This document shows positions 1 to 64,000 of a DNA stretch of 64,000 bases, piece after piece (position 1 is the stretch's first letter; the number at the start of each line of letters is the position of its first letter). This DNA is from a virus. The position numbers were made by a program, and so were the translations under genes. Under the pieces are notes generated by a model, which did not search any database, was not told the origin of the DNA, and saw only the letters and a list, made by a program, of their open reading frames with translations. The stretch lies in the IMG/VR virus record IMGVR_UViG_3300032103_000260, positions 87,224-151,223 of that record, one strand, 5' to 3'.

Positions 1-730
1 CTTTTGTATACTCTCTACCATATTTTTTTTGCATTTCTTTATTTAGAAACATATTTGCCATTTTAGATATGATTTCACTATAAGATGTTGATTTTAGTCC
101 GCTACCTCTATTGTATGCAAACAATGTCGATGCTGCAATTTTATTATTTCTGTTTGAAATATATGTCATTAATGATGCTTGTGCATGTATCATTATTTTC
201 GGATTATCTACTACATTTTGAAATAATTTAGTTTTATTATCTAATCTTATTTGATTATATACTTGTGATTGATTGTTTGATGTAAAAAATGTTGACGTTT
301 TAGTTAAATCACCATCAATACCATTAGATAATATGTCAATTTCCGCTTGAGTAACATTTTTATTTTTAAAAATCCATTCAACAATTGTTGTAATAGTAAA
401 TTGTGTAAATCCTATAGCACCGGATTCTGAATAATTCCAAGGTAAAAATCTACTTTCCTGATTTTGTTGTGCTGATAAAATATTTGCGTCTATTTCATAT
501 TGTTTTGAATATTGATCAACCCATTTAATTACAAGATCAGCAAATTTGCTTGCATCAGTAGTTTGATTACCGTTATCATCATATGCTTTACTTGTAATAT
601 CAGTACCTTGAGGTATAGTTGTACCTATTACAGCATACTTATTTTTTCCATTAAATGTTTTATTACCATTATTAACTATGGTCTTATTTATGTATTCTTT
701 ACCTTTTTGAGTTAATTGTTTATATCCCAT
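1..730 (-). CDS. Lytic transglycosylase (SLT domain), probably tail-associated; runs off the window's left end
   Basis: Not in the ORF track. Manual translation from ATG at 730 gives MGYKQLTQKGKEYI...AQQNQESRFLPWNYSESGAIGFTQF...ASTLFAYNRG, with the SLT motifs ES, GxxQF and AYNxG. Confidence 0.85.
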   Translation of the reverse strand, partial: MGYKQLTQKGKEYINKTIVNNGNKTFNGKNKYAVIGTTIPQGTDITSKAYDDNGNQTTDASKFADLVIKWVDQYSKQYEIDANILSAQQNQESRFLPWNYSESGAIGFTQFTITTIVEWIFKNKNVTQAEIDILSNGIDGDLTKTSTFFTSNNQSQVYNQIRLDNKTKLFQNVVDNPKIMIHAQASLMTYISNRNNKIAASTLFAYNRGSGLKSTSYSEIISKMANMFLNKEMQKKYGREYTK

Positions 731-745
731 ATTTTTTGTTAAAAA

Positions 746-3700
746 TTAAGTATTATCCATTTTTAGTGGTTGTATTGATACAGTACTAAACAAATTATCC
801 ATACTATTTGCTACTGGTGGTGATGGATAATTTAAATTATCTGGTAATCCATTACTTTGTTTTGATAATTGTAAATTACTATTAGCTATAACACTATTAG
901 GTGTTCCAGCATATCCATTTTCAGTAGTTTCTTGTTGTGCTGCATCTGGTGAGGTTTGTTGATTAAAATTACCAGAAGTAAATGAGTTAGTTATAAATGG
1001 TACTGGTATTTTAGCTAATCTCATACCCTCAAATGAGGTGGTCATATGATTAGGTGTTATTTGATGATCAACTTTTAAAATAATATATGCCCCGTTGAAT
1101 AACGGAATATTTTCAATTTGAAAGTATTGCGTTGGTTGAATCATAGCATTACCTATACCAGATACTTTAGCAGTATATGATCTTTGCGAGTATACATTAA
1201 ATAAATTTTGGCCTTTAGGTATTGGTGATGCATTACCTTGATCATCAGCAATTGATGATAATATTGTTAATGATTCATTTGTTTCAGTAAGTTCTTTTTG
1301 ATCAAATTGTATATCAGTAAAAAATGATTGATTTTGCTGTCCAAATCTCACTCTAAATGCATTAACATTTGCATAGAATGGATCATCTGAATCATTAGAG
1401 TTAACAAAATCAGGTGGTAAATTATTTTCTAAATTTTTGATGCCAGTATCTGCTGTTTCACTTTTTTCATTATCTAATGATGATGATGTACCACCAATAT
1501 ACATTGCAATAAAGTATGGTTCTGTTGGTTGATCTAGTGTTTCACTTATTTTAAAAGCATCTTCCCATCTATATTTACTATTATCAAATACCATGAAATT
1601 TTCAACTGGAAAAAATTCAAATCCATTTTCAGATAGAATTCGACTCATTACTTGAAATACACTTAAATCAAAATCTTTTTCCATATCAATTAATGAATCA
1701 ATGTTAAGTTTAACTTTATTTCCAATATTGTTAAATGCTCTATCTACAAATTTAAAACTATTAAATAATGGCCTTCCTGTTAATGGGAAACCACCATTAA
1801 CATTACTTAATATATTTGTACCCTTCTTAATTGGTATATTTGGTGATGGTATCCATCTATCATAGATAGTCTTAAACGAGTAATACATTTGATTTTTTAT
1901 ATCATTATCATTTAATTTTCCAATAATTTCTTTATCTATATTATCTAATTCAGTACTTCTATCTGAAATAGAATCAATTAATTGTGAAAAAAATTGATTA
2001 AAATATGTTGTTGTTCTACTTAATGCAGTACCAGATAAATTACTAATTGGTACGAATGAATTAAAATCTTGTATTTTATTTCTTCTTTTAAAAGTAATAT
2101 CTGAAAAATTCAAAATGTATCTATTACCATTCATATATTTTATAAATTTTGATGATTCTAGTGCATCTCTATATTTTATTTCAGAATTATCATCTCCTTC
2201 AGGTATTTCGGTATTATTAATAACATTAATAATTGAATCAAGAACACTTTTATAATCTTCACCCTGACCATTAATCAAATTATTTGTATCAGCACCAACA
2301 AAAGAAATAAATTGACTAACAAATTTTTTAGCATCTTTTTTTGATAAGTACTTAATAAGTAATTGATCATTAATTAAATTATTTTTTGGATAAAAGTATG
2401 TTATACTAATACTAACAGTTTTAACTACTGGTAATTTTTTCAACAAATCACCAATCATATCCGAATAAAATGTTGAGCTTGGTCTATTTATATCATCATG
2501 GTATGCTAATGCTAATGCTCCCATATATAAATTAGCAAATTCTGGAACTTGTACTACAGAACCAACACTAAATTTACCAACTATTTCATTTTCAGTACTA
2601 AAAAAACTTCTTGTTCTACCTATATTGCTAACCATAAAAAATGCTTTTTGAAAAGCATTATATGTTGTGTCTGTCTCACTAAAAATAATTTTTAATGTTT
2701 CTGAATTATTGTTAATATAATCTGCCCATAGTTCAACAGTTGTATCACCTTCAATAAATTTAGAATCAAATGCGTTTTCTGTTTTAAAATCATCGGGAAA
2801 ATATATTAAATTTTCCTTACTAAATTTTTGAACATTAGGAGTACTTGATGTAAAAAAATTAGAAACCTTAGTCCATGTTTCGTTTTGATTTGTAATAAAT
2901 TGATCAATAATATCATCACTATTTTCTTGTACATTTCTTTCAGCTATTAAAACATTATTGTCAACATAATCAAATCCAATAAAATTATCATTATCTCTTG
3001 ATCTATAAAAAGATATTTCACTATTATCAAATTTTACAAAATCAGTAGTTCCATTTAATGATGAATAATAATTCACTCCATTTTTTGGGTTTGATATCCA
3101 TGATATAAACTCATTATATGATTTATGTGATAATGCACTATTTTTTAATAAACCTAATAATGTTTTATCTATAAATGTTTTAGCTAAATTTAATGCTTCT
3201 GATTTAGCAACTAATTTTACATAATTTTCATTTTGATTAAAAAAATCACTATTTGTAAACTGAGAAATAATATAATATCTATTTATAATTATATTATATA
3301 TTTCATTTAATTGATATGTTTTTTTTCTTTCTAATTGAAAGTATGGTGATTCATTTGAATATGATGTTTTTAATGTTGTGTCAACAGGGTTAATAGGAAA
3401 CCACAAATTATTACCCACAACATCAGTATTTTCTTTATTAGAATTAAATCTATCTAATTTAGATAATTCAATAGATGCATTAATAAATTCTTCAATAAAA
3501 TTAACTTCTGGAAATGGCTCGGCTAATTGTCTGAATTGCTGTACTTCAGTTGGATATGCTCTGTCTACTCTGTCATTAGATTCGTTACCTTCTGATGATC
3601 TAGTTGTGGTTAATTTATGGCACAATGGAAATGCGCCTATTGGAATGTTATCAACATTTTTAGAATTTGTATTTGTTATAATTTGTGATCTGTATTTTTC

Positions 3701-5185
3701 GTGATGAGTATCACTTTTACCCCCTACATCAATTAATTTACTAAAAAATCTGTCGCAATCATTTGCTAAAATTCTAAAAACATTATTTAATGTTGGTTTA
3801 AATCCTAATATTTTAATTGTTTTGTCGTTGACAAGTTTATCATAAATTTTTTTAGCTGTTTCATAATCCTTTAGTAATTTATTTTTTTCATTAAAAAGAG
3901 TTATGTAATACTTAGTAATGTCTATACCTATAAAACTTGTTGTATTTGTTTGTGTACCATTTATCGTTTTTTTATTAGGTACATTAGTAGTAAATGTGTT
4001 TAATATTAAACCCTTTCTTTCTGATGGTAACTGTTTAAATTCCTTAATATTATCAATTAATCTATTAGTTACAACTTCATCAAGTGTTGCTCTTTTAGCA
4101 GATAATTGACTTTCATCATCTACATTAACATTATTATTGCCATCAATAGTATCTTTATTAACTATTGCAAGTATTAACCTTTTTGTGGTATCACTTGAAA
4201 TATCATTTTCTCTTATGTATGAATTATACTCACTTGTATTATTGATTATTTCAATTTGATCTTGTTTGTCTTGAGATATTTCAGTATTATCAGAATTATA
4301 TATAATTATTCTTCTTAAACTACTAAATGTATCTGACGCAAATTGCAAAATAAAATCAATTGAATTTAAGGCGTTTTTTACTTTTTCAATTTTTAATTGT
4401 GCTTCTTTGGTTGTTTTTAACTCTTCAGATGTATTATTTAATTTAGTAATTTGAATATTTCTTTTTTTCAAATTTTGAATTAATTGATGTGTGTTTTGTG
4501 GTGGTTGTAAAGTACCTTCTATTTCAGTAAAATCAACAGTAATAGTACTATCTGTAAATGGAATAGTTTTAATATAATTAAACAATATATCTGTTAATGG
4601 TGAAAAGGTTCTTGAAGTAAATTTTGCTGATATGTAGTAATTACCACTAGTACCATCAAATCTAGTGTTTTGTTCAAGAAGATGAAGTGTATATGTTAAT
4701 TTTTTACCATAATAGCCTTTAACTGTTAAAATATAAATTGGAGGTGGAAAGTCATATAATACCGCATATGGTGAATTTGATCCTCTATTTAAAAAATTCA
4801 TACCTTTTATATCGACAAATTCAATATTTACTATAGGTACTGCACTTGGTGTAATTGCAATATTTATTGATTGTATACCAAATCCTTCATATCTGGTTTT
4901 ATCATCAGCTACATTATTTGTCCAATCAGTAGTATGGTATTTTTTAAATTTAGAACTATTAGATTGTTCAAAACCCAACATATTTATATTTACTGAAGTA
5001 GAATCAACATCTTGCTGTACACCATCTGCTGAAGCAATAATTATTGTTTTACCTCTTCTTGTTACTGTTAATTCAACAAATATTGACATCTTTTCATAAT
5101 CAGGCATTCCATTATAATCAGAACCAAATTTAGATACTGTATTAATTGGGTCAATTAAATTAACTTTCGATGTAGACATAAACAA
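746..5185 (-). CDS. Large baseplate hub / tail-associated structural protein (1479 aa; start probably ATG 5179)
   Basis: N-terminal GFGIQSINI...IEFVDIKG...LTVKGYYG and C-terminal RSYTAKVSGIGNAMIQPTQYFQI...GAYIILKVDHQI resemble contractile-tail hub (gp27/VgrG-like) folds; directly upstream of the SLT gene. Confidence 0.6.
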   Translation of the reverse strand: MFMSTSKVNLIDPINTVSKFGSDYNGMPDYEKMSIFVELTVTRRGKTIIIASADGVQQDVDSTSVNINMLGFEQSNSSKFKKYHTTDWTNNVADDKTRYEGFGIQSINIAITPSAVPIVNIEFVDIKGMNFLNRGSNSPYAVLYDFPPPIYILTVKGYYGKKLTYTLHLLEQNTRFDGTSGNYYISAKFTSRTFSPLTDILFNYIKTIPFTDSTITVDFTEIEGTLQPPQNTHQLIQNLKKRNIQITKLNNTSEELKTTKEAQLKIEKVKNALNSIDFILQFASDTFSSLRRIIIYNSDNTEISQDKQDQIEIINNTSEYNSYIRENDISSDTTKRLILAIVNKDTIDGNNNVNVDDESQLSAKRATLDEVVTNRLIDNIKEFKQLPSERKGLILNTFTTNVPNKKTINGTQTNTTSFIGIDITKYYITLFNEKNKLLKDYETAKKIYDKLVNDKTIKILGFKPTLNNVFRILANDCDRFFSKLIDVGGKSDTHHEKYRSQIITNTNSKNVDNIPIGAFPLCHKLTTTRSSEGNESNDRVDRAYPTEVQQFRQLAEPFPEVNFIEEFINASIELSKLDRFNSNKENTDVVGNNLWFPINPVDTTLKTSYSNESPYFQLERKKTYQLNEIYNIIINRYYIISQFTNSDFFNQNENYVKLVAKSEALNLAKTFIDKTLLGLLKNSALSHKSYNEFISWISNPKNGVNYYSSLNGTTDFVKFDNSEISFYRSRDNDNFIGFDYVDNNVLIAERNVQENSDDIIDQFITNQNETWTKVSNFFTSSTPNVQKFSKENLIYFPDDFKTENAFDSKFIEGDTTVELWADYINNNSETLKIIFSETDTTYNAFQKAFFMVSNIGRTRSFFSTENEIVGKFSVGSVVQVPEFANLYMGALALAYHDDINRPSSTFYSDMIGDLLKKLPVVKTVSISITYFYPKNNLINDQLLIKYLSKKDAKKFVSQFISFVGADTNNLINGQGEDYKSVLDSIINVINNTEIPEGDDNSEIKYRDALESSKFIKYMNGNRYILNFSDITFKRRNKIQDFNSFVPISNLSGTALSRTTTYFNQFFSQLIDSISDRSTELDNIDKEIIGKLNDNDIKNQMYYSFKTIYDRWIPSPNIPIKKGTNILSNVNGGFPLTGRPLFNSFKFVDRAFNNIGNKVKLNIDSLIDMEKDFDLSVFQVMSRILSENGFEFFPVENFMVFDNSKYRWEDAFKISETLDQPTEPYFIAMYIGGTSSSLDNEKSETADTGIKNLENNLPPDFVNSNDSDDPFYANVNAFRVRFGQQNQSFFTDIQFDQKELTETNESLTILSSIADDQGNASPIPKGQNLFNVYSQRSYTAKVSGIGNAMIQPTQYFQIENIPLFNGAYIILKVDHQITPNHMTTSFEGMRLAKIPVPFITNSFTSGNFNQQTSPDAAQQETTENGYAGTPNSVIANSNLQLSKQSNGLPDNLNYPSPPVANSMDNLFSTVSIQPLKMDNT

Positions 5186-5278
5186 TAAGATTTAAATATA
5201 AATAGTAATTCACTAAAAACCTATCAATTTTCGATTTATGGATATTAAAAAGTATTTATTTCTAAAAAATTTCTACAA

Positions 5279-5770
5279 ATGATATTTACAATTCTAACAC
5301 AAATAAATATTGATGGACTAGATAAAGCATCGGAATCCAGTGTTGTTTCTGGTGTACTAGTTTCTATAGTTTTAATATTATTTGGTGTGTGTTACTTCCT
5401 TTTTAGGAAATACGAAAAAACCAAAGATGACCATCTTATTATTCAGGAAGATTTTATTAATAAACTTAATGAAATGCAAGTAAAGTATAGCGAATTACAG
5501 ACTAAGCATACTGATGAAATAAAAAAAATTAATGCGGATCATGCCAACAAAATTGAAAGTTTGCAAAATAACTCAATTAAAAGGGAAGAAGAAAGATCAA
5601 AAGAATGGCTTGAGTCTGAAAAAGAGACATTAAATGTGTTAAACGGAGTTACTTCTTTACTTCAAATGGGTGAGAAAATGGATCAAACCAATCGAAATAC
5701 TATTTATTTAAAACTTCAAGAAATGGAAAATAGAATAATATCTACAGTTGAATCAGTAAAAAAGAAGTAA
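5279..5770 (+). CDS. Single-pass membrane protein with coiled-coil C-terminus (holin-like candidate)
   Basis: Hydrophobic VVSGVLVSIVLILFGVCYFLF followed by RK and a charged helical domain. Confidence 0.4.
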   Translation: MIFTILTQINIDGLDKASESSVVSGVLVSIVLILFGVCYFLFRKYEKTKDDHLIIQEDFINKLNEMQVKYSELQTKHTDEIKKINADHANKIESLQNNSIKREEERSKEWLESEKETLNVLNGVTSLLQMGEKMDQTNRNTIYLKLQEMENRIISTVESVKKK

Positions 5771-5771
5771 C

Positions 5772-6212
5772 ATGCCAATAAAAAATCTTGACAAATTAAA
5801 AGCATTAAAAAAAGTAAACTCTTTCATTAGTGAAAGAATTGATCAATTATCTGATGAAAAAGAAAAAATTGAATCAGAGATTTTAAATGGTGATAACATC
5901 TTTATTAATGATAATGGTGAAACAACATATCAAATATTAAAAATAAATAAATTTTATAATTCTGGTGTCATAAAAAATAGTGAGTTTAAACGAATTATAT
6001 GTTTAAAAGGTGTATTTACTCTTGAATTCCCTGAACATGGTGACCATGCATTAATTCATTCTCCAAATACTATACTTATACCTCCACAAACCGAACACAC
6101 CATCAAATGTCTGGATGATTGCGAAGTAATAATTGTCTATAAACCCAATTTCAGTATAAGCAGATATAAAATTATAGAAAAAAACACTATTTATAAGAAG
6201 GAAAACTACTAA
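5772..6212 (+). CDS. Cupin-fold protein
   Basis: IICLKGVFTL...ILIPPQTEHTIKCLDDCEVIIVY is a cupin beta-barrel pattern. Confidence 0.55.
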   Translation: MPIKNLDKLKALKKVNSFISERIDQLSDEKEKIESEILNGDNIFINDNGETTYQILKINKFYNSGVIKNSEFKRIICLKGVFTLEFPEHGDHALIHSPNTILIPPQTEHTIKCLDDCEVIIVYKPNFSISRYKIIEKNTIYKKENY

Positions 6213-6213
6213 T

Positions 6214-6366
6214 ATGTCTAAAATCTTAGGAAAAAACGATACGGGATATGAATATATATACATATTAATAGCATTAAAAAGTTTAAATATAAATCGTTGC
6301 ACTATTTCTGATGTTTGTAATAACAGAAAAAATACTGTAGGAAGATATAAATGGAGGTATTTATAA
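6214..6366 (+). pseudogene. 50-aa chimeric ORF: probable ancestral protease N-terminus plus a NUMOD1/HTH homing-endonuclease tail remnant
   Basis: Manual translation MSKILGKNDTGYEYIYILIALKSLNINRCTISDVCNNRKNTVGRYKWRYL*; the second half has the NUMOD1-like pattern ISxxCxxxxxxxGxYxWxY. Confidence 0.55.
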
Positions 6367-6367
6367 T

Positions 6368-8275
6368 ATGAAAGAAGTAGTAATTAATAATCATTCTATT
6401 AATCGTTTTAATGAAAAAATGATTCTTATTGAGCAAGATGCTGGTTATATCGATATAGGATTAAACCCAACACTTGTAACAGAATCCACAAAATTTAATA
6501 TTGACCCAAACAAACCAGTTATCATTAACTGTATTCTTCAAAAATGGGGGGTAAAGAATAAGAATGGTAGAATATATCCTAAAGATGTATTGATGCGTGA
6601 AGTTGACAACTATATAAAAAATATGGTTGAAAGTTCTTCTGCAATATCTGAAGCAGATCATCCTGATTGTGTAAGTTCTTCTGATTCAATGATTTATACA
6701 AAAAATGGATGGAAATATTTTGAAAATATTTCTGATGATGAAGAAATATATACATTAAATATACTATCCAATAAAATTGAATCTCAAAAAATTGAAAAAA
6801 AAATTTATCAACACTATAATGGATTAATGTATGAATTAAAATCTAAAAATTCTATTGATATCACTGTAACTCCAAATCATAGATTTCTATTAGAAGATAG
6901 TGATGGTATGCGTTTTTATTTAACTGCTCAAGAATTATTTGATGATGTTGGTGATGTTTATAGTAGTGGTAAATATAAATTGTTAAAAAAAGCTGAATGG
7001 ATTGGAGTAAATGATGAATGGTTTACACTTAAAGGATTACCAAGAGAATATTTTTCAAAAAAACATACTCATCTTTATTTAAAGAATAAAGATGATATTA
7101 AAATAAAATCTGAAGATTGGTATGCATTTATGGGTATTTATTTATCAGAAGGGCATTCATCTGGTGTTAAATTCAAAAATAAAAATTTAAGAGGTTACAA
7201 TATAACCATAACTCAAAGAAAAAAAGAAAATATTTTTCTTATTGAAGAATTACTAAATAAATTACCAATTAGATTTAAAAAAAGAATAAGAAAATCGGGC
7301 ACTGTAGATTTTTCAATTAATGATGCCAGATTATATGAATATCTTTACCCATTAGGGTCTTCTTCAGAAAAATATATTCCTAATGAAATAAAAAATGGAA
7401 CACCAGAATTATTATCAATTTTATTAAAATGGTTTCAAATTGGTGATGGTAGAAAAGTTCTAACAAATGATAATACCTATAAGGAATCCGTATTTTCCAC
7501 ATCAAAAAAACTAATATATGATTTACATGAAATTTTGATTAAATGTGGTAAATATGGTACAATTACTGAATATCACCCAAAAGATAGATATTTATTTGAT
7601 TTAATTAACGAAGAATCAATTGACTCTAATGGTGTGTTAATTATCACAAGTAAAAAAACAAAAAGATTAGTAAAATCAGAAAATAGTAAATCACTTTATA
7701 ATTTAAATTTTTCTAAAACTAATCATATTTGGATAGATAAAAGATCAATAAAAATAACACCAATCGAATATAATGGTATGATTTCTTGTGTTCGAGTACC
7801 AAACGGTAATTTTTATGTAATGAAAAATGGTAAAGCACATTGGACAGGTAACTCATCAGTTGTATCATTGGATAATGTATCACACTTGATTAGAAAAACT
7901 TGGTGGGGTACTGGTGAAAATCAAAATGTGTTATTTGGTGAATTGGAAATTATCACATCTCCAGCATACATGAGAAATGGTATTGTTTGTATGATTGGTG
8001 ATAAGATTGTTGAATATTTAAAAAGAGGTGTAAGATTAGGTATTTCAAGTAGGGGCGTTGGAACACTTAAACAGGTTAATGGTGAAAATGTTGTTCAAGA
8101 TGATTTTGAACTAATTTGCTTTGACTTAGTAGCATCACCAAGTACTCCCGGTGCATTTTTATTTCCAGAAATGGTAACCCCTGATAAAATGGGCGAGGGT
8201 ACAATAACTAAAAAAAATATCGTAACCGAACATGAAGAAGTGTTAAATGTATTAAATAAGTTTTTAATAAAATAA
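6368..8275 (+). CDS. Prohead core protease (T4 gp21-like) interrupted by an intein
   Basis: NKNGRIYP, EADHP, VSH, GISSRGVG, DLVASPS motifs; upstream of scaffold and capsid genes. Confidence 0.93.
   Translation: MKEVVINNHSINRFNEKMILIEQDAGYIDIGLNPTLVTESTKFNIDPNKPVIINCILQKWGVKNKNGRIYPKDVLMREVDNYIKNMVESSSAISEADHPDCVSSSDSMIYTKNGWKYFENISDDEEIYTLNILSNKIESQKIEKKIYQHYNGLMYELKSKNSIDITVTPNHRFLLEDSDGMRFYLTAQELFDDVGDVYSSGKYKLLKKAEWIGVNDEWFTLKGLPREYFSKKHTHLYLKNKDDIKIKSEDWYAFMGIYLSEGHSSGVKFKNKNLRGYNITITQRKKENIFLIEELLNKLPIRFKKRIRKSGTVDFSINDARLYEYLYPLGSSSEKYIPNEIKNGTPELLSILLKWFQIGDGRKVLTNDNTYKESVFSTSKKLIYDLHEILIKCGKYGTITEYHPKDRYLFDLINEESIDSNGVLIITSKKTKRLVKSENSKSLYNLNFSKTNHIWIDKRSIKITPIEYNGMISCVRVPNGNFYVMKNGKAHWTGNSSVVSLDNVSHLIRKTWWGTGENQNVLFGELEIITSPAYMRNGIVCMIGDKIVEYLKRGVRLGISSRGVGTLKQVNGENVVQDDFELICFDLVASPSTPGAFLFPEMVTPDKMGEGTITKKNIVTEHEEVLNVLNKFLIK
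6668..7852 (+). mobile_element. Intein (395 aa) with LAGLIDADG homing endonuclease
   Basis: HPD|CVSSSDSMIYTKNGWK start, ITVTPNHRF block B, FMGIYLSEG and LLKWFQIGDG LAGLIDADG motifs, VRVPNGNFYV...HWTGN|S end. Confidence 0.92.
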
Positions 8276-8289
8276 AAAATACTTCTTTT

Positions 8290-8322
8290 AAGTACCGTTT
8301 TTTATAAAAAACGGTACTTTTT
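8290..8322 (+). terminator. Intrinsic terminator hairpin after the protease
   Basis: aagtaccgttttt / aaaaacggtactt inverted repeat followed by T run. Confidence 0.7.
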
Positions 8323-8372
8323 AAAAATAAAACACTATTTATAATTAAGAAAAAACAAAAAGGCAATTTTCT

Positions 8373-9785
8373 ATGGGTAAAACAATATTAGAAGAAGCTG
8401 TTTTAGAAGTAAAACAAATCAAAGAAGCTGCTGAAAAAGCTGCTATGGAAAAATTGGCAAATGCCATGCCTAAAGAATTTGATAAATTCTTAAAAGAAGA
8501 ATTGAATAAATCCACAATTAAAGAGTCAACTAATGTTGGCAATAAAAAAGAATCACAAAAAATTAATGAGTCCTTTATGGATAGTACAAAAAAGCCAACC
8601 CTTGAAGAAAAATTGGCGGGTGAAGAAGAACCATGTTGTGATGATGAAGTATTGGATATGACTAATCTAAGTCTTGATGACGTAGAAGCTGCATATAACG
8701 ATGCTAGTTCTGATGATGAAATCGAAGTTGTAGGAGATTCTGATATGGAATCACAAGACGATGTTATCAATGACGACATGATGAAAGATATTGAAGAAGA
8801 ATTAACTCAAATGGATGATGCTTCTGAAGCAATGGTTAGTGATGATGTAGTTGTTGGTGACAATTCCAAAATGGAAAAGTCTAATACCTCTGATCCTTAT
8901 GAATTTATGAAAAAAATGCATGAAGAACTTAGCGGAGCCATTAAAGCAATTGAAGAAAAACTTTCTGTTGAGGGTTACCAAAACGAATTTGATGGTAAGA
9001 TGAGCGAAATGTATGGTGAAGAATTTAAAGAATCATTAGGTGAACAAAAATATAACGAGATGTTCGAAATGTATAAATCTAAGAAAATGGAAAAAGTTAA
9101 TAAAACTGAAATGGCCGAATCTGCACCTGTTGCTGATGAAAAAAAGGAAGAAGTATCAGAAGTGGTATCTCCTGAAGGTCATGAAGACGGTAAAGAAGTG
9201 GATGAAGCACACGGCATTTCACTTGCTAATAATAAGAAAGTTAGTGGTAATAAAACACCACGTTTAGATTATAAGAATTATGCGAAAAACAAAGTAAGAA
9301 GCGCAGTTCAAGAATCTAAAAAACTTACTTCTTTATTAGAAGAAAACAAGAAGCTAACTAAAAAACTTAACGAGAATAAGGCAAAAGCTAATCAGTTAAA
9401 TGATGTTGTTAATCAATATCGTACTGCTCTTGAGAAATATAGAAAGCAACTTACTGAAATGGCAGTGTTTAATAACAACTTGGCACATGTAAATAGTATT
9501 CTTTTGAGTGAAGAATTTACATTAACAAGTGGCGAAAAGAAAAATATCATCGATCAATTCAAAAAAGTATCTACTTTAGAAGAATCAGAAAAAAAATATA
9601 AAGAAGTAATTTCTGAGATTTCTAAGAAGAAAAGTGTGAATGAATCAATCGAAGACAAACTAACCGATTCAATCCAGCCTTCAAGTGCTAATGTTTTGGG
9701 TAATGTAGTTGAAAACACTGCATACGTAAATGAGCACGTGAATAAAATCAAGAAATTGATGGATTATGGTAGAAAAAAGAAATAA
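8373..9785 (+). CDS. Prohead scaffold protein (gp22-like)
   Basis: Acidic, coiled-coil protein between protease and capsid genes; many [ILV]-x-E sites typical of gp21-type protease substrates. Confidence 0.8.
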   Translation: MGKTILEEAVLEVKQIKEAAEKAAMEKLANAMPKEFDKFLKEELNKSTIKESTNVGNKKESQKINESFMDSTKKPTLEEKLAGEEEPCCDDEVLDMTNLSLDDVEAAYNDASSDDEIEVVGDSDMESQDDVINDDMMKDIEEELTQMDDASEAMVSDDVVVGDNSKMEKSNTSDPYEFMKKMHEELSGAIKAIEEKLSVEGYQNEFDGKMSEMYGEEFKESLGEQKYNEMFEMYKSKKMEKVNKTEMAESAPVADEKKEEVSEVVSPEGHEDGKEVDEAHGISLANNKKVSGNKTPRLDYKNYAKNKVRSAVQESKKLTSLLEENKKLTKKLNENKAKANQLNDVVNQYRTALEKYRKQLTEMAVFNNNLAHVNSILLSEEFTLTSGEKKNIIDQFKKVSTLEESEKKYKEVISEISKKKSVNESIEDKLTDSIQPSSANVLGNVVENTAYVNEHVNKIKKLMDYGRKKK

Positions 9786-9816
9786 TAATTATTAATAATT
9801 AAATCAAAAAATTAAA

Positions 9817-11472
9817 ATGGGATTTTTAATTGAAAGTGCAGAAGTTGGAAATATTGGTCTTAAGCAGTTAAGAGAGCAAAGAGAGATCACAACCAACAGA
9901 TGGGAAAAAATCGGACTTTTAGAAGGTCTTGAAGGTAACGTAAAAGAAAACTGTGCTCAGTTATTCGAGAATCAGTTGTCATATATGATTAATGAATCTA
10001 CAGATTCAGCATCATCTGGACAATTTGAAACTGTTGCGTTTCCAGTTATCAGACGTGTATTTGCTAAATTATTAGCAAATGACATCGTATCGGTTCAGGC
10101 ATTGAACTTGCCAATCGGTAAATTATATTACATTAATCCTAAGATTTCTGTAAGAACTAATACTAATGCTCATACTTCACCTGATGGTGCATATAGCAAT
10201 GCTGCTACTTTAGCCGCATCTGCAAGAACTCAGTTTGAACAAAGATCATTGTATGATGCATTCTATGCAACAGAATATGGCGATGAAGGTACTTCATTGT
10301 TTGATAGAAGCAAAGGTCGTTTTACTCAGGTTTCAGATGCAGCAACTCCAACTGGTTTTACTGTTGGTGATAGAATTGCTACAATTATTGTAGATGGTTT
10401 CACAACCACTTCACAAGGTAAACTTATCGGCCCTGCTGGTGTTCCTATGGATACCGAATCATTCTTGGCTTCATTGAGAGTAACTTCAAGTGTTGCTTGG
10501 AATGCTCCATCACCATTTGCTGATGCATCAATTGCAATCGGTGAGTCTATTCCTTATAGTGTAAAAGTACAAAAGTACGGACAAGCTATCGTAAATGAGG
10601 CTGGACAATTAGTATTGAATCTTGACTTATCATATGCTGGTCAAGATGGTTATAAAGCATTGACTGCATCATCTGTAGGTACATTTACTGCTACCTATAG
10701 AGTGTATTCTGATCTTGAAGAAGATTCAGAAATGGCAGAAGTTACTTTCGGATTGGACGAAGTTACAGTATCTGTTGAAACTCGTAAAATGAGATCACAA
10801 TGGACTCCTGAACTTGCTCAAGACGTAAGTGCATTCCATAACATTGACGCTGAAGCTGAATTGACAGCATTGTTGTCAGAGCAGATGGCTGCAGAAATTG
10901 ACCGTGAAATCCTTAGAGATTTGCGTAGAGGTGCAGCTTGGAACTTGCGTTGGGATTACAACGGATTGCGTAAGCAAACTAACGTTTATCATGGTACTCA
11001 AAAAGACTGGAATCAGACCTTGATGACCAAGATTAACCAAATCTCTGCTCAAATTCATAAGTCAACTTTAAGAGGTGGTGCTACTTGGGTAGTTGTATCT
11101 CCTGAAGTATCTGCAGTATTGGACGATTTAGAGTACTTCCACGTATCTAACGCTGCTCCAGAGCAAGATAAGTATAACATGGGTATCGAAAAAATTGGTG
11201 TGTTGCAAAACCGTTACCAAGTATATCGTGATCCTTATGCACCAGCAAACACAGTGTTGATTGGTCACAAAGGTTCATCAATCTTGGAAGCCGGCTACAT
11301 CTATGCTCCATACGTACCAATGCAGTTAACTCCTGTAATGTACAATCCATTTGACTTCAAGCCTATTCGTGGTATCATGACTCGTTACGCTAAGAAGATG
11401 ATCTTAAACCGTTACTACGGTAAGATTTTAGTGGATGGTCTTGAGGTATTCGGTATCGGTGACTTAATGTAA
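9817..11472 (+). CDS. Major capsid protein (T4 gp23-like)
   Basis: PVIRRVFAKLLANDIVSVQ, RKMRSQWTPELAQD, HNIDAEAEL, AEIDREIL, YAPYVP, GIMTRYA motifs. Confidence 0.97.
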   Translation: MGFLIESAEVGNIGLKQLREQREITTNRWEKIGLLEGLEGNVKENCAQLFENQLSYMINESTDSASSGQFETVAFPVIRRVFAKLLANDIVSVQALNLPIGKLYYINPKISVRTNTNAHTSPDGAYSNAATLAASARTQFEQRSLYDAFYATEYGDEGTSLFDRSKGRFTQVSDAATPTGFTVGDRIATIIVDGFTTTSQGKLIGPAGVPMDTESFLASLRVTSSVAWNAPSPFADASIAIGESIPYSVKVQKYGQAIVNEAGQLVLNLDLSYAGQDGYKALTASSVGTFTATYRVYSDLEEDSEMAEVTFGLDEVTVSVETRKMRSQWTPELAQDVSAFHNIDAEAELTALLSEQMAAEIDREILRDLRRGAAWNLRWDYNGLRKQTNVYHGTQKDWNQTLMTKINQISAQIHKSTLRGGATWVVVSPEVSAVLDDLEYFHVSNAAPEQDKYNMGIEKIGVLQNRYQVYRDPYAPANTVLIGHKGSSILEAGYIYAPYVPMQLTPVMYNPFDFKPIRGIMTRYAKKMILNRYYGKILVDGLEVFGIGDLM

Positions 11473-11494
11473 TCGATTAGCTTATTAAAATAAT

Positions 11495-11524
11495 AAAGGG
11501 TTGCAGAAATGTAACCCTTTTTTT
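11495..11524 (+). terminator. Intrinsic terminator after the major capsid gene
   Basis: aaagggttgca-gaaa-tgtaacccttt followed by T tract. Confidence 0.85.
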
Positions 11525-11571
11525 AGATTTGTATCTACATAACCATATATAGACCATAACATGACTCAATT

Positions 11572-13074
11572 ATGATAGCTCATCAATATATAATCAGAAA
11601 AAATAAAAGTAAAGAAGAAAAATTAGAATTTGATCATAATAAATTAGATTTAAGTAATACATCAATTAGATTAATAGCTAAATCATTAGCTAAAAAAATA
11701 ATTGTTGAGTATGAATGGTTAAAATCAATGCCATTAATAACCAGATATTGTTTAGGAATTTATTTTAGAATAGATAATGACGAACATTTGGGTGGAGTAT
11801 TAGTATTATCTGACGATTATGCTGATAATACTGGTGTATGGGAAAAATATGGTTTTGATGATAAAATAATTTTATTATCTAGAGGTGTATGTTTATGGTG
11901 GACACCAAAAAACACAGCATCCTATTTCATTTCAAAAGCCTATAAATGGCTAAAAAATAATACTAAATATAGAATTATAACTGCAACAGTAGACCCTGCT
12001 GCTGGTGAAATTGGAACTATTTATCAATCACTAAATTGGTATTATGTTGGTTTAATGTCTGGAAATTATAATGATAATAAAGAAACGAAAAGATTTTCAG
12101 TATTAATTGATGGCAAATTACGTTATTCTAGATCGATCAGAAAGGAATTTGGTACTATGAAAAAGGGTGTTATTTTACAAAAATATCCAAACGCTAAATT
12201 TATTAGTCAATATAGAAAAAGAAGATATTTTTATTTTTTTGATAGTAAATCGAACAATAAAAAATATTATAATAATATCAAACATATTATTCATCCATAC
12301 CCTAAAAGAGATCAACCGCCAATTATTGGTTTTATTTATAAAATAACTAATTTAATAAATAATAAAACGTATATTGGTCAAACAACAAGACCATTTAAGG
12401 ACAGAATTAAAGATTACAAAAGAGGTATATGTAATTCATATTTATTAAGTGCATTTAATAAATATGGATTTGCAAATTTTGAATTTAAAATAATTGATAG
12501 AGCATCAACTATTAATGAATTAAATAATAAAGAAATTTATTGGATAAATTACTATGATTCAACTAATAAAAATATTGGCTATAATATTGAATTAGGTGGT
12601 AATAATTCAATACCTACAAATGATACATTAATTAAAATGTCTAAATCACACATAGGAATTAAACAAACACATAATTGGATAAATAAAAGAATAGCCAAAT
12701 CAGGTAGTGATGATGCAAAAAAATATGGTAAACAAAAAACTGAAGAAGAAAAAAGACTTTTATCTAAAAACTCACCTAAATTTTGGTTAGGTAAACAGAG
12801 AGACAATCAAACTAAAGAAAGGATACGAAAAACTAAATTAGAAAAGGGATTTTCAGATAAACAAAAGGAAATAATATGTAAAAAAGTTATTGCTTTTAAT
12901 CCAATCAATAATGACATTATTAATAAATTTGATTCAACGATAGAGGCTGCTAAATTCTATTCACTATCACAATCAACAATTAGTAGAAGATGTTCAGGTA
13001 AATATAGTAATTCCGGTAATATATTTTTCAAATATGAAAAACCTACAAAAGCTAATAAAAGTCATTCAAAATAA
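11572..13074 (+). CDS. Mom-like GNAT DNA-modification domain fused to a GIY-YIG homing endonuclease with NUMOD3/NUMOD1 modules
   Basis: N-terminal LSRGVC...PKNTASYFIS...ATVDPAAGEIGTIYQSLNWYYVG...KRRYFYF...YPK; then FIYKITNLINNKTYIGQT...GYNI; C-terminal FDSTIEAAKFY...ISRRC. Confidence 0.8.
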   Translation: MIAHQYIIRKNKSKEEKLEFDHNKLDLSNTSIRLIAKSLAKKIIVEYEWLKSMPLITRYCLGIYFRIDNDEHLGGVLVLSDDYADNTGVWEKYGFDDKIILLSRGVCLWWTPKNTASYFISKAYKWLKNNTKYRIITATVDPAAGEIGTIYQSLNWYYVGLMSGNYNDNKETKRFSVLIDGKLRYSRSIRKEFGTMKKGVILQKYPNAKFISQYRKRRYFYFFDSKSNNKKYYNNIKHIIHPYPKRDQPPIIGFIYKITNLINNKTYIGQTTRPFKDRIKDYKRGICNSYLLSAFNKYGFANFEFKIIDRASTINELNNKEIYWINYYDSTNKNIGYNIELGGNNSIPTNDTLIKMSKSHIGIKQTHNWINKRIAKSGSDDAKKYGKQKTEEEKRLLSKNSPKFWLGKQRDNQTKERIRKTKLEKGFSDKQKEIICKKVIAFNPINNDIINKFDSTIEAAKFYSLSQSTISRRCSGKYSNSGNIFFKYEKPTKANKSHSK

Positions 13075-13398
13075 CTTATATGATGACCTTCTAAAACCCC
13101 AATTCAGGGGTAAGTCAGAAAATCGATTTTACTAACATTGTTACGTAGCTACTGAATGCCTATATCATCTACTCCCCAAGAGATAAAGTCTTCCTATAAG
13201 CCAAATACGTTAAAAATTAATGGCATTACACACTGGTTCTTGAAGAACAAAGAAACTGGAAAAATAATAGATATCACCAGAAAACAATTTACTCATAAGA
13301 TTGAGTATTCTAACTCAAGAGGTTGTGGTTTCTTAGTTAAGAAACCTAGTAAAAGAACAAGAATACTTATATGTAGAGTATTATACATTAATAAATAG
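13034..13398 (+). pseudogene. Degraded YunG/transglutaminase-like gene (one nonsense lesion and one frameshift)
   Basis: MKNLQKLIKVIQNNLYDDLLKPQF...FY*(TAA 13133)HCYVATECLYHLLP, then a frameshift into the ORF-track frame ...THWFLKNKETGKIIDITRKQF (Cys/His/Asp triad pattern). Confidence 0.6.
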
Positions 13399-13428
13399 TA
13401 TTTATTAATGAGATTATTAATATAACTA

Positions 13429-13785
13429 ATGAATAGAAATAATAGTGGTTTTAGTTTTGGTTCTATAATGATATGGTTCGGGCTTTTCTTTTTAGTGACC
13501 TTGCCATTAATGTTAATAGTGGTTAATCATGATCATATCGATGTAAGTATAAAAACTGGAGATAACACAGTTAAAGAATTACAAATTGAAAGAGAAGATT
13601 TGCTTAGAGGTCGTGAAGTAGAAAAGGATAGTATATTTAAACTACATAAAATTTTAAACAAAAAAGATAGTACAATAGTAATACTAGAATATAAACTAAA
13701 AAAACAAAATAAAAAAAATGATTCACTTAATAGTATGATAAAAACTATGCAAATGACTGGAAGTTTAAAAAAATTTATTAAATAA
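13429..13785 (+). CDS. Membrane-anchored coiled-coil protein (inner-membrane spanin-like candidate)
   Basis: N-terminal TM segment, coiled-coil remainder, late-type motif at 13398. Confidence 0.4.
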   Translation: MNRNNSGFSFGSIMIWFGLFFLVTLPLMLIVVNHDHIDVSIKTGDNTVKELQIEREDLLRGREVEKDSIFKLHKILNKKDSTIVILEYKLKKQNKKNDSLNSMIKTMQMTGSLKKFIK

Positions 13786-13925
13786 TTAAATGAAGATTAT
13801 TGATAAAACTTGGAAGGCAAGTAAGAGATGTCTTTTAAATGCCAACTTTCTAAAGAAAAATGTTATAACATCAACAAAAAAAAATAATAATCATTGGTTA
13901 CAAAACATAATAAAAACAGAGTAAT

Positions 13926-14438
13926 TTATTCACTAATCTCTATTTCAGTTTCAGATATACCTTTAATCTGATCATTAATTTGTTTATCCCATTCATTAAT
14001 TGTATCAGCAAACTTATATAAGTTGCTTTGTATTTCTAATCTTTCAATATAATTATTATATACTGTATATATTAAATTAGGAATATCTAATCGATCAATA
14101 GTTACTACAACTACTTTATTAGGAAAAATATCTTCAAATGAGATATTTTCAATATCACCTATATCAATCAATTTTGATTCTTTAATAGGATCAGGTAATA
14201 AAAGATATGATTCCATATATAATTTATTCCAAAAAAAATTTTTCTTTTTTTCAACAATAAATTGTAATAAAATAAATTGTTCACCTCTTTTTTTTATTAC
14301 TTTTATTCTTTCGTCTTTTATACCGTTAATAAAAAAATTTCTTATCATTTTAGAATTAGAATTTAAGATTTCATTTATTTTTAATTGTTCTGTACTAATC
14401 TTCATCACCATTATCTTCGTTAGTCCATTCATAATCAT
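13926..14438 (-). CDS. Hypothetical protein
   Basis: ORF co-oriented with the helicase gene; true start probably further downstream. Confidence 0.5.
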   Translation of the reverse strand: MIMNGLTKIMVMKISTEQLKINEILNSNSKMIRNFFINGIKDERIKVIKKRGEQFILLQFIVEKKKNFFWNKLYMESYLLLPDPIKESKLIDIGDIENISFEDIFPNKVVVVTIDRLDIPNLIYTVYNNYIERLEIQSNLYKFADTINEWDKQINDQIKGISETEIEISE

Positions 14439-15987
14439 ATATTAATTCATTTTTTGCACGTGTCATGGCAACATATATAAGATTTTTTTCTTGTTCTGCC
14501 ATCCATGCTTTTGCAACTCTCATTGGTAATTGGTCTGGTCTTATAATAAAGACTCTTTCAGATTCCAATCCTTTTGCCTTATGAATAGTACTTAAAACAA
14601 TACCACTAATATTGTCGGTAAAAACTGATTCAATTTTTTTTCTTAATTGATCAATATTTTCAACTTGTTTTGCCATAAATTTCAATACTTCCACCTTATC
14701 ATGTAGATTAGAATATGCGCCATACTCATGAAATTTAGTTACACCTTTCTTTCTAAGAACAGATTGCATTTGCATTAGCTCATTATATAATCCAGCACTC
14801 ATTGTTGATAAACTTTTATATTTTTTTATCATGTCTAATAATGATATACCAATATCACTACCTTTTATTGTAACTTTTTTACCTTCAGCAAGAAGTTCAA
14901 AAAATAAAACAACTAATGGTGCGGTTGTTCTGCATAAAATAAAATCACCATCTTGAGCATCATATATACTACCCTTTGTGACTATACCATCAGGTGCATT
15001 TTCTCTTGGCATAATATCTGGAACCAATTGTTGGGCATGTTCCACAATTTTTTTAGCACAACGAAATGTAGTTGTTAATGGTAACACTTTAGGTTCATTA
15101 AATTTTCTAAACCATGCAAATGATTTATGGTCTGATCCAGCAAACGAATAAATACTTTGTTTTTCATCGCCAACAACAATTGTTCTACCAACAAACTTAT
15201 TAAACATATCTCGCTTAACAAGTCTTCTAATTAACTCTTGTTGCGCTCTAGACATATCTTGAGCTTCATCAACAAAAATATAATCAAATTGTTGAACCCA
15301 AATAGATTTATCTACTGCAGGTAAAAATATCATGTCAACAAAATCAAATGTTGTTCTATCTTCCATTGCAGCATCTAATACAGATAATACTCTATTAATA
15401 TCTGTGGTATCAGAATAAACAATATCATACTTTTCAGCAATATATTCAACATATTTTTTGTCAAATGTCATTGTTAATCTACAAAGATCAACCATTTTAC
15501 GAATACTAGATTTATAATCTGGAATTTGATCAACCGTAAAATCTTTTTCAAGACCCCATGTTCTTGATTTTTTATCAATAATTTTACTTATTTTAAATTC
15601 ATCCATGTTTATTTTATCTCCATACTTTCTTTTTAATGCCATCATACCTAAACCGTGTGAAGTATAGCATTTAACATCTTCAGGCAATTTTTGAGTTAAT
15701 TCTTCTTTGATATGTCTATTGAATGCAAGGAATATTTTGGTTTTATCTTTAGGTAATAATTTAGCTACATGAATTATAGTTGTAGTTTTAGATGCACCTG
15801 CTCTTGCCTCAATAAGTAAATTATCCTTTGTATTAACTGCAGCTTCAAAAATTATTTCTTGTTCTTTTGTTGCAGGATAAGGAAAAACAGGTAATTCTTC
15901 TGGTACTACGTCTTCTTTAGTTTCTACAAATTTTTTCATTTTATTACTTTTACGCTTCATTCTTTGAACTTTCTTCATCTTTTTCAA
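14395..15987 (-). CDS. SF1 UvrD/Rep-like helicase (start probably 15939)
   Basis: ARAGASKTT Walker A variant, AFN, VDEAQD, VGDEKQSIYSF, TFRC, STIHKAKGLE, YVAMTRA. Confidence 0.92.
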   Translation of the reverse strand: MKKMKKVQRMKRKSNKMKKFVETKEDVVPEELPVFPYPATKEQEIIFEAAVNTKDNLLIEARAGASKTTTIIHVAKLLPKDKTKIFLAFNRHIKEELTQKLPEDVKCYTSHGLGMMALKRKYGDKINMDEFKISKIIDKKSRTWGLEKDFTVDQIPDYKSSIRKMVDLCRLTMTFDKKYVEYIAEKYDIVYSDTTDINRVLSVLDAAMEDRTTFDFVDMIFLPAVDKSIWVQQFDYIFVDEAQDMSRAQQELIRRLVKRDMFNKFVGRTIVVGDEKQSIYSFAGSDHKSFAWFRKFNEPKVLPLTTTFRCAKKIVEHAQQLVPDIMPRENAPDGIVTKGSIYDAQDGDFILCRTTAPLVVLFFELLAEGKKVTIKGSDIGISLLDMIKKYKSLSTMSAGLYNELMQMQSVLRKKGVTKFHEYGAYSNLHDKVEVLKFMAKQVENIDQLRKKIESVFTDNISGIVLSTIHKAKGLESERVFIIRPDQLPMRVAKAWMAEQEKNLIYVAMTRAKNELIYDYEWTNEDNGDED

Positions 15988-16474
15988 TACTGTTTAACGG
16001 AATCCATTTAGGCCGATCTAAATTACTCCAATCTAGTTGATAGATAATCATTTCTTCAATTACCAATACCTTAAGATTGTTTTTTCTTATATAAATCCTA
16101 TTATTAAATAGGAATCCTTTTAAAAGATTTTTCAATTCAAATTTTTTATTTACAGTAATATCAAACCTAATATCATTAAATATCTTGCTTAATGATATTT
16201 TATTAATAATTGATGATTTAATAATTATTGCCATATCATCACTAATATTGCTTATTGATATTGCAGTATTATGAAGAATATTTTCTGCTTGTTCGGATAT
16301 TTTAAGATGGTATGGCTTTTCCATATTTCTATCCACAATATCAAAAAATATGTATCTTGACATCTCTAATACAAAAAATCTGTGTTCAGGAATATCCTGA
16401 AAATTATCCAAAAGATGAATATATGGTCTACCGTCATCATTTATTCGTATGTCATATTCAATTTTAAATGCCAT
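15950..16474 (-). CDS. Hypothetical protein
   Basis: 174-aa ORF leading the helicase operon. Confidence 0.55.
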   Translation of the reverse strand: MAFKIEYDIRINDDGRPYIHLLDNFQDIPEHRFFVLEMSRYIFFDIVDRNMEKPYHLKISEQAENILHNTAISISNISDDMAIIIKSSIINKISLSKIFNDIRFDITVNKKFELKNLLKGFLFNNRIYIRKNNLKVLVIEEMIIYQLDWSNLDRPKWIPLNSIEKDEESSKNEA

Positions 16475-16509
16475 TTTAAAGTATTTATATAAAATTCAAA
16501 TATAATAAA

Positions 16510-17628
16510 ATGGCATTAATAAGTAAAGCGGATAAAGATAAACTTTATTTAAAAATAAAACACGAATTGGGGTATCCAATTAGACCTATTCAGGTGACAG
16601 ATGATATGTTAGACTCATTTTTTGAGCTATCGGTTGAGGATTACAGTAGCTATGTAAATGAATGGCTGATACAACAGCAATGGGTGTCATTACAAGGTTT
16701 AGACCTCAATAGTGCTGATTTTTTAACTGCATATAGCACAAAATCTAATGATTTTATGAAAAGTTTTACCTTTGCATACTCAAAACAAGTAGGTTTAGGT
16801 GCTAATGCACCTGCTGGAGATAAATGGGAGTTAAAAAGGGATTATATAACTATTTCAGCAAACACGCAAATATATTTAATTCCTGCAAATAGAGAAATTA
16901 ATGAGGTTTTATGGGATACACCGCCAGCTATTGGTTTAGGACTAAATGATCCATTTGCCCTTACAAATTGGACTGCAGGGCAATTTGGTTGGTCATATAT
17001 GGGTAGACCAGCAATGTATGTTCAGCCAACATATTCAACACTTTTAGCTGCACAAGATAGAAGAATGAAACAAAGAATTTTACAATCAACCCTGACCTAT
17101 AGAATAACTGGTCAGGCAGATGGCACTAAATTGTTACATTTGTATCCTATTCCCGGTGAACGTAATGAAATTGCTGGTCGTTGGGGTAAGCACTATGAAG
17201 GTAGAAGAGTATGGTATTTTTATTATGATACAAAAGATTCTGAAAGAGATAAGTGTTTAGAAGAAAATGATGATACAATAAAATTACCAAGTGATGCTCC
17301 TACTAAAATCATGAGATGGGATAATTTAAATGATGTCGCAAAACAACAAGTTCGTGATCTTTTTATTGCCAGAACTAAAATGGTTATTGGTGGTATTCGT
17401 GGTTTCTTTTCTGGTGAAATCGGTAGTACTGATAAAGGATTAACTATGGATTACAGACATTTATTAGATGAAGGTGATAAACTTAAAACTGAAACACGTG
17501 AAAAGATTTTTGATACCTTAAATAAGTTGTCGTTAGTACAAATGACCGCAGATAGAGCATCGATTGCTGAAAATGTTAATAAAGAAAGAGGTTATCAACC
17601 ACCACGTACTCCAATCATGACAATATAA
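16510..17628 (+). CDS. Neck/head-completion protein (gp13-like)
   Basis: LGYPIRPIQVTDD N-terminus; late-type motif upstream; upstream of a gp14-like gene. Confidence 0.7.
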   Translation: MALISKADKDKLYLKIKHELGYPIRPIQVTDDMLDSFFELSVEDYSSYVNEWLIQQQWVSLQGLDLNSADFLTAYSTKSNDFMKSFTFAYSKQVGLGANAPAGDKWELKRDYITISANTQIYLIPANREINEVLWDTPPAIGLGLNDPFALTNWTAGQFGWSYMGRPAMYVQPTYSTLLAAQDRRMKQRILQSTLTYRITGQADGTKLLHLYPIPGERNEIAGRWGKHYEGRRVWYFYYDTKDSERDKCLEENDDTIKLPSDAPTKIMRWDNLNDVAKQQVRDLFIARTKMVIGGIRGFFSGEIGSTDKGLTMDYRHLLDEGDKLKTETREKIFDTLNKLSLVQMTADRASIAENVNKERGYQPPRTPIMTI

Positions 17629-17631
17629 TAT

Positions 17632-18161
17632 ATGAAAAAAAATTCAAAACAGTTGCTTTTTGAAAAAATGGCTTTAGTTAATAAAAATTTTAAAAAACCT
17701 AAATTCATAATACCAGTTGGTATATCAGGTAGTGGAAAATCAACATGGATTAATGATAATAGAAAATCAAATACTGTTGTTATATCGCCAGATGAAATCA
17801 GAAGAGAATTAACTGGAAATATTTCAGATCAAAGTAAAAATAACGATGTTTTTGTATTAGCATTTAAAAAAGCTATTGATGCGTTAAATAATGGTAATGA
17901 TGTAATTTTTGATGCAACAAATGTAACATCATTTCATAGAAAAAAATGTTAAATGATATAAAACAACAAGTTACCAGAGATTTTGATACATATGCAAAAG
18001 TATTTAATGTTGATCCTGAAATAACAAAAAGTAGAATAAAAAAAGATATTGAATCGGGTATTGATAGATCAAATGTACCTGATCATGCTGTTGATAGACA
18101 GTATAAAAATTTTGTGAGTGATATTGATAAATTAGAATCTGATGGGTACACAATAATATGA
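17632..18161 (+). CDS. P-loop polynucleotide kinase-like protein (AAA_33) split into two ORFs by a -1 shift at an A7 run
   Basis: GISGSGKST, ISPDEIR, VIFDATN in 17632-17952; R...RSNVPDHAVDRQ lid in 17946-18161; A AAA AAA at 17940-17946. Confidence 0.8.
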
Positions 18162-18700
18162 ATAAGAAAAAAAACAATGTTATAAATTTAGAACATGAAC
18201 GTTATGGGCTATTTATGAATGAAAATAGTTTTAATCTTGATGTTAGCATTGGTAGAGAATACCTAAAAACAGATGTTAACTATAAGGTTAAAATTCATAA
18301 GATAAATGTTATTGAATCTAAGGCTCATAAGTTATATGGTCAAGCAAAACCATCTGATAAAAAATTCTTTCCACCTGTTGAGTTAAATGCTTTAGTTGAA
18401 ATTGGTGATTCAGAACAAAAGAATTATACTGATGGTGGTGCTGTTAGAGATGATATTACATCTATTGTTGTAAAAGTATATTTAGAAGAATTAAATGAAA
18501 AAAAAATTGAAGTTCTTAGAGGTGATATTATAGAATATAATATGTCTGGAGAAAGATCAAGATTTTTTGAAGTTGAAAATGCTCAAAATGTTACTGATGT
18601 AACTTCACAAACAATAGCCAACTTTAAACCTTACTGGAAGCGTATTACTGCAATTCCTGTCAAGGAAGACGTTTTACCATTTCTTAACGAAACAAAATAA
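18158..18700 (+). CDS. Neck/head-closure protein (gp14-like)
   Basis: LYG...KF...PVEL...RGDIIEY...FFEV pattern; context. Confidence 0.6.
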   Translation: MNKKKNNVINLEHERYGLFMNENSFNLDVSIGREYLKTDVNYKVKIHKINVIESKAHKLYGQAKPSDKKFFPPVELNALVEIGDSEQKNYTDGGAVRDDITSIVVKVYLEELNEKKIEVLRGDIIEYNMSGERSRFFEVENAQNVTDVTSQTIANFKPYWKRITAIPVKEDVLPFLNETK

Positions 18701-18856
18701 TTTATATTACTTCTTTTTTGATTTTTTCAAAGTACCTTTCTTTTCGTGTACCAGTTGCTTTTTTAGCATTTTTTTACCCTCTGAGTCGAATCCTATTGAA
18801 AGGAATTGTAAATCTGATTCTGTGAACATTTGTAGTAATCCTAATTTTTTGTTTTA

Positions 18857-19627
18857 TTATACTGATTCAACTGGAATATCCATTAATGAATTCAATGTGC
18901 CATTAATGTATGCATAAAATTCTTGGAATTCACTTTTGACGAATTTCTTATATAGGACATCAATATTAAATTCACGAATTTCATCATCACTAAACTTACT
19001 ATTCATTAATTCATATACTTTATTCGTTTCACCAAAAGATGAAATTATACCTGAACCATAAATAAGCATTGTATTTCTTTCATCTCTTAATAAACCAAAT
19101 TCGATTGTATACCAATACAATCTACTCATTTTGTATTGTCTTTCTTTATCATTAGAATTAAATATTGCTTCAGCATGTGTTCCTAATCTTACTAAAAAAT
19201 TACAATATGATTTGTTAACTAAGAAAGGTACATGACCAAATAAGTCATGAAACATATCTGGTTGTTCAATATAATCTAATTGTTCCTTTTTTCTTAACCA
19301 AGTTGTTACTGGAAATCGTCTATTCTTTATCATGGTAAAAAATACATCATCATCAACAATACCCTTAACTGGTACAATTTTAAAACCTGTTTCTTCAGCT
19401 AATATTTTATTAATGTCATTGAATTTTGGTATATTACCATTACCAATTTTCAATTTTAAAAGTCCTTCATAAAACTCAGTAACTGTAGCATCTTTATACA
19501 TAAAATAAATATATAATTTTGAAAATAATGCACTCCAAACTAAATGATCTTCTTTAGTGTATGCATCATAATCTTGTGTAGTTATTACATCTTCAAGTTT
19601 AAAGGGTGATAATTTTTTTTCGTCCAT
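18857..19627 (-). CDS. phhA: Phenylalanine-4-hydroxylase (pterin-dependent aromatic amino acid hydroxylase)
   Basis: PDMFHDLFGHVP Fe ligands, LYWYTIEFGL, YGSGIISSFGE. Confidence 0.93.
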   Translation of the reverse strand: MDEKKLSPFKLEDVITTQDYDAYTKEDHLVWSALFSKLYIYFMYKDATVTEFYEGLLKLKIGNGNIPKFNDINKILAEETGFKIVPVKGIVDDDVFFTMIKNRRFPVTTWLRKKEQLDYIEQPDMFHDLFGHVPFLVNKSYCNFLVRLGTHAEAIFNSNDKERQYKMSRLYWYTIEFGLLRDERNTMLIYGSGIISSFGETNKVYELMNSKFSDDEIREFNIDVLYKKFVKSEFQEFYAYINGTLNSLMDIPVESV

Positions 19628-19628
19628 A

Positions 19629-19868
19629 CTATTCTTTATTAAATTTTTCTTTAATTTTTTTCAGTTCTGCAACAATCCTATCATGCTCCGTCTCAGAATT
19701 AATATTTAAATCTTTAGCATAATCAATATACATATCTATAGCAAATTCAATAAAATCTCTTTCCTTCTTTGATAAATAAATTGTTTTCTTTATTATTAAA
19801 AAGACCGCAACCGATAAAAGAAGTATTGTAATAGATAGTATTAATAAACATGCTATTAAAATGTTCAT
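19629..19868 (-). CDS. Small single-pass membrane protein
   Basis: N-terminal hydrophobic helix; in operon. Confidence 0.55.
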   Translation of the reverse strand: MNILIACLLILSITILLLSVAVFLIIKKTIYLSKKERDFIEFAIDMYIDYAKDLNINSETEHDRIVAELKKIKEKFNKE

Positions 19869-20422
19869 TCAAATTTATAACAATTTTCCCACGTAGGTAA
19901 ATTTCTATCCTTATCAGAAATTAGAGGAAGTCCATTATCCACAAACCAATTAATTTTAAGATTAGGATCATTATATACTATACCAGAATCACTTTCTTTA
20001 TTATAATAATTATCGCACTTATACATAAAGTATGCTGAATCAGATAATACAGCAAATCCATGAGCACAACCACGTGGTATAAAAATCTGTTGTTTAGCAA
20101 CAGAATCAATATCATATGTTAATACTTTACCAAATGATGGACTACTTCTTCTACAATCAACAATCACATCTAAAACTCTACCCATTAAACATGTAACAAG
20201 TTTAGCTTGCGCATGTTTACCCTTTTGAAAATGTAATCCTCTTATTGTACCTGATACTGAAAAAGAAACATTATCCTGAATAAATTCAGTATTAATATCA
20301 ATAATATTTTGATCAATATATCTTTGTAAATTAAATGACTCAATAAAACTACCTCTATAGTCAGTAAAAATACTTGGATATATTATAAAACATCCTTGAA
20401 TGTCTGTTTCTACTACTTTCAT
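19865..20422 (-). CDS. rfbC: dTDP-4-dehydrorhamnose 3,5-epimerase
   Basis: DYRGSFIE, QDNVSFS, GTIRGLHFQ, QAKLV, GCAHGF, YKCDNYY, SDKD. Confidence 0.95.
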   Translation of the reverse strand: MKVVETDIQGCFIIYPSIFTDYRGSFIESFNLQRYIDQNIIDINTEFIQDNVSFSVSGTIRGLHFQKGKHAQAKLVTCLMGRVLDVIVDCRRSSPSFGKVLTYDIDSVAKQQIFIPRGCAHGFAVLSDSAYFMYKCDNYYNKESDSGIVYNDPNLKINWFVDNGLPLISDKDRNLPTWENCYKFE

Positions 20423-21519
20423 AAATTACAAATTTCTCTATATTGCTGAAATCCTGTAAAGTTTCTGCTTCTCACACCTACCATTGCTTTAGCACAATGT
20501 TCAAATGGTGATGCATGTCCAAATTCTGCTAACCTATCATGAAGGTCAATATCATTTTCATAATTATCTGGTTTACCTTCTTCTCCTACTACTGTATATG
20601 ATACTCTTGCACATCTTGCAGTTGCAATTCTAACCTTCAATTCATCCATGTATTCCATAAACCAACCTAAAGATGCTGGTTGAATTTCAGGCATTAACAT
20701 TTTTAATTTATCAAAATTAAAATTATCACCAAATGGAATATGCCATTCATTATCCTGTAATAATTCAGGTTCACTTTCATTATAGGCATCCCACATTGCT
20801 TCTGCTAACGCCATAATGTGAATTTCTGCTTGACCTTTATTTACATTTTGCCAATCATAATCAGTCGTGTTACTATAAGCATCTTGAAATTCTTCAGCTT
20901 CTACTTTATTTGCAAATCTCATAAAGTCCTTTTTACTTCTAAAATCTCTTGGAATCTGTTCATAAAACAAACTGTATTGTGGACTTCTTAATTTGAAGAA
21001 GTTTTCATATTCTGTGGCAGTAACAATTACTGTATGCCACATAAAAGGCTCAAGAAGTCTATTACATAATTGTTTAGTTGCACGAAAACAAGAAAGAATA
21101 ATTGCAGATTCAACTGCTCTGTCTATTGCAACTAACCACCATTCATCTAATGTTTTTTCAACACCCAACCATTCTTTAAGAATATCTTTATATGTAGAAA
21201 TTAATTCCGTATCATTATCAAAAATATCATTTAAGACTTCTAAAAAATCATCAAGTTTATATTTCTCTGTTTTAGATAAATATACCTTTCCTTGCATTCC
21301 CTTATGATCTTTCTGCCATGCAATAGGTATGAATGAATTTTCTTTTACTGCTCTAACCATTTTCTTAAATGGTATTGCTCTTGAACTTGCACTATTTCTT
21401 GAAAAAACTCTATGAGTATTAAACTCTGCTAGAATAATTCTTGGAAATGTGAGAACAAATGTTGTTAATCTATCACCATTCAAATTTTTGCTGTCCGCTA
21501 TAATCTTTGCACTAATCAT
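20419..21519 (-). CDS. thyX: FAD-dependent thymidylate synthase
   Basis: EFNTHRVFSRNSASSRAI, NFFKLR, ARCARVSY, HASPFEH. Confidence 0.88.
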   Translation of the reverse strand: MISAKIIADSKNLNGDRLTTFVLTFPRIILAEFNTHRVFSRNSASSRAIPFKKMVRAVKENSFIPIAWQKDHKGMQGKVYLSKTEKYKLDDFLEVLNDIFDNDTELISTYKDILKEWLGVEKTLDEWWLVAIDRAVESAIILSCFRATKQLCNRLLEPFMWHTVIVTATEYENFFKLRSPQYSLFYEQIPRDFRSKKDFMRFANKVEAEEFQDAYSNTTDYDWQNVNKGQAEIHIMALAEAMWDAYNESEPELLQDNEWHIPFGDNFNFDKLKMLMPEIQPASLGWFMEYMDELKVRIATARCARVSYTVVGEEGKPDNYENDIDLHDRLAEFGHASPFEHCAKAMVGVRSRNFTGFQQYREICNL

Positions 21520-21540
21520 GTCTATAAAATATTGTTTGTA

Positions 21541-21978
21541 TTAATTACCAGTGCTTCCGTATCCACCATGTGCTCTTTCAGAATCTGATAGTTCATCTAC
21601 TTCTTCCATTTGAAATAAAGGTAATTCTAAAATTACTAATTGACCAATTCTTTCTCCAATAAGATAAATATTATCTTTCATATCTCCAGTTGTATCAGGT
21701 AATCGTAAATATCTAAATTTAAGTTCACCACGATATCCGCTATCAATAACACCAACAGAATTTTTTAATAACAAATCCTTATTAGTTACAGAACTTCTTG
21801 GAAATAAAAGTCCTACATGATGTGATGGTATTTCAACAGCTATGCCAGTACCATATTCAATATAATTTTCGGTTTCATTAATTGAAATAGCAGTTAAATC
21901 AAATCCAGCATCACCTTCTTTTGCTTTTTTAGGTTGGATTGCTTCAATGTTTAGTTTTTTAAATTTTAGTTTGTTCAT
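21541..21978 (-). CDS. dut: Trimeric dUTPase
   Basis: DAGFDL, PRSS, GVIDSGYRGE, ERIGQL, RAHGGYGSTG. Confidence 0.96.
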   Translation of the reverse strand: MNKLKFKKLNIEAIQPKKAKEGDAGFDLTAISINETENYIEYGTGIAVEIPSHHVGLLFPRSSVTNKDLLLKNSVGVIDSGYRGELKFRYLRLPDTTGDMKDNIYLIGERIGQLVILELPLFQMEEVDELSDSERAHGGYGSTGN

Positions 21979-21983
21979 ATTTT

Positions 21984-23144
21984 TTAAAATCCAATTTTTC
22001 TTTTCTTTTTAACAAAATTAGCTGCGTTATTATCTTTACCGTGATTTAATAAATCGGTTAAGGGTAACTCTTCTGTAAATTCCTTTTCAATTCCAAGTTT
22101 ATTGGCTAATGATTTGACTTTAGGTAAAGTAAGGTTTTTAAAATCATATAAATATAATAATCTTCCCTTTCTTAATAAAGCATCATCTATTTTTTCGGTA
22201 ATATTTATAGTTAAAATCATCTTTAGATTGAGATAATCACCTAAAATACCGTCACTGATATTTAAAATTGTTGCAACATTCCAATTTTCACTTTCTTCTC
22301 TGGTTCTTAATAATTTTTCACAATCTTCAATAACCAAAATTTTATTATTCAATTCTTGAATAATAAAAGGTAGTGAAGATGGGTCACTAAATAATTCAAT
22401 GTTACTTGCTGGAAGATAACAAAATTCTTTTTTAATATCTCTAACCATGTACTTAATAAGTGAACTTTTACCGCTACCGGGAACACCACTCAATATTATT
22501 ATACCATTATTATCAGATTCAACATTTGCTTTTAAATCTTCATATCTAAAATCATCATTATAATAATTTTCAAAATCAATTTCAACCTTTTTAATATCAA
22601 TTGATTGTATTTCATAACCATGTGATCTTCTGGTTATCATTTGAATCTTATTTTCAATTTTACGGCAATGTTCTTCAAGAAATTTAGATAATTTATCCAT
22701 GTTTTCCATTCCTTGAACATACAGGCAGGTAATATTTAAATTTTTTCTATTTGATCTTTCAATGCTAATTATAGCTTGATAATTTTCTTTAGCAAAAAGA
22801 GTAATACTGTCATCATAATAATAATCATCTTCTATTGAATATCTGTTTATAATTGATAAAGATTTATCATGTTTACTATTTAAATTTTCATGTTTATATA
22901 AATAATAAAATCCTAATTCATTAAATTTTTTATATAGTTTTTCTTTTGAAACATTTTCAACCGCTATTGAAAATGAGTCAATGTTAATAGTATCATTAAA
23001 ATGTGATATTAAATTTTTTTGCAATAATCCAAATTCACCATTAAAAAAATAGAAATAAGTATCTCTATTTTCTGGTTTACTAAATTTTGGAACTTTAGTA
23101 TTTGATTTTTTAGGTTTACTATTTTGGGCTGTTTTAAAACTCAT
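21984..23144 (-). CDS. AAA+ ATPase
   Basis: GVPGSGKS, VIEDCE, ILNISDG, DALLRKGR, C-terminal KIGF. Confidence 0.88.
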   Translation of the reverse strand: MSFKTAQNSKPKKSNTKVPKFSKPENRDTYFYFFNGEFGLLQKNLISHFNDTINIDSFSIAVENVSKEKLYKKFNELGFYYLYKHENLNSKHDKSLSIINRYSIEDDYYYDDSITLFAKENYQAIISIERSNRKNLNITCLYVQGMENMDKLSKFLEEHCRKIENKIQMITRRSHGYEIQSIDIKKVEIDFENYYNDDFRYEDLKANVESDNNGIIILSGVPGSGKSSLIKYMVRDIKKEFCYLPASNIELFSDPSSLPFIIQELNNKILVIEDCEKLLRTREESENWNVATILNISDGILGDYLNLKMILTINITEKIDDALLRKGRLLYLYDFKNLTLPKVKSLANKLGIEKEFTEELPLTDLLNHGKDNNAANFVKKKRKIGF

Positions 23145-23437
23145 AAATTTATTTTTTTATTTAATTCATCTAATTTACTTAATGTGTCTAATAATTCTGT
23201 AGTGTCAATATCATTATTTTTTATTTCTTGAATTCTTATATCAAAAATTTCTTCAGACAGTTTCATTTCATTGTCAATCTTACTTATTGTTTTTAAAGTA
23301 TCTCTAGCAATAGCACCTTTATCTTTAAAAATTTGATTATTAACATAATTAGCATCATCTGCATAATATTCTAACGCTAACCTAAGTAAACTAATTTTAT
23401 TTAGTAATTGCTGCTCATCAATCATCATTAGATTCAT
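23141..23437 (-). CDS. Hypothetical protein
   Basis: 98-aa ORF coupled to its neighbours. Confidence 0.55.
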   Translation of the reverse strand: MNLMMIDEQQLLNKISLLRLALEYYADDANYVNNQIFKDKGAIARDTLKTISKIDNEMKLSEEIFDIRIQEIKNNDIDTTELLDTLSKLDELNKKINL

Positions 23438-23768
23438 TTAATTTTTTTTTCAAAGCCTCTTCAATTTCTTCATTAATATTTTGAATTTCATAATTCAACA
23501 TTTTAAATTCCTTAGAATAAGGATATTTAGAATTGTCTTTAAATTGTTTATTATGATAAACACCCTGAGATTCAGCAGTTTCAAACTCGGTATAAATTAG
23601 CTTATCAACATTATAATAAGAATAAACGACACCCTTTTTAAAATAGATATAAAGAATTTGTTGTTTAGGTAAATATGTGGTTTTTAATAGATTAGATGAA
23701 TCATAGATCGCTTCAATAACATCTTCAACTCCATCATTATCGTATTGTACGAGTCTTTTTAACAGCAT
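23418..23768 (-). CDS. KTSC-domain protein
   Basis: SSNL...Y......LYIYFKKGVVYSYYNV...F..AESQG pattern. Confidence 0.8.
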   Translation of the reverse strand: MLLKRLVQYDNDGVEDVIEAIYDSSNLLKTTYLPKQQILYIYFKKGVVYSYYNVDKLIYTEFETAESQGVYHNKQFKDNSKYPYSKEFKMLNYEIQNINEEIEEALKKKLNESNDD

Positions 23769-23773
23769 AATTA

Positions 23774-23805
23774 CAAATATATGTAATTTTAAATTACTTG
23801 TAAAG
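23774..23805 (-). promoter_or_regulatory. Bacteroidota-type housekeeping promoter for the KTSC...phhA operon
   Basis: Minus strand reads CTTTACAAGTA...TATATTTG (TAnnTTTG -7 box) just upstream of ATG 23768. Confidence 0.65.
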
Positions 23806-23829
23806 AGTATTTATGAAAAAACAAAAATA

Positions 23830-24597
23830 ATGGCTTTACCTATAAAAAAAGGAAAAATACCAGTAAATATAGACCCACCAAAAGTAGGGAGAGAATTTCT
23901 TAAATTTGGGGCTGAAAGGGTTGAGGAATTAATGCGTTTAACTGATAATAAAACGAAATATTTTCCTTATACTATTAAATTAGAAGATATTGATTGGGCT
24001 GCATTTGAGTATGTAGATAAAGGAGAAATGAAACTAATTATTGATGGTAAAGATGTTGTGGTAATATGGCTAGACAATGAAAGATGGGGCGAATTTTCAC
24101 AAACATGGAAATATACTGATAATGATAAGAATATTCTAACACCATTTATTACCGTCAGAAGAATAGGAAAAGAGCAAGGTACTAGAATAAGTAATAAATG
24201 GAGAATTGCACAAGGGAAAACCTTTAGATATGTAGATGTACCCATATTAGATGATGGTGTTGAAATTAATTATCGTATAAAAATTCCTGAACCAGTAAAT
24301 GTTGATTTAACCTATGATGTTAGATTATTTACAAAATATAGTATTGATGTAAATGAGTATGATGAAAAAACACTAAGAAATTTTGCTAGTAGACAGGCAT
24401 ATGTTTTTATAAAAGGTACTCCATTTCCAATATTATTAGATGAATTAACTGAAGAAAATACTGTTCAAAATATTGATGGAGATAAATATTTTGTTACCGC
24501 ATATAAACTTAAAATACAGGGATATATTCAGAATGAAAAAGAATTTGAAGTAGTTAAAACCACCAGACCACCTAAAATTTCTTATGGTGTTCGATAA
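23830..24597 (+). CDS. Tail terminator / sheath stabiliser (gp15-like)
   Basis: PFITVRR...PEPVNVDLTYDVRLFTKY...Y.LKIQGY pattern; late-type motif upstream. Confidence 0.6.
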   Translation: MALPIKKGKIPVNIDPPKVGREFLKFGAERVEELMRLTDNKTKYFPYTIKLEDIDWAAFEYVDKGEMKLIIDGKDVVVIWLDNERWGEFSQTWKYTDNDKNILTPFITVRRIGKEQGTRISNKWRIAQGKTFRYVDVPILDDGVEINYRIKIPEPVNVDLTYDVRLFTKYSIDVNEYDEKTLRNFASRQAYVFIKGTPFPILLDELTEENTVQNIDGDKYFVTAYKLKIQGYIQNEKEFEVVKTTRPPKISYGVR

Positions 24598-24802
24598 TTT
24601 TTTCTATTTCATATAAATAAACTCCAGAATGACATGTACCACCAAATATATCTTTTCTTTTCCAATGTACAATATTATGTGGTATATTGAAACTAGTAAC
24701 TTCCACACATCTACTTGGTAAAAGCTCACAATAATAATTTGGGATAAGAATCTTATCCCAAATATTTAAATTTTCGAATTTTATCATATTATGCTGTACC
24801 AC
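24572..24802 (-). CDS. Small hypothetical protein (start probably 24787)
   Basis: Fills the gap downstream of 24789-25577. Confidence 0.4.
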   Translation of the reverse strand: MVQHNMIKFENLNIWDKILIPNYYCELLPSRCVEVTSFNIPHNIVHWKRKDIFGGTCHSGVYLYEIEKIIEHHKKF

Positions 24803-25577
24803 CTGCTGCTAAAGCTGCTGGTAATAATTCTCTAACTTTTTCCGCAATTTCAAGACCTTTTATTGCTGCTAAGAATCCTTCACCACTCGCAACTGCTGCA
24901 TGTCCTGCTTGTGCTGCGCTAATAGCACCATGTATAGATGCCACACCTAAACCCGCCACAATCATTGTTAATATACTACCCGCTAATTCATGTCTTTGAT
25001 TATCATCCATGTAACCAGTCATTGGTTTTAAGATGGCTTCGATAACACCAACATATTTTTTATGAATAGCATGTCCAAAATGTGACATTTTATTTCCGAA
25101 TTTTTGTAAGATTTGAGCATTTGTTTTTATCCCCAACTTATTTAAGCCTTGACCCATTAATTCAATTATTTTAGGTGCTGCTAATATTGTACCAGCAGCC
25201 ATTATTAAACCTGCTTCATTAATTTTTAATTCAACATGTTCCTTTTGAACTTCTAATTGGCCATCTCTGTCTCCAGTAGTAGTTGCCACCTTTTTTAAGT
25301 CTGCTGGTAATGCTTGTGTAATCTGAGCCATAGCCTTTTTTAGTTCCTGATCAAATTCTGGATTATTTAATAGTTGATCTAATTGTTGATCTATAGCTTG
25401 ACCCTGTTTTTGTTGCTGTTGAGCCACTGGTTTTTGTACTTGTGCTTGGGCAGGTTGACCTACCACATTTGCAGGTGCATCCTCATTTAAGAATTGATAT
25501 TTACCCACCGATTTATCATAGGTTGATAATTGCTTCATTCTCTTTATCTGCTCATCAAGTGTGTATTTCCTATTCAT
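24789..25577 (-). CDS. Candidate internal head / ejection protein
   Basis: N-terminal helix resembling the scaffold C-terminus, LNE and INE sites, Gln-rich linker, Ala/Gly-rich hydrophobic helices; late-type motif at 25593. Confidence 0.5.
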   Translation of the reverse strand: MNRKYTLDEQIKRMKQLSTYDKSVGKYQFLNEDAPANVVGQPAQAQVQKPVAQQQQKQGQAIDQQLDQLLNNPEFDQELKKAMAQITQALPADLKKVATTTGDRDGQLEVQKEHVELKINEAGLIMAAGTILAAPKIIELMGQGLNKLGIKTNAQILQKFGNKMSHFGHAIHKKYVGVIEAILKPMTGYMDDNQRHELAGSILTMIVAGLGVASIHGAISAAQAGHAAVASGEGFLAAIKGLEIAEKVRELLPAALAAGGTA

Positions 25578-25603
25578 ATAGACATATTTTTATATAAATA
25601 CTG

Positions 25604-26380
25604 TTATTCTGTGATAAAATACTGATTATTTATCAACATATTACCAGTAGGATATGATGGTTTTTCCTGTGGAGTAATGTTAATATTTTCATTAATTTTA
25701 TCAACATAAATATAGTTTATAAATTCTTTAGCATCTAATGTACTGACACCATAACTGTATGTTTTATTAATTCTGTCTATTGTGGCATTAAAATAAAAAA
25801 TATTTTCTGTTGTGTCACCAGTTATTTGTTTAGCATTATTAAGAAATAATTGTTGTTTACCCTTTTTTGCATTAAAAAAGCTAAGTTTAACATATATAGT
25901 ATTTCCAGTATAATTCTTTAAATTAATATTTTTTAAATAAAACCCATTAGCTTCTCTATCAGAAGTAAGTAAATATGACGTTAAAAACCCTGTAGGAAAT
26001 AGATATCCACCAAAAAATCCTGTATGCAGTAAATTTTGAGATTCTAAATTAATTGAATCATACACCTGTATAAGGTAATAGCTTTTATATAGAAAATCAG
26101 TAGTTAAATCTTCTATTGCAAATCCAGCATTTGCAAGAGTTAAATCATATGACGTTGTTCCCGTATTATAAAATTGAAAATTATAAATTATAGCAACTGT
26201 TGGAGTGTATGTTGTGGTGTCCCCATCATCAGCAGGATTTATTGATAATCCAGTTTCTTTTTCAATTAAAAAATTTAATCCGTCTGACAAACCACCTAAT
26301 TCCGTGTTATTGGACAAATTAATTATAATATTTTGATCAAAACCAGTTTGACGGGTAGTATATGATTCAAACTTTAACAT
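25604..26380 (-). CDS. Putative virion structural protein
   Basis: Beta-rich composition; coupled to 26374-27501. Confidence 0.5.
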   Translation of the reverse strand: MLKFESYTTRQTGFDQNIIINLSNNTELGGLSDGLNFLIEKETGLSINPADDGDTTTYTPTVAIIYNFQFYNTGTTSYDLTLANAGFAIEDLTTDFLYKSYYLIQVYDSINLESQNLLHTGFFGGYLFPTGFLTSYLLTSDREANGFYLKNINLKNYTGNTIYVKLSFFNAKKGKQQLFLNNAKQITGDTTENIFYFNATIDRINKTYSYGVSTLDAKEFINYIYVDKINENINITPQEKPSYPTGNMLINNQYFITE

Positions 26381-27501
26381 AGTTTACCAAGATTATTTAA
26401 TGAATTAACATTATTAAATAATAGCTGATTATTGCGGTATTTTATTTCAGTAAATACTGTATTAGTATTTGGATGGGTTAAATCAGGTATTACTGCCAAT
26501 AAATAATTATTAAATACATAATGTTTTTGATTAACAAAAGGAAAATTAACTCCTTGTCCATCTAATGGATCAAAAAATCCTTTAGGTAATATATCTCTCC
26601 AAATGTAATTTCCATCATTATTTTCTGATGGTATTGCATAAAATGGTATTCGACTTATATCTTCATACGAAGTACCTAAAACATTTACTTGCTCTACTTC
26701 ACTTGACAATACTTTTAACGGTATCTTAATGAATGGATTATATTTAAAAACTAATTCTTTGCTTCCTGAATCAACATATGGGCAAGTAATATAATATGTT
26801 TGTCCAGATATAATTTCATAACTATACTCTTCACTATTGTGCTCAATTAAATCACCATAAATAATATCGCCAATATTATAAGTTGGTGGATATGTTAATG
26901 TCGTTTTACTTCCAGATGGAAATATTAATCTTTGTAATATTTCAATTGGTGAACTATAATTTTTATAGATTGGATATAGATATAAATCAGTTATAGGAAA
27001 ATGTAATGCATCCAATAAACCACTAACATTAAAATCTGTTTTAAAATTGAAAAGATATTGTTGCTCTTTGTATATATTAACAAAATATCCTGATTTATAA
27101 ATATCAAAATCACTTATTTTTGTTATAACTTCAAAATTTCTGACATATCTATTTGATCCTATCGATGTATATCCTGTCGATGGTTTAAGAAGATACCAAT
27201 CGAAAGAATTTAAAATATTTTTAGAGTCCGATATTGTTGGATTAAAAAAATCTTCTAAATCAATATATTCATTTTTTAATCCATTAAGAAGTGATAGATA
27301 TTCTATTCTACCATAAATTCTATAATCTTCAGTTTGTTGTCTTTCATTATTAAAGACATCACTAACATTAAGTACATTTTTTATGTCATATTCAATAAGT
27401 GGTTTCTTTTCATTACTAAAAGCTAGTTGTTGAAAATAATCAACATTAACTGCTTGTTCAAATTTTTTCTCACCTAATTGAAGTTTTTTTTGGATATCCA
27501 T
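26374..27501 (-). CDS. Putative virion (baseplate) structural protein
   Basis: Late-type motif at 27520; WRDILPKGFFD...FPFVN C-terminus; beta-rich. Confidence 0.5.
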   Translation of the reverse strand: MDIQKKLQLGEKKFEQAVNVDYFQQLAFSNEKKPLIEYDIKNVLNVSDVFNNERQQTEDYRIYGRIEYLSLLNGLKNEYIDLEDFFNPTISDSKNILNSFDWYLLKPSTGYTSIGSNRYVRNFEVITKISDFDIYKSGYFVNIYKEQQYLFNFKTDFNVSGLLDALHFPITDLYLYPIYKNYSSPIEILQRLIFPSGSKTTLTYPPTYNIGDIIYGDLIEHNSEEYSYEIISGQTYYITCPYVDSGSKELVFKYNPFIKIPLKVLSSEVEQVNVLGTSYEDISRIPFYAIPSENNDGNYIWRDILPKGFFDPLDGQGVNFPFVNQKHYVFNNYLLAVIPDLTHPNTNTVFTEIKYRNNQLLFNNVNSLNNLGKLC

Positions 27502-27562
27502 AGAGTATATTTCTATTACTATAAATAGATATACTCAGAAAATGTGAATTTTCATAACCAAA

Positions 27563-28105
27563 ATGTTCACTTTGTCGTATAATATACTAAAAACAACTAT
27601 AATAATGAAAAACACGTTAAAAACAATGATTTTGGGCTTTTTAGTCCTGACGCTTGCACTCGGTTTCACCTCTTGTGGTGATGAAAGTGGTGACCCTGCA
27701 CCTAACAAACAAAGTAATGAAGTAACGTTTAATGATGTTACTGGTGTTTGGAATTTTGTGTCGTTGACTTATCAAGGTACTACTTTTACTGATTCTTGTG
27801 ATCCAAAGTGGAATGACTTGCGTAACGATTTCAATAAGCCAATTAGTGGAATGCGAACAATTAATAAATTATCATTAGATATTACTAATACACTCCTTGA
27901 AAATTACTCGTGTGTTAATAACAAATCTAATCTTAATATTAAAACTTTTAATTCTAATTCTTTAGAACAAAATATTATATCACTAGATAATAGTTTACAA
28001 TTTGAAATTATATCTTTTAAAAAGAGTGAAATTGAATTAAAATTAATTAGATGGTCACAAGCTACTCCAAATGGTGGAGTATATAAATTAAAAAAGGCAA
28101 GTTAA
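27563..28105 (+). CDS. Outer-membrane lipoprotein, lipocalin-like (start probably MKNTLK at 27605)
   Basis: Signal peptide with lipobox GFTS|C, acidic GDESGDPAP after the Cys, GVWNFVS lipocalin-like motif. Confidence 0.8.
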   Translation: MFTLSYNILKTTIIMKNTLKTMILGFLVLTLALGFTSCGDESGDPAPNKQSNEVTFNDVTGVWNFVSLTYQGTTFTDSCDPKWNDLRNDFNKPISGMRTINKLSLDITNTLLENYSCVNNKSNLNIKTFNSNSLEQNIISLDNSLQFEIISFKKSEIELKLIRWSQATPNGGVYKLKKAS

Positions 28106-28117
28106 CTTGCCTTTTTT
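28090..28117. terminator. Bidirectional terminator between convergent genes
   Basis: aaaaaaggcaag-ttaa-cttgcctttttt. Confidence 0.8.
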
Positions 28118-30171
28118 TATATTAGAATAATTCCACTTTCTATTAAAAATTGAATACAATCTGCTTCATTTAATCCTCTATAAAAATAGTATCTTTGATC
28201 TACACTATTTGAGGGATTCCCATTTAATCTCCCACCACCTTGTGGTACTATTGATTGCCCGTTATAATAATTTCCAATTAAATTTACACTAATATCACTA
28301 TCATTAAATCCTTTTTGATTTCCTATTTCATTAAGAATTAATATTATATCTTCTTTAGGTACTTCTACAAAAGCAGTATAGTGTAAATCTGATCTTGCAA
28401 AGAATTTAGTATTAATAACATCATCAACAATTTTTTGAGTATTATCAGTAAAAAAATGATCTGAAGTGTAATTAATAGTAAAATGTGTATTTGATCTATG
28501 ATTTCTCAATGTAGATGGGCCTCCGCTACCAACTAAGTATGAGTTTTGATGAAAGTGAACACAAAAATTAATCCAATTAGACCCAAAAAATTCACCACCA
28601 CTATTAATTGGAAATTCTTTGCTTGGGTTTGCGGCCATTGCGGTTGCATTATTTGTTACAATACCCACATTCCAAAAAGCATCAAAAGTAGCATTATTTA
28701 AAATATCTGGAGCAACAAAACCATTATTTGGATTTTGATCTGGATCATTTTGTTCACTGTTTGCAACAAGTGCTTTGAAAGTACTAATAGTATATAGTTT
28801 ACCACCATTAAATTTAAAATTTTGTTTGCGCCAATTATTAGTATTAATACCATCTGTTTGATCAAATGATTGATTTCTCAATGCATTTTGGGGAAACTTA
28901 TATTTATACCTAAATGGTATTAATGTTGCATTGTTTCCAATACTTTTTCTAAATGTTAAAGGTGCTTGTTCATCAGGTAATTCTAATGTTATAAAACCTA
29001 TAAATTCAGTAAATATACCATCAGTAGAATCATTAGAAACTGGTATCTCACTGCCATCTTCGGCAGTTATAACTTTTTTTCTGTTACATTGTATTTGATA
29101 TAAAAAATCACCATCTCTTAAATTTTTAAAATAATCTGTTTCACTTAATAAAAAATAATCTTCAATTGGATCAAAATTACCAATGTTTGCATCATCATCA
29201 GATACATCTCTTTTTAATGAAAAAATATTTTCTTTTACAATTCCAATTCTTTTATCTGCAATAGATATAGTAACTAAACCATCTTCTGCTGCTCTATATA
29301 ATTCTCTTATTCTTTTATTACCACCATCAAAATTTTCACCCCAAGTAGCATTTGTTCCATCAGTAAAAGATGTACCAAATATTACAAACGTATTTATTAA
29401 TGTTGCTCTTATTCTAAAATCTTGTCTAGTTATACCTATTTCATAATTTTCTCTATCACCCCAAAAAGGTCTTACTTGAACAGATATTTCTTGTGTTTCA
29501 ATATTAGGTAAATCTGCCAAATCATTGCTTGGTCTAATTTTAGTTCCTGCATCGTTAAAAAGATTTGAGGAATAACCTAAATTACTTATCATACTTGTCG
29601 GTGTCATTGAATATTTTCCAATATCAGTAATATCAACTGACATATGGACTGTTTGTATTCCAACAGGAACACCAAATATCATATAATCACCAGAATTATT
29701 TGTAACTGTAGTATATTTATAATACTTTTCGTATATTTCTAAAAATGTTTCATTAGTAATAATTTCTTCTTTAGGTGGAAACGTACCAAATGTCTGTGTT
29801 GGTTTTATTGTTCCATCTGAATCTCTTTTAGCTACACGTGGTAATAAATTATATCTTTTACCATCTAAATTTTTATCTTGAGGGTTTTTATATGGATATA
29901 ATGCTTTTATTTTAGCATTCATCTCATCTTGATCTGATAATGGAATAAATATTGAAATTTTAGCATTTGGAACACCAATTCCACCATTAGCTATAACTCT
30001 TCCGATAAGTACTCCATAGTCGGAGTTAAAATTTTGATAGGCTTGTTCTTGATCAATCTTTAAGGATAAAATCTCTAAAAAATCAACATTTTGTTCAAAT
30101 TTAACCTGTAGGTATTTATCGCTACCATCTAAATTAGCCTTGATTCTTTCCGACTTATTCATTAAAACCAT
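28117..30171 (-). CDS. Putative virion structural protein with carboxypeptidase-regulatory-like beta sandwich
   Basis: GRVIANGGIGVPNAKISIF...TNNSGDYMIFGVPVG; late-type motif at 30185. Confidence 0.55.
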   Translation of the reverse strand: MVLMNKSERIKANLDGSDKYLQVKFEQNVDFLEILSLKIDQEQAYQNFNSDYGVLIGRVIANGGIGVPNAKISIFIPLSDQDEMNAKIKALYPYKNPQDKNLDGKRYNLLPRVAKRDSDGTIKPTQTFGTFPPKEEIITNETFLEIYEKYYKYTTVTNNSGDYMIFGVPVGIQTVHMSVDITDIGKYSMTPTSMISNLGYSSNLFNDAGTKIRPSNDLADLPNIETQEISVQVRPFWGDRENYEIGITRQDFRIRATLINTFVIFGTSFTDGTNATWGENFDGGNKRIRELYRAAEDGLVTISIADKRIGIVKENIFSLKRDVSDDDANIGNFDPIEDYFLLSETDYFKNLRDGDFLYQIQCNRKKVITAEDGSEIPVSNDSTDGIFTEFIGFITLELPDEQAPLTFRKSIGNNATLIPFRYKYKFPQNALRNQSFDQTDGINTNNWRKQNFKFNGGKLYTISTFKALVANSEQNDPDQNPNNGFVAPDILNNATFDAFWNVGIVTNNATAMAANPSKEFPINSGGEFFGSNWINFCVHFHQNSYLVGSGGPSTLRNHRSNTHFTINYTSDHFFTDNTQKIVDDVINTKFFARSDLHYTAFVEVPKEDIILILNEIGNQKGFNDSDISVNLIGNYYNGQSIVPQGGGRLNGNPSNSVDQRYYFYRGLNEADCIQFLIESGIILI

Positions 30172-30305
30172 GTTTATAACAATTTATAAATACTTAAGCC
30201 TATTATTTCTTGTTTTTGAGAAATAAGGAAGTATTTATAAAAAAAATCTACAGTAATGTAAATGTAAATTTAATAGAATAATTTAAAAAAATCAAATAAA
30301 TAAAG

Positions 30306-33014
30306 ATGGCACAAGGTTTTATTTTTACCTCACCGGGAGTTAAATTCAGAGAAAGAGATTTATCATTTGTAACAAGAAATGTTGGTGTTACCACATTAGG
30401 TCTTGTTGGAGAAACATTGAAAGGCCCTGCTTTTGAACCCTTTTTCGTTCAAGATAAAGGTCAATTCAGGCAAAGATTTGGTTTTCAAAGTGTTGAGAAA
30501 TTTCAAACTGGTGATCTTAGATATATGCTTCCGTATTATGCAAATGCATATTTAGAAGAATCATCACAATTATTTGTAACTAGAGTATTAGGTTTATCAG
30601 GTTATGATACTGGTACTGCTTGGGCACTTACTTTAAGTGCGGGTGTTAGTGGTGATACTGTCACTACAAGTTCAACATCTGCAGTAATGGGAGTTTCATT
30701 TACTAATTTCTCATATCTTGGTGAAGTTATTTCAAGTAGTGATCAAACAGGAACAATTTTTAGTGGTTTTACAAAAACAGGCCCTACAACATTTATTGGT
30801 GTTGAATATATTTATGAAGTAACTTCATTATTAAATAATGGCAGTGGTACACTTAATTATACTGCTAACACATTAAATGCTTCATCACTTGGTAATTATG
30901 AAAATATGGTTCTTGCTGTTTTAAGACCAAGAGCTACCGTAGAAGATGTTGATGGGGCAGCACCAGTAACTAGTTTTGAATCTAACGTGGTTACTATAAC
31001 TGCTAATGCTACTAATACTGGTACAGGTGATTTATTTGGACAATTTACTATCAGAGCAGTAAACACGTTTGTTACTGGAGCAACAAGTGCAGAAACCTAT
31101 GTTGTATCGTTAAATCCAAATTCAAGAGATTATATTGTTAATGTTTTAGGCGATAAACCAAAAGGAAAAAATACTAAATTATATGTTGAGTCACTATTTC
31201 CTGATTTAATCAAAAAATTAGACGCTGATTCATTAGCATATGGTGTTAATACTGCTGTAAGTAACTATACTTCTGCAGCATTTACTGATTATAAATTTCA
31301 ATATCAAACACCTGAAACTCCTTGGGTTGTATCTGAATTACGTGGTAATAAAATTGAAAAATTATTTAAGTTCATTTCTATTTCAGATGGTAATTCAGCA
31401 AATAAAGAAATTAAAATAACAATTTCAAATATTAATCCAACATCAAGAGAATTTGATGTAATTGTTCGTGATTTTAATGATACTGATGATAATCCTACTG
31501 TGTTAGAGTCATTCCAGAGATGTACCATGAGAAAATCAGAAACTGGTTACGTTGGTAACCGTATTGGTACAGCAAATGGTGACTATGATTTAAAGAGTAG
31601 CTATATTATGCTTGAATTAGATATTGATGCACCAGAAGATGCGTTTCCTGCTGGTTTTGAAGGATATTTTCAACCAAACTTTGGTTCAAACGTAGCACCA
31701 AAAATCTTCTATAAAACATCATACTTGCCTGATGATAGAGTGAACAGAGTATCACTTGGTTTATCTGAAAGAGGTTATGATGGTGTATCATTAAGAGGTA
31801 CAGGATTTAATCAGAATTTGTTTAACTTCATTGGTAAATCAAATAACTTTGTTAAGTCAAAAGGTTTTCATATGGATGCTGACGCTACTGGTGTATATGA
31901 AACTGGTCAGTTTGAAGTTGGTGCAGCTAATTTTCAAACAACTTCTGATATTAATAATAGTTTAAATCCATATTCTAATTCACAATCAAGAAAATTCACG
32001 TTAGTACCTGCTGGTGGCTTTGATGGATGGAATGAACATAGATCAGAAAGAAGTAATAGCGATTTATTTAGAAAAGGTGGTGCTTTTGATGGTGTAGCCG
32101 ATGGATTAACACCATCTAACGATTTTCAAGCATGGGAAGCTGCTATAAACACATTTGCTAATCCTGAAGAGATTACAATTAATTTATTTGCAACACCAAA
32201 TTTAAATTTTGCTGATCATTCTGTATTAGTAAAAGAAGTAATTAATATGATTGAAGTTGATCGTGCAGATACTTTATATTTGTTAGATACTCCTGATATA
32301 TCAGTACCACTTGGTATTGACGAAAGACAAGATGTTGTTGCTGCAGAAGACATTGTTGATTTGTTAGATACTGTCGATATTGATAGTAACTACACAGCAA
32401 CATATTTCCCTTGGATTAAAATTTTAGATAGTGATAATAATGTTAGTGTATACATTCCACCTACTGGTCAAGTAGCAAAGGCAATTGCATTCACTGATAA
32501 TGTTAAGTTTCCTTGGTTTGCACCTGCTGGTTTACAACGAGGTATTATTGATGCAAGAAGAGCTAAATATAAACTTTCTCTTGATGCAAGAGATATCCTA
32601 TACAAAGGCAGAATTAACCCTGTAGCTGACTTTACCGATGTAGGTAGTGCAATCTTCGGACAGAAAACATTACAGGTAAGAGAATCAGCATTAGATAGAA
32701 TTAATGTTAGAAGATTATTGTTACAATTAAAAGTATTGATCTCTAACGTTGCAATCAGATTGGTGTTTGAACAAAACGATCAAACCACTGTAGATGAATT
32801 CTTATCAAAAGTAAATCCTATTTTGGATACTGTTAAGAGAGAAAGAGGTTTACAGGAATTTAGAGTGAAAATGGATGATTCAAATAATAGTCCCGAATCT
32901 AGAGATAGAAATGAATTGTATGGTGAAATCCAAATTAAGCCAACTAGAGCAGTTGAATACATTGGAATTACCTTCACAATTACTCCTTCTGGAGCAAGTT
33001 TCGATGAAGTTTAA
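30306..33014 (+). CDS. Contractile tail sheath protein (gp18-like)
   Basis: SPGVKFRERDLS, PWFAPAG, RINPV, GQKTLQ, DRINVRRLL, IKPTRAVEYI. Confidence 0.96.
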   Translation: MAQGFIFTSPGVKFRERDLSFVTRNVGVTTLGLVGETLKGPAFEPFFVQDKGQFRQRFGFQSVEKFQTGDLRYMLPYYANAYLEESSQLFVTRVLGLSGYDTGTAWALTLSAGVSGDTVTTSSTSAVMGVSFTNFSYLGEVISSSDQTGTIFSGFTKTGPTTFIGVEYIYEVTSLLNNGSGTLNYTANTLNASSLGNYENMVLAVLRPRATVEDVDGAAPVTSFESNVVTITANATNTGTGDLFGQFTIRAVNTFVTGATSAETYVVSLNPNSRDYIVNVLGDKPKGKNTKLYVESLFPDLIKKLDADSLAYGVNTAVSNYTSAAFTDYKFQYQTPETPWVVSELRGNKIEKLFKFISISDGNSANKEIKITISNINPTSREFDVIVRDFNDTDDNPTVLESFQRCTMRKSETGYVGNRIGTANGDYDLKSSYIMLELDIDAPEDAFPAGFEGYFQPNFGSNVAPKIFYKTSYLPDDRVNRVSLGLSERGYDGVSLRGTGFNQNLFNFIGKSNNFVKSKGFHMDADATGVYETGQFEVGAANFQTTSDINNSLNPYSNSQSRKFTLVPAGGFDGWNEHRSERSNSDLFRKGGAFDGVADGLTPSNDFQAWEAAINTFANPEEITINLFATPNLNFADHSVLVKEVINMIEVDRADTLYLLDTPDISVPLGIDERQDVVAAEDIVDLLDTVDIDSNYTATYFPWIKILDSDNNVSVYIPPTGQVAKAIAFTDNVKFPWFAPAGLQRGIIDARRAKYKLSLDARDILYKGRINPVADFTDVGSAIFGQKTLQVRESALDRINVRRLLLQLKVLISNVAIRLVFEQNDQTTVDEFLSKVNPILDTVKRERGLQEFRVKMDDSNNSPESRDRNELYGEIQIKPTRAVEYIGITFTITPSGASFDEV

Positions 33015-33032
33015 TAGTTAATAATTAATGTT

Positions 33033-33061
33033 AAAAAACCTGTGTCTCCACAGGTTTTTTT
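33033..33061. terminator. Bidirectional terminator
   Basis: aaaaaacctgtg-tctc-cacaggtttttt. Confidence 0.85.
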
Positions 33062-34823
33062 ATTTTAAAACCATTTCATACTTTAAATTGCCACAATCAT
33101 AGATTCTTAAATATCCTCTTTCAAGCATTATTTCATGCTCTGTTTTATTATTATCAAAACCATGTTTTAATAATATTCTTTTTCTAAAATTAAATCTATG
33201 CTGACGTATCTTATCCTTTTTATTAAAATACCAATAATTGGGTTCAATAACATATTTGAACTCAAATCCTAATTCTTGATATAAATTACCTGTTGAATAT
33301 CTTCTATCTGCAAATGTTGATATTACTTTAGGATTATATTTCTTTATAAAATATTTGAGTAATTTTGATGCTCCCCCAATTACTATTGTATCTAATTTAT
33401 TAGCAAATCTGACTAATTCATATTCATCAATATATTTATTTTTTTTCTTTTTTCGTTTTTCTTTACTAAATGTCATTATAGACACCAAATTATTATCATA
33501 GAAAAGTCCTATTCTAATAGATGAGTTAATATATCCTTGTAAATGATTTTCATTTAAAAATTTTTCAGACATTTCTGATGTAATTTCTTTTATTTCACAT
33601 TTTCTTGCATAAATTTTATTTCCAATAATACCAAGTTTTGCTTTTAGTAGGCTCTTAGTTATTTCTTGTTTATATAACCATTCATCTTCAAAAATATGAT
33701 ATAATTTTATTCCATTTGAAGCCATGTAATCTGTTTTTTCTACATGATAATTATTATTTAAAAATAATTCACTATGCCAATATATTCCATTATATTCGAT
33801 ACCTATTTTTAATTCATCAATATAAATATCAATCTCTTTTTTACCTATTCTTTTTTTCTCAGATTTAAATCCTAATGAATCAATATAGCGTTTTAATTCG
33901 TTTTCTTTGATAGAATCATTGTAATTAATAGGATTACAATGAATACAAGGATTTTTTATTCCATGTACCAATACACGATAATAGAATAATGTATTATTTA
34001 TCATGTATTCAGTGTGATAAATACACTGATTTTTAATTATTAATGTATTTCTACTGTGCTCAATATCAACATGATCACCAAGTATTTCTTTATATCTTTC
34101 AGTTGTTTTTTTTGTTCTTGATTTTACATTTTTTTTTATTACTGAATCAAGCATCATCACAGAAGGTACACCATATTTTTTTAAATTAGACTCTCTCATT
34201 TTAATTTTTACAGAATCTAATTTAGATGGTATTTCAACACCGTATTTTTTTATATTATTTTCTTTTATTCTATTTCTAATTATTTGTGATTGAGTTGGAT
34301 GTTCTACACCGTATTTTTTTTCTAAAGTGTTTCTGGTTTTTTGTTTTACAAAATTGGATTGAAATATATTTTTATGACCATATTTATTTAGATATGTTTC
34401 ATTTTTTTTATCTTTTACACTTTGTAATTTACTTACTGATAAAACACCATATTTCTTAAGATTAGTTGATTTTATATTTTCTAATCTAGAAACACTTTTA
34501 TTTCTACAAATCTTACTACAATTTTTGCCATATCCTTCACTAAAAACACCTCTCCATTTTATTACTGCACCACAAGTTTCACATTTTGGTATATGTTTAA
34601 TATCATATAAATAATTATATAATTTTTGTGTAAAAGATATTGATGCATCAAATTCGAAATCCATATTATGTTGCTCAATCCTATCAATTAATCCATTAAA
34701 GATTTGATCTAAATGATTTTTTTTAGTTTTATACCCTGATTTATTATCTGTTAGCAAATATTCAATAATTTTTTCTTTTTCCATATGTAGAGTATTTATA
34801 TAAAAATAATAATATTTAATCAT
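33060..34823 (-). CDS. Hef-like homing endonuclease: Zn ribbon, KYG repeats, Vsr/DUF559-like nuclease, C-terminal GNAT (Mom-like) domain (start probably 34784)
   Basis: CETC..CSKIC; five KYG repeats; EIDIY...GIEYNGIYWHS...HIFEDEW; FLNENHLQG, ELVRFAN, GGASKLLKYF, FADRRYSTGNLYQELGF. Confidence 0.8.
   Translation of the reverse strand: MIKYYYFYINTLHMEKEKIIEYLLTDNKSGYKTKKNHLDQIFNGLIDRIEQHNMDFEFDASISFTQKLYNYLYDIKHIPKCETCGAVIKWRGVFSEGYGKNCSKICRNKSVSRLENIKSTNLKKYGVLSVSKLQSVKDKKNETYLNKYGHKNIFQSNFVKQKTRNTLEKKYGVEHPTQSQIIRNRIKENNIKKYGVEIPSKLDSVKIKMRESNLKKYGVPSVMMLDSVIKKNVKSRTKKTTERYKEILGDHVDIEHSRNTLIIKNQCIYHTEYMINNTLFYYRVLVHGIKNPCIHCNPINYNDSIKENELKRYIDSLGFKSEKKRIGKKEIDIYIDELKIGIEYNGIYWHSELFLNNNYHVEKTDYMASNGIKLYHIFEDEWLYKQEITKSLLKAKLGIIGNKIYARKCEIKEITSEMSEKFLNENHLQGYINSSIRIGLFYDNNLVSIMTFSKEKRKKKKNKYIDEYELVRFANKLDTIVIGGASKLLKYFIKKYNPKVISTFADRRYSTGNLYQELGFEFKYVIEPNYWYFNKKDKIRQHRFNFRKRILLKHGFDNNKTEHEIMLERGYLRIYDCGNLKYEMVLK
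34140..34465 (-). repeat. Five tandem ~23-aa (69-nt) KYG repeats within the endonuclease
   Basis: NLKKYGVLS / YLNKYGHKN / LEKKYGVEH / NIKKYGVEI / NLKKYGVPS at 23-residue spacing. Confidence 0.85.
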
Positions 34824-34837
34824 AAATACAATAAAAA

Positions 34838-35326
34838 ATGGCAGAACTTATTCGTGGTATACCTTTCGATTATGAACCAAAAAGAGAGAATAGATTCTTT
34901 TTAGAGTTTCCTACTGAATTAGGTATTGAAGAATGGAAAATACAGGAGGTTAAAAGACCTTCTATGACTATAAACTCAGTTGAAATTCCTTTTATAAATG
35001 AAACCAACTATGTAGCTGGTAAATATAAGTGGGAATCGATTGATATTAAGTTGATTGACACAATTGGCCCTTCTACATCAACACAGGTTATGGAGTGGGT
35101 TCGTTTACATGCTGAATCATTAACTGGTCGTATGGGTTATGCTGCAGGTTATAAGAAGAACCTTATAATCAAAGCACTTGATCCTACTGGTGTACAAGTT
35201 GAGAAATGGTTCTTGGAGCAATGTATGATTACCAGTGTTGATTTTGGTAATAACTCTATGGATTCTGATGCAGTACAAATGGTTTCATTTACTGTACAGC
35301 CTTGGAGGGCAATTCTTAATTATTAA
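34838..35326 (+). CDS. Tail tube protein (gp19-like)
   Basis: EPKRENRF, RPS, YVAGKYKWE, YKKNL, VEKWFL; follows the sheath gene. Confidence 0.9.
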   Translation: MAELIRGIPFDYEPKRENRFFLEFPTELGIEEWKIQEVKRPSMTINSVEIPFINETNYVAGKYKWESIDIKLIDTIGPSTSTQVMEWVRLHAESLTGRMGYAAGYKKNLIIKALDPTGVQVEKWFLEQCMITSVDFGNNSMDSDAVQMVSFTVQPWRAILNY

Positions 35327-35347
35327 GAATTTTCTATTCAAATTATT

Positions 35348-35377
35348 AAGAGAGCATATAATTTATATGCTCTTTTT
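35348..35377 (+). terminator. Intrinsic terminator after the tail tube gene
   Basis: agagcatata-att-tatatgctct followed by T tract. Confidence 0.8.
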
Positions 35378-35392
35378 GTTTAATTTTACTAT

Positions 35393-35522
35393 ATGAAATA
35401 TGGTATTTATCTAATAAAAAATATAACTACTAATCAAAACTATGTTGGTTCATCTTATGATATAAAAAATAAAAGGAACTATTATGAATATAATTAAAAG
35501 AATGGGATGGACACACATTTAA
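35393..35522 (+). pseudogene. Collapsed GIY-YIG homing endonuclease remnant
   Basis: MKYGIYLIKNITTNQNYVGSSYDIKNKRNYYEYN* (35393-35497), then out-of-frame IKRMGWTHI*. Confidence 0.7.
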
Positions 35523-35525
35523 AAT

Positions 35526-35555
35526 AAAAAAAGGGATAGTTTTGCTATCCCTTTT
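35526..35555. terminator. Bidirectional terminator
   Basis: aaaagggatag-tttg-ctatccctttt-type hairpin flanked by A and T runs. Confidence 0.8.
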
Positions 35556-35576
35556 GTTTTTATAAACAGTTACTAA

Positions 35577-35798
35577 TTATCGAGTCATTTGATATTTCAA
35601 TACGCCTTCTTTTGTACGTGAAGTTTCAATATTGTTAATACCTTCTTCACGAAGATCAGAGATTGTTGCTCTCAAATTCTTCAATTTAAACTGACTACTT
35701 GCCAATTTTTTAGTTACTGCTTTACCTGTCTTAAGGTAGTTGTACAATTTTTCTTTTTTAGAAATTGTACTGGTTTTGTTTGTTTTTTTGGTTGCCAT
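35577..35798 (-). CDS. Small basic winged-helix DNA-binding protein
   Basis: LYNYLKTG..VT......F...NLRATISDLREEG..I pattern; own promoter and terminator. Confidence 0.7.
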   Translation of the reverse strand: MATKKTNKTSTISKKEKLYNYLKTGKAVTKKLASSQFKLKNLRATISDLREEGINNIETSRTKEGVLKYQMTR

Positions 35799-35834
35799 AA
35801 TTTTATGGGTTTAAAAGTTAAAATTTAATGACTG

Positions 35835-35866
35835 TAAAGATATATAATTAAAATTTACTTGTCAAG
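35835..35866 (-). promoter_or_regulatory. Bacteroidota-type promoter
   Basis: CTTGACAAGTA...: TTG-N20-TATCTTTA. Confidence 0.6.
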
Positions 35867-36673
35867 TATTTTAACTAATTGATTTTCATTAATATATTCA
35901 TTGACCATTATATCTACATATTTACTTCTGTCCATAATTTCAAGATAAATTGGTTCATCATTATTATGTGATATCCATACAAGGTAGCACTTACCAATCT
36001 TAATACCAGTATTTTTTTCAATTATTTTTTTATATAAACCTAATTGTAACGAATATATTTCCATTTCACAATCCTGTAGAGTAAAAAGACTTCCCTTTAG
36101 TGTTTCACCCATTTTATTCTCGGTATTAAGTTTTTTATTTGTTTTATAATCCCATAGCTGAAATTCCTTTTGTTTAACATTATAAACCAATAGATCAATC
36201 ATTCCAGCAATACCATATTCCACATCACAAATAACATACTCTGTTTTAATAGGAATTAAAGTAGCATATGACTTCTTAAAAAAAGTATCTATTAATTTTT
36301 TAGTTTTTAGAAATTCTTCATAAATTGGGTCATATCCAAAAGTTTTAACTACTAGTTCTTTAGGGTATGGAAAAAACTTGTTATTCCACAAATTTTCAGC
36401 ATAATTATGGGCTATTGAACCTTTCATTGTAGCTTTTTTATTTAAAAAATTCCATGCTCTTTCGATTTCTTTTTGATCGAGATGATATTCATCGGCTTTA
36501 TATTCTGACCAATATTGGTGATTAAATTCTTGCTGGTACTTATGAATTAAAGTTGTTACAGAAACTAATTGTTTATCTCCAACAAAATATTTGTGTGTAT
36601 CATCATAAAATTTGACGTGATTAAACTTATTAAATATGCTAATAGGTAAGTTCTCAATCATAGATAAATGCAA
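35855..36673 (-). CDS. PD-(D/E)XK exonuclease (RecB/Cas4-like fold; start probably 36661)
   Basis: HKY...SVTT, KGSIAH, E...IAGMIDLL...DYKT, QLGLY. Confidence 0.85.
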   Translation of the reverse strand: MHLSMIENLPISIFNKFNHVKFYDDTHKYFVGDKQLVSVTTLIHKYQQEFNHQYWSEYKADEYHLDQKEIERAWNFLNKKATMKGSIAHNYAENLWNNKFFPYPKELVVKTFGYDPIYEEFLKTKKLIDTFFKKSYATLIPIKTEYVICDVEYGIAGMIDLLVYNVKQKEFQLWDYKTNKKLNTENKMGETLKGSLFTLQDCEMEIYSLQLGLYKKIIEKNTGIKIGKCYLVWISHNNDEPIYLEIMDRSKYVDIMVNEYINENQLVKILDK

Positions 36674-36702
36674 TAATATACACTTATTCTAACAAAATCA
36701 AG
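36671..36702 (-). promoter_or_regulatory. Bacteroidota-type promoter
   Basis: TTG-N20-TATTATTG upstream of ATG 36661. Confidence 0.5.
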
Positions 36703-36708
36703 ATAGAA

Positions 36709-37587
36709 TTAATTAATAACGATATTTTTCTGTAAAATACCTTCAAAATTGATTTTTTCTAAATCAATAATAATTCCTGATTTATTTGCTGGCAAACCAT
36801 TATAACCGTGAATATGATTAATAATGGCTTTTCTTAAAATCTCTAAGGCTTCAACTAATACGTCACCTCTTGTCATTGGGTGACCATTTTTAAATATTTT
36901 TTCTCTTTCTTCTAAATTAATATCATATGCTTTAAACTTTGGAATACCATCATGTGATAATATTGCAATTTTATCTGCAATCATTACAATGCTTGATTGT
37001 AAACCATCTTCTCCAATTGTCATTTTTATTGATGACGGATTTTTTTTATTTAAGCTAAGAATATCATTTACTTCGTGTTTTCCTACACGTAATTCAATTT
37101 CTTTTCTTTTTAAAATAATATCAGTATTATCTCTACCAATTAAAGCAATGTCTTCAATTTTAGGAAATACACCAATAGCATTTGGAAATGTTGATGGTGC
37201 TTTTTCTGGAGCATTTCTGGCTAAATCTGTTGTTGAAAAAGAACTGGCAAACGAATCAAAATATATTGATTGTGGCTGTGATATTACACTACCCATCCAT
37301 TGACGACCTTTTTCTGGATATCTAACATCATCTAAGATAACTCTTACTGCTTCACCAACTTTTGGATAAATATGGAAAAATTTAGGTAGTAATGGATATG
37401 CCCAAGGTAAATTTTCATTAATTGTTTTATCATCTAATCCAAAAATTCTTACTTTTATTCTACCACCTTCTGTTGGATCGATAACATTAACAACCTCACC
37501 ATAATAAATATTTCTTATTGTAGTGTTTTTATTAGTTTCTTTTCTATATGGATCACTAGTAACTAAAAATTTCTTATCGTATCCCAT
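36709..37587 (-). CDS. Baseplate spike protein (gp5/gpV-like N-terminal OB fold)
   Basis: GEVVNVIDPTEGGRIKVRI...LPWAYP...PKVGEAVRV; C-terminal HIH metal-binding apex motif. Confidence 0.8.
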   Translation of the reverse strand: MGYDKKFLVTSDPYRKETNKNTTIRNIYYGEVVNVIDPTEGGRIKVRIFGLDDKTINENLPWAYPLLPKFFHIYPKVGEAVRVILDDVRYPEKGRQWMGSVISQPQSIYFDSFASSFSTTDLARNAPEKAPSTFPNAIGVFPKIEDIALIGRDNTDIILKRKEIELRVGKHEVNDILSLNKKNPSSIKMTIGEDGLQSSIVMIADKIAILSHDGIPKFKAYDINLEEREKIFKNGHPMTRGDVLVEALEILRKAIINHIHGYNGLPANKSGIIIDLEKINFEGILQKNIVIN

Positions 37588-37768
37588 TCTTTCTTTTATT
37601 TAATTCATCAATTAATATAACATACTGCTCCTCTAATTTATCCAGATTAGATGTAAGTATATCAATTTGATATGTTAAATTAATTATTTCTTGTTTTTTT
37701 AGTTCATGTTCTTTAACAGTATCATCTATTTTTTTTATTATTTCAGTATCAGTAAAATTTTCAAACAT
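37574..37768 (-). CDS. Small coiled-coil hypothetical protein
   Basis: In operon. Confidence 0.55.
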   Translation of the reverse strand: MFENFTDTEIIKKIDDTVKEHELKKQEIINLTYQIDILTSNLDKLEEQYVILIDELNKRKNGIR

Positions 37769-37770
37769 AA

Positions 37771-38178
37771 TTATTGAATTTGACCATATGCAGTAGTAAA
37801 TGTTATTGTTGAACCAAATACAGTGACAGGCCCTGCAGGTGATGCACCAGCAGCAGTAAGTGTTGTTCCCGGTGGGATTCCTACCGTTATAATAGCGTCT
37901 TCCTGCAATGCACGAATAATTTCTTCTATCCTGATTCTTTCCATTATTTCATCAGGACTTATTTCACCACTAGGTAATGCGCCTATAGGTAAACCAGCTT
38001 CACTTTTTCTAGATATTATTCTACTTGCTATTTTTGTTGGTGACAATCCACTTTTTCTTCTTACACCAACAAATACAACTGGTGCTGGTAGAACAGTGGG
38101 AGCACCAGCCGTTTGTATTTTAAGTACTTTTTGAAATCCAGAAATGATTGATGATATGTCGCTGTAATCTATTGCCAT
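37771..38178 (-). CDS. Putative baseplate/spike-associated structural protein
   Basis: Pro/Gly-rich beta C-terminus; upstream of the gp5-like gene. Confidence 0.45.
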   Translation of the reverse strand: MAIDYSDISSIISGFQKVLKIQTAGAPTVLPAPVVFVGVRRKSGLSPTKIASRIISRKSEAGLPIGALPSGEISPDEIMERIRIEEIIRALQEDAIITVGIPPGTTLTAAGASPAGPVTVFGSTITFTTAYGQIQ

Positions 38179-38179
38179 A

Positions 38180-38341
38180 TTATTTCTTTACATCATGCCA
38201 TACCCAACCTAATAAAAGCCTTACAATAATTCTTCTAATAATGTTAGGTTTTTTTGTTAATGCTAATTTTACTCCATCTTCTGTACCATCGACATAATAA
38301 ACTCCAATGAGTTGTTTGTTTACTTTGTTATCTGTTATCAT
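38180..38341 (-). CDS. 53-aa hypothetical protein (not in the ORF track)
   Basis: MITDNKVNKQLIGVYYVDGTEDGVKLALTKKPNIIRRIIVRLLLGWVWHDVKK*; exactly fills the operon gap. Confidence 0.55.
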   Translation of the reverse strand: MITDNKVNKQLIGVYYVDGTEDGVKLALTKKPNIIRRIIVRLLLGWVWHDVKK

Positions 38342-38345
38342 AATT

Positions 38346-39659
38346 TTAACTAATTAAACTTTTTAATATTCTTATAAATTGATTTATTTTTTCTCTTAAA
38401 ATAACTGCAGAAACTACTGCAACAATTTTAAGTAATTCTTTTTTCACTAAGTCAAAAATAAATTTATTAATTGTTGTTTTTGCTGTTTTTGCTAAACAAT
38501 CAGCATTATTTCTATTTTTTTTTAATTCATTGATAGGTGAATCTAAAGTTGCAATACCATTATTTTTAAATCCACTAACTATTAATTGAAATGCTCTTAT
38601 TTGAGGTGTTGTTGTAATGGCTTCCATTATTGCTCTTACTATTGTATTTGTTAATCTTTTAAAAAAACCATCTTTAATTGTTTTTTTATTATTGTTTTTT
38701 AACTCTTGTTGCGTGGGATCGGTAACGCTTTGATCTATTGTATTTTCATACAAATCACCAACTAATGTAGGATCACTACTTCCTGTTACTGAACTAATTA
38801 AATTTTCTGTATCAGTTAAATTTAATGAAGCATCAACACAATCACAACAACCAATTTGAATTTGTGTCACACCTTTATATCTTTGTTCTGCAAGTTTTAA
38901 TATTTCATCTAATTCGTTATCTAAAATATCAATATCTTCTTCTTCAGCTAAAAGTTTATCAAGTGATTTATTAAATTTTTCAAGCTCAAAAACAGTGTTT
39001 AATGTATTGTCTTTAGACTTTGAACTAATATTTCCATATATGGAATCAAGAACTTTACTATTAAGTTCTTTTTCATCAATAAGTGTTAATCCATCTATAT
39101 ATTCATTAATAAAATCACCTTTAGTCATTGATGGGTTAGTTCCCTTAAATATAAAATCATCAATGACTTCATCATAACGAATAGTCATACTTGAATTATA
39201 TACTATATCGGTATTTGGATTAGCAATTGCGTCATATGACTTTCTATCAAAACCATTAACATTATCACCATATAATAATTTACCGACATCATTTGATGGA
39301 TCATTATTAAATTTACCCGATATATCAATATTTTTTGCTGGAGTTCTAAATCCTGTAGTTGTAAATGTACCTGATATGGTAGTATCAGAATTATATAATG
39401 TATTTAATTTTTTTAATTCGTCTTTTAATGCTGGAGTTACATTTCTAATATATTTAGTCATTATTTTACCAAAAACACCTTTTACAGCTTCACTACCTGA
39501 TGTAACTGTAATTATATCAAGCATTAAAGGTATTGGTTCCTTTTTGTTATTAATTGATGAAAAAGTATTAACATTATCAGTTCTTTTTTGATTTTTTTGA
39601 ACTGAAGTGTAAGCACCTAATTCGGTGAATATCCCCTTTTTATCATCGATTAAACCCAT
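38346..39659 (-). CDS. Putative structural protein
   Basis: 437-aa ORF in the late-type operon with the spike gene. Confidence 0.5.
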   Translation of the reverse strand: MGLIDDKKGIFTELGAYTSVQKNQKRTDNVNTFSSINNKKEPIPLMLDIITVTSGSEAVKGVFGKIMTKYIRNVTPALKDELKKLNTLYNSDTTISGTFTTTGFRTPAKNIDISGKFNNDPSNDVGKLLYGDNVNGFDRKSYDAIANPNTDIVYNSSMTIRYDEVIDDFIFKGTNPSMTKGDFINEYIDGLTLIDEKELNSKVLDSIYGNISSKSKDNTLNTVFELEKFNKSLDKLLAEEEDIDILDNELDEILKLAEQRYKGVTQIQIGCCDCVDASLNLTDTENLISSVTGSSDPTLVGDLYENTIDQSVTDPTQQELKNNNKKTIKDGFFKRLTNTIVRAIMEAITTTPQIRAFQLIVSGFKNNGIATLDSPINELKKNRNNADCLAKTAKTTINKFIFDLVKKELLKIVAVVSAVILREKINQFIRILKSLIS

Positions 39660-40027
39660 TATTTTTTAATTTCTAATTCACTTTTAACTAAATTAAGAAG
39701 AGCATTTCTTCTTTCGTTTGAAATACTACCACTGGTAGTATCTTCTTGTCCACTATCTTTGGTAGGAACATCTTTATACGCAACTTCTTTTAAAAATTTT
39801 AATAAAAGTAATTTTTGATCTTGATTTTTAGCTTCGGCTTGAATTAGTTTAACTATTTGTTCACCTAATACAGCTATTTTAGTTTCATCATTAACATACC
39901 TTTCCCATTTTCTGAATAGCATTGTGATTTTGGCTCTAATATTGTGTGAGTCATTGTAAATCTCTTGAAGAAGATTGTTTGCACTTTCTTCATCAAATTT
40001 TATTTGTTTTCTTTTAATTCTTGGCAT
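39659..40027 (-). CDS. Hypothetical helical protein
   Basis: First gene after the late-type motif at 40044. Confidence 0.55.
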   Translation of the reverse strand: MPRIKRKQIKFDEESANNLLQEIYNDSHNIRAKITMLFRKWERYVNDETKIAVLGEQIVKLIQAEAKNQDQKLLLLKFLKEVAYKDVPTKDSGQEDTTSGSISNERRNALLNLVKSELEIKK

Positions 40028-40065
40028 ATACCTATAATTTATAATAAATACATTTCACCAAAAAA

Positions 40066-40875
40066 TTATTCATCAGTATCATAAAATATGGTTTTTTCTA
40101 AAAAATAGATATTTTTAAATGATTTCATTAAAAATCTAATTTCTTTAGTTGATAAACCTGTTTGTTCTTTTAAAAACAATAAAATCTTATTTTTTTGATA
40201 GTTATTAGTAACTCTTTTATTGAATTTACCTTCCATTGTTTCCTCTAAAAACAATACGTGCCAATTATCTAATATATTTATTATTGCATCACCCACAATA
40301 ATTTCGTTTTTCTTTAGCGATTTATCTGTATCAATTTTTTCTCTTATTTTAGTAATAACATTATTAATTAACTGCTGTAATTCATCGTGTTCATTTTTAT
40401 CTATTTCATATAAATATTCTTCTTTTTGTAATATTTCTTCAGAGTAGTTTTCAAAACTGAGTATTGTTTTCTTTTCTTTATAACTTTTTCTACCATGATC
40501 CTTAAAGTAATTTCTGACAATTGTTTGACAATAACTAAATGCTCTTACTTTTTGACCCATTTTATTTAGTTTGTCAGGATTAAACTTAACCATGTTCTCA
40601 ATTAGATGAGACAACCCATTCATTTCGATTTCTTTTATATCGTAGTTACCAATATGAATGGGGTATTTTCTAAGAATAGATTCAACCATTTTTTGAAATG
40701 GTTTTTTTAATACTCTATTGTAAATTGCTTCTCTTTCATCAGGTGATTTACTATTAATATAATCAACTAATGCCTTTTCTTCTTTTTGCCCAAAATAATT
40801 CTTACTATCAGCTTCTTCAATATTATCTATTGATGTTGTATCTTCTACAATAACTTTTTTTAGTTCCTTTTTCAT
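40066..40875 (-). CDS. Phage sigma factor for late transcription (gp55-like)
   Basis: NYF...Y...IYN...KMVESI...KFNPDK...AFSYCQTIVRNYF sigma region-2-like pattern. Confidence 0.7.
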   Translation of the reverse strand: MKKELKKVIVEDTTSIDNIEEADSKNYFGQKEEKALVDYINSKSPDEREAIYNRVLKKPFQKMVESILRKYPIHIGNYDIKEIEMNGLSHLIENMVKFNPDKLNKMGQKVRAFSYCQTIVRNYFKDHGRKSYKEKKTILSFENYSEEILQKEEYLYEIDKNEHDELQQLINNVITKIREKIDTDKSLKKNEIIVGDAIINILDNWHVLFLEETMEGKFNKRVTNNYQKNKILLFLKEQTGLSTKEIRFLMKSFKNIYFLEKTIFYDTDE

Positions 40876-40901
40876 TATTCATAATAAATATCATATTTAA
40901 G

Positions 40902-41720
40902 TTATTGCTGTACTGATACTAATAATTCAGATTTATTAATGTCTCTATCAGTATTAAAATTACTTTCTTTCTTTGCAGTTTCAAACCAAAATTTTCTTTC
41001 TTTTAAAGTCATTGTTGTAGCATATTTTGCAAATAAACTATTTGGTCTTGTTACAACATGTTTATATATTGTTTTAGGTATTACAAAAATTTTACTACCC
41101 ATATTTACATATCTAAGAAGTAATTCATAATTAAATGTTAAATCAATTTTAGTTTTTAACATGCCATTATTTTTATATTCTTCTGTCTTAAAAATTGAAC
41201 CAGCAATTTTAAAATCAGTATATTGTGAAAGTGCTTTAGCATTCAAATAACCAATAATACCATTTTCTCCAACAAATTGCTTTGACCATACTGGTTCATT
41301 AGTTAATTTAAGTGGACGATTTTCTTCATTTACTTCAACAATAATTGACATAAATAAATCAATGTCAGGATATGCAAAGGTATATCTTTTATAATTTTTC
41401 AAAAATTTAATACTTAATTCATCATCAAATTCAAGTATTGTAAAATATTTTGTATTAATGTTATTAACACCAAAATTTACTTGACCTTGAAAAGATGTGT
41501 TACCTTGATTAATAATTGTTTGAGGTGTAAATGGTAATTCTATTTTAGAAATTAATTCATCAATATTATTTTTAACTACCTCTGATGCTGATACAATAAT
41601 AACAGCAGGAAATAAATTATTAGCTTCTTCTTGATTTTTTACTGAATCAAGTGCAGTTTTTAAATATTTTTCTACAGTTTCATCAAATTCGTGAACTGGT
41701 ATAATTACAGATAATTCCAT
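40902..41720 (-). CDS. GT-A fold glycosyltransferase (GT2)
   Basis: LSVIIPVH, ALDSV, ILEFDDE. Confidence 0.8.
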   Translation of the reverse strand: MELSVIIPVHEFDETVEKYLKTALDSVKNQEEANNLFPAVIIVSASEVVKNNIDELISKIELPFTPQTIINQGNTSFQGQVNFGVNNINTKYFTILEFDDELSIKFLKNYKRYTFAYPDIDLFMSIIVEVNEENRPLKLTNEPVWSKQFVGENGIIGYLNAKALSQYTDFKIAGSIFKTEEYKNNGMLKTKIDLTFNYELLLRYVNMGSKIFVIPKTIYKHVVTRPNSLFAKYATTMTLKERKFWFETAKKESNFNTDRDINKSELLVSVQQ

Positions 41721-41744
41721 GTTTATATTTTATTTTAAATAATG

Positions 41745-42890
41745 TTATGATTGTGGTACTTCAACTAATTTTACAGCACCTTTACGAGCTTCAATTTCTT
41801 TTTCAAGTGTTTGAAGTCTTTCGTCTAGTAATGATTTATAGTATGTTGATAAATCAGACTCTGACTTTTCAACACAATATTTTGATACAATTTCTTGCAT
41901 TGTTATATATGTTTCATCTGAAATATTATCATCTAAAAATTTAGTTATAACATCACCAATTAACTTAGGTAATGCATAAAGATCGTTTGTCCATACACCA
42001 GAATTTTGTACATATTCATTCTTTTCACGATCAATTAAATACTCAGGAGTTACATCTGGTAGTAATGCAACAGGTATTGTACCACATTTCATACATTCAA
42101 GTGGAAATGTACCAAAGCTAGATAAACGATCAATCCACAATGCGGCAAAGTTTTTAGATAATCTTTCTGCAAAATCTTTTCTTTTCATTGGTTGAGGCGG
42201 TTTTGATTCGGTTTGCATAGTATCAAAACCAATCCAACTATAATGAGGATATTTTAAATAAAATAATTTAATAACCTTAGTAACATCATTAGCATTTCTA
42301 CTAACAACTGAAATTATTGGTTTTTTTGGTTCTTTAGATGAATTAAAATAATCGGGAATTCCAATTGTATATGTTTTAATATCAAATTTATCTTGTCCAA
42401 AATAATCTTTAATTAAAGATTTTAGTTGTTCACTAGTAGTAAGTACATTTTTAATACCAAATGAACTCCAATCCATTGTAGGCACTAAAGCATTTAATGC
42501 AAAATCAATTGATTGAACAAATGCTACTCTAATGGATGGCAAGTTTTTAGTTTGTTCCATAACATTTGAGAATATTTCTGGAATAACCAATACGTCTTCA
42601 GGGCCAACCGTTAATTGTGCTTTAGTCATTGACATATGTTGTACCTGAACTAATTCGGTATCAAGATATGATGGAATAGTATATTCTTCCGTATCTGTTA
42701 ATATTACAACAGTATATCCCATTTTTTTCACAACATTAGCATGAAAATAAATTTCATGTATTGCTGCTGATGGTTGTGGAGTATTAGCAACAAAAAACAT
42801 GAATTTGCTTTTGTTTGTCTTTAATAGTTCTACAGTTTTAGTTAATTTTTCAAGTTCTACTTGATTTAATTGTTCTTCTCTTTGATCCAT
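41745..42890 (-). CDS. GT-B fold glycosyltransferase (GT4-like)
   Basis: DVLVIPE, SSFGTFPLECMKCG (ExFGxxxLEAMxxG variant). Confidence 0.7.
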   Translation of the reverse strand: MDQREEQLNQVELEKLTKTVELLKTNKSKFMFFVANTPQPSAAIHEIYFHANVVKKMGYTVVILTDTEEYTIPSYLDTELVQVQHMSMTKAQLTVGPEDVLVIPEIFSNVMEQTKNLPSIRVAFVQSIDFALNALVPTMDWSSFGIKNVLTTSEQLKSLIKDYFGQDKFDIKTYTIGIPDYFNSSKEPKKPIISVVSRNANDVTKVIKLFYLKYPHYSWIGFDTMQTESKPPQPMKRKDFAERLSKNFAALWIDRLSSFGTFPLECMKCGTIPVALLPDVTPEYLIDREKNEYVQNSGVWTNDLYALPKLIGDVITKFLDDNISDETYITMQEIVSKYCVEKSESDLSTYYKSLLDERLQTLEKEIEARKGAVKLVEVPQS

Positions 42891-42909
42891 TTTAGTTTAT
42901 AGTTTTTTA

Positions 42910-43644
42910 TTATTGTAATAATTTTTGTTCTGTTGTCTGAAATAATTTTTCAATATCATTATAATTTAATATGTCAATAATACTTGTAACATTTAAATCT
43001 CCAGTTAATTGTTCATTCCATTGTCGATTAAATTTAATTACTTTTTTGTTTATTGGTTTTGATTTAATTAACTCAGGGTCTGTTGTTATAATACAATCCA
43101 TCATATTCCAAATAACATTACTATCTTCAAAAAAATGATAACTCATATATCTTGATATAGCTTTGCTTAAAAAAAATAATGTAGACGGAATTGATAATAT
43201 ATTTTCTTTAGAAATAATTCTAATGTCAAAAGTGTCTTTATATTTTTTATAAAATTTTTCAAAATCAACTTCAACATTTTTATATAATAATGGTGCTGCA
43301 CCAAAAATTTCAAATACATAATCTTCATATAAAAATTTTTTATATGCTGCATTCGAACTAATATTTTCTATTTCAGATTTAAATGCAAAAGCATCTACTG
43401 GTGCTTCATTAGTTTTTGGATTTACAATATACTCAAGTGGTGATACTTCTTCAGGTAATTCCTCATTTAAAAAATTAGTTGTTTGAATGATATTTTCAAA
43501 TTTATAATGATTTCTAAAATCAAATGTATCAAATGGTTCAATTACTCCATCTATACCAAATTCAGAAACATAGCATTGATCAAACTTTTGCCATCTTCCT
43601 CTAATTATTTCATTTATATCAATTCCTATTATTGGTTTATTCAT
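42910..43644 (-). CDS. HAD-superfamily 5'(3')-nucleotidase-like protein
   Basis: IIGIDINEII motif I variant; IKFNRQWN C-terminus. Confidence 0.6.
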   Translation of the reverse strand: MNKPIIGIDINEIIRGRWQKFDQCYVSEFGIDGVIEPFDTFDFRNHYKFENIIQTTNFLNEELPEEVSPLEYIVNPKTNEAPVDAFAFKSEIENISSNAAYKKFLYEDYVFEIFGAAPLLYKNVEVDFEKFYKKYKDTFDIRIISKENILSIPSTLFFLSKAISRYMSYHFFEDSNVIWNMMDCIITTDPELIKSKPINKKVIKFNRQWNEQLTGDLNVTSIIDILNYNDIEKLFQTTEQKLLQ

Positions 43645-43648
43645 ACTA

Positions 43649-44074
43649 TTAAATTGATTTTGGTACTATAATTACTTTATCATCATATGTTGTTAATAAA
43701 ACATTTCTAATTTCATTTATACCTTGTTTTAAATAGATTGGATCAATACAAATTTTTAAATCAGGGTCTTCTTCAGATAAGAATTTTTTTAACTCAGATA
43801 GTTTCATTGTTTCATCACTAGGCTTTTTAAGCATTTCATCATAATTCATATCCATACTATAATTATATGAATCTTCATTAAACGTATCTACACCTAATGG
43901 ATCATCTAAATCTGCAACAATTAATGCAATATCTATCGGATAACCATATATTTCTTCAATTTTTTTAATTGAATCATGTAATTCTTTTTTTACAGATTTA
44001 TCAGATAAACGTTCATATATTTTTTTTAGAACCATATTTCTTTTATCTTCTGGTAATTCATTGTTGTCCATCAT
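43649..44074 (-). CDS. Hypothetical protein
   Basis: In operon. Confidence 0.5.
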   Translation of the reverse strand: MMDNNELPEDKRNMVLKKIYERLSDKSVKKELHDSIKKIEEIYGYPIDIALIVADLDDPLGVDTFNEDSYNYSMDMNYDEMLKKPSDETMKLSELKKFLSEEDPDLKICIDPIYLKQGINEIRNVLLTTYDDKVIIVPKSI

Positions 44075-44351
44075 CTTCTTTTGGTTTTAATTCATTAATG
44101 TAATGGTTTAAATATTCTTGTAATTCATCCATTTTTAATCTATGCTCTTTAATGAGTTCAGCATCAGTAATATATTTTGGATTTATACATTCTATTCTAG
44201 TATCGACTTGTTTTGTTGGAATAACAATTATTTCACCAACAAATTTAGATTCTGATTTTACTCTATCTAAAATTAGAGATACATATTGCTCTATTTTATC
44301 TTCTGGAAAAAAAGCTGTACCTATATAATAAACTAATATTAAATTATCCAT
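44058..44351 (-). CDS. Hypothetical protein
   Basis: In operon. Confidence 0.55.
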   Translation of the reverse strand: MDNLILVYYIGTAFFPEDKIEQYVSLILDRVKSESKFVGEIIVIPTKQVDTRIECINPKYITDAELIKEHRLKMDELQEYLNHYINELKPKEDDGQQ

Positions 44352-45132
44352 TTATAAAACCCCTTTTAGCTGACTTTCCTTCCTTTTCTAATTCTTGAAA
44401 GTATTTATTATATCCTTCTTCAATATAATTGATAATTGGATTACGAATACTTGCATCTGAAGCATCCATTTTTAGTACACCAATTTTATTACTATCCTCA
44501 AACATTTTAATTAAAATTTCTAATGAACTTTCATTTTTATTTTTTAAATCTATTTGATTGGTATCACCTAATAATATCATTTTACAATTCTCACCAATAC
44601 GAGTAAGTATTGTTCTTGCATTATCAATTGTAATATTTTGAGCTTCATCAATTATTACAATTGCATTATCCAGTGTAGTACCTCTAATATATGCTAATGG
44701 AAATGGTCTAATAACATCACTATCAAATAATGATTTAATCTCATTGCCACTAACCAATTTGTCAACATTAAGAAGAAAACTCCACATAAAAGGTTCTATT
44801 TTTTCACTTAAATCACCTTTTAAAAAACCAACTTCTTCGCCTTTTAATGTTGTTACTGATTTTACTAAATAAATTTTTCTATAATTATTTTCTTCGTTTT
44901 TTAATAATGATAGTGCCATTCCTAATGATACTATAGTTTTCCCACAACCGGGAGGCCCTGCACAAATCGTTATTTCTTTTTCATTTATCAATTTAATTAA
45001 TTTTCTCTGACTTTCATTTTTAGCATGTATTTTTACATCTGAAATCACAATGTTATTAATCAAGTCTTTTGCTTGTTTGTTAATGTCTTCTTGTGATAAC
45101 GTTAATGATTGATCCCTTTTTTTCTTAGCCAT
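44344..45132 (-). CDS. phoH: PhoH-family ATPase
   Basis: GPPGCGKT, GFLKGDLSEK, LAYIRGTT, IDEAQN, LTRIG, GDTNQID, RNPII. Confidence 0.95.
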   Translation of the reverse strand: MAKKKRDQSLTLSQEDINKQAKDLINNIVISDVKIHAKNESQRKLIKLINEKEITICAGPPGCGKTIVSLGMALSLLKNEENNYRKIYLVKSVTTLKGEEVGFLKGDLSEKIEPFMWSFLLNVDKLVSGNEIKSLFDSDVIRPFPLAYIRGTTLDNAIVIIDEAQNITIDNARTILTRIGENCKMILLGDTNQIDLKNKNESSLEILIKMFEDSNKIGVLKMDASDASIRNPIINYIEEGYNKYFQELEKEGKSAKRGFING

Positions 45133-45258
45133 TTAAAATATCATGTTTATATATGTATTATACAAATATTAACTAAAAATCTTGAATTTTTATACATTTT
45201 TTTTTAAAATTCACTATTTATAAATACAAATAATAATATTTTATAATAAATTATAAAT

Positions 45259-46206
45259 ATGAATCAAGAACCACTATTAAACGAATCTCTTAAAAACTAT
45301 TATACTAAAAAAGAGGAAGCTAATGCTGCAGTTGTAAGTAAAACTGAAAATGTAAAACTATCTCAATCAGGTTTACCTGAAAATCAATTTAATGGTGATG
45401 TAACCCCTCAGATGCCAAAATTTGATAATGTTGATGAATATATTAAAAGAACAACAACTGAAGGTGATCCAGATTTACTTGTTGGTGTTGATACTGTTAA
45501 ACTACCATCTAAAGGATTATTCTATAAAAATAGAATTAATGAAGTTATGGTAGAATACTTAACTTCAAAAGATGAAGACATCTTAACAACTCCAGCACTT
45601 ATTGAAAATGGAACTGTTTTGGATGTTATTCTTAAACGTAAAATAAAAACACCAAACATTAGTGTTGGTGATCTATTGGTTGGAGATAAGGATGCTATTC
45701 TTATTTTCTTAAGAGCATCATCTTATGGTAAGGATTATGATGTTAATGTAACTGATCCATTTACTGGAAAACAATTTAAGGCTACCATTGATTTAACTAA
45801 ATTAAAAAACAGGGAAATTACTGAATTTCCTGATGAAAAAGGTGAATTTACTGTTGAATTACCAATGAGAAAAAAGGTTGCTAAATTCAGAATGCTAACT
45901 TCAAGAGAAATTGATGAGGTGATTAAGAAAGCTGATGCAATGAAAGAAGCATATAATCAAGATTATAACGAATTGAATACTCTTAGACTTAAAACACAAG
46001 TTACCGAAATTGATGGTAAAAGAGACAAAATGTATATCAGTAGATTTATCGATGCTATGCCAGCTTTGGATTCATTAACATTGAGAAGAAAGATACTTGA
46101 GGTAAGTCCCGGTGTTGATATGAATTATCAGTTTACTTCACCTGCTGGAAATACATTTAAAGCTCCAATTGTAATGGGTATTGATTTTTTTTTCCCAAGT
46201 CTTTAG
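45259..46206 (+). CDS. Baseplate hub assembly / tail assembly chaperone (gp26-like)
   Basis: VKLPSKGLFY, LTSKDEDIL, GDKDAILIFLRASSYG, C-terminal DFFFP; two genes upstream of the tape measure gene. Confidence 0.75.
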   Translation: MNQEPLLNESLKNYYTKKEEANAAVVSKTENVKLSQSGLPENQFNGDVTPQMPKFDNVDEYIKRTTTEGDPDLLVGVDTVKLPSKGLFYKNRINEVMVEYLTSKDEDILTTPALIENGTVLDVILKRKIKTPNISVGDLLVGDKDAILIFLRASSYGKDYDVNVTDPFTGKQFKATIDLTKLKNREITEFPDEKGEFTVELPMRKKVAKFRMLTSREIDEVIKKADAMKEAYNQDYNELNTLRLKTQVTEIDGKRDKMYISRFIDAMPALDSLTLRRKILEVSPGVDMNYQFTSPAGNTFKAPIVMGIDFFFPSL

Positions 46207-46215
46207 CGGGGGACT
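46185..46215 (+). other. Putative programmed -1 ribosomal frameshift site
   Basis: T9 run (T TTT TTT / T TTT TTC) just before the stop; the -1 frame is open and in frame with ORF 46224-46418; downstream G-rich hairpin. Confidence 0.7.
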
Positions 46216-46223
46216 ATAAAAAA

Positions 46224-46418
46224 ATGGTAATTCAGGAGATTTACCTGCTAACCAAACATGGTAAATTTGCTTCAGAATATATAGAAAATATTCCAGTCTG
46301 GAAAAGAAGATATTATCTTCATCTTCTTGAAAAAGAAGCCAAAGAGACTAAGGAAATGTATGAAAAACAAGCCAGAAAGAATAAAACTCAATCAGTTTCT
46401 GGTATAAGAAAGAGATAA
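46224..46418 (+). CDS. Tail chaperone C-terminal part (gp51-like / lambda T-like)
   Basis: EIYLL...IENIPVWKRRYYL; immediately before the tape measure gene. Confidence 0.7.
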   Translation: MVIQEIYLLTKHGKFASEYIENIPVWKRRYYLHLLEKEAKETKEMYEKQARKNKTQSVSGIRKR

Positions 46419-46424
46419 TAAGTT

Positions 46425-46451
46425 AAACCCTTCGAATTTGAAGGGTTTTTT
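46425..46451 (+). terminator. Intrinsic terminator
   Basis: aaacccttc-gaattt-gaagggttt followed by T tract. Confidence 0.8.
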
Positions 46452-46489
46452 ATTTTAAAGGTATTTATTAGAAGTAATATACTAATACT

Positions 46490-48991
46490 ATGGCTAATTC
46501 AAATGATGAATTAAGAAGAAAAATTGAACTTCAAGAAAAAATAAATGCACTTGTTGATGAAGAAAGACAAGCAGTATTTGGTATATCAAATGAACAAAAA
46601 AAACTTGAATCTATTAATAGACAAATTAAAAAAAATTATAATGTAATTAATAGAATTACTGATGATGTACTAAAAACTGGTAGAGATTTAACTAAAGAAG
46701 AAGAAAAACAACTTAAATTACTTGGTAAGCATACAGGTGAATTAGAAAAACAAATAAAAAAACAAGAATTAAAGAAAAAATTATGGGAAAGCATTAAAAC
46801 TAATACATTATCCTATCTAGAATATTTAATGCAATCTGATAAAGCTATCAGACAAGCAAATCTTAATTTAGGATTATCAGGAAAAAACGCTGAAAGACTT
46901 CGTAAGAATTTTGAAGATTCAGCAGTTCAATTAGCATATCTTGGTTCTAATTTACAAGAACTATCAGAAATGCAAACAACATATTCTGATTTAACTGGTA
47001 GACAAACTTTATTATATAAAGATGCTGCTATTGCAGCAACACAAATTGCTAAAGGTACATCATTGGGTGCTCAAGGTGCTGGAGAACTTTTAGGTAATAT
47101 GGAATTAGTTGGTACTAATGCTGAAGATACAGCTAAAATGGTACAGAATGTTGTAGACTCATCTGAAAAATTCGGTGTAAATAGTAATAAGATATTAAAA
47201 ACTATGAATACAAATTTTAAGAGATTTGCATCATATGGATTTAAAACAGGTGTTGCTGGTATGTCTGATATGGCAATGTATTCAGAGAAATTTAAAGTTA
47301 GTATGCAAAGTACTTTAAATGCTGCTGATAAAGCCAGAACACTTGAAGGTGCTGTTGAATTAGCATCTAAATTACAAGTATTGGGTGGTGAGTTTGCTAA
47401 AACCGATCCATTTAAAATGTTATATGAATCACGTAATGATCCTAAAAAATTCATGCAGTCAATTAATGAAATGACTAAAGGAATGGCATCATTACGTAAA
47501 ACATCTGAAGGTTTTGAATTTGATTTAACATCTCCACAATCAAGAGATGTACTTGCTAAAGCAGCAGAAGCACTTGGTATGTCAACTGAAGAACTTACTG
47601 AGCAAGCAATTCAAATGTCTAAGATACAAGAGATGCGTAGACAATTATCTGGTAGCGGTATTCTTAATACTGATGATCGTGAATTAATTGAAGGTATGGC
47701 TCAATTTGAAAAGAATACTGGTAAATTCTATGTAATGGTTAATGATCAGAAAAAGGAATTATCTAAACTTAACAAAACAGAAATTGAGGGATTAAAATCA
47801 CAAAAAACTTCATTAGAAGATAGAGCTAAAGCAGCACAAAATTTTGATGAACAATTAAAAGCAACTGTCGAAGGATTAAAGGCTGCATTACTACCAATGT
47901 TAAAAGGAATAAATCAAGTACTTGACTTTATTGCACCTATAATGAAAACTATTAGCGGTGTATTTGATTCAGTTCCTGAATGGGGTAAAAAATTAATGGG
48001 TGGCACTGCAGCATTATTACTTGGTGCTGTTGCTATTGTAAAATCAATATCAGGAATTAAATCTATTGGTGGTGTTGTTGGAAAAGGGGTTACAAGTGCT
48101 GTAACTCAAAAAGGTGGTAGTGTTCATAGTGATAAATTAAGAAAAAGTGCTGCTGGTGCTGTGGCTAAAAAAGCAACAGGTGGTGGGGTATCAGAAAACA
48201 TGACTAAACAAATGAAAAAAATTGATCCTAAAACAATTCTTGCTGCTGGTGCTGCAATGATGATGTTTGGTGCGGGTATTGCATTTGCTGCTCTTGGTAT
48301 AGGTAAAATGTCTGAAAGTTTAAAAAATTTAAATACTGAACAATTAGATACTTTAAAAGATATAATGACTAAAATGACAATAATGTTTGGGGTATTTGCT
48401 GTTGGATTAACAATTGTTGGTACTGTTGCTGGTGCTGTTAAAGTACCAATGTTAGCATTTGGTGGTGCAGTACTTATGATAGGTGCTGGTGTCGGTATTG
48501 CTGCTGCTGGTATTGGATATATGGCAGAAGGTATGTCATCACTAATGAAAGCTATTGATCCAAATACTATTGTTCAATCAGCTATTGGTATTGCTGGAAT
48601 TGCATCATCATTAATGATTCTAAGTACTACAGGCTTAATTGGTTTACTTGCTCTTACTGGAGTATTAAAGTTATTATCTATGTATGGTTCTGATATGGAA
48701 CGTATAGGTAATGCATTTAAAAATATTGGAACAGTATTATCTGCTGATGCATCTAATTTTACTGCTACAGCTAATGCTATTAAAACAATAGCATCTGCCG
48801 ATGTTTCAAATAATAGTGCATTATCTCAATTAGCACAAATGTTTAATAAACCATTAAAAGTTGAATTCGATAAGAAAGAAGTTGCTTTAAATGTTAATAC
48901 CGTGATTAATATGGATGGTAGAGTAATGGCAAGTAATATGGCTAGACAAATAGCTGATGTTTCAATATACGCACAAAAAGGAAGAGCTTAA
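46490..48991 (+). CDS. Tail tape measure protein
   Basis: Helical, Ala/Gly-rich, hydrophobic C-terminal segments, typical INMDGRVMA end; follows the chaperone pair. Confidence 0.85.
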   Translation: MANSNDELRRKIELQEKINALVDEERQAVFGISNEQKKLESINRQIKKNYNVINRITDDVLKTGRDLTKEEEKQLKLLGKHTGELEKQIKKQELKKKLWESIKTNTLSYLEYLMQSDKAIRQANLNLGLSGKNAERLRKNFEDSAVQLAYLGSNLQELSEMQTTYSDLTGRQTLLYKDAAIAATQIAKGTSLGAQGAGELLGNMELVGTNAEDTAKMVQNVVDSSEKFGVNSNKILKTMNTNFKRFASYGFKTGVAGMSDMAMYSEKFKVSMQSTLNAADKARTLEGAVELASKLQVLGGEFAKTDPFKMLYESRNDPKKFMQSINEMTKGMASLRKTSEGFEFDLTSPQSRDVLAKAAEALGMSTEELTEQAIQMSKIQEMRRQLSGSGILNTDDRELIEGMAQFEKNTGKFYVMVNDQKKELSKLNKTEIEGLKSQKTSLEDRAKAAQNFDEQLKATVEGLKAALLPMLKGINQVLDFIAPIMKTISGVFDSVPEWGKKLMGGTAALLLGAVAIVKSISGIKSIGGVVGKGVTSAVTQKGGSVHSDKLRKSAAGAVAKKATGGGVSENMTKQMKKIDPKTILAAGAAMMMFGAGIAFAALGIGKMSESLKNLNTEQLDTLKDIMTKMTIMFGVFAVGLTIVGTVAGAVKVPMLAFGGAVLMIGAGVGIAAAGIGYMAEGMSSLMKAIDPNTIVQSAIGIAGIASSLMILSTTGLIGLLALTGVLKLLSMYGSDMERIGNAFKNIGTVLSADASNFTATANAIKTIASADVSNNSALSQLAQMFNKPLKVEFDKKEVALNVNTVINMDGRVMASNMARQIADVSIYAQKGRA

Positions 48992-48996
48992 GGAAA

Positions 48997-49021
48997 TTGA
49001 TTGAAATGTTATTTCAATCAA
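48997..49021. repeat. Perfect 11-bp inverted repeat
   Basis: ttgattgaaat-gtt-atttcaatcaa. Confidence 0.75.
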
Positions 49022-49050
49022 AGTTACAGTCAAATCTTAAATTTGTCAAG
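49019..49050 (-). promoter_or_regulatory. Consensus Bacteroidota promoter pointing antisense into the tape measure gene
   Basis: Minus strand TTG-N20-TAACTTTG. Confidence 0.6.
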
Positions 49051-49120
49051 TGGTATAGATTTCTTAACTAAAAAATAAAAAAAAATCATTAAATTATGTA
49101 AAAAATAATATGAAAATCAC

Positions 49121-49151
49121 TTGATTATGTCATTTTTTTTTCGTAACTTCG
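49121..49151 (+). promoter_or_regulatory. Bacteroidota-type promoter with no evident downstream CDS
   Basis: TTG-N20-TAACTTCG. Confidence 0.5.
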
Positions 49152-49451
49152 CCAAAATTTGCGATAGCAACGTATGAAGGCTTTTGGAAATAATAAAAAA
49201 ACAAAACAGAAGCAAAGAGGATGTATGGCTATCTCATAATGTCGAAGTCTAAGGCGCACTATTTTGCTCATATTTTTTTTTGAATTTTAGTAAATTTATA
49301 AAATTTTATTAAAATAGTTAATTTTTGGTGTTTTTTATATTCTACTTCGTAAAGTATAAAAAGTCAAGTTTTATTTCTATTTTTTTTAAAAAAGTATTTA
49401 TCTCAAAGGGTATTATAGAAAATATCCGAAATGGATCATTTGAGATAAAAT

Positions 49452-52433
49452 ATGTCAAGATTACAAACCAATACCGTAACAACAAGTATAAGAAACACTC
49501 TTTTAGCCAAGAACTTATATACTCCAAATAATGTATATGAAATTGACAATCCAGCAATTGTTGACGTAGTAAATGCATTAGCAAATATAGCATTACCATT
49601 CAAAGCGGTTGATGTTACCAACACAGTATTGGGTAGAGTAATTGGGCCAAATACTCCAATAGCACAAATTGGATTAGTTCAATTAGGTAAACAATTATCC
49701 CAAACAATAGTTTCTCAAGGTTCTGCAGAAATAATACCTACATTCAGTTTAAAAAATTTATTTGACAAAAATCCAAATACGAAGTTTGCATTAAGAAAAA
49801 TTGATTATCGTATAACAAGAGATGAACAACAATCCAATATAGGAAGAATACTTGAGACTTTAACAGGTACAAATTTACGTCAATCACCATTTATTCCTTC
49901 AAGTACTGATGTTGATTATATTCTTAATACAGGTAAAGGTCAATTATCATTATTATCAGATACATTAGGTAGAAATTTCTATAGAAATTCATCTGCCACA
50001 ATATATGAAACATTAGAAAGAGAAGGTTTTTCAATGTTATCTAAATATGCTAAATCAGAAGGATATTTTAGTAATGATGCACCATACAAATTTGAAGCTG
50101 ATTTTAATGTAGGATTTGCTCAATCAGAAGCAAGAAGATCATTATCAAAAAATAATTCTCCATATCAGGAATATGGTAGTTCATTAGATAAAAAATTTGG
50201 ATTAAATCAAGAATTTATAAATGCTTTAGGTAATACTGACAATAATATTTTTACTGATGAATTTGATTATTTTGAAAGAAGACCTAATGGACATTATGAA
50301 GATAATAACCAAATAATTTGGGGTAAAACTGATGTAAGTAATGATACTTTAGAAGTACAGAAATATTCAAGAGACTATAAAGTTGATAGTCAAAGTATTA
50401 ATAATTTTGGTTCAAGAATTGGATTATTAAAGCATACTGCTCAATTAGTAAATGCTTATGGTGGTAATATAATAGACCAAACAAGAAAGAAATTTTATAG
50501 AAAAATAGATATTAATGGTAAGGGTAAGTTAATGGGATTTAATGGAAGTGCATTATATACTGCTCCAAATACTGCAATAGAAAGATTTAGAGGTAAAGAA
50601 GGTTTAAGACAACACACAGTACTAGATCAGTATGATCGATTTGCTAAAGCAATTAGATTTGAAGGTAATGTAGTATATAATGGTAATCCTGATTCTGTTA
50701 TTTATGATAGAGTTATACCAAATATAACTCCAACAAACAGTAACGATATTAATAATCCTATTAATAAGAAAGTCATGTTCTCAATCGAGAACTTAGCATT
50801 TCAATTAAATGAAAATGGTGATATTGTAGGATTACCTGATGGTTTACCAAATATTACTTTACCTAAATGTGAGATTGGTCAAAATTTTGGTAGATTAATG
50901 TGGTTTGCACCATATGATATTAATTTAGAAGAACAAGCAACCGCTAAATGGGAACAAGTTAATTTTATTGGTAGAAATGAACCAATGTATACGTATGGTT
51001 TTTCTGAAAGAAGTACAACACTTTCATTTAAATTAATTATTGATTATCCTCCCCAAGTAAAAGGATTTAATAGTCATAAAGAATTTGCTGATTTTTTTGC
51101 TTTTGGTGGTCAAGCAAGATCAATAACAACCAATAATCTTTCTGATAAAGAAAAAGAATTAAATGAAACAATTGCAGATATTACTAATTTAAAAAATGAT
51201 ACTGTAGTTATAAAAAATTTAAAATTTAAACCTAGAAGTATTAATTTGTTTTTTCCAAATGATATTCCAAAAGTTGGTACTGAAAAAACCTCAGTTAATA
51301 ATGATATTTTAGGAAAAAATAATAGTGGTAGAGAATATGAAATTGGGAGCAGTCAACCTTCAAAATATGGTATTAATTCTGATGATTTATTAAATATATC
51401 ATTTACTGATGAAATTGATAATATATTAAATATCATAAAAAATGATGGAGTAATATCAACGATTGAAATATTTGTTGTTGGTAATGCTTCTAAATTATAT
51501 GCAAGAAGATCACAAGAATTTGATTATAATGAAAGATTAGGTAAGAGAAGAGCAGATGCATTATTGAATTATATTAGAGAAAGAGCTAAAATAATTTTTG
51601 AAACTTCAAAATCATTAGAGGAACTTGGTGCTACAGTATTAGAAACAGAAAGCAATAGTAGTTTATTAGCACCGCCATCAACATCAGCAGTAACAAATAT
51701 TAATAGTATTGATTCTAAAAAAGCTAGATTTGCAACAGTTAGTTTTATAAATAAAGGTACTACAACCCCATCCGAAGAATCAGTACAAAATCCAAATCAA
51801 GAAGAAATTAATTTATTAATTCAGCAAAAGGAATCATTAGAAAAAAGTATTGCTGAAATAAAAGCAAATGAAAGATTTGCATCTAATTGTGTTTTTAATC
51901 CTTTTACAATTGAAGATGGTCAAGCAAAAGGTTTTGATTATATTCGTCAAAATAAATTTGTTCCCGTATTTTATTCTCAAACACCCGAAGACTTTCACAA
52001 GAGATTAACATTTCTACAACAATGTGTTCGTCAAGGTGCAGCTATGAGAATGAAAAGTCAAAATGGTAAAGATTTAAGTAGTAAAAATTCAGTATTTGGT
52101 CGTCAACCAGTATGTATATTACGTCTTGGTGACTTCTTCCACACTAAAGTTATTATCGATAGTATTAATTTTAGTTATAGTGATGCTCCTTGGGATATGA
52201 ACCCTGAAGGTATGGGTATGCAATTTATGATATGTGATGTATCTATGTCAATGAAGGTAATTGGTGGTCAATCGTTGAAAGGCCCTATTGATGTACTTCA
52301 AAATGCTATTGGATTTAATTATTATGCCAACTCAACATATTATGACAAAGGTATATATGCTTTACCAAAAAAATATGAAAATTTACAATATGGTACTAAT
52401 GACCCAAAAAATACTGAAAATCAAACAGAATAA
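49452..52433 (+). CDS. Baseplate/tail-tube initiator-like structural protein with an embedded OmpA-like domain
   Basis: W...NFIGRNEPMYTY..SERS..LSFKL and PVCILRLGDF...IIDSINFSY...W tube-initiator motifs; VVGNAS...YNERLGKRRADAL OmpA-like motif. Confidence 0.65.
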   Translation: MSRLQTNTVTTSIRNTLLAKNLYTPNNVYEIDNPAIVDVVNALANIALPFKAVDVTNTVLGRVIGPNTPIAQIGLVQLGKQLSQTIVSQGSAEIIPTFSLKNLFDKNPNTKFALRKIDYRITRDEQQSNIGRILETLTGTNLRQSPFIPSSTDVDYILNTGKGQLSLLSDTLGRNFYRNSSATIYETLEREGFSMLSKYAKSEGYFSNDAPYKFEADFNVGFAQSEARRSLSKNNSPYQEYGSSLDKKFGLNQEFINALGNTDNNIFTDEFDYFERRPNGHYEDNNQIIWGKTDVSNDTLEVQKYSRDYKVDSQSINNFGSRIGLLKHTAQLVNAYGGNIIDQTRKKFYRKIDINGKGKLMGFNGSALYTAPNTAIERFRGKEGLRQHTVLDQYDRFAKAIRFEGNVVYNGNPDSVIYDRVIPNITPTNSNDINNPINKKVMFSIENLAFQLNENGDIVGLPDGLPNITLPKCEIGQNFGRLMWFAPYDINLEEQATAKWEQVNFIGRNEPMYTYGFSERSTTLSFKLIIDYPPQVKGFNSHKEFADFFAFGGQARSITTNNLSDKEKELNETIADITNLKNDTVVIKNLKFKPRSINLFFPNDIPKVGTEKTSVNNDILGKNNSGREYEIGSSQPSKYGINSDDLLNISFTDEIDNILNIIKNDGVISTIEIFVVGNASKLYARRSQEFDYNERLGKRRADALLNYIRERAKIIFETSKSLEELGATVLETESNSSLLAPPSTSAVTNINSIDSKKARFATVSFINKGTTTPSEESVQNPNQEEINLLIQQKESLEKSIAEIKANERFASNCVFNPFTIEDGQAKGFDYIRQNKFVPVFYSQTPEDFHKRLTFLQQCVRQGAAMRMKSQNGKDLSSKNSVFGRQPVCILRLGDFFHTKVIIDSINFSYSDAPWDMNPEGMGMQFMICDVSMSMKVIGGQSLKGPIDVLQNAIGFNYYANSTYYDKGIYALPKKYENLQYGTNDPKNTENQTE

Positions 52434-52436
52434 TTT

Positions 52437-52751
52437 ATGATAAGAAATACATATAATAGATACGAAATTTTTATTAATAAAGATGGTAATATTGATCAAT
52501 TACCATTTATTCAAATCCCTGTAGCTACTACAGATAAGTATGAAATATGGAATGAAGGTAGAAGTAGAATGGATAAGATATCTCAAAGATACTATAATGA
52601 CCCATTTTATGATTTTTTTATCCTATTTGCTAATCCAGAATATATTTCAGAATTTGATATTCCTGATGGTACTTTAATTCGTATTCCATTTCCTTTAGAA
52701 AGAGTTAAATCTGTATATGAAACAGGTTTACAGGAAATAAGAACTCAATAA
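52437..52751 (+). CDS. Baseplate wedge subunit (gp53/LysM-like)
   Basis: RMDKISQRYYND.....ILFANP......G..IRIP. Confidence 0.8.
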   Translation: MIRNTYNRYEIFINKDGNIDQLPFIQIPVATTDKYEIWNEGRSRMDKISQRYYNDPFYDFFILFANPEYISEFDIPDGTLIRIPFPLERVKSVYETGLQEIRTQ

Positions 52752-52753
52752 TA

Positions 52754-52785
52754 CTTTACAAGTACCAAATTTTTATTTATATTTG
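52754..52785 (+). promoter_or_regulatory. Bacteroidota-type promoter for the glycan island
   Basis: CTTTACAAGTA...TATATTTG, 8 nt upstream of ATG 52794. Confidence 0.65.
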
Positions 52786-52793
52786 ATGCTTGT

Positions 52794-53510
52794 ATGAAAA
52801 GTGTAATTCGGGTTATTTATAGTTCTCATTTAGGAGTACCATTGAATAATAAATTCAATGATCATATTTACCAAACTATTGGTGAATCTAATAGTTTTGA
52901 GGTTACTATTCATCCGTATGAAAACTATAATCAATACTCACTTACTGAGGTTTACAATAAAGCCCTAAACGAATTAGATAAAAGGGATGCAATATTTGTA
53001 TTTTGTCATAATGATATTGAATTTGATACTAAGGATTGGGGTAAAATTCTCTTAAATCACTTTAATAAAAAACAGAATAATTATCAGATTATTGGTGTTG
53101 CTGGTTCAACCGAACTTAATTCTCATGGTTGCTGGTGGTTAGATGCATCTGGTAAAAATATGAATTTCACTAAAATGATTGGCATAGTAAATCATGATAA
53201 TGGGATCAGAAAGTGGGAGAGTAGATATAGTGAGCCTCATTTTGGTGTTAAACCAGTTGTTCTTATAGATGGATTATTTATGGCAATTGATCCAGAAGAA
53301 ATTGAACATAATTTTGATGAATCATTTAAAGGATTTCATTACTATGATTTATCATTTTGTTTTCCAAATTATTTAGATAGATGTAATATTGGTGTTATTA
53401 CTGATATAAGAATAACTCACCGTTCTGTTGGTATGACCAATCAGGAATGGGAGAATAACAGACAGCAATTTGCAATACAATATGCTGATGAATTACCAGC
53501 ACAAGTATGA
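52794..53510 (+). CDS. GT-A glycosyltransferase (StrF/Glyco_tranf_2_5-like)
   Basis: YN.AL, FCHNDI, IIGVAG, IDGLFMA, FDESFKGFHYYDLSFC, HRSVG. Confidence 0.85.
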   Translation: MKSVIRVIYSSHLGVPLNNKFNDHIYQTIGESNSFEVTIHPYENYNQYSLTEVYNKALNELDKRDAIFVFCHNDIEFDTKDWGKILLNHFNKKQNNYQIIGVAGSTELNSHGCWWLDASGKNMNFTKMIGIVNHDNGIRKWESRYSEPHFGVKPVVLIDGLFMAIDPEEIEHNFDESFKGFHYYDLSFCFPNYLDRCNIGVITDIRITHRSVGMTNQEWENNRQQFAIQYADELPAQV

Positions 53511-53695
53511 AAGAAAAAAAACATAAAACTATAATTGAACGAAGTGGAAGCAAATTTATAGTTAAAAATTCCCCTGTATGGAATGGATTTACTGGTGAGA
53601 TTCTTAAAATTAAAAATGATAGTATTCAGGGTGAAATGTCAAATGGATTTATAGGGACTTGGAAACTATCAGATATTGAAATAATTGAAGAATAA
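53507..53695 (+). CDS. Small SH3/KOW-like hypothetical protein
   Basis: 62 aa, coupled start. Confidence 0.45.
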   Translation: MKEKKHKTIIERSGSKFIVKNSPVWNGFTGEILKIKNDSIQGEMSNGFIGTWKLSDIEIIEE

Positions 53696-53742
53696 TATGA
53701 ATGAAGATTTAATAGGTACAGGAGTTGTATATAGAACCACAA

Positions 53743-54177
53743 ATGTTCAGGATGCATCAACATATATTAGTTCTGATGTTGCAAAGTCAATCAGAAGTAG
53801 ATAAATTAAAAGAACAAGTAGAATTACTTAAAAGAGTAACTGATGTTGAATATGCTAAAGAGTGTGTTCGTAAAGAGATACTATAGGAATATAATAAACT
53901 AGTATTATCTGATTTGTGGTTTGAAGCATGTAGTGAATATATCAGAAAAAGAGTTGATGATATATGTAAATCATATAATAAAAAATGGTTTTTGTCTTCA
54001 GGTGGTTTTTTAACTATTGGTAATGATATTGGTGATAATTGGTCAAATGATATTGTTTTTTATATAAATGGAAAGACTGTAAAGGTATCTGAATTATTAA
54101 ATTCATATCCTGAAATTGAAGGATTTGAATTTGAAAAGTTTGTTATACAATATTGTAATGAAAAAAGAGAAAATTAA
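53743..54177 (+). pseudogene. Hypothetical gene interrupted by an in-frame TAG
   Basis: ...EYAKECVRKEIL*(TAG 53884)EYNKLVLSDLWFEACSE... continues in frame into ORF 53914-54177. Confidence 0.5.
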
Positions 54178-54571
54178 CATAAAAGGATGTGTCTTATATA
54201 AGACATTTTCATATTTACCAAAATTTAATAATTTATTTTTTGATAATTTTATAAGCAGGGAAGAAGAAATTATAGATACTCATTTTTCATTTACAGTATT
54301 AAACGCATTAATAGCATTAATGCAAGTTTGTTTAAAACAACAAGGATTAGACGGTGATAAAATAGAAGGTGAGTTTATAAGACATGATACATATGTTTTA
54401 GTTAATTCTAAATTAATGTATTTTGTTGAACAAAATATTTCTGATAGATACTATATAAATTTATTTTCTACAATAGATATGAATTATACTATAGTTGAAT
54501 CAAACATAAATGAGGATATTATATATCTTATGGAAAATAATAATTGTGTAAAAATTTATATTGATTATTAA
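54116..54571 (+). CDS. Hypothetical protein
   Basis: ORF in operon; start probably 54158. Confidence 0.5.
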   Translation: MKDLNLKSLLYNIVMKKEKINIKGCVLYKTFSYLPKFNNLFFDNFISREEEIIDTHFSFTVLNALIALMQVCLKQQGLDGDKIEGEFIRHDTYVLVNSKLMYFVEQNISDRYYINLFSTIDMNYTIVESNINEDIIYLMENNNCVKIYIDY

Positions 54572-54694
54572 AATTGTGAATAGAAAACTTATATATGATT
54601 TTTTATATTAAAATATTGATTGCTTATCAACAATGAATGATGAGTGGGAATATATTTATATGATTAGAAATATTGTAAATAATAAGAATAAATT

Positions 54695-55342
54695 TTGGAA
54701 ACACGTATGATTGATATAATAACATATGATGATGGATTACCAGTATCAGTAATAGTTCCATTATCACCTAAGAGAGAAAAATTTTTTAATGAATTTGTTT
54801 ATCCATTAATAGAGTCAATGGGAGCAAAGGAAATTATTATAAATAATGATAATGGTGGCGCATGTAAAAAAAGAAATGATGGATTTAAAAAATCAACACA
54901 ACCATATATTTTGTTTGCCGATGACGATATTCTATTCCCTAAAAGTTTTTTATTAAAATTACTTGAAGCATTAAATAATCATAAAAATGCTGGTTATGCC
55001 TACACAGGGTATAAGGGAATAGTATTAACACATACCCATCCAATGGGTAAAAATTATGATATTAGAACAATGTCATTTAATGGTGAAAATCTAAAAAGAG
55101 GTAATTATATATCAACTATGTCATTAATTAGAAGAGAACATTTTCTAATGTTTGATGAAAATTTAAAACGCTTTCACGATTGGGATTTGTGGTTAACTCT
55201 ATTAAATAGAGGTATTGAAGGTGTTGCAGTATTTGATAATGAATTTTTTGCATACTATTTAGATGAAGGAATTACATCAAATTCTAATAATGAACAGGAA
55301 GCTATTCTTGCTATAATTAGAAAACATAATTTAGGAATGTAA
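54695..55342 (+). CDS. GT2 glycosyltransferase
   Basis: VSVIVP, KRNDG, LFADDD, FDENLKRFHDWDLWL. Confidence 0.88.
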   Translation: METRMIDIITYDDGLPVSVIVPLSPKREKFFNEFVYPLIESMGAKEIIINNDNGGACKKRNDGFKKSTQPYILFADDDILFPKSFLLKLLEALNNHKNAGYAYTGYKGIVLTHTHPMGKNYDIRTMSFNGENLKRGNYISTMSLIRREHFLMFDENLKRFHDWDLWLTLLNRGIEGVAVFDNEFFAYYLDEGITSNSNNEQEAILAIIRKHNLGM

Positions 55343-56388
55343 TGGCTAAAAAACAGAACATAAAAACTATTATTAAGAAGAAGATAGATATCTCTGGTTC
55401 TGGTAGAAAGATAATTATTGGTAAGTCAAATGATAATAATGTTGTAGCTAAAAAAAAGAAAAAGGAATCAACTAAAGTAATTGATAAAAAAATAGATCAG
55501 GTAGTTAGGGTACAGAAAAAAATAACTACTCAACAAGATGAACAAAAAGTTATAAATAAAAAGAACGATCAAGTATTTAGATTACGAAGTACTAATACTT
55601 ATACAAGTATATCATCAAGGCTTGAAAAAAGGGCAATAAAAGTACCAACATATAATTACATCAAAAAAAGTGTTGTTGATTATGATTTAGTGATCTGCAT
55701 ACCATCACATAATAGATTTGATAAAGCAAATAGATTGATAAATCAATTTAATAGTCAGAAAACTAAATATACATTTAAAATCATTTTATTAAATGATGGT
55801 TCAAATGATAAAAGATATGATATATATGAATCAGATTATCCTAACTTAGTTTATTTAAAAAATAATATACCTAATGGTAAAGTTAAACATTGGTATTGTT
55901 ATAATCAGTTGTGGGAGTACTTGAAAAAAATTGAAACACATTGTGTATTACAAACTGATGATGATTTTATTTTATGTGATGGATTTATTGATAAAATAGT
56001 TGATTTGTATTTTGAAAATAAAAATAGAGATGGTAGTGTTGTTGCAATAGCACCACACTTATGGTCATTTGATAAAGTGTCGGAATATGAATATTGGTGG
56101 AAAACTAATCATGTTGATGGTATAGTTTTATTAGATTATAATGTAATAAAATTTATGGGATACGGTATGCAACCAGTTGATGCTAATATAGTAAAAAAAA
56201 CTGGTGAAACAGTAAGAACATGGAATCAAATAAAATCAGGAATAACTAATATTGGTGGTAAGGTTTATAGAACTGATGTGTCATTAGTATACCATGATGG
56301 AAATAATGATTCAAAATTACATAGTGATCATAGAAAAAACGGAAAAAGTGGTGTTTATACTCAAAAATTTATTGGAAAGATTATATGA
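55342..56388 (+). CDS. GT2 glycosyltransferase with a ~110-aa Lys-rich N-terminal extension
   Basis: ICIPSHNR, LNDGSND, QTDDDF. Confidence 0.8.
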   Translation: MAKKQNIKTIIKKKIDISGSGRKIIIGKSNDNNVVAKKKKKESTKVIDKKIDQVVRVQKKITTQQDEQKVINKKNDQVFRLRSTNTYTSISSRLEKRAIKVPTYNYIKKSVVDYDLVICIPSHNRFDKANRLINQFNSQKTKYTFKIILLNDGSNDKRYDIYESDYPNLVYLKNNIPNGKVKHWYCYNQLWEYLKKIETHCVLQTDDDFILCDGFIDKIVDLYFENKNRDGSVVAIAPHLWSFDKVSEYEYWWKTNHVDGIVLLDYNVIKFMGYGMQPVDANIVKKTGETVRTWNQIKSGITNIGGKVYRTDVSLVYHDGNNDSKLHSDHRKNGKSGVYTQKFIGKII

Positions 56389-57119
56389 TTAGTGTAATAA
56401 TAAATGTTTATAAAAGACCTCATATGTTGGAGAAACAAATTGAGGCTATTAAAAAACAATCAATACCTATATTGAGTGAAAATATTCATGTTTGGTATAA
56501 TAATGGTGATGTACCATATCAATTACCTGCTGATAAGAAGATCAATACATATCAATGTAGTTGGAATACTAAATTTTGGGGTAGGTTTACAATACCACTA
56601 CTAGTTAAAACTGAATTTGTTGCAATTTTTGATGATGATATAATTCCTGAAAAGGATTGGTTTAAAAATTGTTTAAATACAATAAAAAATCCATTAACTA
56701 ATGGCATTATAGGTGGTAGTGGTGTAATTTTAAAAGGTAAAGGGTATTTACCTAATATTAAAGTAGGTTGGAATGCAGAGCACTCTGATACAGTCAAACG
56801 TGTTGACTTAGTTGGTCATGCGTGGTTTTTTAGACAAGAATGGACGAAATATTTATGGTATGAAAAGCCTGTAACTTGGAATAATGGTGAAGATATAATG
56901 TTTTCATTTCTTGCTCAAAAATATGGAGGAATAAATACATTCGTACCCCCGCATCCAGAATCTAATAAAAATTTATGGAGTTGTATTTATAGTGTTGGTA
57001 TGGATATTGGTAACGACACTAACGCATCATGGAAAAAGAATACTCACTTCAATGAAAGAAGTGATGTATGTATAAGTTGTATTAATAAAGGATGGAAGAC
57101 AGTAAATAACATTAAGTAA
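56385..57119 (+). CDS. GT-A glycosyltransferase
   Basis: ISVIINVYKR, IFDDDI, GEDI. Confidence 0.8.
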   Translation: MISVIINVYKRPHMLEKQIEAIKKQSIPILSENIHVWYNNGDVPYQLPADKKINTYQCSWNTKFWGRFTIPLLVKTEFVAIFDDDIIPEKDWFKNCLNTIKNPLTNGIIGGSGVILKGKGYLPNIKVGWNAEHSDTVKRVDLVGHAWFFRQEWTKYLWYEKPVTWNNGEDIMFSFLAQKYGGINTFVPPHPESNKNLWSCIYSVGMDIGNDTNASWKKNTHFNERSDVCISCINKGWKTVNNIK

Positions 57120-57850
57120 TGAATAAAAATTTTAAAGACCACTTTAAAAAATTTAAAGATATGATATCGAATCATAATCCATTTGCTATTTCAAGAAATA
57201 ATGATGGAGAAATGATAATATTATTTAATGAATTCATTGATATTAGAAAAAAATTAAATGGTGAGTTCATATATGATCCAAATCTTCCAGAACATAAATT
57301 TTTTAGGGATAAACTATTAGAGTCTGCAAAACATCGTGCTAACAACTATTATGTAGGAATAGCGTGTAGATGTTGTGTTGGAAATGAAAAGCACGAAAAA
57401 TTAAAAAAACTGGTTGATCAAAAGGAAGAAAATTTAACTTGGGGTAATATTTTTGTTAATTCAAATTACCCACAATTTAAAAATGAAATAATACCACTAT
57501 TCAATAATTACAATGTTGTTATGATTGTTAATAAAAAAGCAAACGTAAATCAACTACCATTTAATAAAAAAATAGTAAAAACATTTACTGTTGGAACAAA
57601 TGCATGGATGTCTGACTATGGTTTAGTTACAGAAATTAAGAATTACATTTTTAATAATAAAATTAATAATCATTTATTTCTTTTTTGTGCAGGGCCATTT
57701 TCAAATATATTAATATATGAATGTTTTAAAACATCATCGAATAATACATATTTAGATGTTGGTTCAACGTTAGATAATTTAATGAATTTGGGTGCAACAA
57801 GAGGATATTTACGTGGTGCTGACACTTTAAACAAGATTTGTATATGGTAG
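57119..57850 (+). CDS. GT-D-fold-like (DUF1792) glycosyltransferase
   Basis: SRNNDGE (RxxDGE) N-terminal motif and LFCAGP...LDVGS C-terminal motif. Confidence 0.6.
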   Translation: MNKNFKDHFKKFKDMISNHNPFAISRNNDGEMIILFNEFIDIRKKLNGEFIYDPNLPEHKFFRDKLLESAKHRANNYYVGIACRCCVGNEKHEKLKKLVDQKEENLTWGNIFVNSNYPQFKNEIIPLFNNYNVVMIVNKKANVNQLPFNKKIVKTFTVGTNAWMSDYGLVTEIKNYIFNNKINNHLFLFCAGPFSNILIYECFKTSSNNTYLDVGSTLDNLMNLGATRGYLRGADTLNKICIW

Positions 57851-58539
57851 AAATTGTTTACACAAATAAAAACTGTTCAGATGTTTTTATACCGTTCTAT
57901 AAGCAAAATAGAAAATATTCTAAATACCCACTAAAGGTAATTAGTGATTATATACCAAAGGTTGATTCTAATGTTGAAATATATACATATGAAAATAGTG
58001 ATCCTTATTACGTGGTGTGGACTGAGGCATTGAAAAAATTTAAATCAGATTATTTCATATATCTACAAGAAGATTTTTTCTTATATAGTAATGTTGATAC
58101 TGAAAAACTGAATGAATATAGAAAAATATTGGAAACTACTGATTATTCATTTGTTAGGTTGTTAAAATCCGGTCAATTAAATAATAAAATGATTTATAAA
58201 AATATCTATGAAATAGAATCAACCAATGTTAATATATTTTCAATGCAAGCAACTATTTGGAAAACTGCTGATTTCATTAAAATAATGAATAGTGTAAAAG
58301 AGAATAAATGGCTTGAGAATGATAATTATCGTAATAAAATTATTGAATTAAAATTAAAAGGATTGTATAATTATAATGGTGAACCAAAACGAGGTTCTAA
58401 TCATTATGATAGTATTACATATCCATATATCGCAACTGCTGTTGTTAGAGGTAAATGGAATTATAAGGAATATAAAAAAGAGTTAGAACCAATTTTATTA
58501 GAAAATAAAATAGATATTAAACATAGAGGATTATTTTAA
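57838..58539 (+). CDS. GT-A-like glycosyltransferase
   Basis: IYLQEDFFL, SMQATIWK, RGKW. Confidence 0.6.
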   Translation: MYMVEIVYTNKNCSDVFIPFYKQNRKYSKYPLKVISDYIPKVDSNVEIYTYENSDPYYVVWTEALKKFKSDYFIYLQEDFFLYSNVDTEKLNEYRKILETTDYSFVRLLKSGQLNNKMIYKNIYEIESTNVNIFSMQATIWKTADFIKIMNSVKENKWLENDNYRNKIIELKLKGLYNYNGEPKRGSNHYDSITYPYIATAVVRGKWNYKEYKKELEPILLENKIDIKHRGLF

Positions 58540-58550
58540 ATAGAATAAAG

Positions 58551-59171
58551 ATGTTATTAAATTTAATTAATTTAAGTAAAAAATATAATATAAAGATTGA
58601 TGGTATTATTCATATTGGGGCACACTTTGCAGAAGAACATCAAACATATAAACAACTAAACGTAAGTAATATAGTTTATTTTGAGCCAGTAGCTAAAACA
58701 TTTAAAGTATTATCTGAAAGAATAAAAGATAATAGTGTTCTTTATAATTATGCACTAGGTAATGAAGATAAGGATATTGAAATGTTTATTGAAGATGCTG
58801 ATGCTTATGGATGTTCATCAATATTACAGCCTAGTTCTAACTATATTAATGTACCTTTCAGTACTAAAGAGATTGTGAAAATGAAACGTTTAGATAGTTT
58901 TAATTTTGTTGGATATAATTTTCTTAATATTGATGTTCAAGGATATGAATTAGAAGTGTTAAAAGGATCATATGAGACATTGAAAAAAATTGATTACATA
59001 GTATGTGAAATAAATAGAGAAGTACCACAAAAATGTTTAGATTATGTAGGATCAAGTACAGTTAATCAAGTATCAGAATATTTAAAACAGTTCGGATTTG
59101 AGTTGGTTGAAACAAGTTGGGATGGTATTTCTTGGGGTGATGGATTTTATTTAAAGAAAAATAACTATTAA
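58551..59171 (+). CDS. FkbM-family methyltransferase
   Basis: IHIGAH, FEP, ALG, SSIL, RLD, NIDVQGYELEVLKG, WGDGFY. Confidence 0.9.
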   Translation: MLLNLINLSKKYNIKIDGIIHIGAHFAEEHQTYKQLNVSNIVYFEPVAKTFKVLSERIKDNSVLYNYALGNEDKDIEMFIEDADAYGCSSILQPSSNYINVPFSTKEIVKMKRLDSFNFVGYNFLNIDVQGYELEVLKGSYETLKKIDYIVCEINREVPQKCLDYVGSSTVNQVSEYLKQFGFELVETSWDGISWGDGFYLKKNNY

Positions 59172-59180
59172 AATAATATA

Positions 59181-60221
59181 ATGCATGAAATGAAAAAAAT
59201 ATTAGTATTAGGCGGTGGAGGTTTTATTGGCGGTCACTTAGCAAAAAAACTTAAAACCCAAGGCAATTGGGTTAGAGTTGTGGACATTAAAAAACATGAA
59301 TATTTCAGTGAAGATGAAATTTGCGATGAGTTTATTTTGGGTGATTTACGTGATATTGGTTTAGTGTCAAGAGTTATGTTTTCACCAACTCAAACATCTT
59401 TAGATGATAATGAAAACTCTTTTGATGAGGTATATCAACTAGCAGCAGATATGGGTGGTGCTGGTTATATATTTACTGGTGATAATGATGCTAATGTTAT
59501 ACATAATTCCGCATTAATAAACTTAAATGTGGCATTTGAAGCAATTAAAAAAGGCGTAAAAAAAATATTTTATAGTTCCTCTGCATGTATGTATCCAGCA
59601 TATAATCAAGAAGACCCTAACAATCCAAATTGTGAAGAATCATCAGCATATCCAGCAGCACCAGATAGTGAATATGGTTGGGAAAAATTATTTAGTGAAA
59701 GACTGTATTTAGCATTTAATAGAAACTATGGTTTAAATGTTAGAATAGCAAGATTTCATAATATATTTGGTACGCATGGCACTTGGCGTGGTGGAAAAGA
59801 AAAAGCACCTGCTGCAATTTGTAGAAAAGTTGCAGAAACACCGGATGGTGGTGAAATTGAAATATGGGGTAATGGAGAACAAACTAGATCATTTTTATAT
59901 ATTGATGAATGTGTTGAAGCTGTAATTAGATTAATGAATAGTGAATTTAATAAGCCAGTAAATATTGGTTCAGAAGAAATGGTTAGTATTAATCAATTAG
60001 CCAAAATGATTATTAATTTATCTAAAAAAAATATAAAAATAAAAAATATTGATGGACAAGATTTTATTGAAAAATATGGTTTTAAATGTCCTGTAGGTGT
60101 AAAAGGTAGAAATTCAGACAATAAATTATATCGAGATAATATTGGTTGGGAAGTTAATCAACCATTAATTGAAGGTATATATAAAACATATAATTGGATT
60201 AATAAACAAATAGATGTATGA
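59181..60221 (+). CDS. NDP-sugar epimerase, GDP-mannose 3',5'-epimerase-like
   Basis: GGGGFIG, LAADMGGAG, SSSACMY, YGWEK, RFHNIFG, EKAPAAICRK, GVKGRNSDN. Confidence 0.88.
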   Translation: MHEMKKILVLGGGGFIGGHLAKKLKTQGNWVRVVDIKKHEYFSEDEICDEFILGDLRDIGLVSRVMFSPTQTSLDDNENSFDEVYQLAADMGGAGYIFTGDNDANVIHNSALINLNVAFEAIKKGVKKIFYSSSACMYPAYNQEDPNNPNCEESSAYPAAPDSEYGWEKLFSERLYLAFNRNYGLNVRIARFHNIFGTHGTWRGGKEKAPAAICRKVAETPDGGEIEIWGNGEQTRSFLYIDECVEAVIRLMNSEFNKPVNIGSEEMVSINQLAKMIINLSKKNIKIKNIDGQDFIEKYGFKCPVGVKGRNSDNKLYRDNIGWEVNQPLIEGIYKTYNWINKQIDV

Positions 60222-60709
60222 TTGATTTAGTTAATTTTAAAGGTAAAAATTATCCGATGTTTCAAGCTAAAGGTAATGCATCACAATTTGCAATACCATA
60301 TGCATTACATGTATGTAAAGGCGTTGGATTTGATATTGGATGTATGAAAAAAGAATGGGCATATCCTAATTCAATACCTATTGATCTTTCATTTAATGAT
60401 GGTTATTCAGCAAATAATTTACCTAACATTGATTTTGATTATATTTTTAGTTCACATTGTTTAGAGCACATTAATGATTGGGTTGAAACGTTAAATTATT
60501 GGGATAGTAAACTTAAAATTGGTGGGGTAATCTTTTTATATTTACCCGATTATTCTCAAGAATATTGGCGACCTTGGAATAACAGAAAACACGTAAATAT
60601 TCTTAAACCAGAATATTTAGAAGATTATTTTAAAAGCAAAGAGTATTCAAAAATTTTTGTTAGTGGTGTTGATTTAAATAATAGTTTTATGGTAATGGTT
60701 GAAAAATAA
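60218..60709 (+). CDS. Class I SAM methyltransferase
   Basis: FDIGC, DYIFSSHCLEH, LKIGGVIFLYLP. Confidence 0.85.
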   Translation: MIDLVNFKGKNYPMFQAKGNASQFAIPYALHVCKGVGFDIGCMKKEWAYPNSIPIDLSFNDGYSANNLPNIDFDYIFSSHCLEHINDWVETLNYWDSKLKIGGVIFLYLPDYSQEYWRPWNNRKHVNILKPEYLEDYFKSKEYSKIFVSGVDLNNSFMVMVEK

Positions 60710-61289
60710 TATGAAAAAATGTGATAATGTAAGGTTCGGAGATTCAATTGTTGGTTTAAATAAAATTGAATTTATTAAAAGTATTATTCAAAAATTGAAT
60801 GATATTGATGGTGAAATTGCGGAAGTTGGTGTTTATAAAGGTGGAACAGCGAAAATAATTCATAAACAAATAAATAATAAAAATAATTTATTTTTATTTG
60901 ATACATTCTGTGGAATACCGAATAAGAGTGATTTTGATAACCACCATATAATTGGTGATTTTTTTGATAGTTCATATGAAAGTGTTGCTAATCTCTTTAC
61001 TGATGCAGAGAATGTTAAAATATTTAAAGGAATATTCCCAATTGATACTGGAAAATTTATCACGGATTATAAATTTAAATTTGTTCATTTGGATGTTGAT
61101 ATGTACGAATCATATAAAGACGGATTAAACTTTTTTTACAATAAAATGATTGTTGGTGGGTATATTGTTTTTGATGACTATAATGAGATAACATGTATGG
61201 GTGCAACAAAAGCAGTTGATGAATTTTTTAGTGATAAAAAAGAGAAAATAAGAAATATCAATAAAAGTTTTTTTATAATAAAAGAATGA
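60699..61289 (+). CDS. TylF/MycF-family sugar O-methyltransferase
   Basis: EVGVYKGG, FDTFCG, KGIF, HLDVDMY, GGYIVFDDY, AVDEF. Confidence 0.9.
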   Translation: MKNNMKKCDNVRFGDSIVGLNKIEFIKSIIQKLNDIDGEIAEVGVYKGGTAKIIHKQINNKNNLFLFDTFCGIPNKSDFDNHHIIGDFFDSSYESVANLFTDAENVKIFKGIFPIDTGKFITDYKFKFVHLDVDMYESYKDGLNFFYNKMIVGGYIVFDDYNEITCMGATKAVDEFFSDKKEKIRNINKSFFIIKE

Positions 61290-62026
61290 TAGAAAAAAAA
61301 ATCGTAATACATCAACCATCAAAATATGGTGATTTTATAAATGTTATGCCAATTGTTCAAAAATTAATGAACAACGGATACGATGTTTGGTTTCCCCATT
61401 GTAGTACAACAAAAGAGTTGTTAAAACATTTTCCTGATGTTAAAACTTTTGAAATAGGTTGTGTTGATAGTAATACATCTGGAATGGAAGCTAAAAAAAT
61501 AGGTGCGAAATTAATTAATTGTCAAACAAATGATAAATATAGTTCATTATGTACAATACATGGTGGAAATTTATTTATTGAGGAATTAAAATATTATATT
61601 GTTAATGATAATGTTGATATTGAAATAAAATATGAGAATAAATATAAATTAACTTGGAAACGTAATACTGAAAATGAAAATAATTTATTTAAATTACTGA
61701 ACATAAATAATAATGAAGAATATGTTATCACACATACCGTTGGTGATAATGGAAGAGTTGGTATAGTCCCAAAAAGTGAAACAAGAAGAAGAATTGAGAT
61801 AGTAAAATTAAAAGGATACACATTGTTAGATTGGTATGTAGTAATATTGAAGTCTCAAGCAGTATATATGATACAGAGTTCTGCACAATGTTTTGTTGAT
61901 TGTATTAAATATAGTTTAAACAATAAAACATTATATCTATTAAACGATACTTCTAATCCTGAAAGATTATTAGTCCCAGCATATGATTGGAATTTTGAGT
62001 ATTTTATAAACAATAGATTTAAATGA
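61286..62026 (+). CDS. Putative GT-B (GT9-like) glycosyltransferase
   Basis: N-terminal KYGDFINVMP and late QSS motif; island context. Confidence 0.45.
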   Translation: MIEKKIVIHQPSKYGDFINVMPIVQKLMNNGYDVWFPHCSTTKELLKHFPDVKTFEIGCVDSNTSGMEAKKIGAKLINCQTNDKYSSLCTIHGGNLFIEELKYYIVNDNVDIEIKYENKYKLTWKRNTENENNLFKLLNINNNEEYVITHTVGDNGRVGIVPKSETRRRIEIVKLKGYTLLDWYVVILKSQAVYMIQSSAQCFVDCIKYSLNNKTLYLLNDTSNPERLLVPAYDWNFEYFINNRFK

Positions 62027-63039
62027 AAAAAATATTAGTAACATATGGTACAAGACCTGAATTCATAAAGGTAAAACCAGTAATTAAAGAACTTGAAAAA
62101 AAAGGATATAATTACAAGGTTCTATTTACAGGTCAACATGAAATGGTTCGTAATGAAGATTATGATTATAGATTCATAATCGATCATGACGATAGTGTTG
62201 ATAGATTAAGTAATGTATTTTCAACATCATTGGTTGGCTTATCAAAAATATTACAACATAATAATGTTGGTATAACCTATGTATTAGTTCAAGGAGATAC
62301 AACTTCAGCAGTTGCAATTGCAATGGCAGCGTTTCATAATAAAGTAAAAGTTATTCATCTTGAAGCTGGTTTAAGGACATATGATAAGGAAAATCCATTT
62401 CCAGAGGAAGTTAATAGAAGACTTATTTCTGAGATAGCAGATATTCATTTATGTCCAACATTAGAATCATTAATTAATTTAAGAAAGGAAAATATAACTA
62501 ATAATTGTTACATTGTGGGTAATACTGCACTAGATAATTTAGTTGAATATAAGGAAAAATGTGAATACGGTGATATTATATTGATCACAATGCATAGACG
62601 TGAAAATCATGATATTATGGATCAATGGTTTGTTGAATTAAGTAAATTAGCTAAAAAATATCCATATTACAGATTTATTTCACCCATTCACCCCAATCCT
62701 AATGTTCAGAAACATAAATATTTATTAGAAAATATTGAAGTTATTGATCCATTAAGTCATGAAAATTTACTTAATTTACTGGCTAAATGTAAATTAGTAA
62801 TAACTGACAGTGGTGGACTTCAAGAAGAATGTTCATTCTTAAATAAGAAATGTTTAGTGTGTAGAAAAACTACTGAAAGACCTGAATCAGTTGGGTTCAC
62901 ATCTTTCTTAGTTGAAGAACCTACACAACTAAATAGTATTTTTGATGAACATATTAATAATTATATAGTTGATTTTAATTGTCCATATGGTGACGGTAAA
63001 TCAGCAGAAAAAATTTTAAATTTACTTTATGAAAAATAA
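62023..63039 (+). CDS. wecB: UDP-N-acetylglucosamine 2-epimerase (non-hydrolysing)
   Basis: GTRPEFIK, TGQH, VQGDT, HLEAGLR, PFPEE.NR, HRREN, TDSGGLQEE, TERPE, PYGDG. Confidence 0.95.
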   Translation: MKKILVTYGTRPEFIKVKPVIKELEKKGYNYKVLFTGQHEMVRNEDYDYRFIIDHDDSVDRLSNVFSTSLVGLSKILQHNNVGITYVLVQGDTTSAVAIAMAAFHNKVKVIHLEAGLRTYDKENPFPEEVNRRLISEIADIHLCPTLESLINLRKENITNNCYIVGNTALDNLVEYKEKCEYGDIILITMHRRENHDIMDQWFVELSKLAKKYPYYRFISPIHPNPNVQKHKYLLENIEVIDPLSHENLLNLLAKCKLVITDSGGLQEECSFLNKKCLVCRKTTERPESVGFTSFLVEEPTQLNSIFDEHINNYIVDFNCPYGDGKSAEKILNLLYEK

Positions 63040-63199
63040 TATAATAGAATTAATTAGAGAAAAAATCAAAAAAATTGAAATTAAACTAACTCATGAAGGA
63101 TATATTGATGGATGGTAATTACAATATTTAAAAGATAAAAAAGTTAATTTAGAAAAGGAATTAGATGATCTGAAAAAATCAATTTTTGAATTAATATGA
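63029..63199 (+). pseudogene. Small coiled-coil gene with an in-frame TAA
   Basis: MKNNIIELIREKIKKIEIKLTHEGYIDGW*(63116)LQYLKDKKVNLEKELDDLKKSIFELI*, overlapping both neighbours. Confidence 0.5.
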
Positions 63200-63456
63200 A
63201 TATTAAATCATCATCTGAACTACAACAAGCAATAGATAATTATGTGTTAGGTGATAAACATATGTGTTTTGATATTGCTAGATATATAACATATAATTAC
63301 TATATGTATACTCATATAAAAAAAGACTCATTAGAAGATTTGGAAAACGAAAAAATATATAAGAAATTTGAGCAAGAGCATAATGAATTATATGATGAAG
63401 TTGAAAAACAAGTTGATTTTTTATTTAAACGAATGAGTTCAGATTTAGATGATTAA
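63196..63456 (+). CDS. Hypothetical protein
   Basis: 86 aa, in operon. Confidence 0.5.
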   Translation: MNIKSSSELQQAIDNYVLGDKHMCFDIARYITYNYYMYTHIKKDSLEDLENEKIYKKFEQEHNELYDEVEKQVDFLFKRMSSDLDD

Positions 63457-64000
63457 GTTAGCAAAAATATATTATATCGATGAATTAGTAAATCACGAAA
63501 AACTAGATTATATCGATTATGTTTTCGGTGATGATGCTATTGATTTAAATTTCTCATTACCTACACTTATTGTAGGATGGGCATCAGTAAAGAAATTAAT
63601 TAATTCTAGTCAAGATATTGAACATTATAAATATCTTCAGGGTGCATCAATCCTTGATAATAGGATAATATCTAATAATCTATATTGGGCTTATTCATTT
63701 AAAGAGAATAAGCATGGACACATAAGTAAGGTTGAAGAGTTTGTTCAAAATGCACCAAATTTTTACTTTAACTCCAGATATTCATATATTAATCTAGACC
63801 CTATATTTTTTGCCATTGAATCTGTTGAGGAATTAATGAATTTATTACCTAAAACAAATGTGATGGATTTGTTAACTCTTAAAAGAGTTTATACCTATAT
63901 CTATAAGAATGACATGATATATATCTTATGTGATAATAAAATCACAGGTATTGATTTGAAGATATATGATTATTTCAATTTTGATGTTGAGAAAATAAAG
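63449..64000 (+). CDS. Hypothetical protein, truncated by the window's right end
   Basis: MIKLAKNIIIDELVNHEKLDYIDY...LPTLIVGW... appears open to the window end. Confidence 0.65.
   Translation, partial: MIKLAKIYYIDELVNHEKLDYIDYVFGDDAIDLNFSLPTLIVGWASVKKLINSSQDIEHYKYLQGASILDNRIISNNLYWAYSFKENKHGHISKVEEFVQNAPNFYFNSRYSYINLDPIFFAIESVEELMNLLPKTNVMDLLTLKRVYTYIYKNDMIYILCDNKITGIDLKIYDYFNFDVEKIK

Follow-up and report, generated by a model that had tools for sequence, protein, structure and literature searches.

The gene at 11572-13074 on the plus strand is a mobile homing endonuclease gene, not a core gene, and its source is a large uncultured T4-like phage. All coordinates refer to the window, the whole stretch of 64,000 nucleotides that was analysed. 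The gene is one uninterrupted open reading frame of 500 amino acids, in which a Mom-family GNAT domain (aa 1-248) is followed by an I-TevI-like GIY-YIG nuclease (aa 253-345) and a predicted C-terminal DNA-binding tail. We consider it rather probable that we are dealing with a mobile, free-standing I-TevI/Seg-type homing gene that carries a Mom N-terminus, that is, the GIY-YIG counterpart of the Hef-like genes. As for the Mom-like domain, it probably engages a target adenine during the attack on recipient DNA; a role in shielding the phage's own DNA is less likely.

Domains of the fusion protein

The N-terminal domain is encoded at 11572..12315 (plus strand). The Pfam Mom profile (PF25680) matches aa 31-245 over profile positions 3-202 of 202 (E 6.5e-23, 81.9 bits against a cut-off of 27.1), and PHROG 1384, “Mom-like DNA modification protein”, matches with E 1.4e-26. 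The domain is 21% identical to Mu Mom. BLASTP aligns aa 112-245 with Mu Mom 119-241, reaching Mu's C-terminal PYPK, and therefore a whole mom frame has been joined via about 8 residues to a whole GIY-YIG gene. An AlphaFold model of the fusion, built on 57 relatives (pLDDT 81), has Mu Mom as its best Foldseek match among solved structures (8bv8_A and 8bv8_B of 8bv8; E 2e-9, TM 0.64-0.69), with helices 186-193 and 198-204 falling where the helical insertion of Mu Mom, which separates the last strands, aligns. The sequence-only reading had proposed a Mom-type GNAT domain for this half of the protein, and Pfam, PHROG, BLASTP and the structural comparison all agree with it.

In Mu Mom (241-residue numbering), R111, S124 and R151 are essential, while H58, Y59, D149, Y159, W48, W181 and the helical insertion are important (PMC7261163, PMC13219725). 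A profile alignment (hhalign) places Mu R111, S124, D149 and Y159 at R104, S117, D141 and Y151 of the fusion, and these four are invariant in alignments of 24 to 120 relatives. The essential R151 is replaced by A143, H58 by E48 and Y59 by W49; W48 and W181 are likewise unconserved. A143, E48 and W49 are common to stand-alone Moms of the same subfamily (45-55% identical) and, as judged from these alignments, are a subfamily trait and not decay. Given these residues, the donor or product may differ from those of Mu, or activity may be reduced. Overall, the Mom-family GNAT domain is complete and probably active.

In terms of chemistry, Mom moves glycine from Gly-tRNA(Gly) onto N6 of adenine in double-stranded DNA at SAS motifs (PMC13219725). 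The earlier description of Mom as an adenine modifier is to be updated to this glycine transfer. Fusions are not discussed in the 2026 Mom paper, whose model was based on Mom-only sequences. Two tRNA arrays were read and contained no tRNA-Gly, which has no bearing on donor supply.

The GIY-YIG catalytic domain is encoded at 12328..12606 (plus strand). PF01541 matches aa 253-331 (26.2 bits against a cut-off of 22.6), TIGR01453, “group I intron endonuclease”, covers aa 253-477 (87.8 bits against 56), and PHROG 314 (homing endonuclease) also matches the reading frame. A phmmer comparison with I-TevI (1ln0/1mk0) places Y255, Y267, E321 and N338 at I-TevI Y6, Y17, E75 and N90, and Y255, Y267, R273, R278, E321 and N338 are conserved across relatives. 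After 8bv8, the next solved match of the model in Foldseek is the I-TevI catalytic domain 1mk0, which covers the nuclease part (TM 0.76). The nuclease, described earlier as intact-looking, does appear so by its profiles and catalytic residues, and the description of a single polypeptide joining both domains is confirmed by an intact frame with both Pfam domains above their cut-offs.

The remainder, 12607..13074 on the plus strand with the stop codon, encodes the predicted DNA-binding tail, made of helical NUMOD3-like repeats and a terminal helix-turn-helix (QSTISRRC) and covered by TIGR01453 as far as aa 477. The NUMOD3 and NUMOD1 modules named by the sequence-only reading were only partly recovered: Pfam reports neither in this protein at E<=1, the sole match in the tail being HTH_psq (E 0.15), whereas close relatives have PF07460 and PF07453 matches (NUMOD3/NUMOD1) in the corresponding region. 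The terminal QSTISR helix is conserved among relatives. Relative to the query, identity averages 69% in the Mom part, 62% in the nuclease and 46% in the tail, which is the least conserved. An intron-encoded origin was ruled out, with no Rfam match in 9000-15000 and a gp23 gene that is uninterrupted and collinear with its relatives.

A survey of the fusion, which had been proposed earlier, found the same build in more than 100 clusters of a metagenome protein collection, 47-70% identical over their full length and with both Pfam domains; at 50% clustering only about 6 representatives are full-length fusions. Contigs bearing the fusion reach 340 kb. No cultured phage carries the full fusion (a collection of 50,697 genomes, with no record covering >=80% of the protein), and the nearest cultured relatives of the window's capsid protein reach no more than about 41% identity. 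The genome record of the window holds a single copy of the gene. Elsewhere, the same Mom subfamily is fused to N6/N4 DNA methylases, a REase-like domain or a resolvase. Stand-alone phage genes are also common in it, and on another T4-like contig one such gene lies behind gp23. At L093, an ORF adjoining a stand-alone Mom was considered as a GIY-YIG gene and rejected, and its HNH match was insignificant. Some variations of the fusion were seen, with split or truncated versions at L006 and L077, and with one relative, P0078, that keeps Mom and the NUMOD modules and is missing the nuclease.

We weighed these observations against the reading of a decaying or artefactual frame, either a frameshifted assembly or a dead Mom remnant acting at most as an extra DNA-binding lobe. 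The replaced Mu residues R151, H58 and Y59 would suit such a frame, as would the split or truncated versions, but R104, S117, D141 and Y151 never vary in the family, stand-alone Moms have the non-Mu residues too, and the model is confident, with a Mom-like fold. Moreover, since more than 100 full-length clusters from independent metagenomes carry both domains, the fusion is no assembly artefact. We regard this reading as highly improbable.

A slot of changing content behind the capsid gene

The conserved neighbour on the left is the gene of a Gp23-type major capsid protein (9817..11472, plus strand; PF07068 Gp23, E 2.9e-77), which also holds the predicted target site and whose product is 78-88% identical to its relatives. 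It is followed by an intrinsic terminator hairpin with a T-run, found by a terminator scan at 11495..11526 on the plus strand (hairpin 11495-11520) and conserved in both empty and filled loci. The reading frame comes next, so its placement behind the capsid terminator was described correctly. This terminator is immediately followed by the left edge of the mobile cassette, with element-specific bases from about 11528. A conserved cassette leader (TAGATTTG ... ATG; 11524..11571, plus strand) is promoter- or operator-like, and its TAnnTTTG...GCATAAAcACATA block stands 5' of forms fused to Mom, forms fused to the second GNAT domain described below (GNAT2) and stand-alone forms alike. The TAnnTTTG motif is not enriched across the whole window, and we therefore make no promoter claim for it.

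Downstream, at 13156..13398 on the plus strand, phmmer matches and an alignment identify an N-terminally truncated copy of a small YunG-like ORF of about 120 amino acids. The full-length ORF stands upstream of GNAT2::GIY-YIG genes in 13 related loci and is absent from the closest empty relative, L010. The truncated copy is probably a relic of an earlier cassette.

To describe the slot we fetched 80 IMG/VR loci by capsid protein alone (75-88% identity) and scanned the interval from gp23 to a UvrD-like helicase with domain HMMs; a few loci found by protein were added to the counts. The slot is empty in 27 loci and holds Mom::GIY-YIG in 19, GNAT2::GIY-YIG in 18, a nuclease-only or other GIY-YIG gene in 9, and GNAT-only or other content in 5. 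Five states can be told apart, namely empty, Mom fusion, the same nuclease with a Hef-type GNAT domain, nuclease alone, and a Hef-like gene. On a DNA tree of the capsid gene these states require 36 changes against a mean of 36.4 for shuffled labels, so the filling of the slot is random on that tree. In the closest relative, L010 (85% DNA identity in gp23), the slot is empty, and homologues of the genes found beyond 13429 in the window come straight after the terminator. Such sporadic, shuffled occupancy is how a free-standing homing endonuclease gene behaves when it sits in a hot spot, and the sequence-only reading was right to see a selfish mobile element.

GNAT2 is the C-terminal domain of the “Hef-like homing endonucleases”. 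Its model (pLDDT 91) also has Mu Mom as best structural match, and a profile-profile comparison of the Mom domain with GNAT2 was not significant; kinship between the two is suggested by structure, one Pfam pass and weak matches. That Pfam pass comes from the window itself, where a Hef-like homing endonuclease gene of 587 residues lies at 33060..34823 on the minus strand, with DUF7487, a weak Vsr/REase-like match and a Mom-like GNAT domain (PF25680 at aa 410-546, 32.1 bits against 27.1). It matches PHROG 3339 (E 5e-134) and, by tblastn, annotated Hef-like and F-LimVIII genes, and its REase/Vsr-like nuclease is N-terminal to the Mom-like domain, as in Hef-like genes.

Furthermore, the N-terminal domains appear to have been exchanged. 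On a tree of nuclease plus tail, the type of N-terminal domain switches at least 7 times, and a single clade of Mom-fused forms is rejected by the AU test (p 0.0023). The nuclease of the window groups with that of L006, where a separate GNAT2 gene abuts the nuclease gene, and with that of L024, which is GNAT2-fused, and the capsid genes of these loci group too. From this shared grouping and the switches it follows that partners were exchanged while the layout of Mom-like domain, nuclease and tail was kept.

Capsid codon 492 and the part played by the Mom-like domain

Every gp23 column and the 70 nt downstream were scanned for association with slot occupancy. A single site is conspicuous, gp23 codon 492 at its silent third base (window position 11292; p 4.6e-11, against 1.5e-4 for the best of 40 label shuffles), and a comparison of fused with empty loci gives a Fisher p of 1e-11. 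The base is C in 30/32 loci where a GNAT/Mom domain is fused to or abuts GIY-YIG. It is T or A in 20/22 empty loci and also in 7/7 nuclease-only loci, whose enzymes keep all catalytic residues and the same terminal helix. With extra loci added, C is present in 31/31 standard-tail GNAT/Mom fusions and in 0/10 intact nuclease-only loci. Both fused exceptions carry an alternative long tail, and two of the three independent loci with such a tail are without C. Among 19 phylogenetically independent pairs, 16-17 agree and 0 disagree (sign test, p 1.5e-5). Sites from 11310 to the gp23 stop codon are unassociated with occupancy, therefore selection, not linkage, must hold the codon-492 allele.

The window has C at this position (GAA GCC GGC), within a candidate homing target and immunity region at 11256..11328 on the plus strand. 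The A and T alleles of codon 492 place C-A-G on one strand, which is the SAS context of Mu Mom, a match expected by chance about 1 time in 7. The C allele (ACCGG) has adenine on neither strand. The candidate target is about 235 nt from the insertion point. From this one associated base we infer that codon 492 lies within the homing target and that C is an immunity allele, an effect that is predicted to depend on the Mom-like domain together with the standard tail. The use of C for escape, and never G, also fits one ancestral allele spread by co-conversion with the element. As for the nuclease-only loci (about 8-10), they may have shifted in specificity. No base specific to them came out cleanly from five loci, which give little power, and when viral contigs were scanned a second time with stand-alone nucleases as seeds, mostly known contigs came back.

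Because the allele accompanies the combination of a GNAT/Mom domain with the standard tail, and does not follow the nuclease by itself, the tethered domain probably engages that adenine. The proposed course of events would begin in a mixed infection, where the C-terminal tail would dock on the capsid gene of an element-free phage, in its conserved 3' part. The tethered Mom-like domain would engage the adenine of C-A/T-G at codon 492, by flipping or aminoacylating it, during the attack on the target, and the GIY-YIG domain would break the recipient DNA. The cassette would then be copied by repair off the donor genome and so enter the slot that follows the gp23 terminator. A stricter version, in which the Mom-like domain both flips and aminoacylates the adenine and thereby positions or licenses the GIY-YIG cut, is doubtful. 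If true, part of the specificity of the nuclease would be set by a DNA-modifying domain, carriers would be immune simply through the absence of adenine there, and the Mom-like tail of the widespread Hef-like homing endonucleases would be explained.

A second possibility is that the Mom domain is hitch-hiking cargo, a genome-wide anti-restriction enzyme that was joined by loss of a stop codon and is spread by the nuclease, while its benefit would keep the selfish gene alive, with no cooperation between the two activities. The fusion does consist of two complete genes end to end, the Mom subfamily is common as stand-alone phage genes, including the one behind gp23 elsewhere, and the Mom part is the best conserved (69% against 62% and 46%). 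Yet the codon-492 allele follows the GNAT/Mom domain and the tail type, not the nuclease, which suggests that the domain acts locally, on its tether. The same nuclease has also repeatedly received one or the other of two unrelated-looking Mom-like domains, by swaps that kept the layout, and a tether to a site-specific tail should hinder genome-wide modification. We find this explanation somewhat unlikely, and the pure cargo alternative of the sequence-only reading fits poorly because the change at codon 492 tracks the GNAT/Mom domain.

Less likely again is restriction-modification on a single chain, where Mom would modify and shield the phage's own DNA and the nuclease would destroy host or competitor DNA that is unmodified. 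Both domains appear competent for catalysis, nucleases of two different folds are found repeatedly with Mom-like domains, and P0078 keeps Mom with the NUMOD modules in the absence of the nuclease, all of which would be in keeping with it; such a system has also been predicted in print for REase-Mom fusions by Iyer et al. 2021 (PMC7824862). Against this, carriers have C:G for A:T at the sole associated flank site, so that self-protection looks genetic, not epigenetic. An enzyme from a mixed infection would modify competitor DNA too, and a nuclease tied to an I-TevI-type tail that reads a long site makes a poor general restriction enzyme. The idea that modification shields self is disfavoured because carriers removed the adenine, a change that would be needless if modification protected the site. 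The type-IIC-like scheme first put forward, to modify one's own DNA and cut what is unmodified, is thus not supported at codon 492, where no adenine is left in carriers.

Nuclease-Mom fusions are common in large phages, and this locus is a compact and well-populated natural experiment, in which one genomic slot holds the same nuclease by itself, joined to a true Mom, or joined to a Mom-like domain of the Hef type. A single base of the capsid gene that tracks only the fused forms makes the role of the Mom part checkable at a defined site, and the question of whether Mom-like domains protect, mark or merely ride along becomes assayable. The newly defined tRNA-dependent DNA-modifying GNATs would be extended to site-tethered enzymes, which could serve as programmable adenine modifiers.

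Comparison with known systems

Fusions of Mom to REase-fold endoDNases in jumbo phages were reported by Iyer et al. 2021 (PMC7824862), who proposed a reading akin to restriction-modification. That paper never mentions GIY-YIG, and our literature search found no paper linking Mom with it. The R-M-like idea for nuclease-Mom fusions is therefore already in print, and the GIY-YIG version is new.

Annotated Hef-like genes with a C-terminal Mom-like GNAT domain include Acj9 Hef-like, Dickeya F-LimVIII and Campylobacter Hef85. Like them, the fusion combines on one chain a Mom-superfamily GNAT domain with a nuclease of the homing type and a predicted DNA-reading part, and it is sporadic and mobile in large T4-like and jumbo phages. 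Unlike them, its nuclease is GIY-YIG (I-TevI-like) and not REase/Vsr-like, with no REase-like match in aa 1-500, and its Mom domain is N-terminal where theirs is C-terminal. It also belongs to the bona fide Mom Pfam subfamily (E 6.5e-23), while Hef-type domains score weakly or not at all.

With I-TevI and the Seg enzymes of T4 the gene shares the GIY-YIG residues and fold, predicted NUMOD-like helices and a predicted terminal helix-turn-helix, a site beside a conserved late gene where its presence is sporadic, and a candidate resistant allele in carriers, C at 11292. In T4, segD is a neighbour of gene 23, and the cut made by SegG falls some 300 bp away from the SegG gene. The difference from these enzymes is that PF01541 and TIGR01453 cover only the nuclease and tail of the fusion. 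The fusion gene is also not intron-encoded.

Mu Mom (8bv8) is a Gly-tRNA-dependent N6-adenine carbamoylmethyl modification enzyme (PMC13219725). The fusion shares its Pfam family and its GNAT fold with an extra helical insertion, and keeps the counterparts of R111, S124, D149 and Y159. Mu Mom acts as a free enzyme, with a loose SAS specificity and under the control of Com; the domain in the fusion is instead tethered to a nuclease and a predicted site-reading tail.

Lastly, the resemblance to type IIC/IIG restriction-modification enzymes is one of analogy only. The fusion has no methyltransferase domain, and at the associated site its carriers do without an adenine rather than depend on modification.

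Upstream motif and tRNA genes

In the window, an (A)GTATTTATA motif is repeated 30 nt or less 5' of many start codons, with example sites at 16480-16509, 25578-25600, 30172-30200 and 46460-46489. Shine-Dalgarno sequences are largely lacking. The motif is possibly a phage promoter or leader element.

Upstream of the window, in the same genome, one member of an array of 20 tRNA genes is predicted by ARAGORN to have an anticodon of four bases (acgg; L091, 13820-13892). The two tRNA arrays examined showed no tRNA-Gly.

Inteins in neighbouring genes

Inteins are common in the neighbouring genes of this phage clade. They are found at L003 1-743 and L006 6251-9655, and in L013, L024, L028, L032, L044, L049, L056, L061, L077, L078 and L081 (UvrD genes). 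The UvrD-like helicase reaches 800-1200 aa, rather than ~495 aa, with its helicase match broken into two or three segments. The prohead protease has Intein_splicing or LAGLIDADG matches.

Arrangements of the Mom subfamily and its neighbours

In L039 (8770-11969), a tandem pair of Mom::GIY-YIG genes lies downstream of a single capsid gene, with products of 485 aa (standard tail) and 584 aa (alternative long tail). Further fusion partners of the Mom subfamily of the 11572 fusion, seen in proteins P0271, P0294, P0269, P0259 and P0368, are N6/N4 DNA methyltransferase domains, a REase_MTES_1575-like domain and a serine resolvase/invertase. The T4-like contig L093 (134 kb) has a stand-alone Mom gene behind gp23, flanked on either side by IS605-type TnpB (OrfB/Cas12f-like) genes (3513-4736 and 7168-8343).

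The 80-aa ORF at window 13156-13398 (+) is a copy of a YunG-like protein of ~120 aa, truncated at the N-terminus, with the GHCYVATEALYHLL motif lost. In 13 related loci, a full-length YunG-like ORF lies immediately 5' of the GNAT2::GIY-YIG genes, with a small overlap.

A Hef-like homing endonuclease of 587 aa, encoded at window 33060-34823 (-), combines DUF7487 with a GNAT domain of Mom-like type that scores above the Pfam cut-off, and also matches REase_MTES_1575 weakly. The equivalent of R151, the arginine essential in Mu Mom, is kept in this product, within the motif SFADRR, whereas it is missing from the 11572 fusion.
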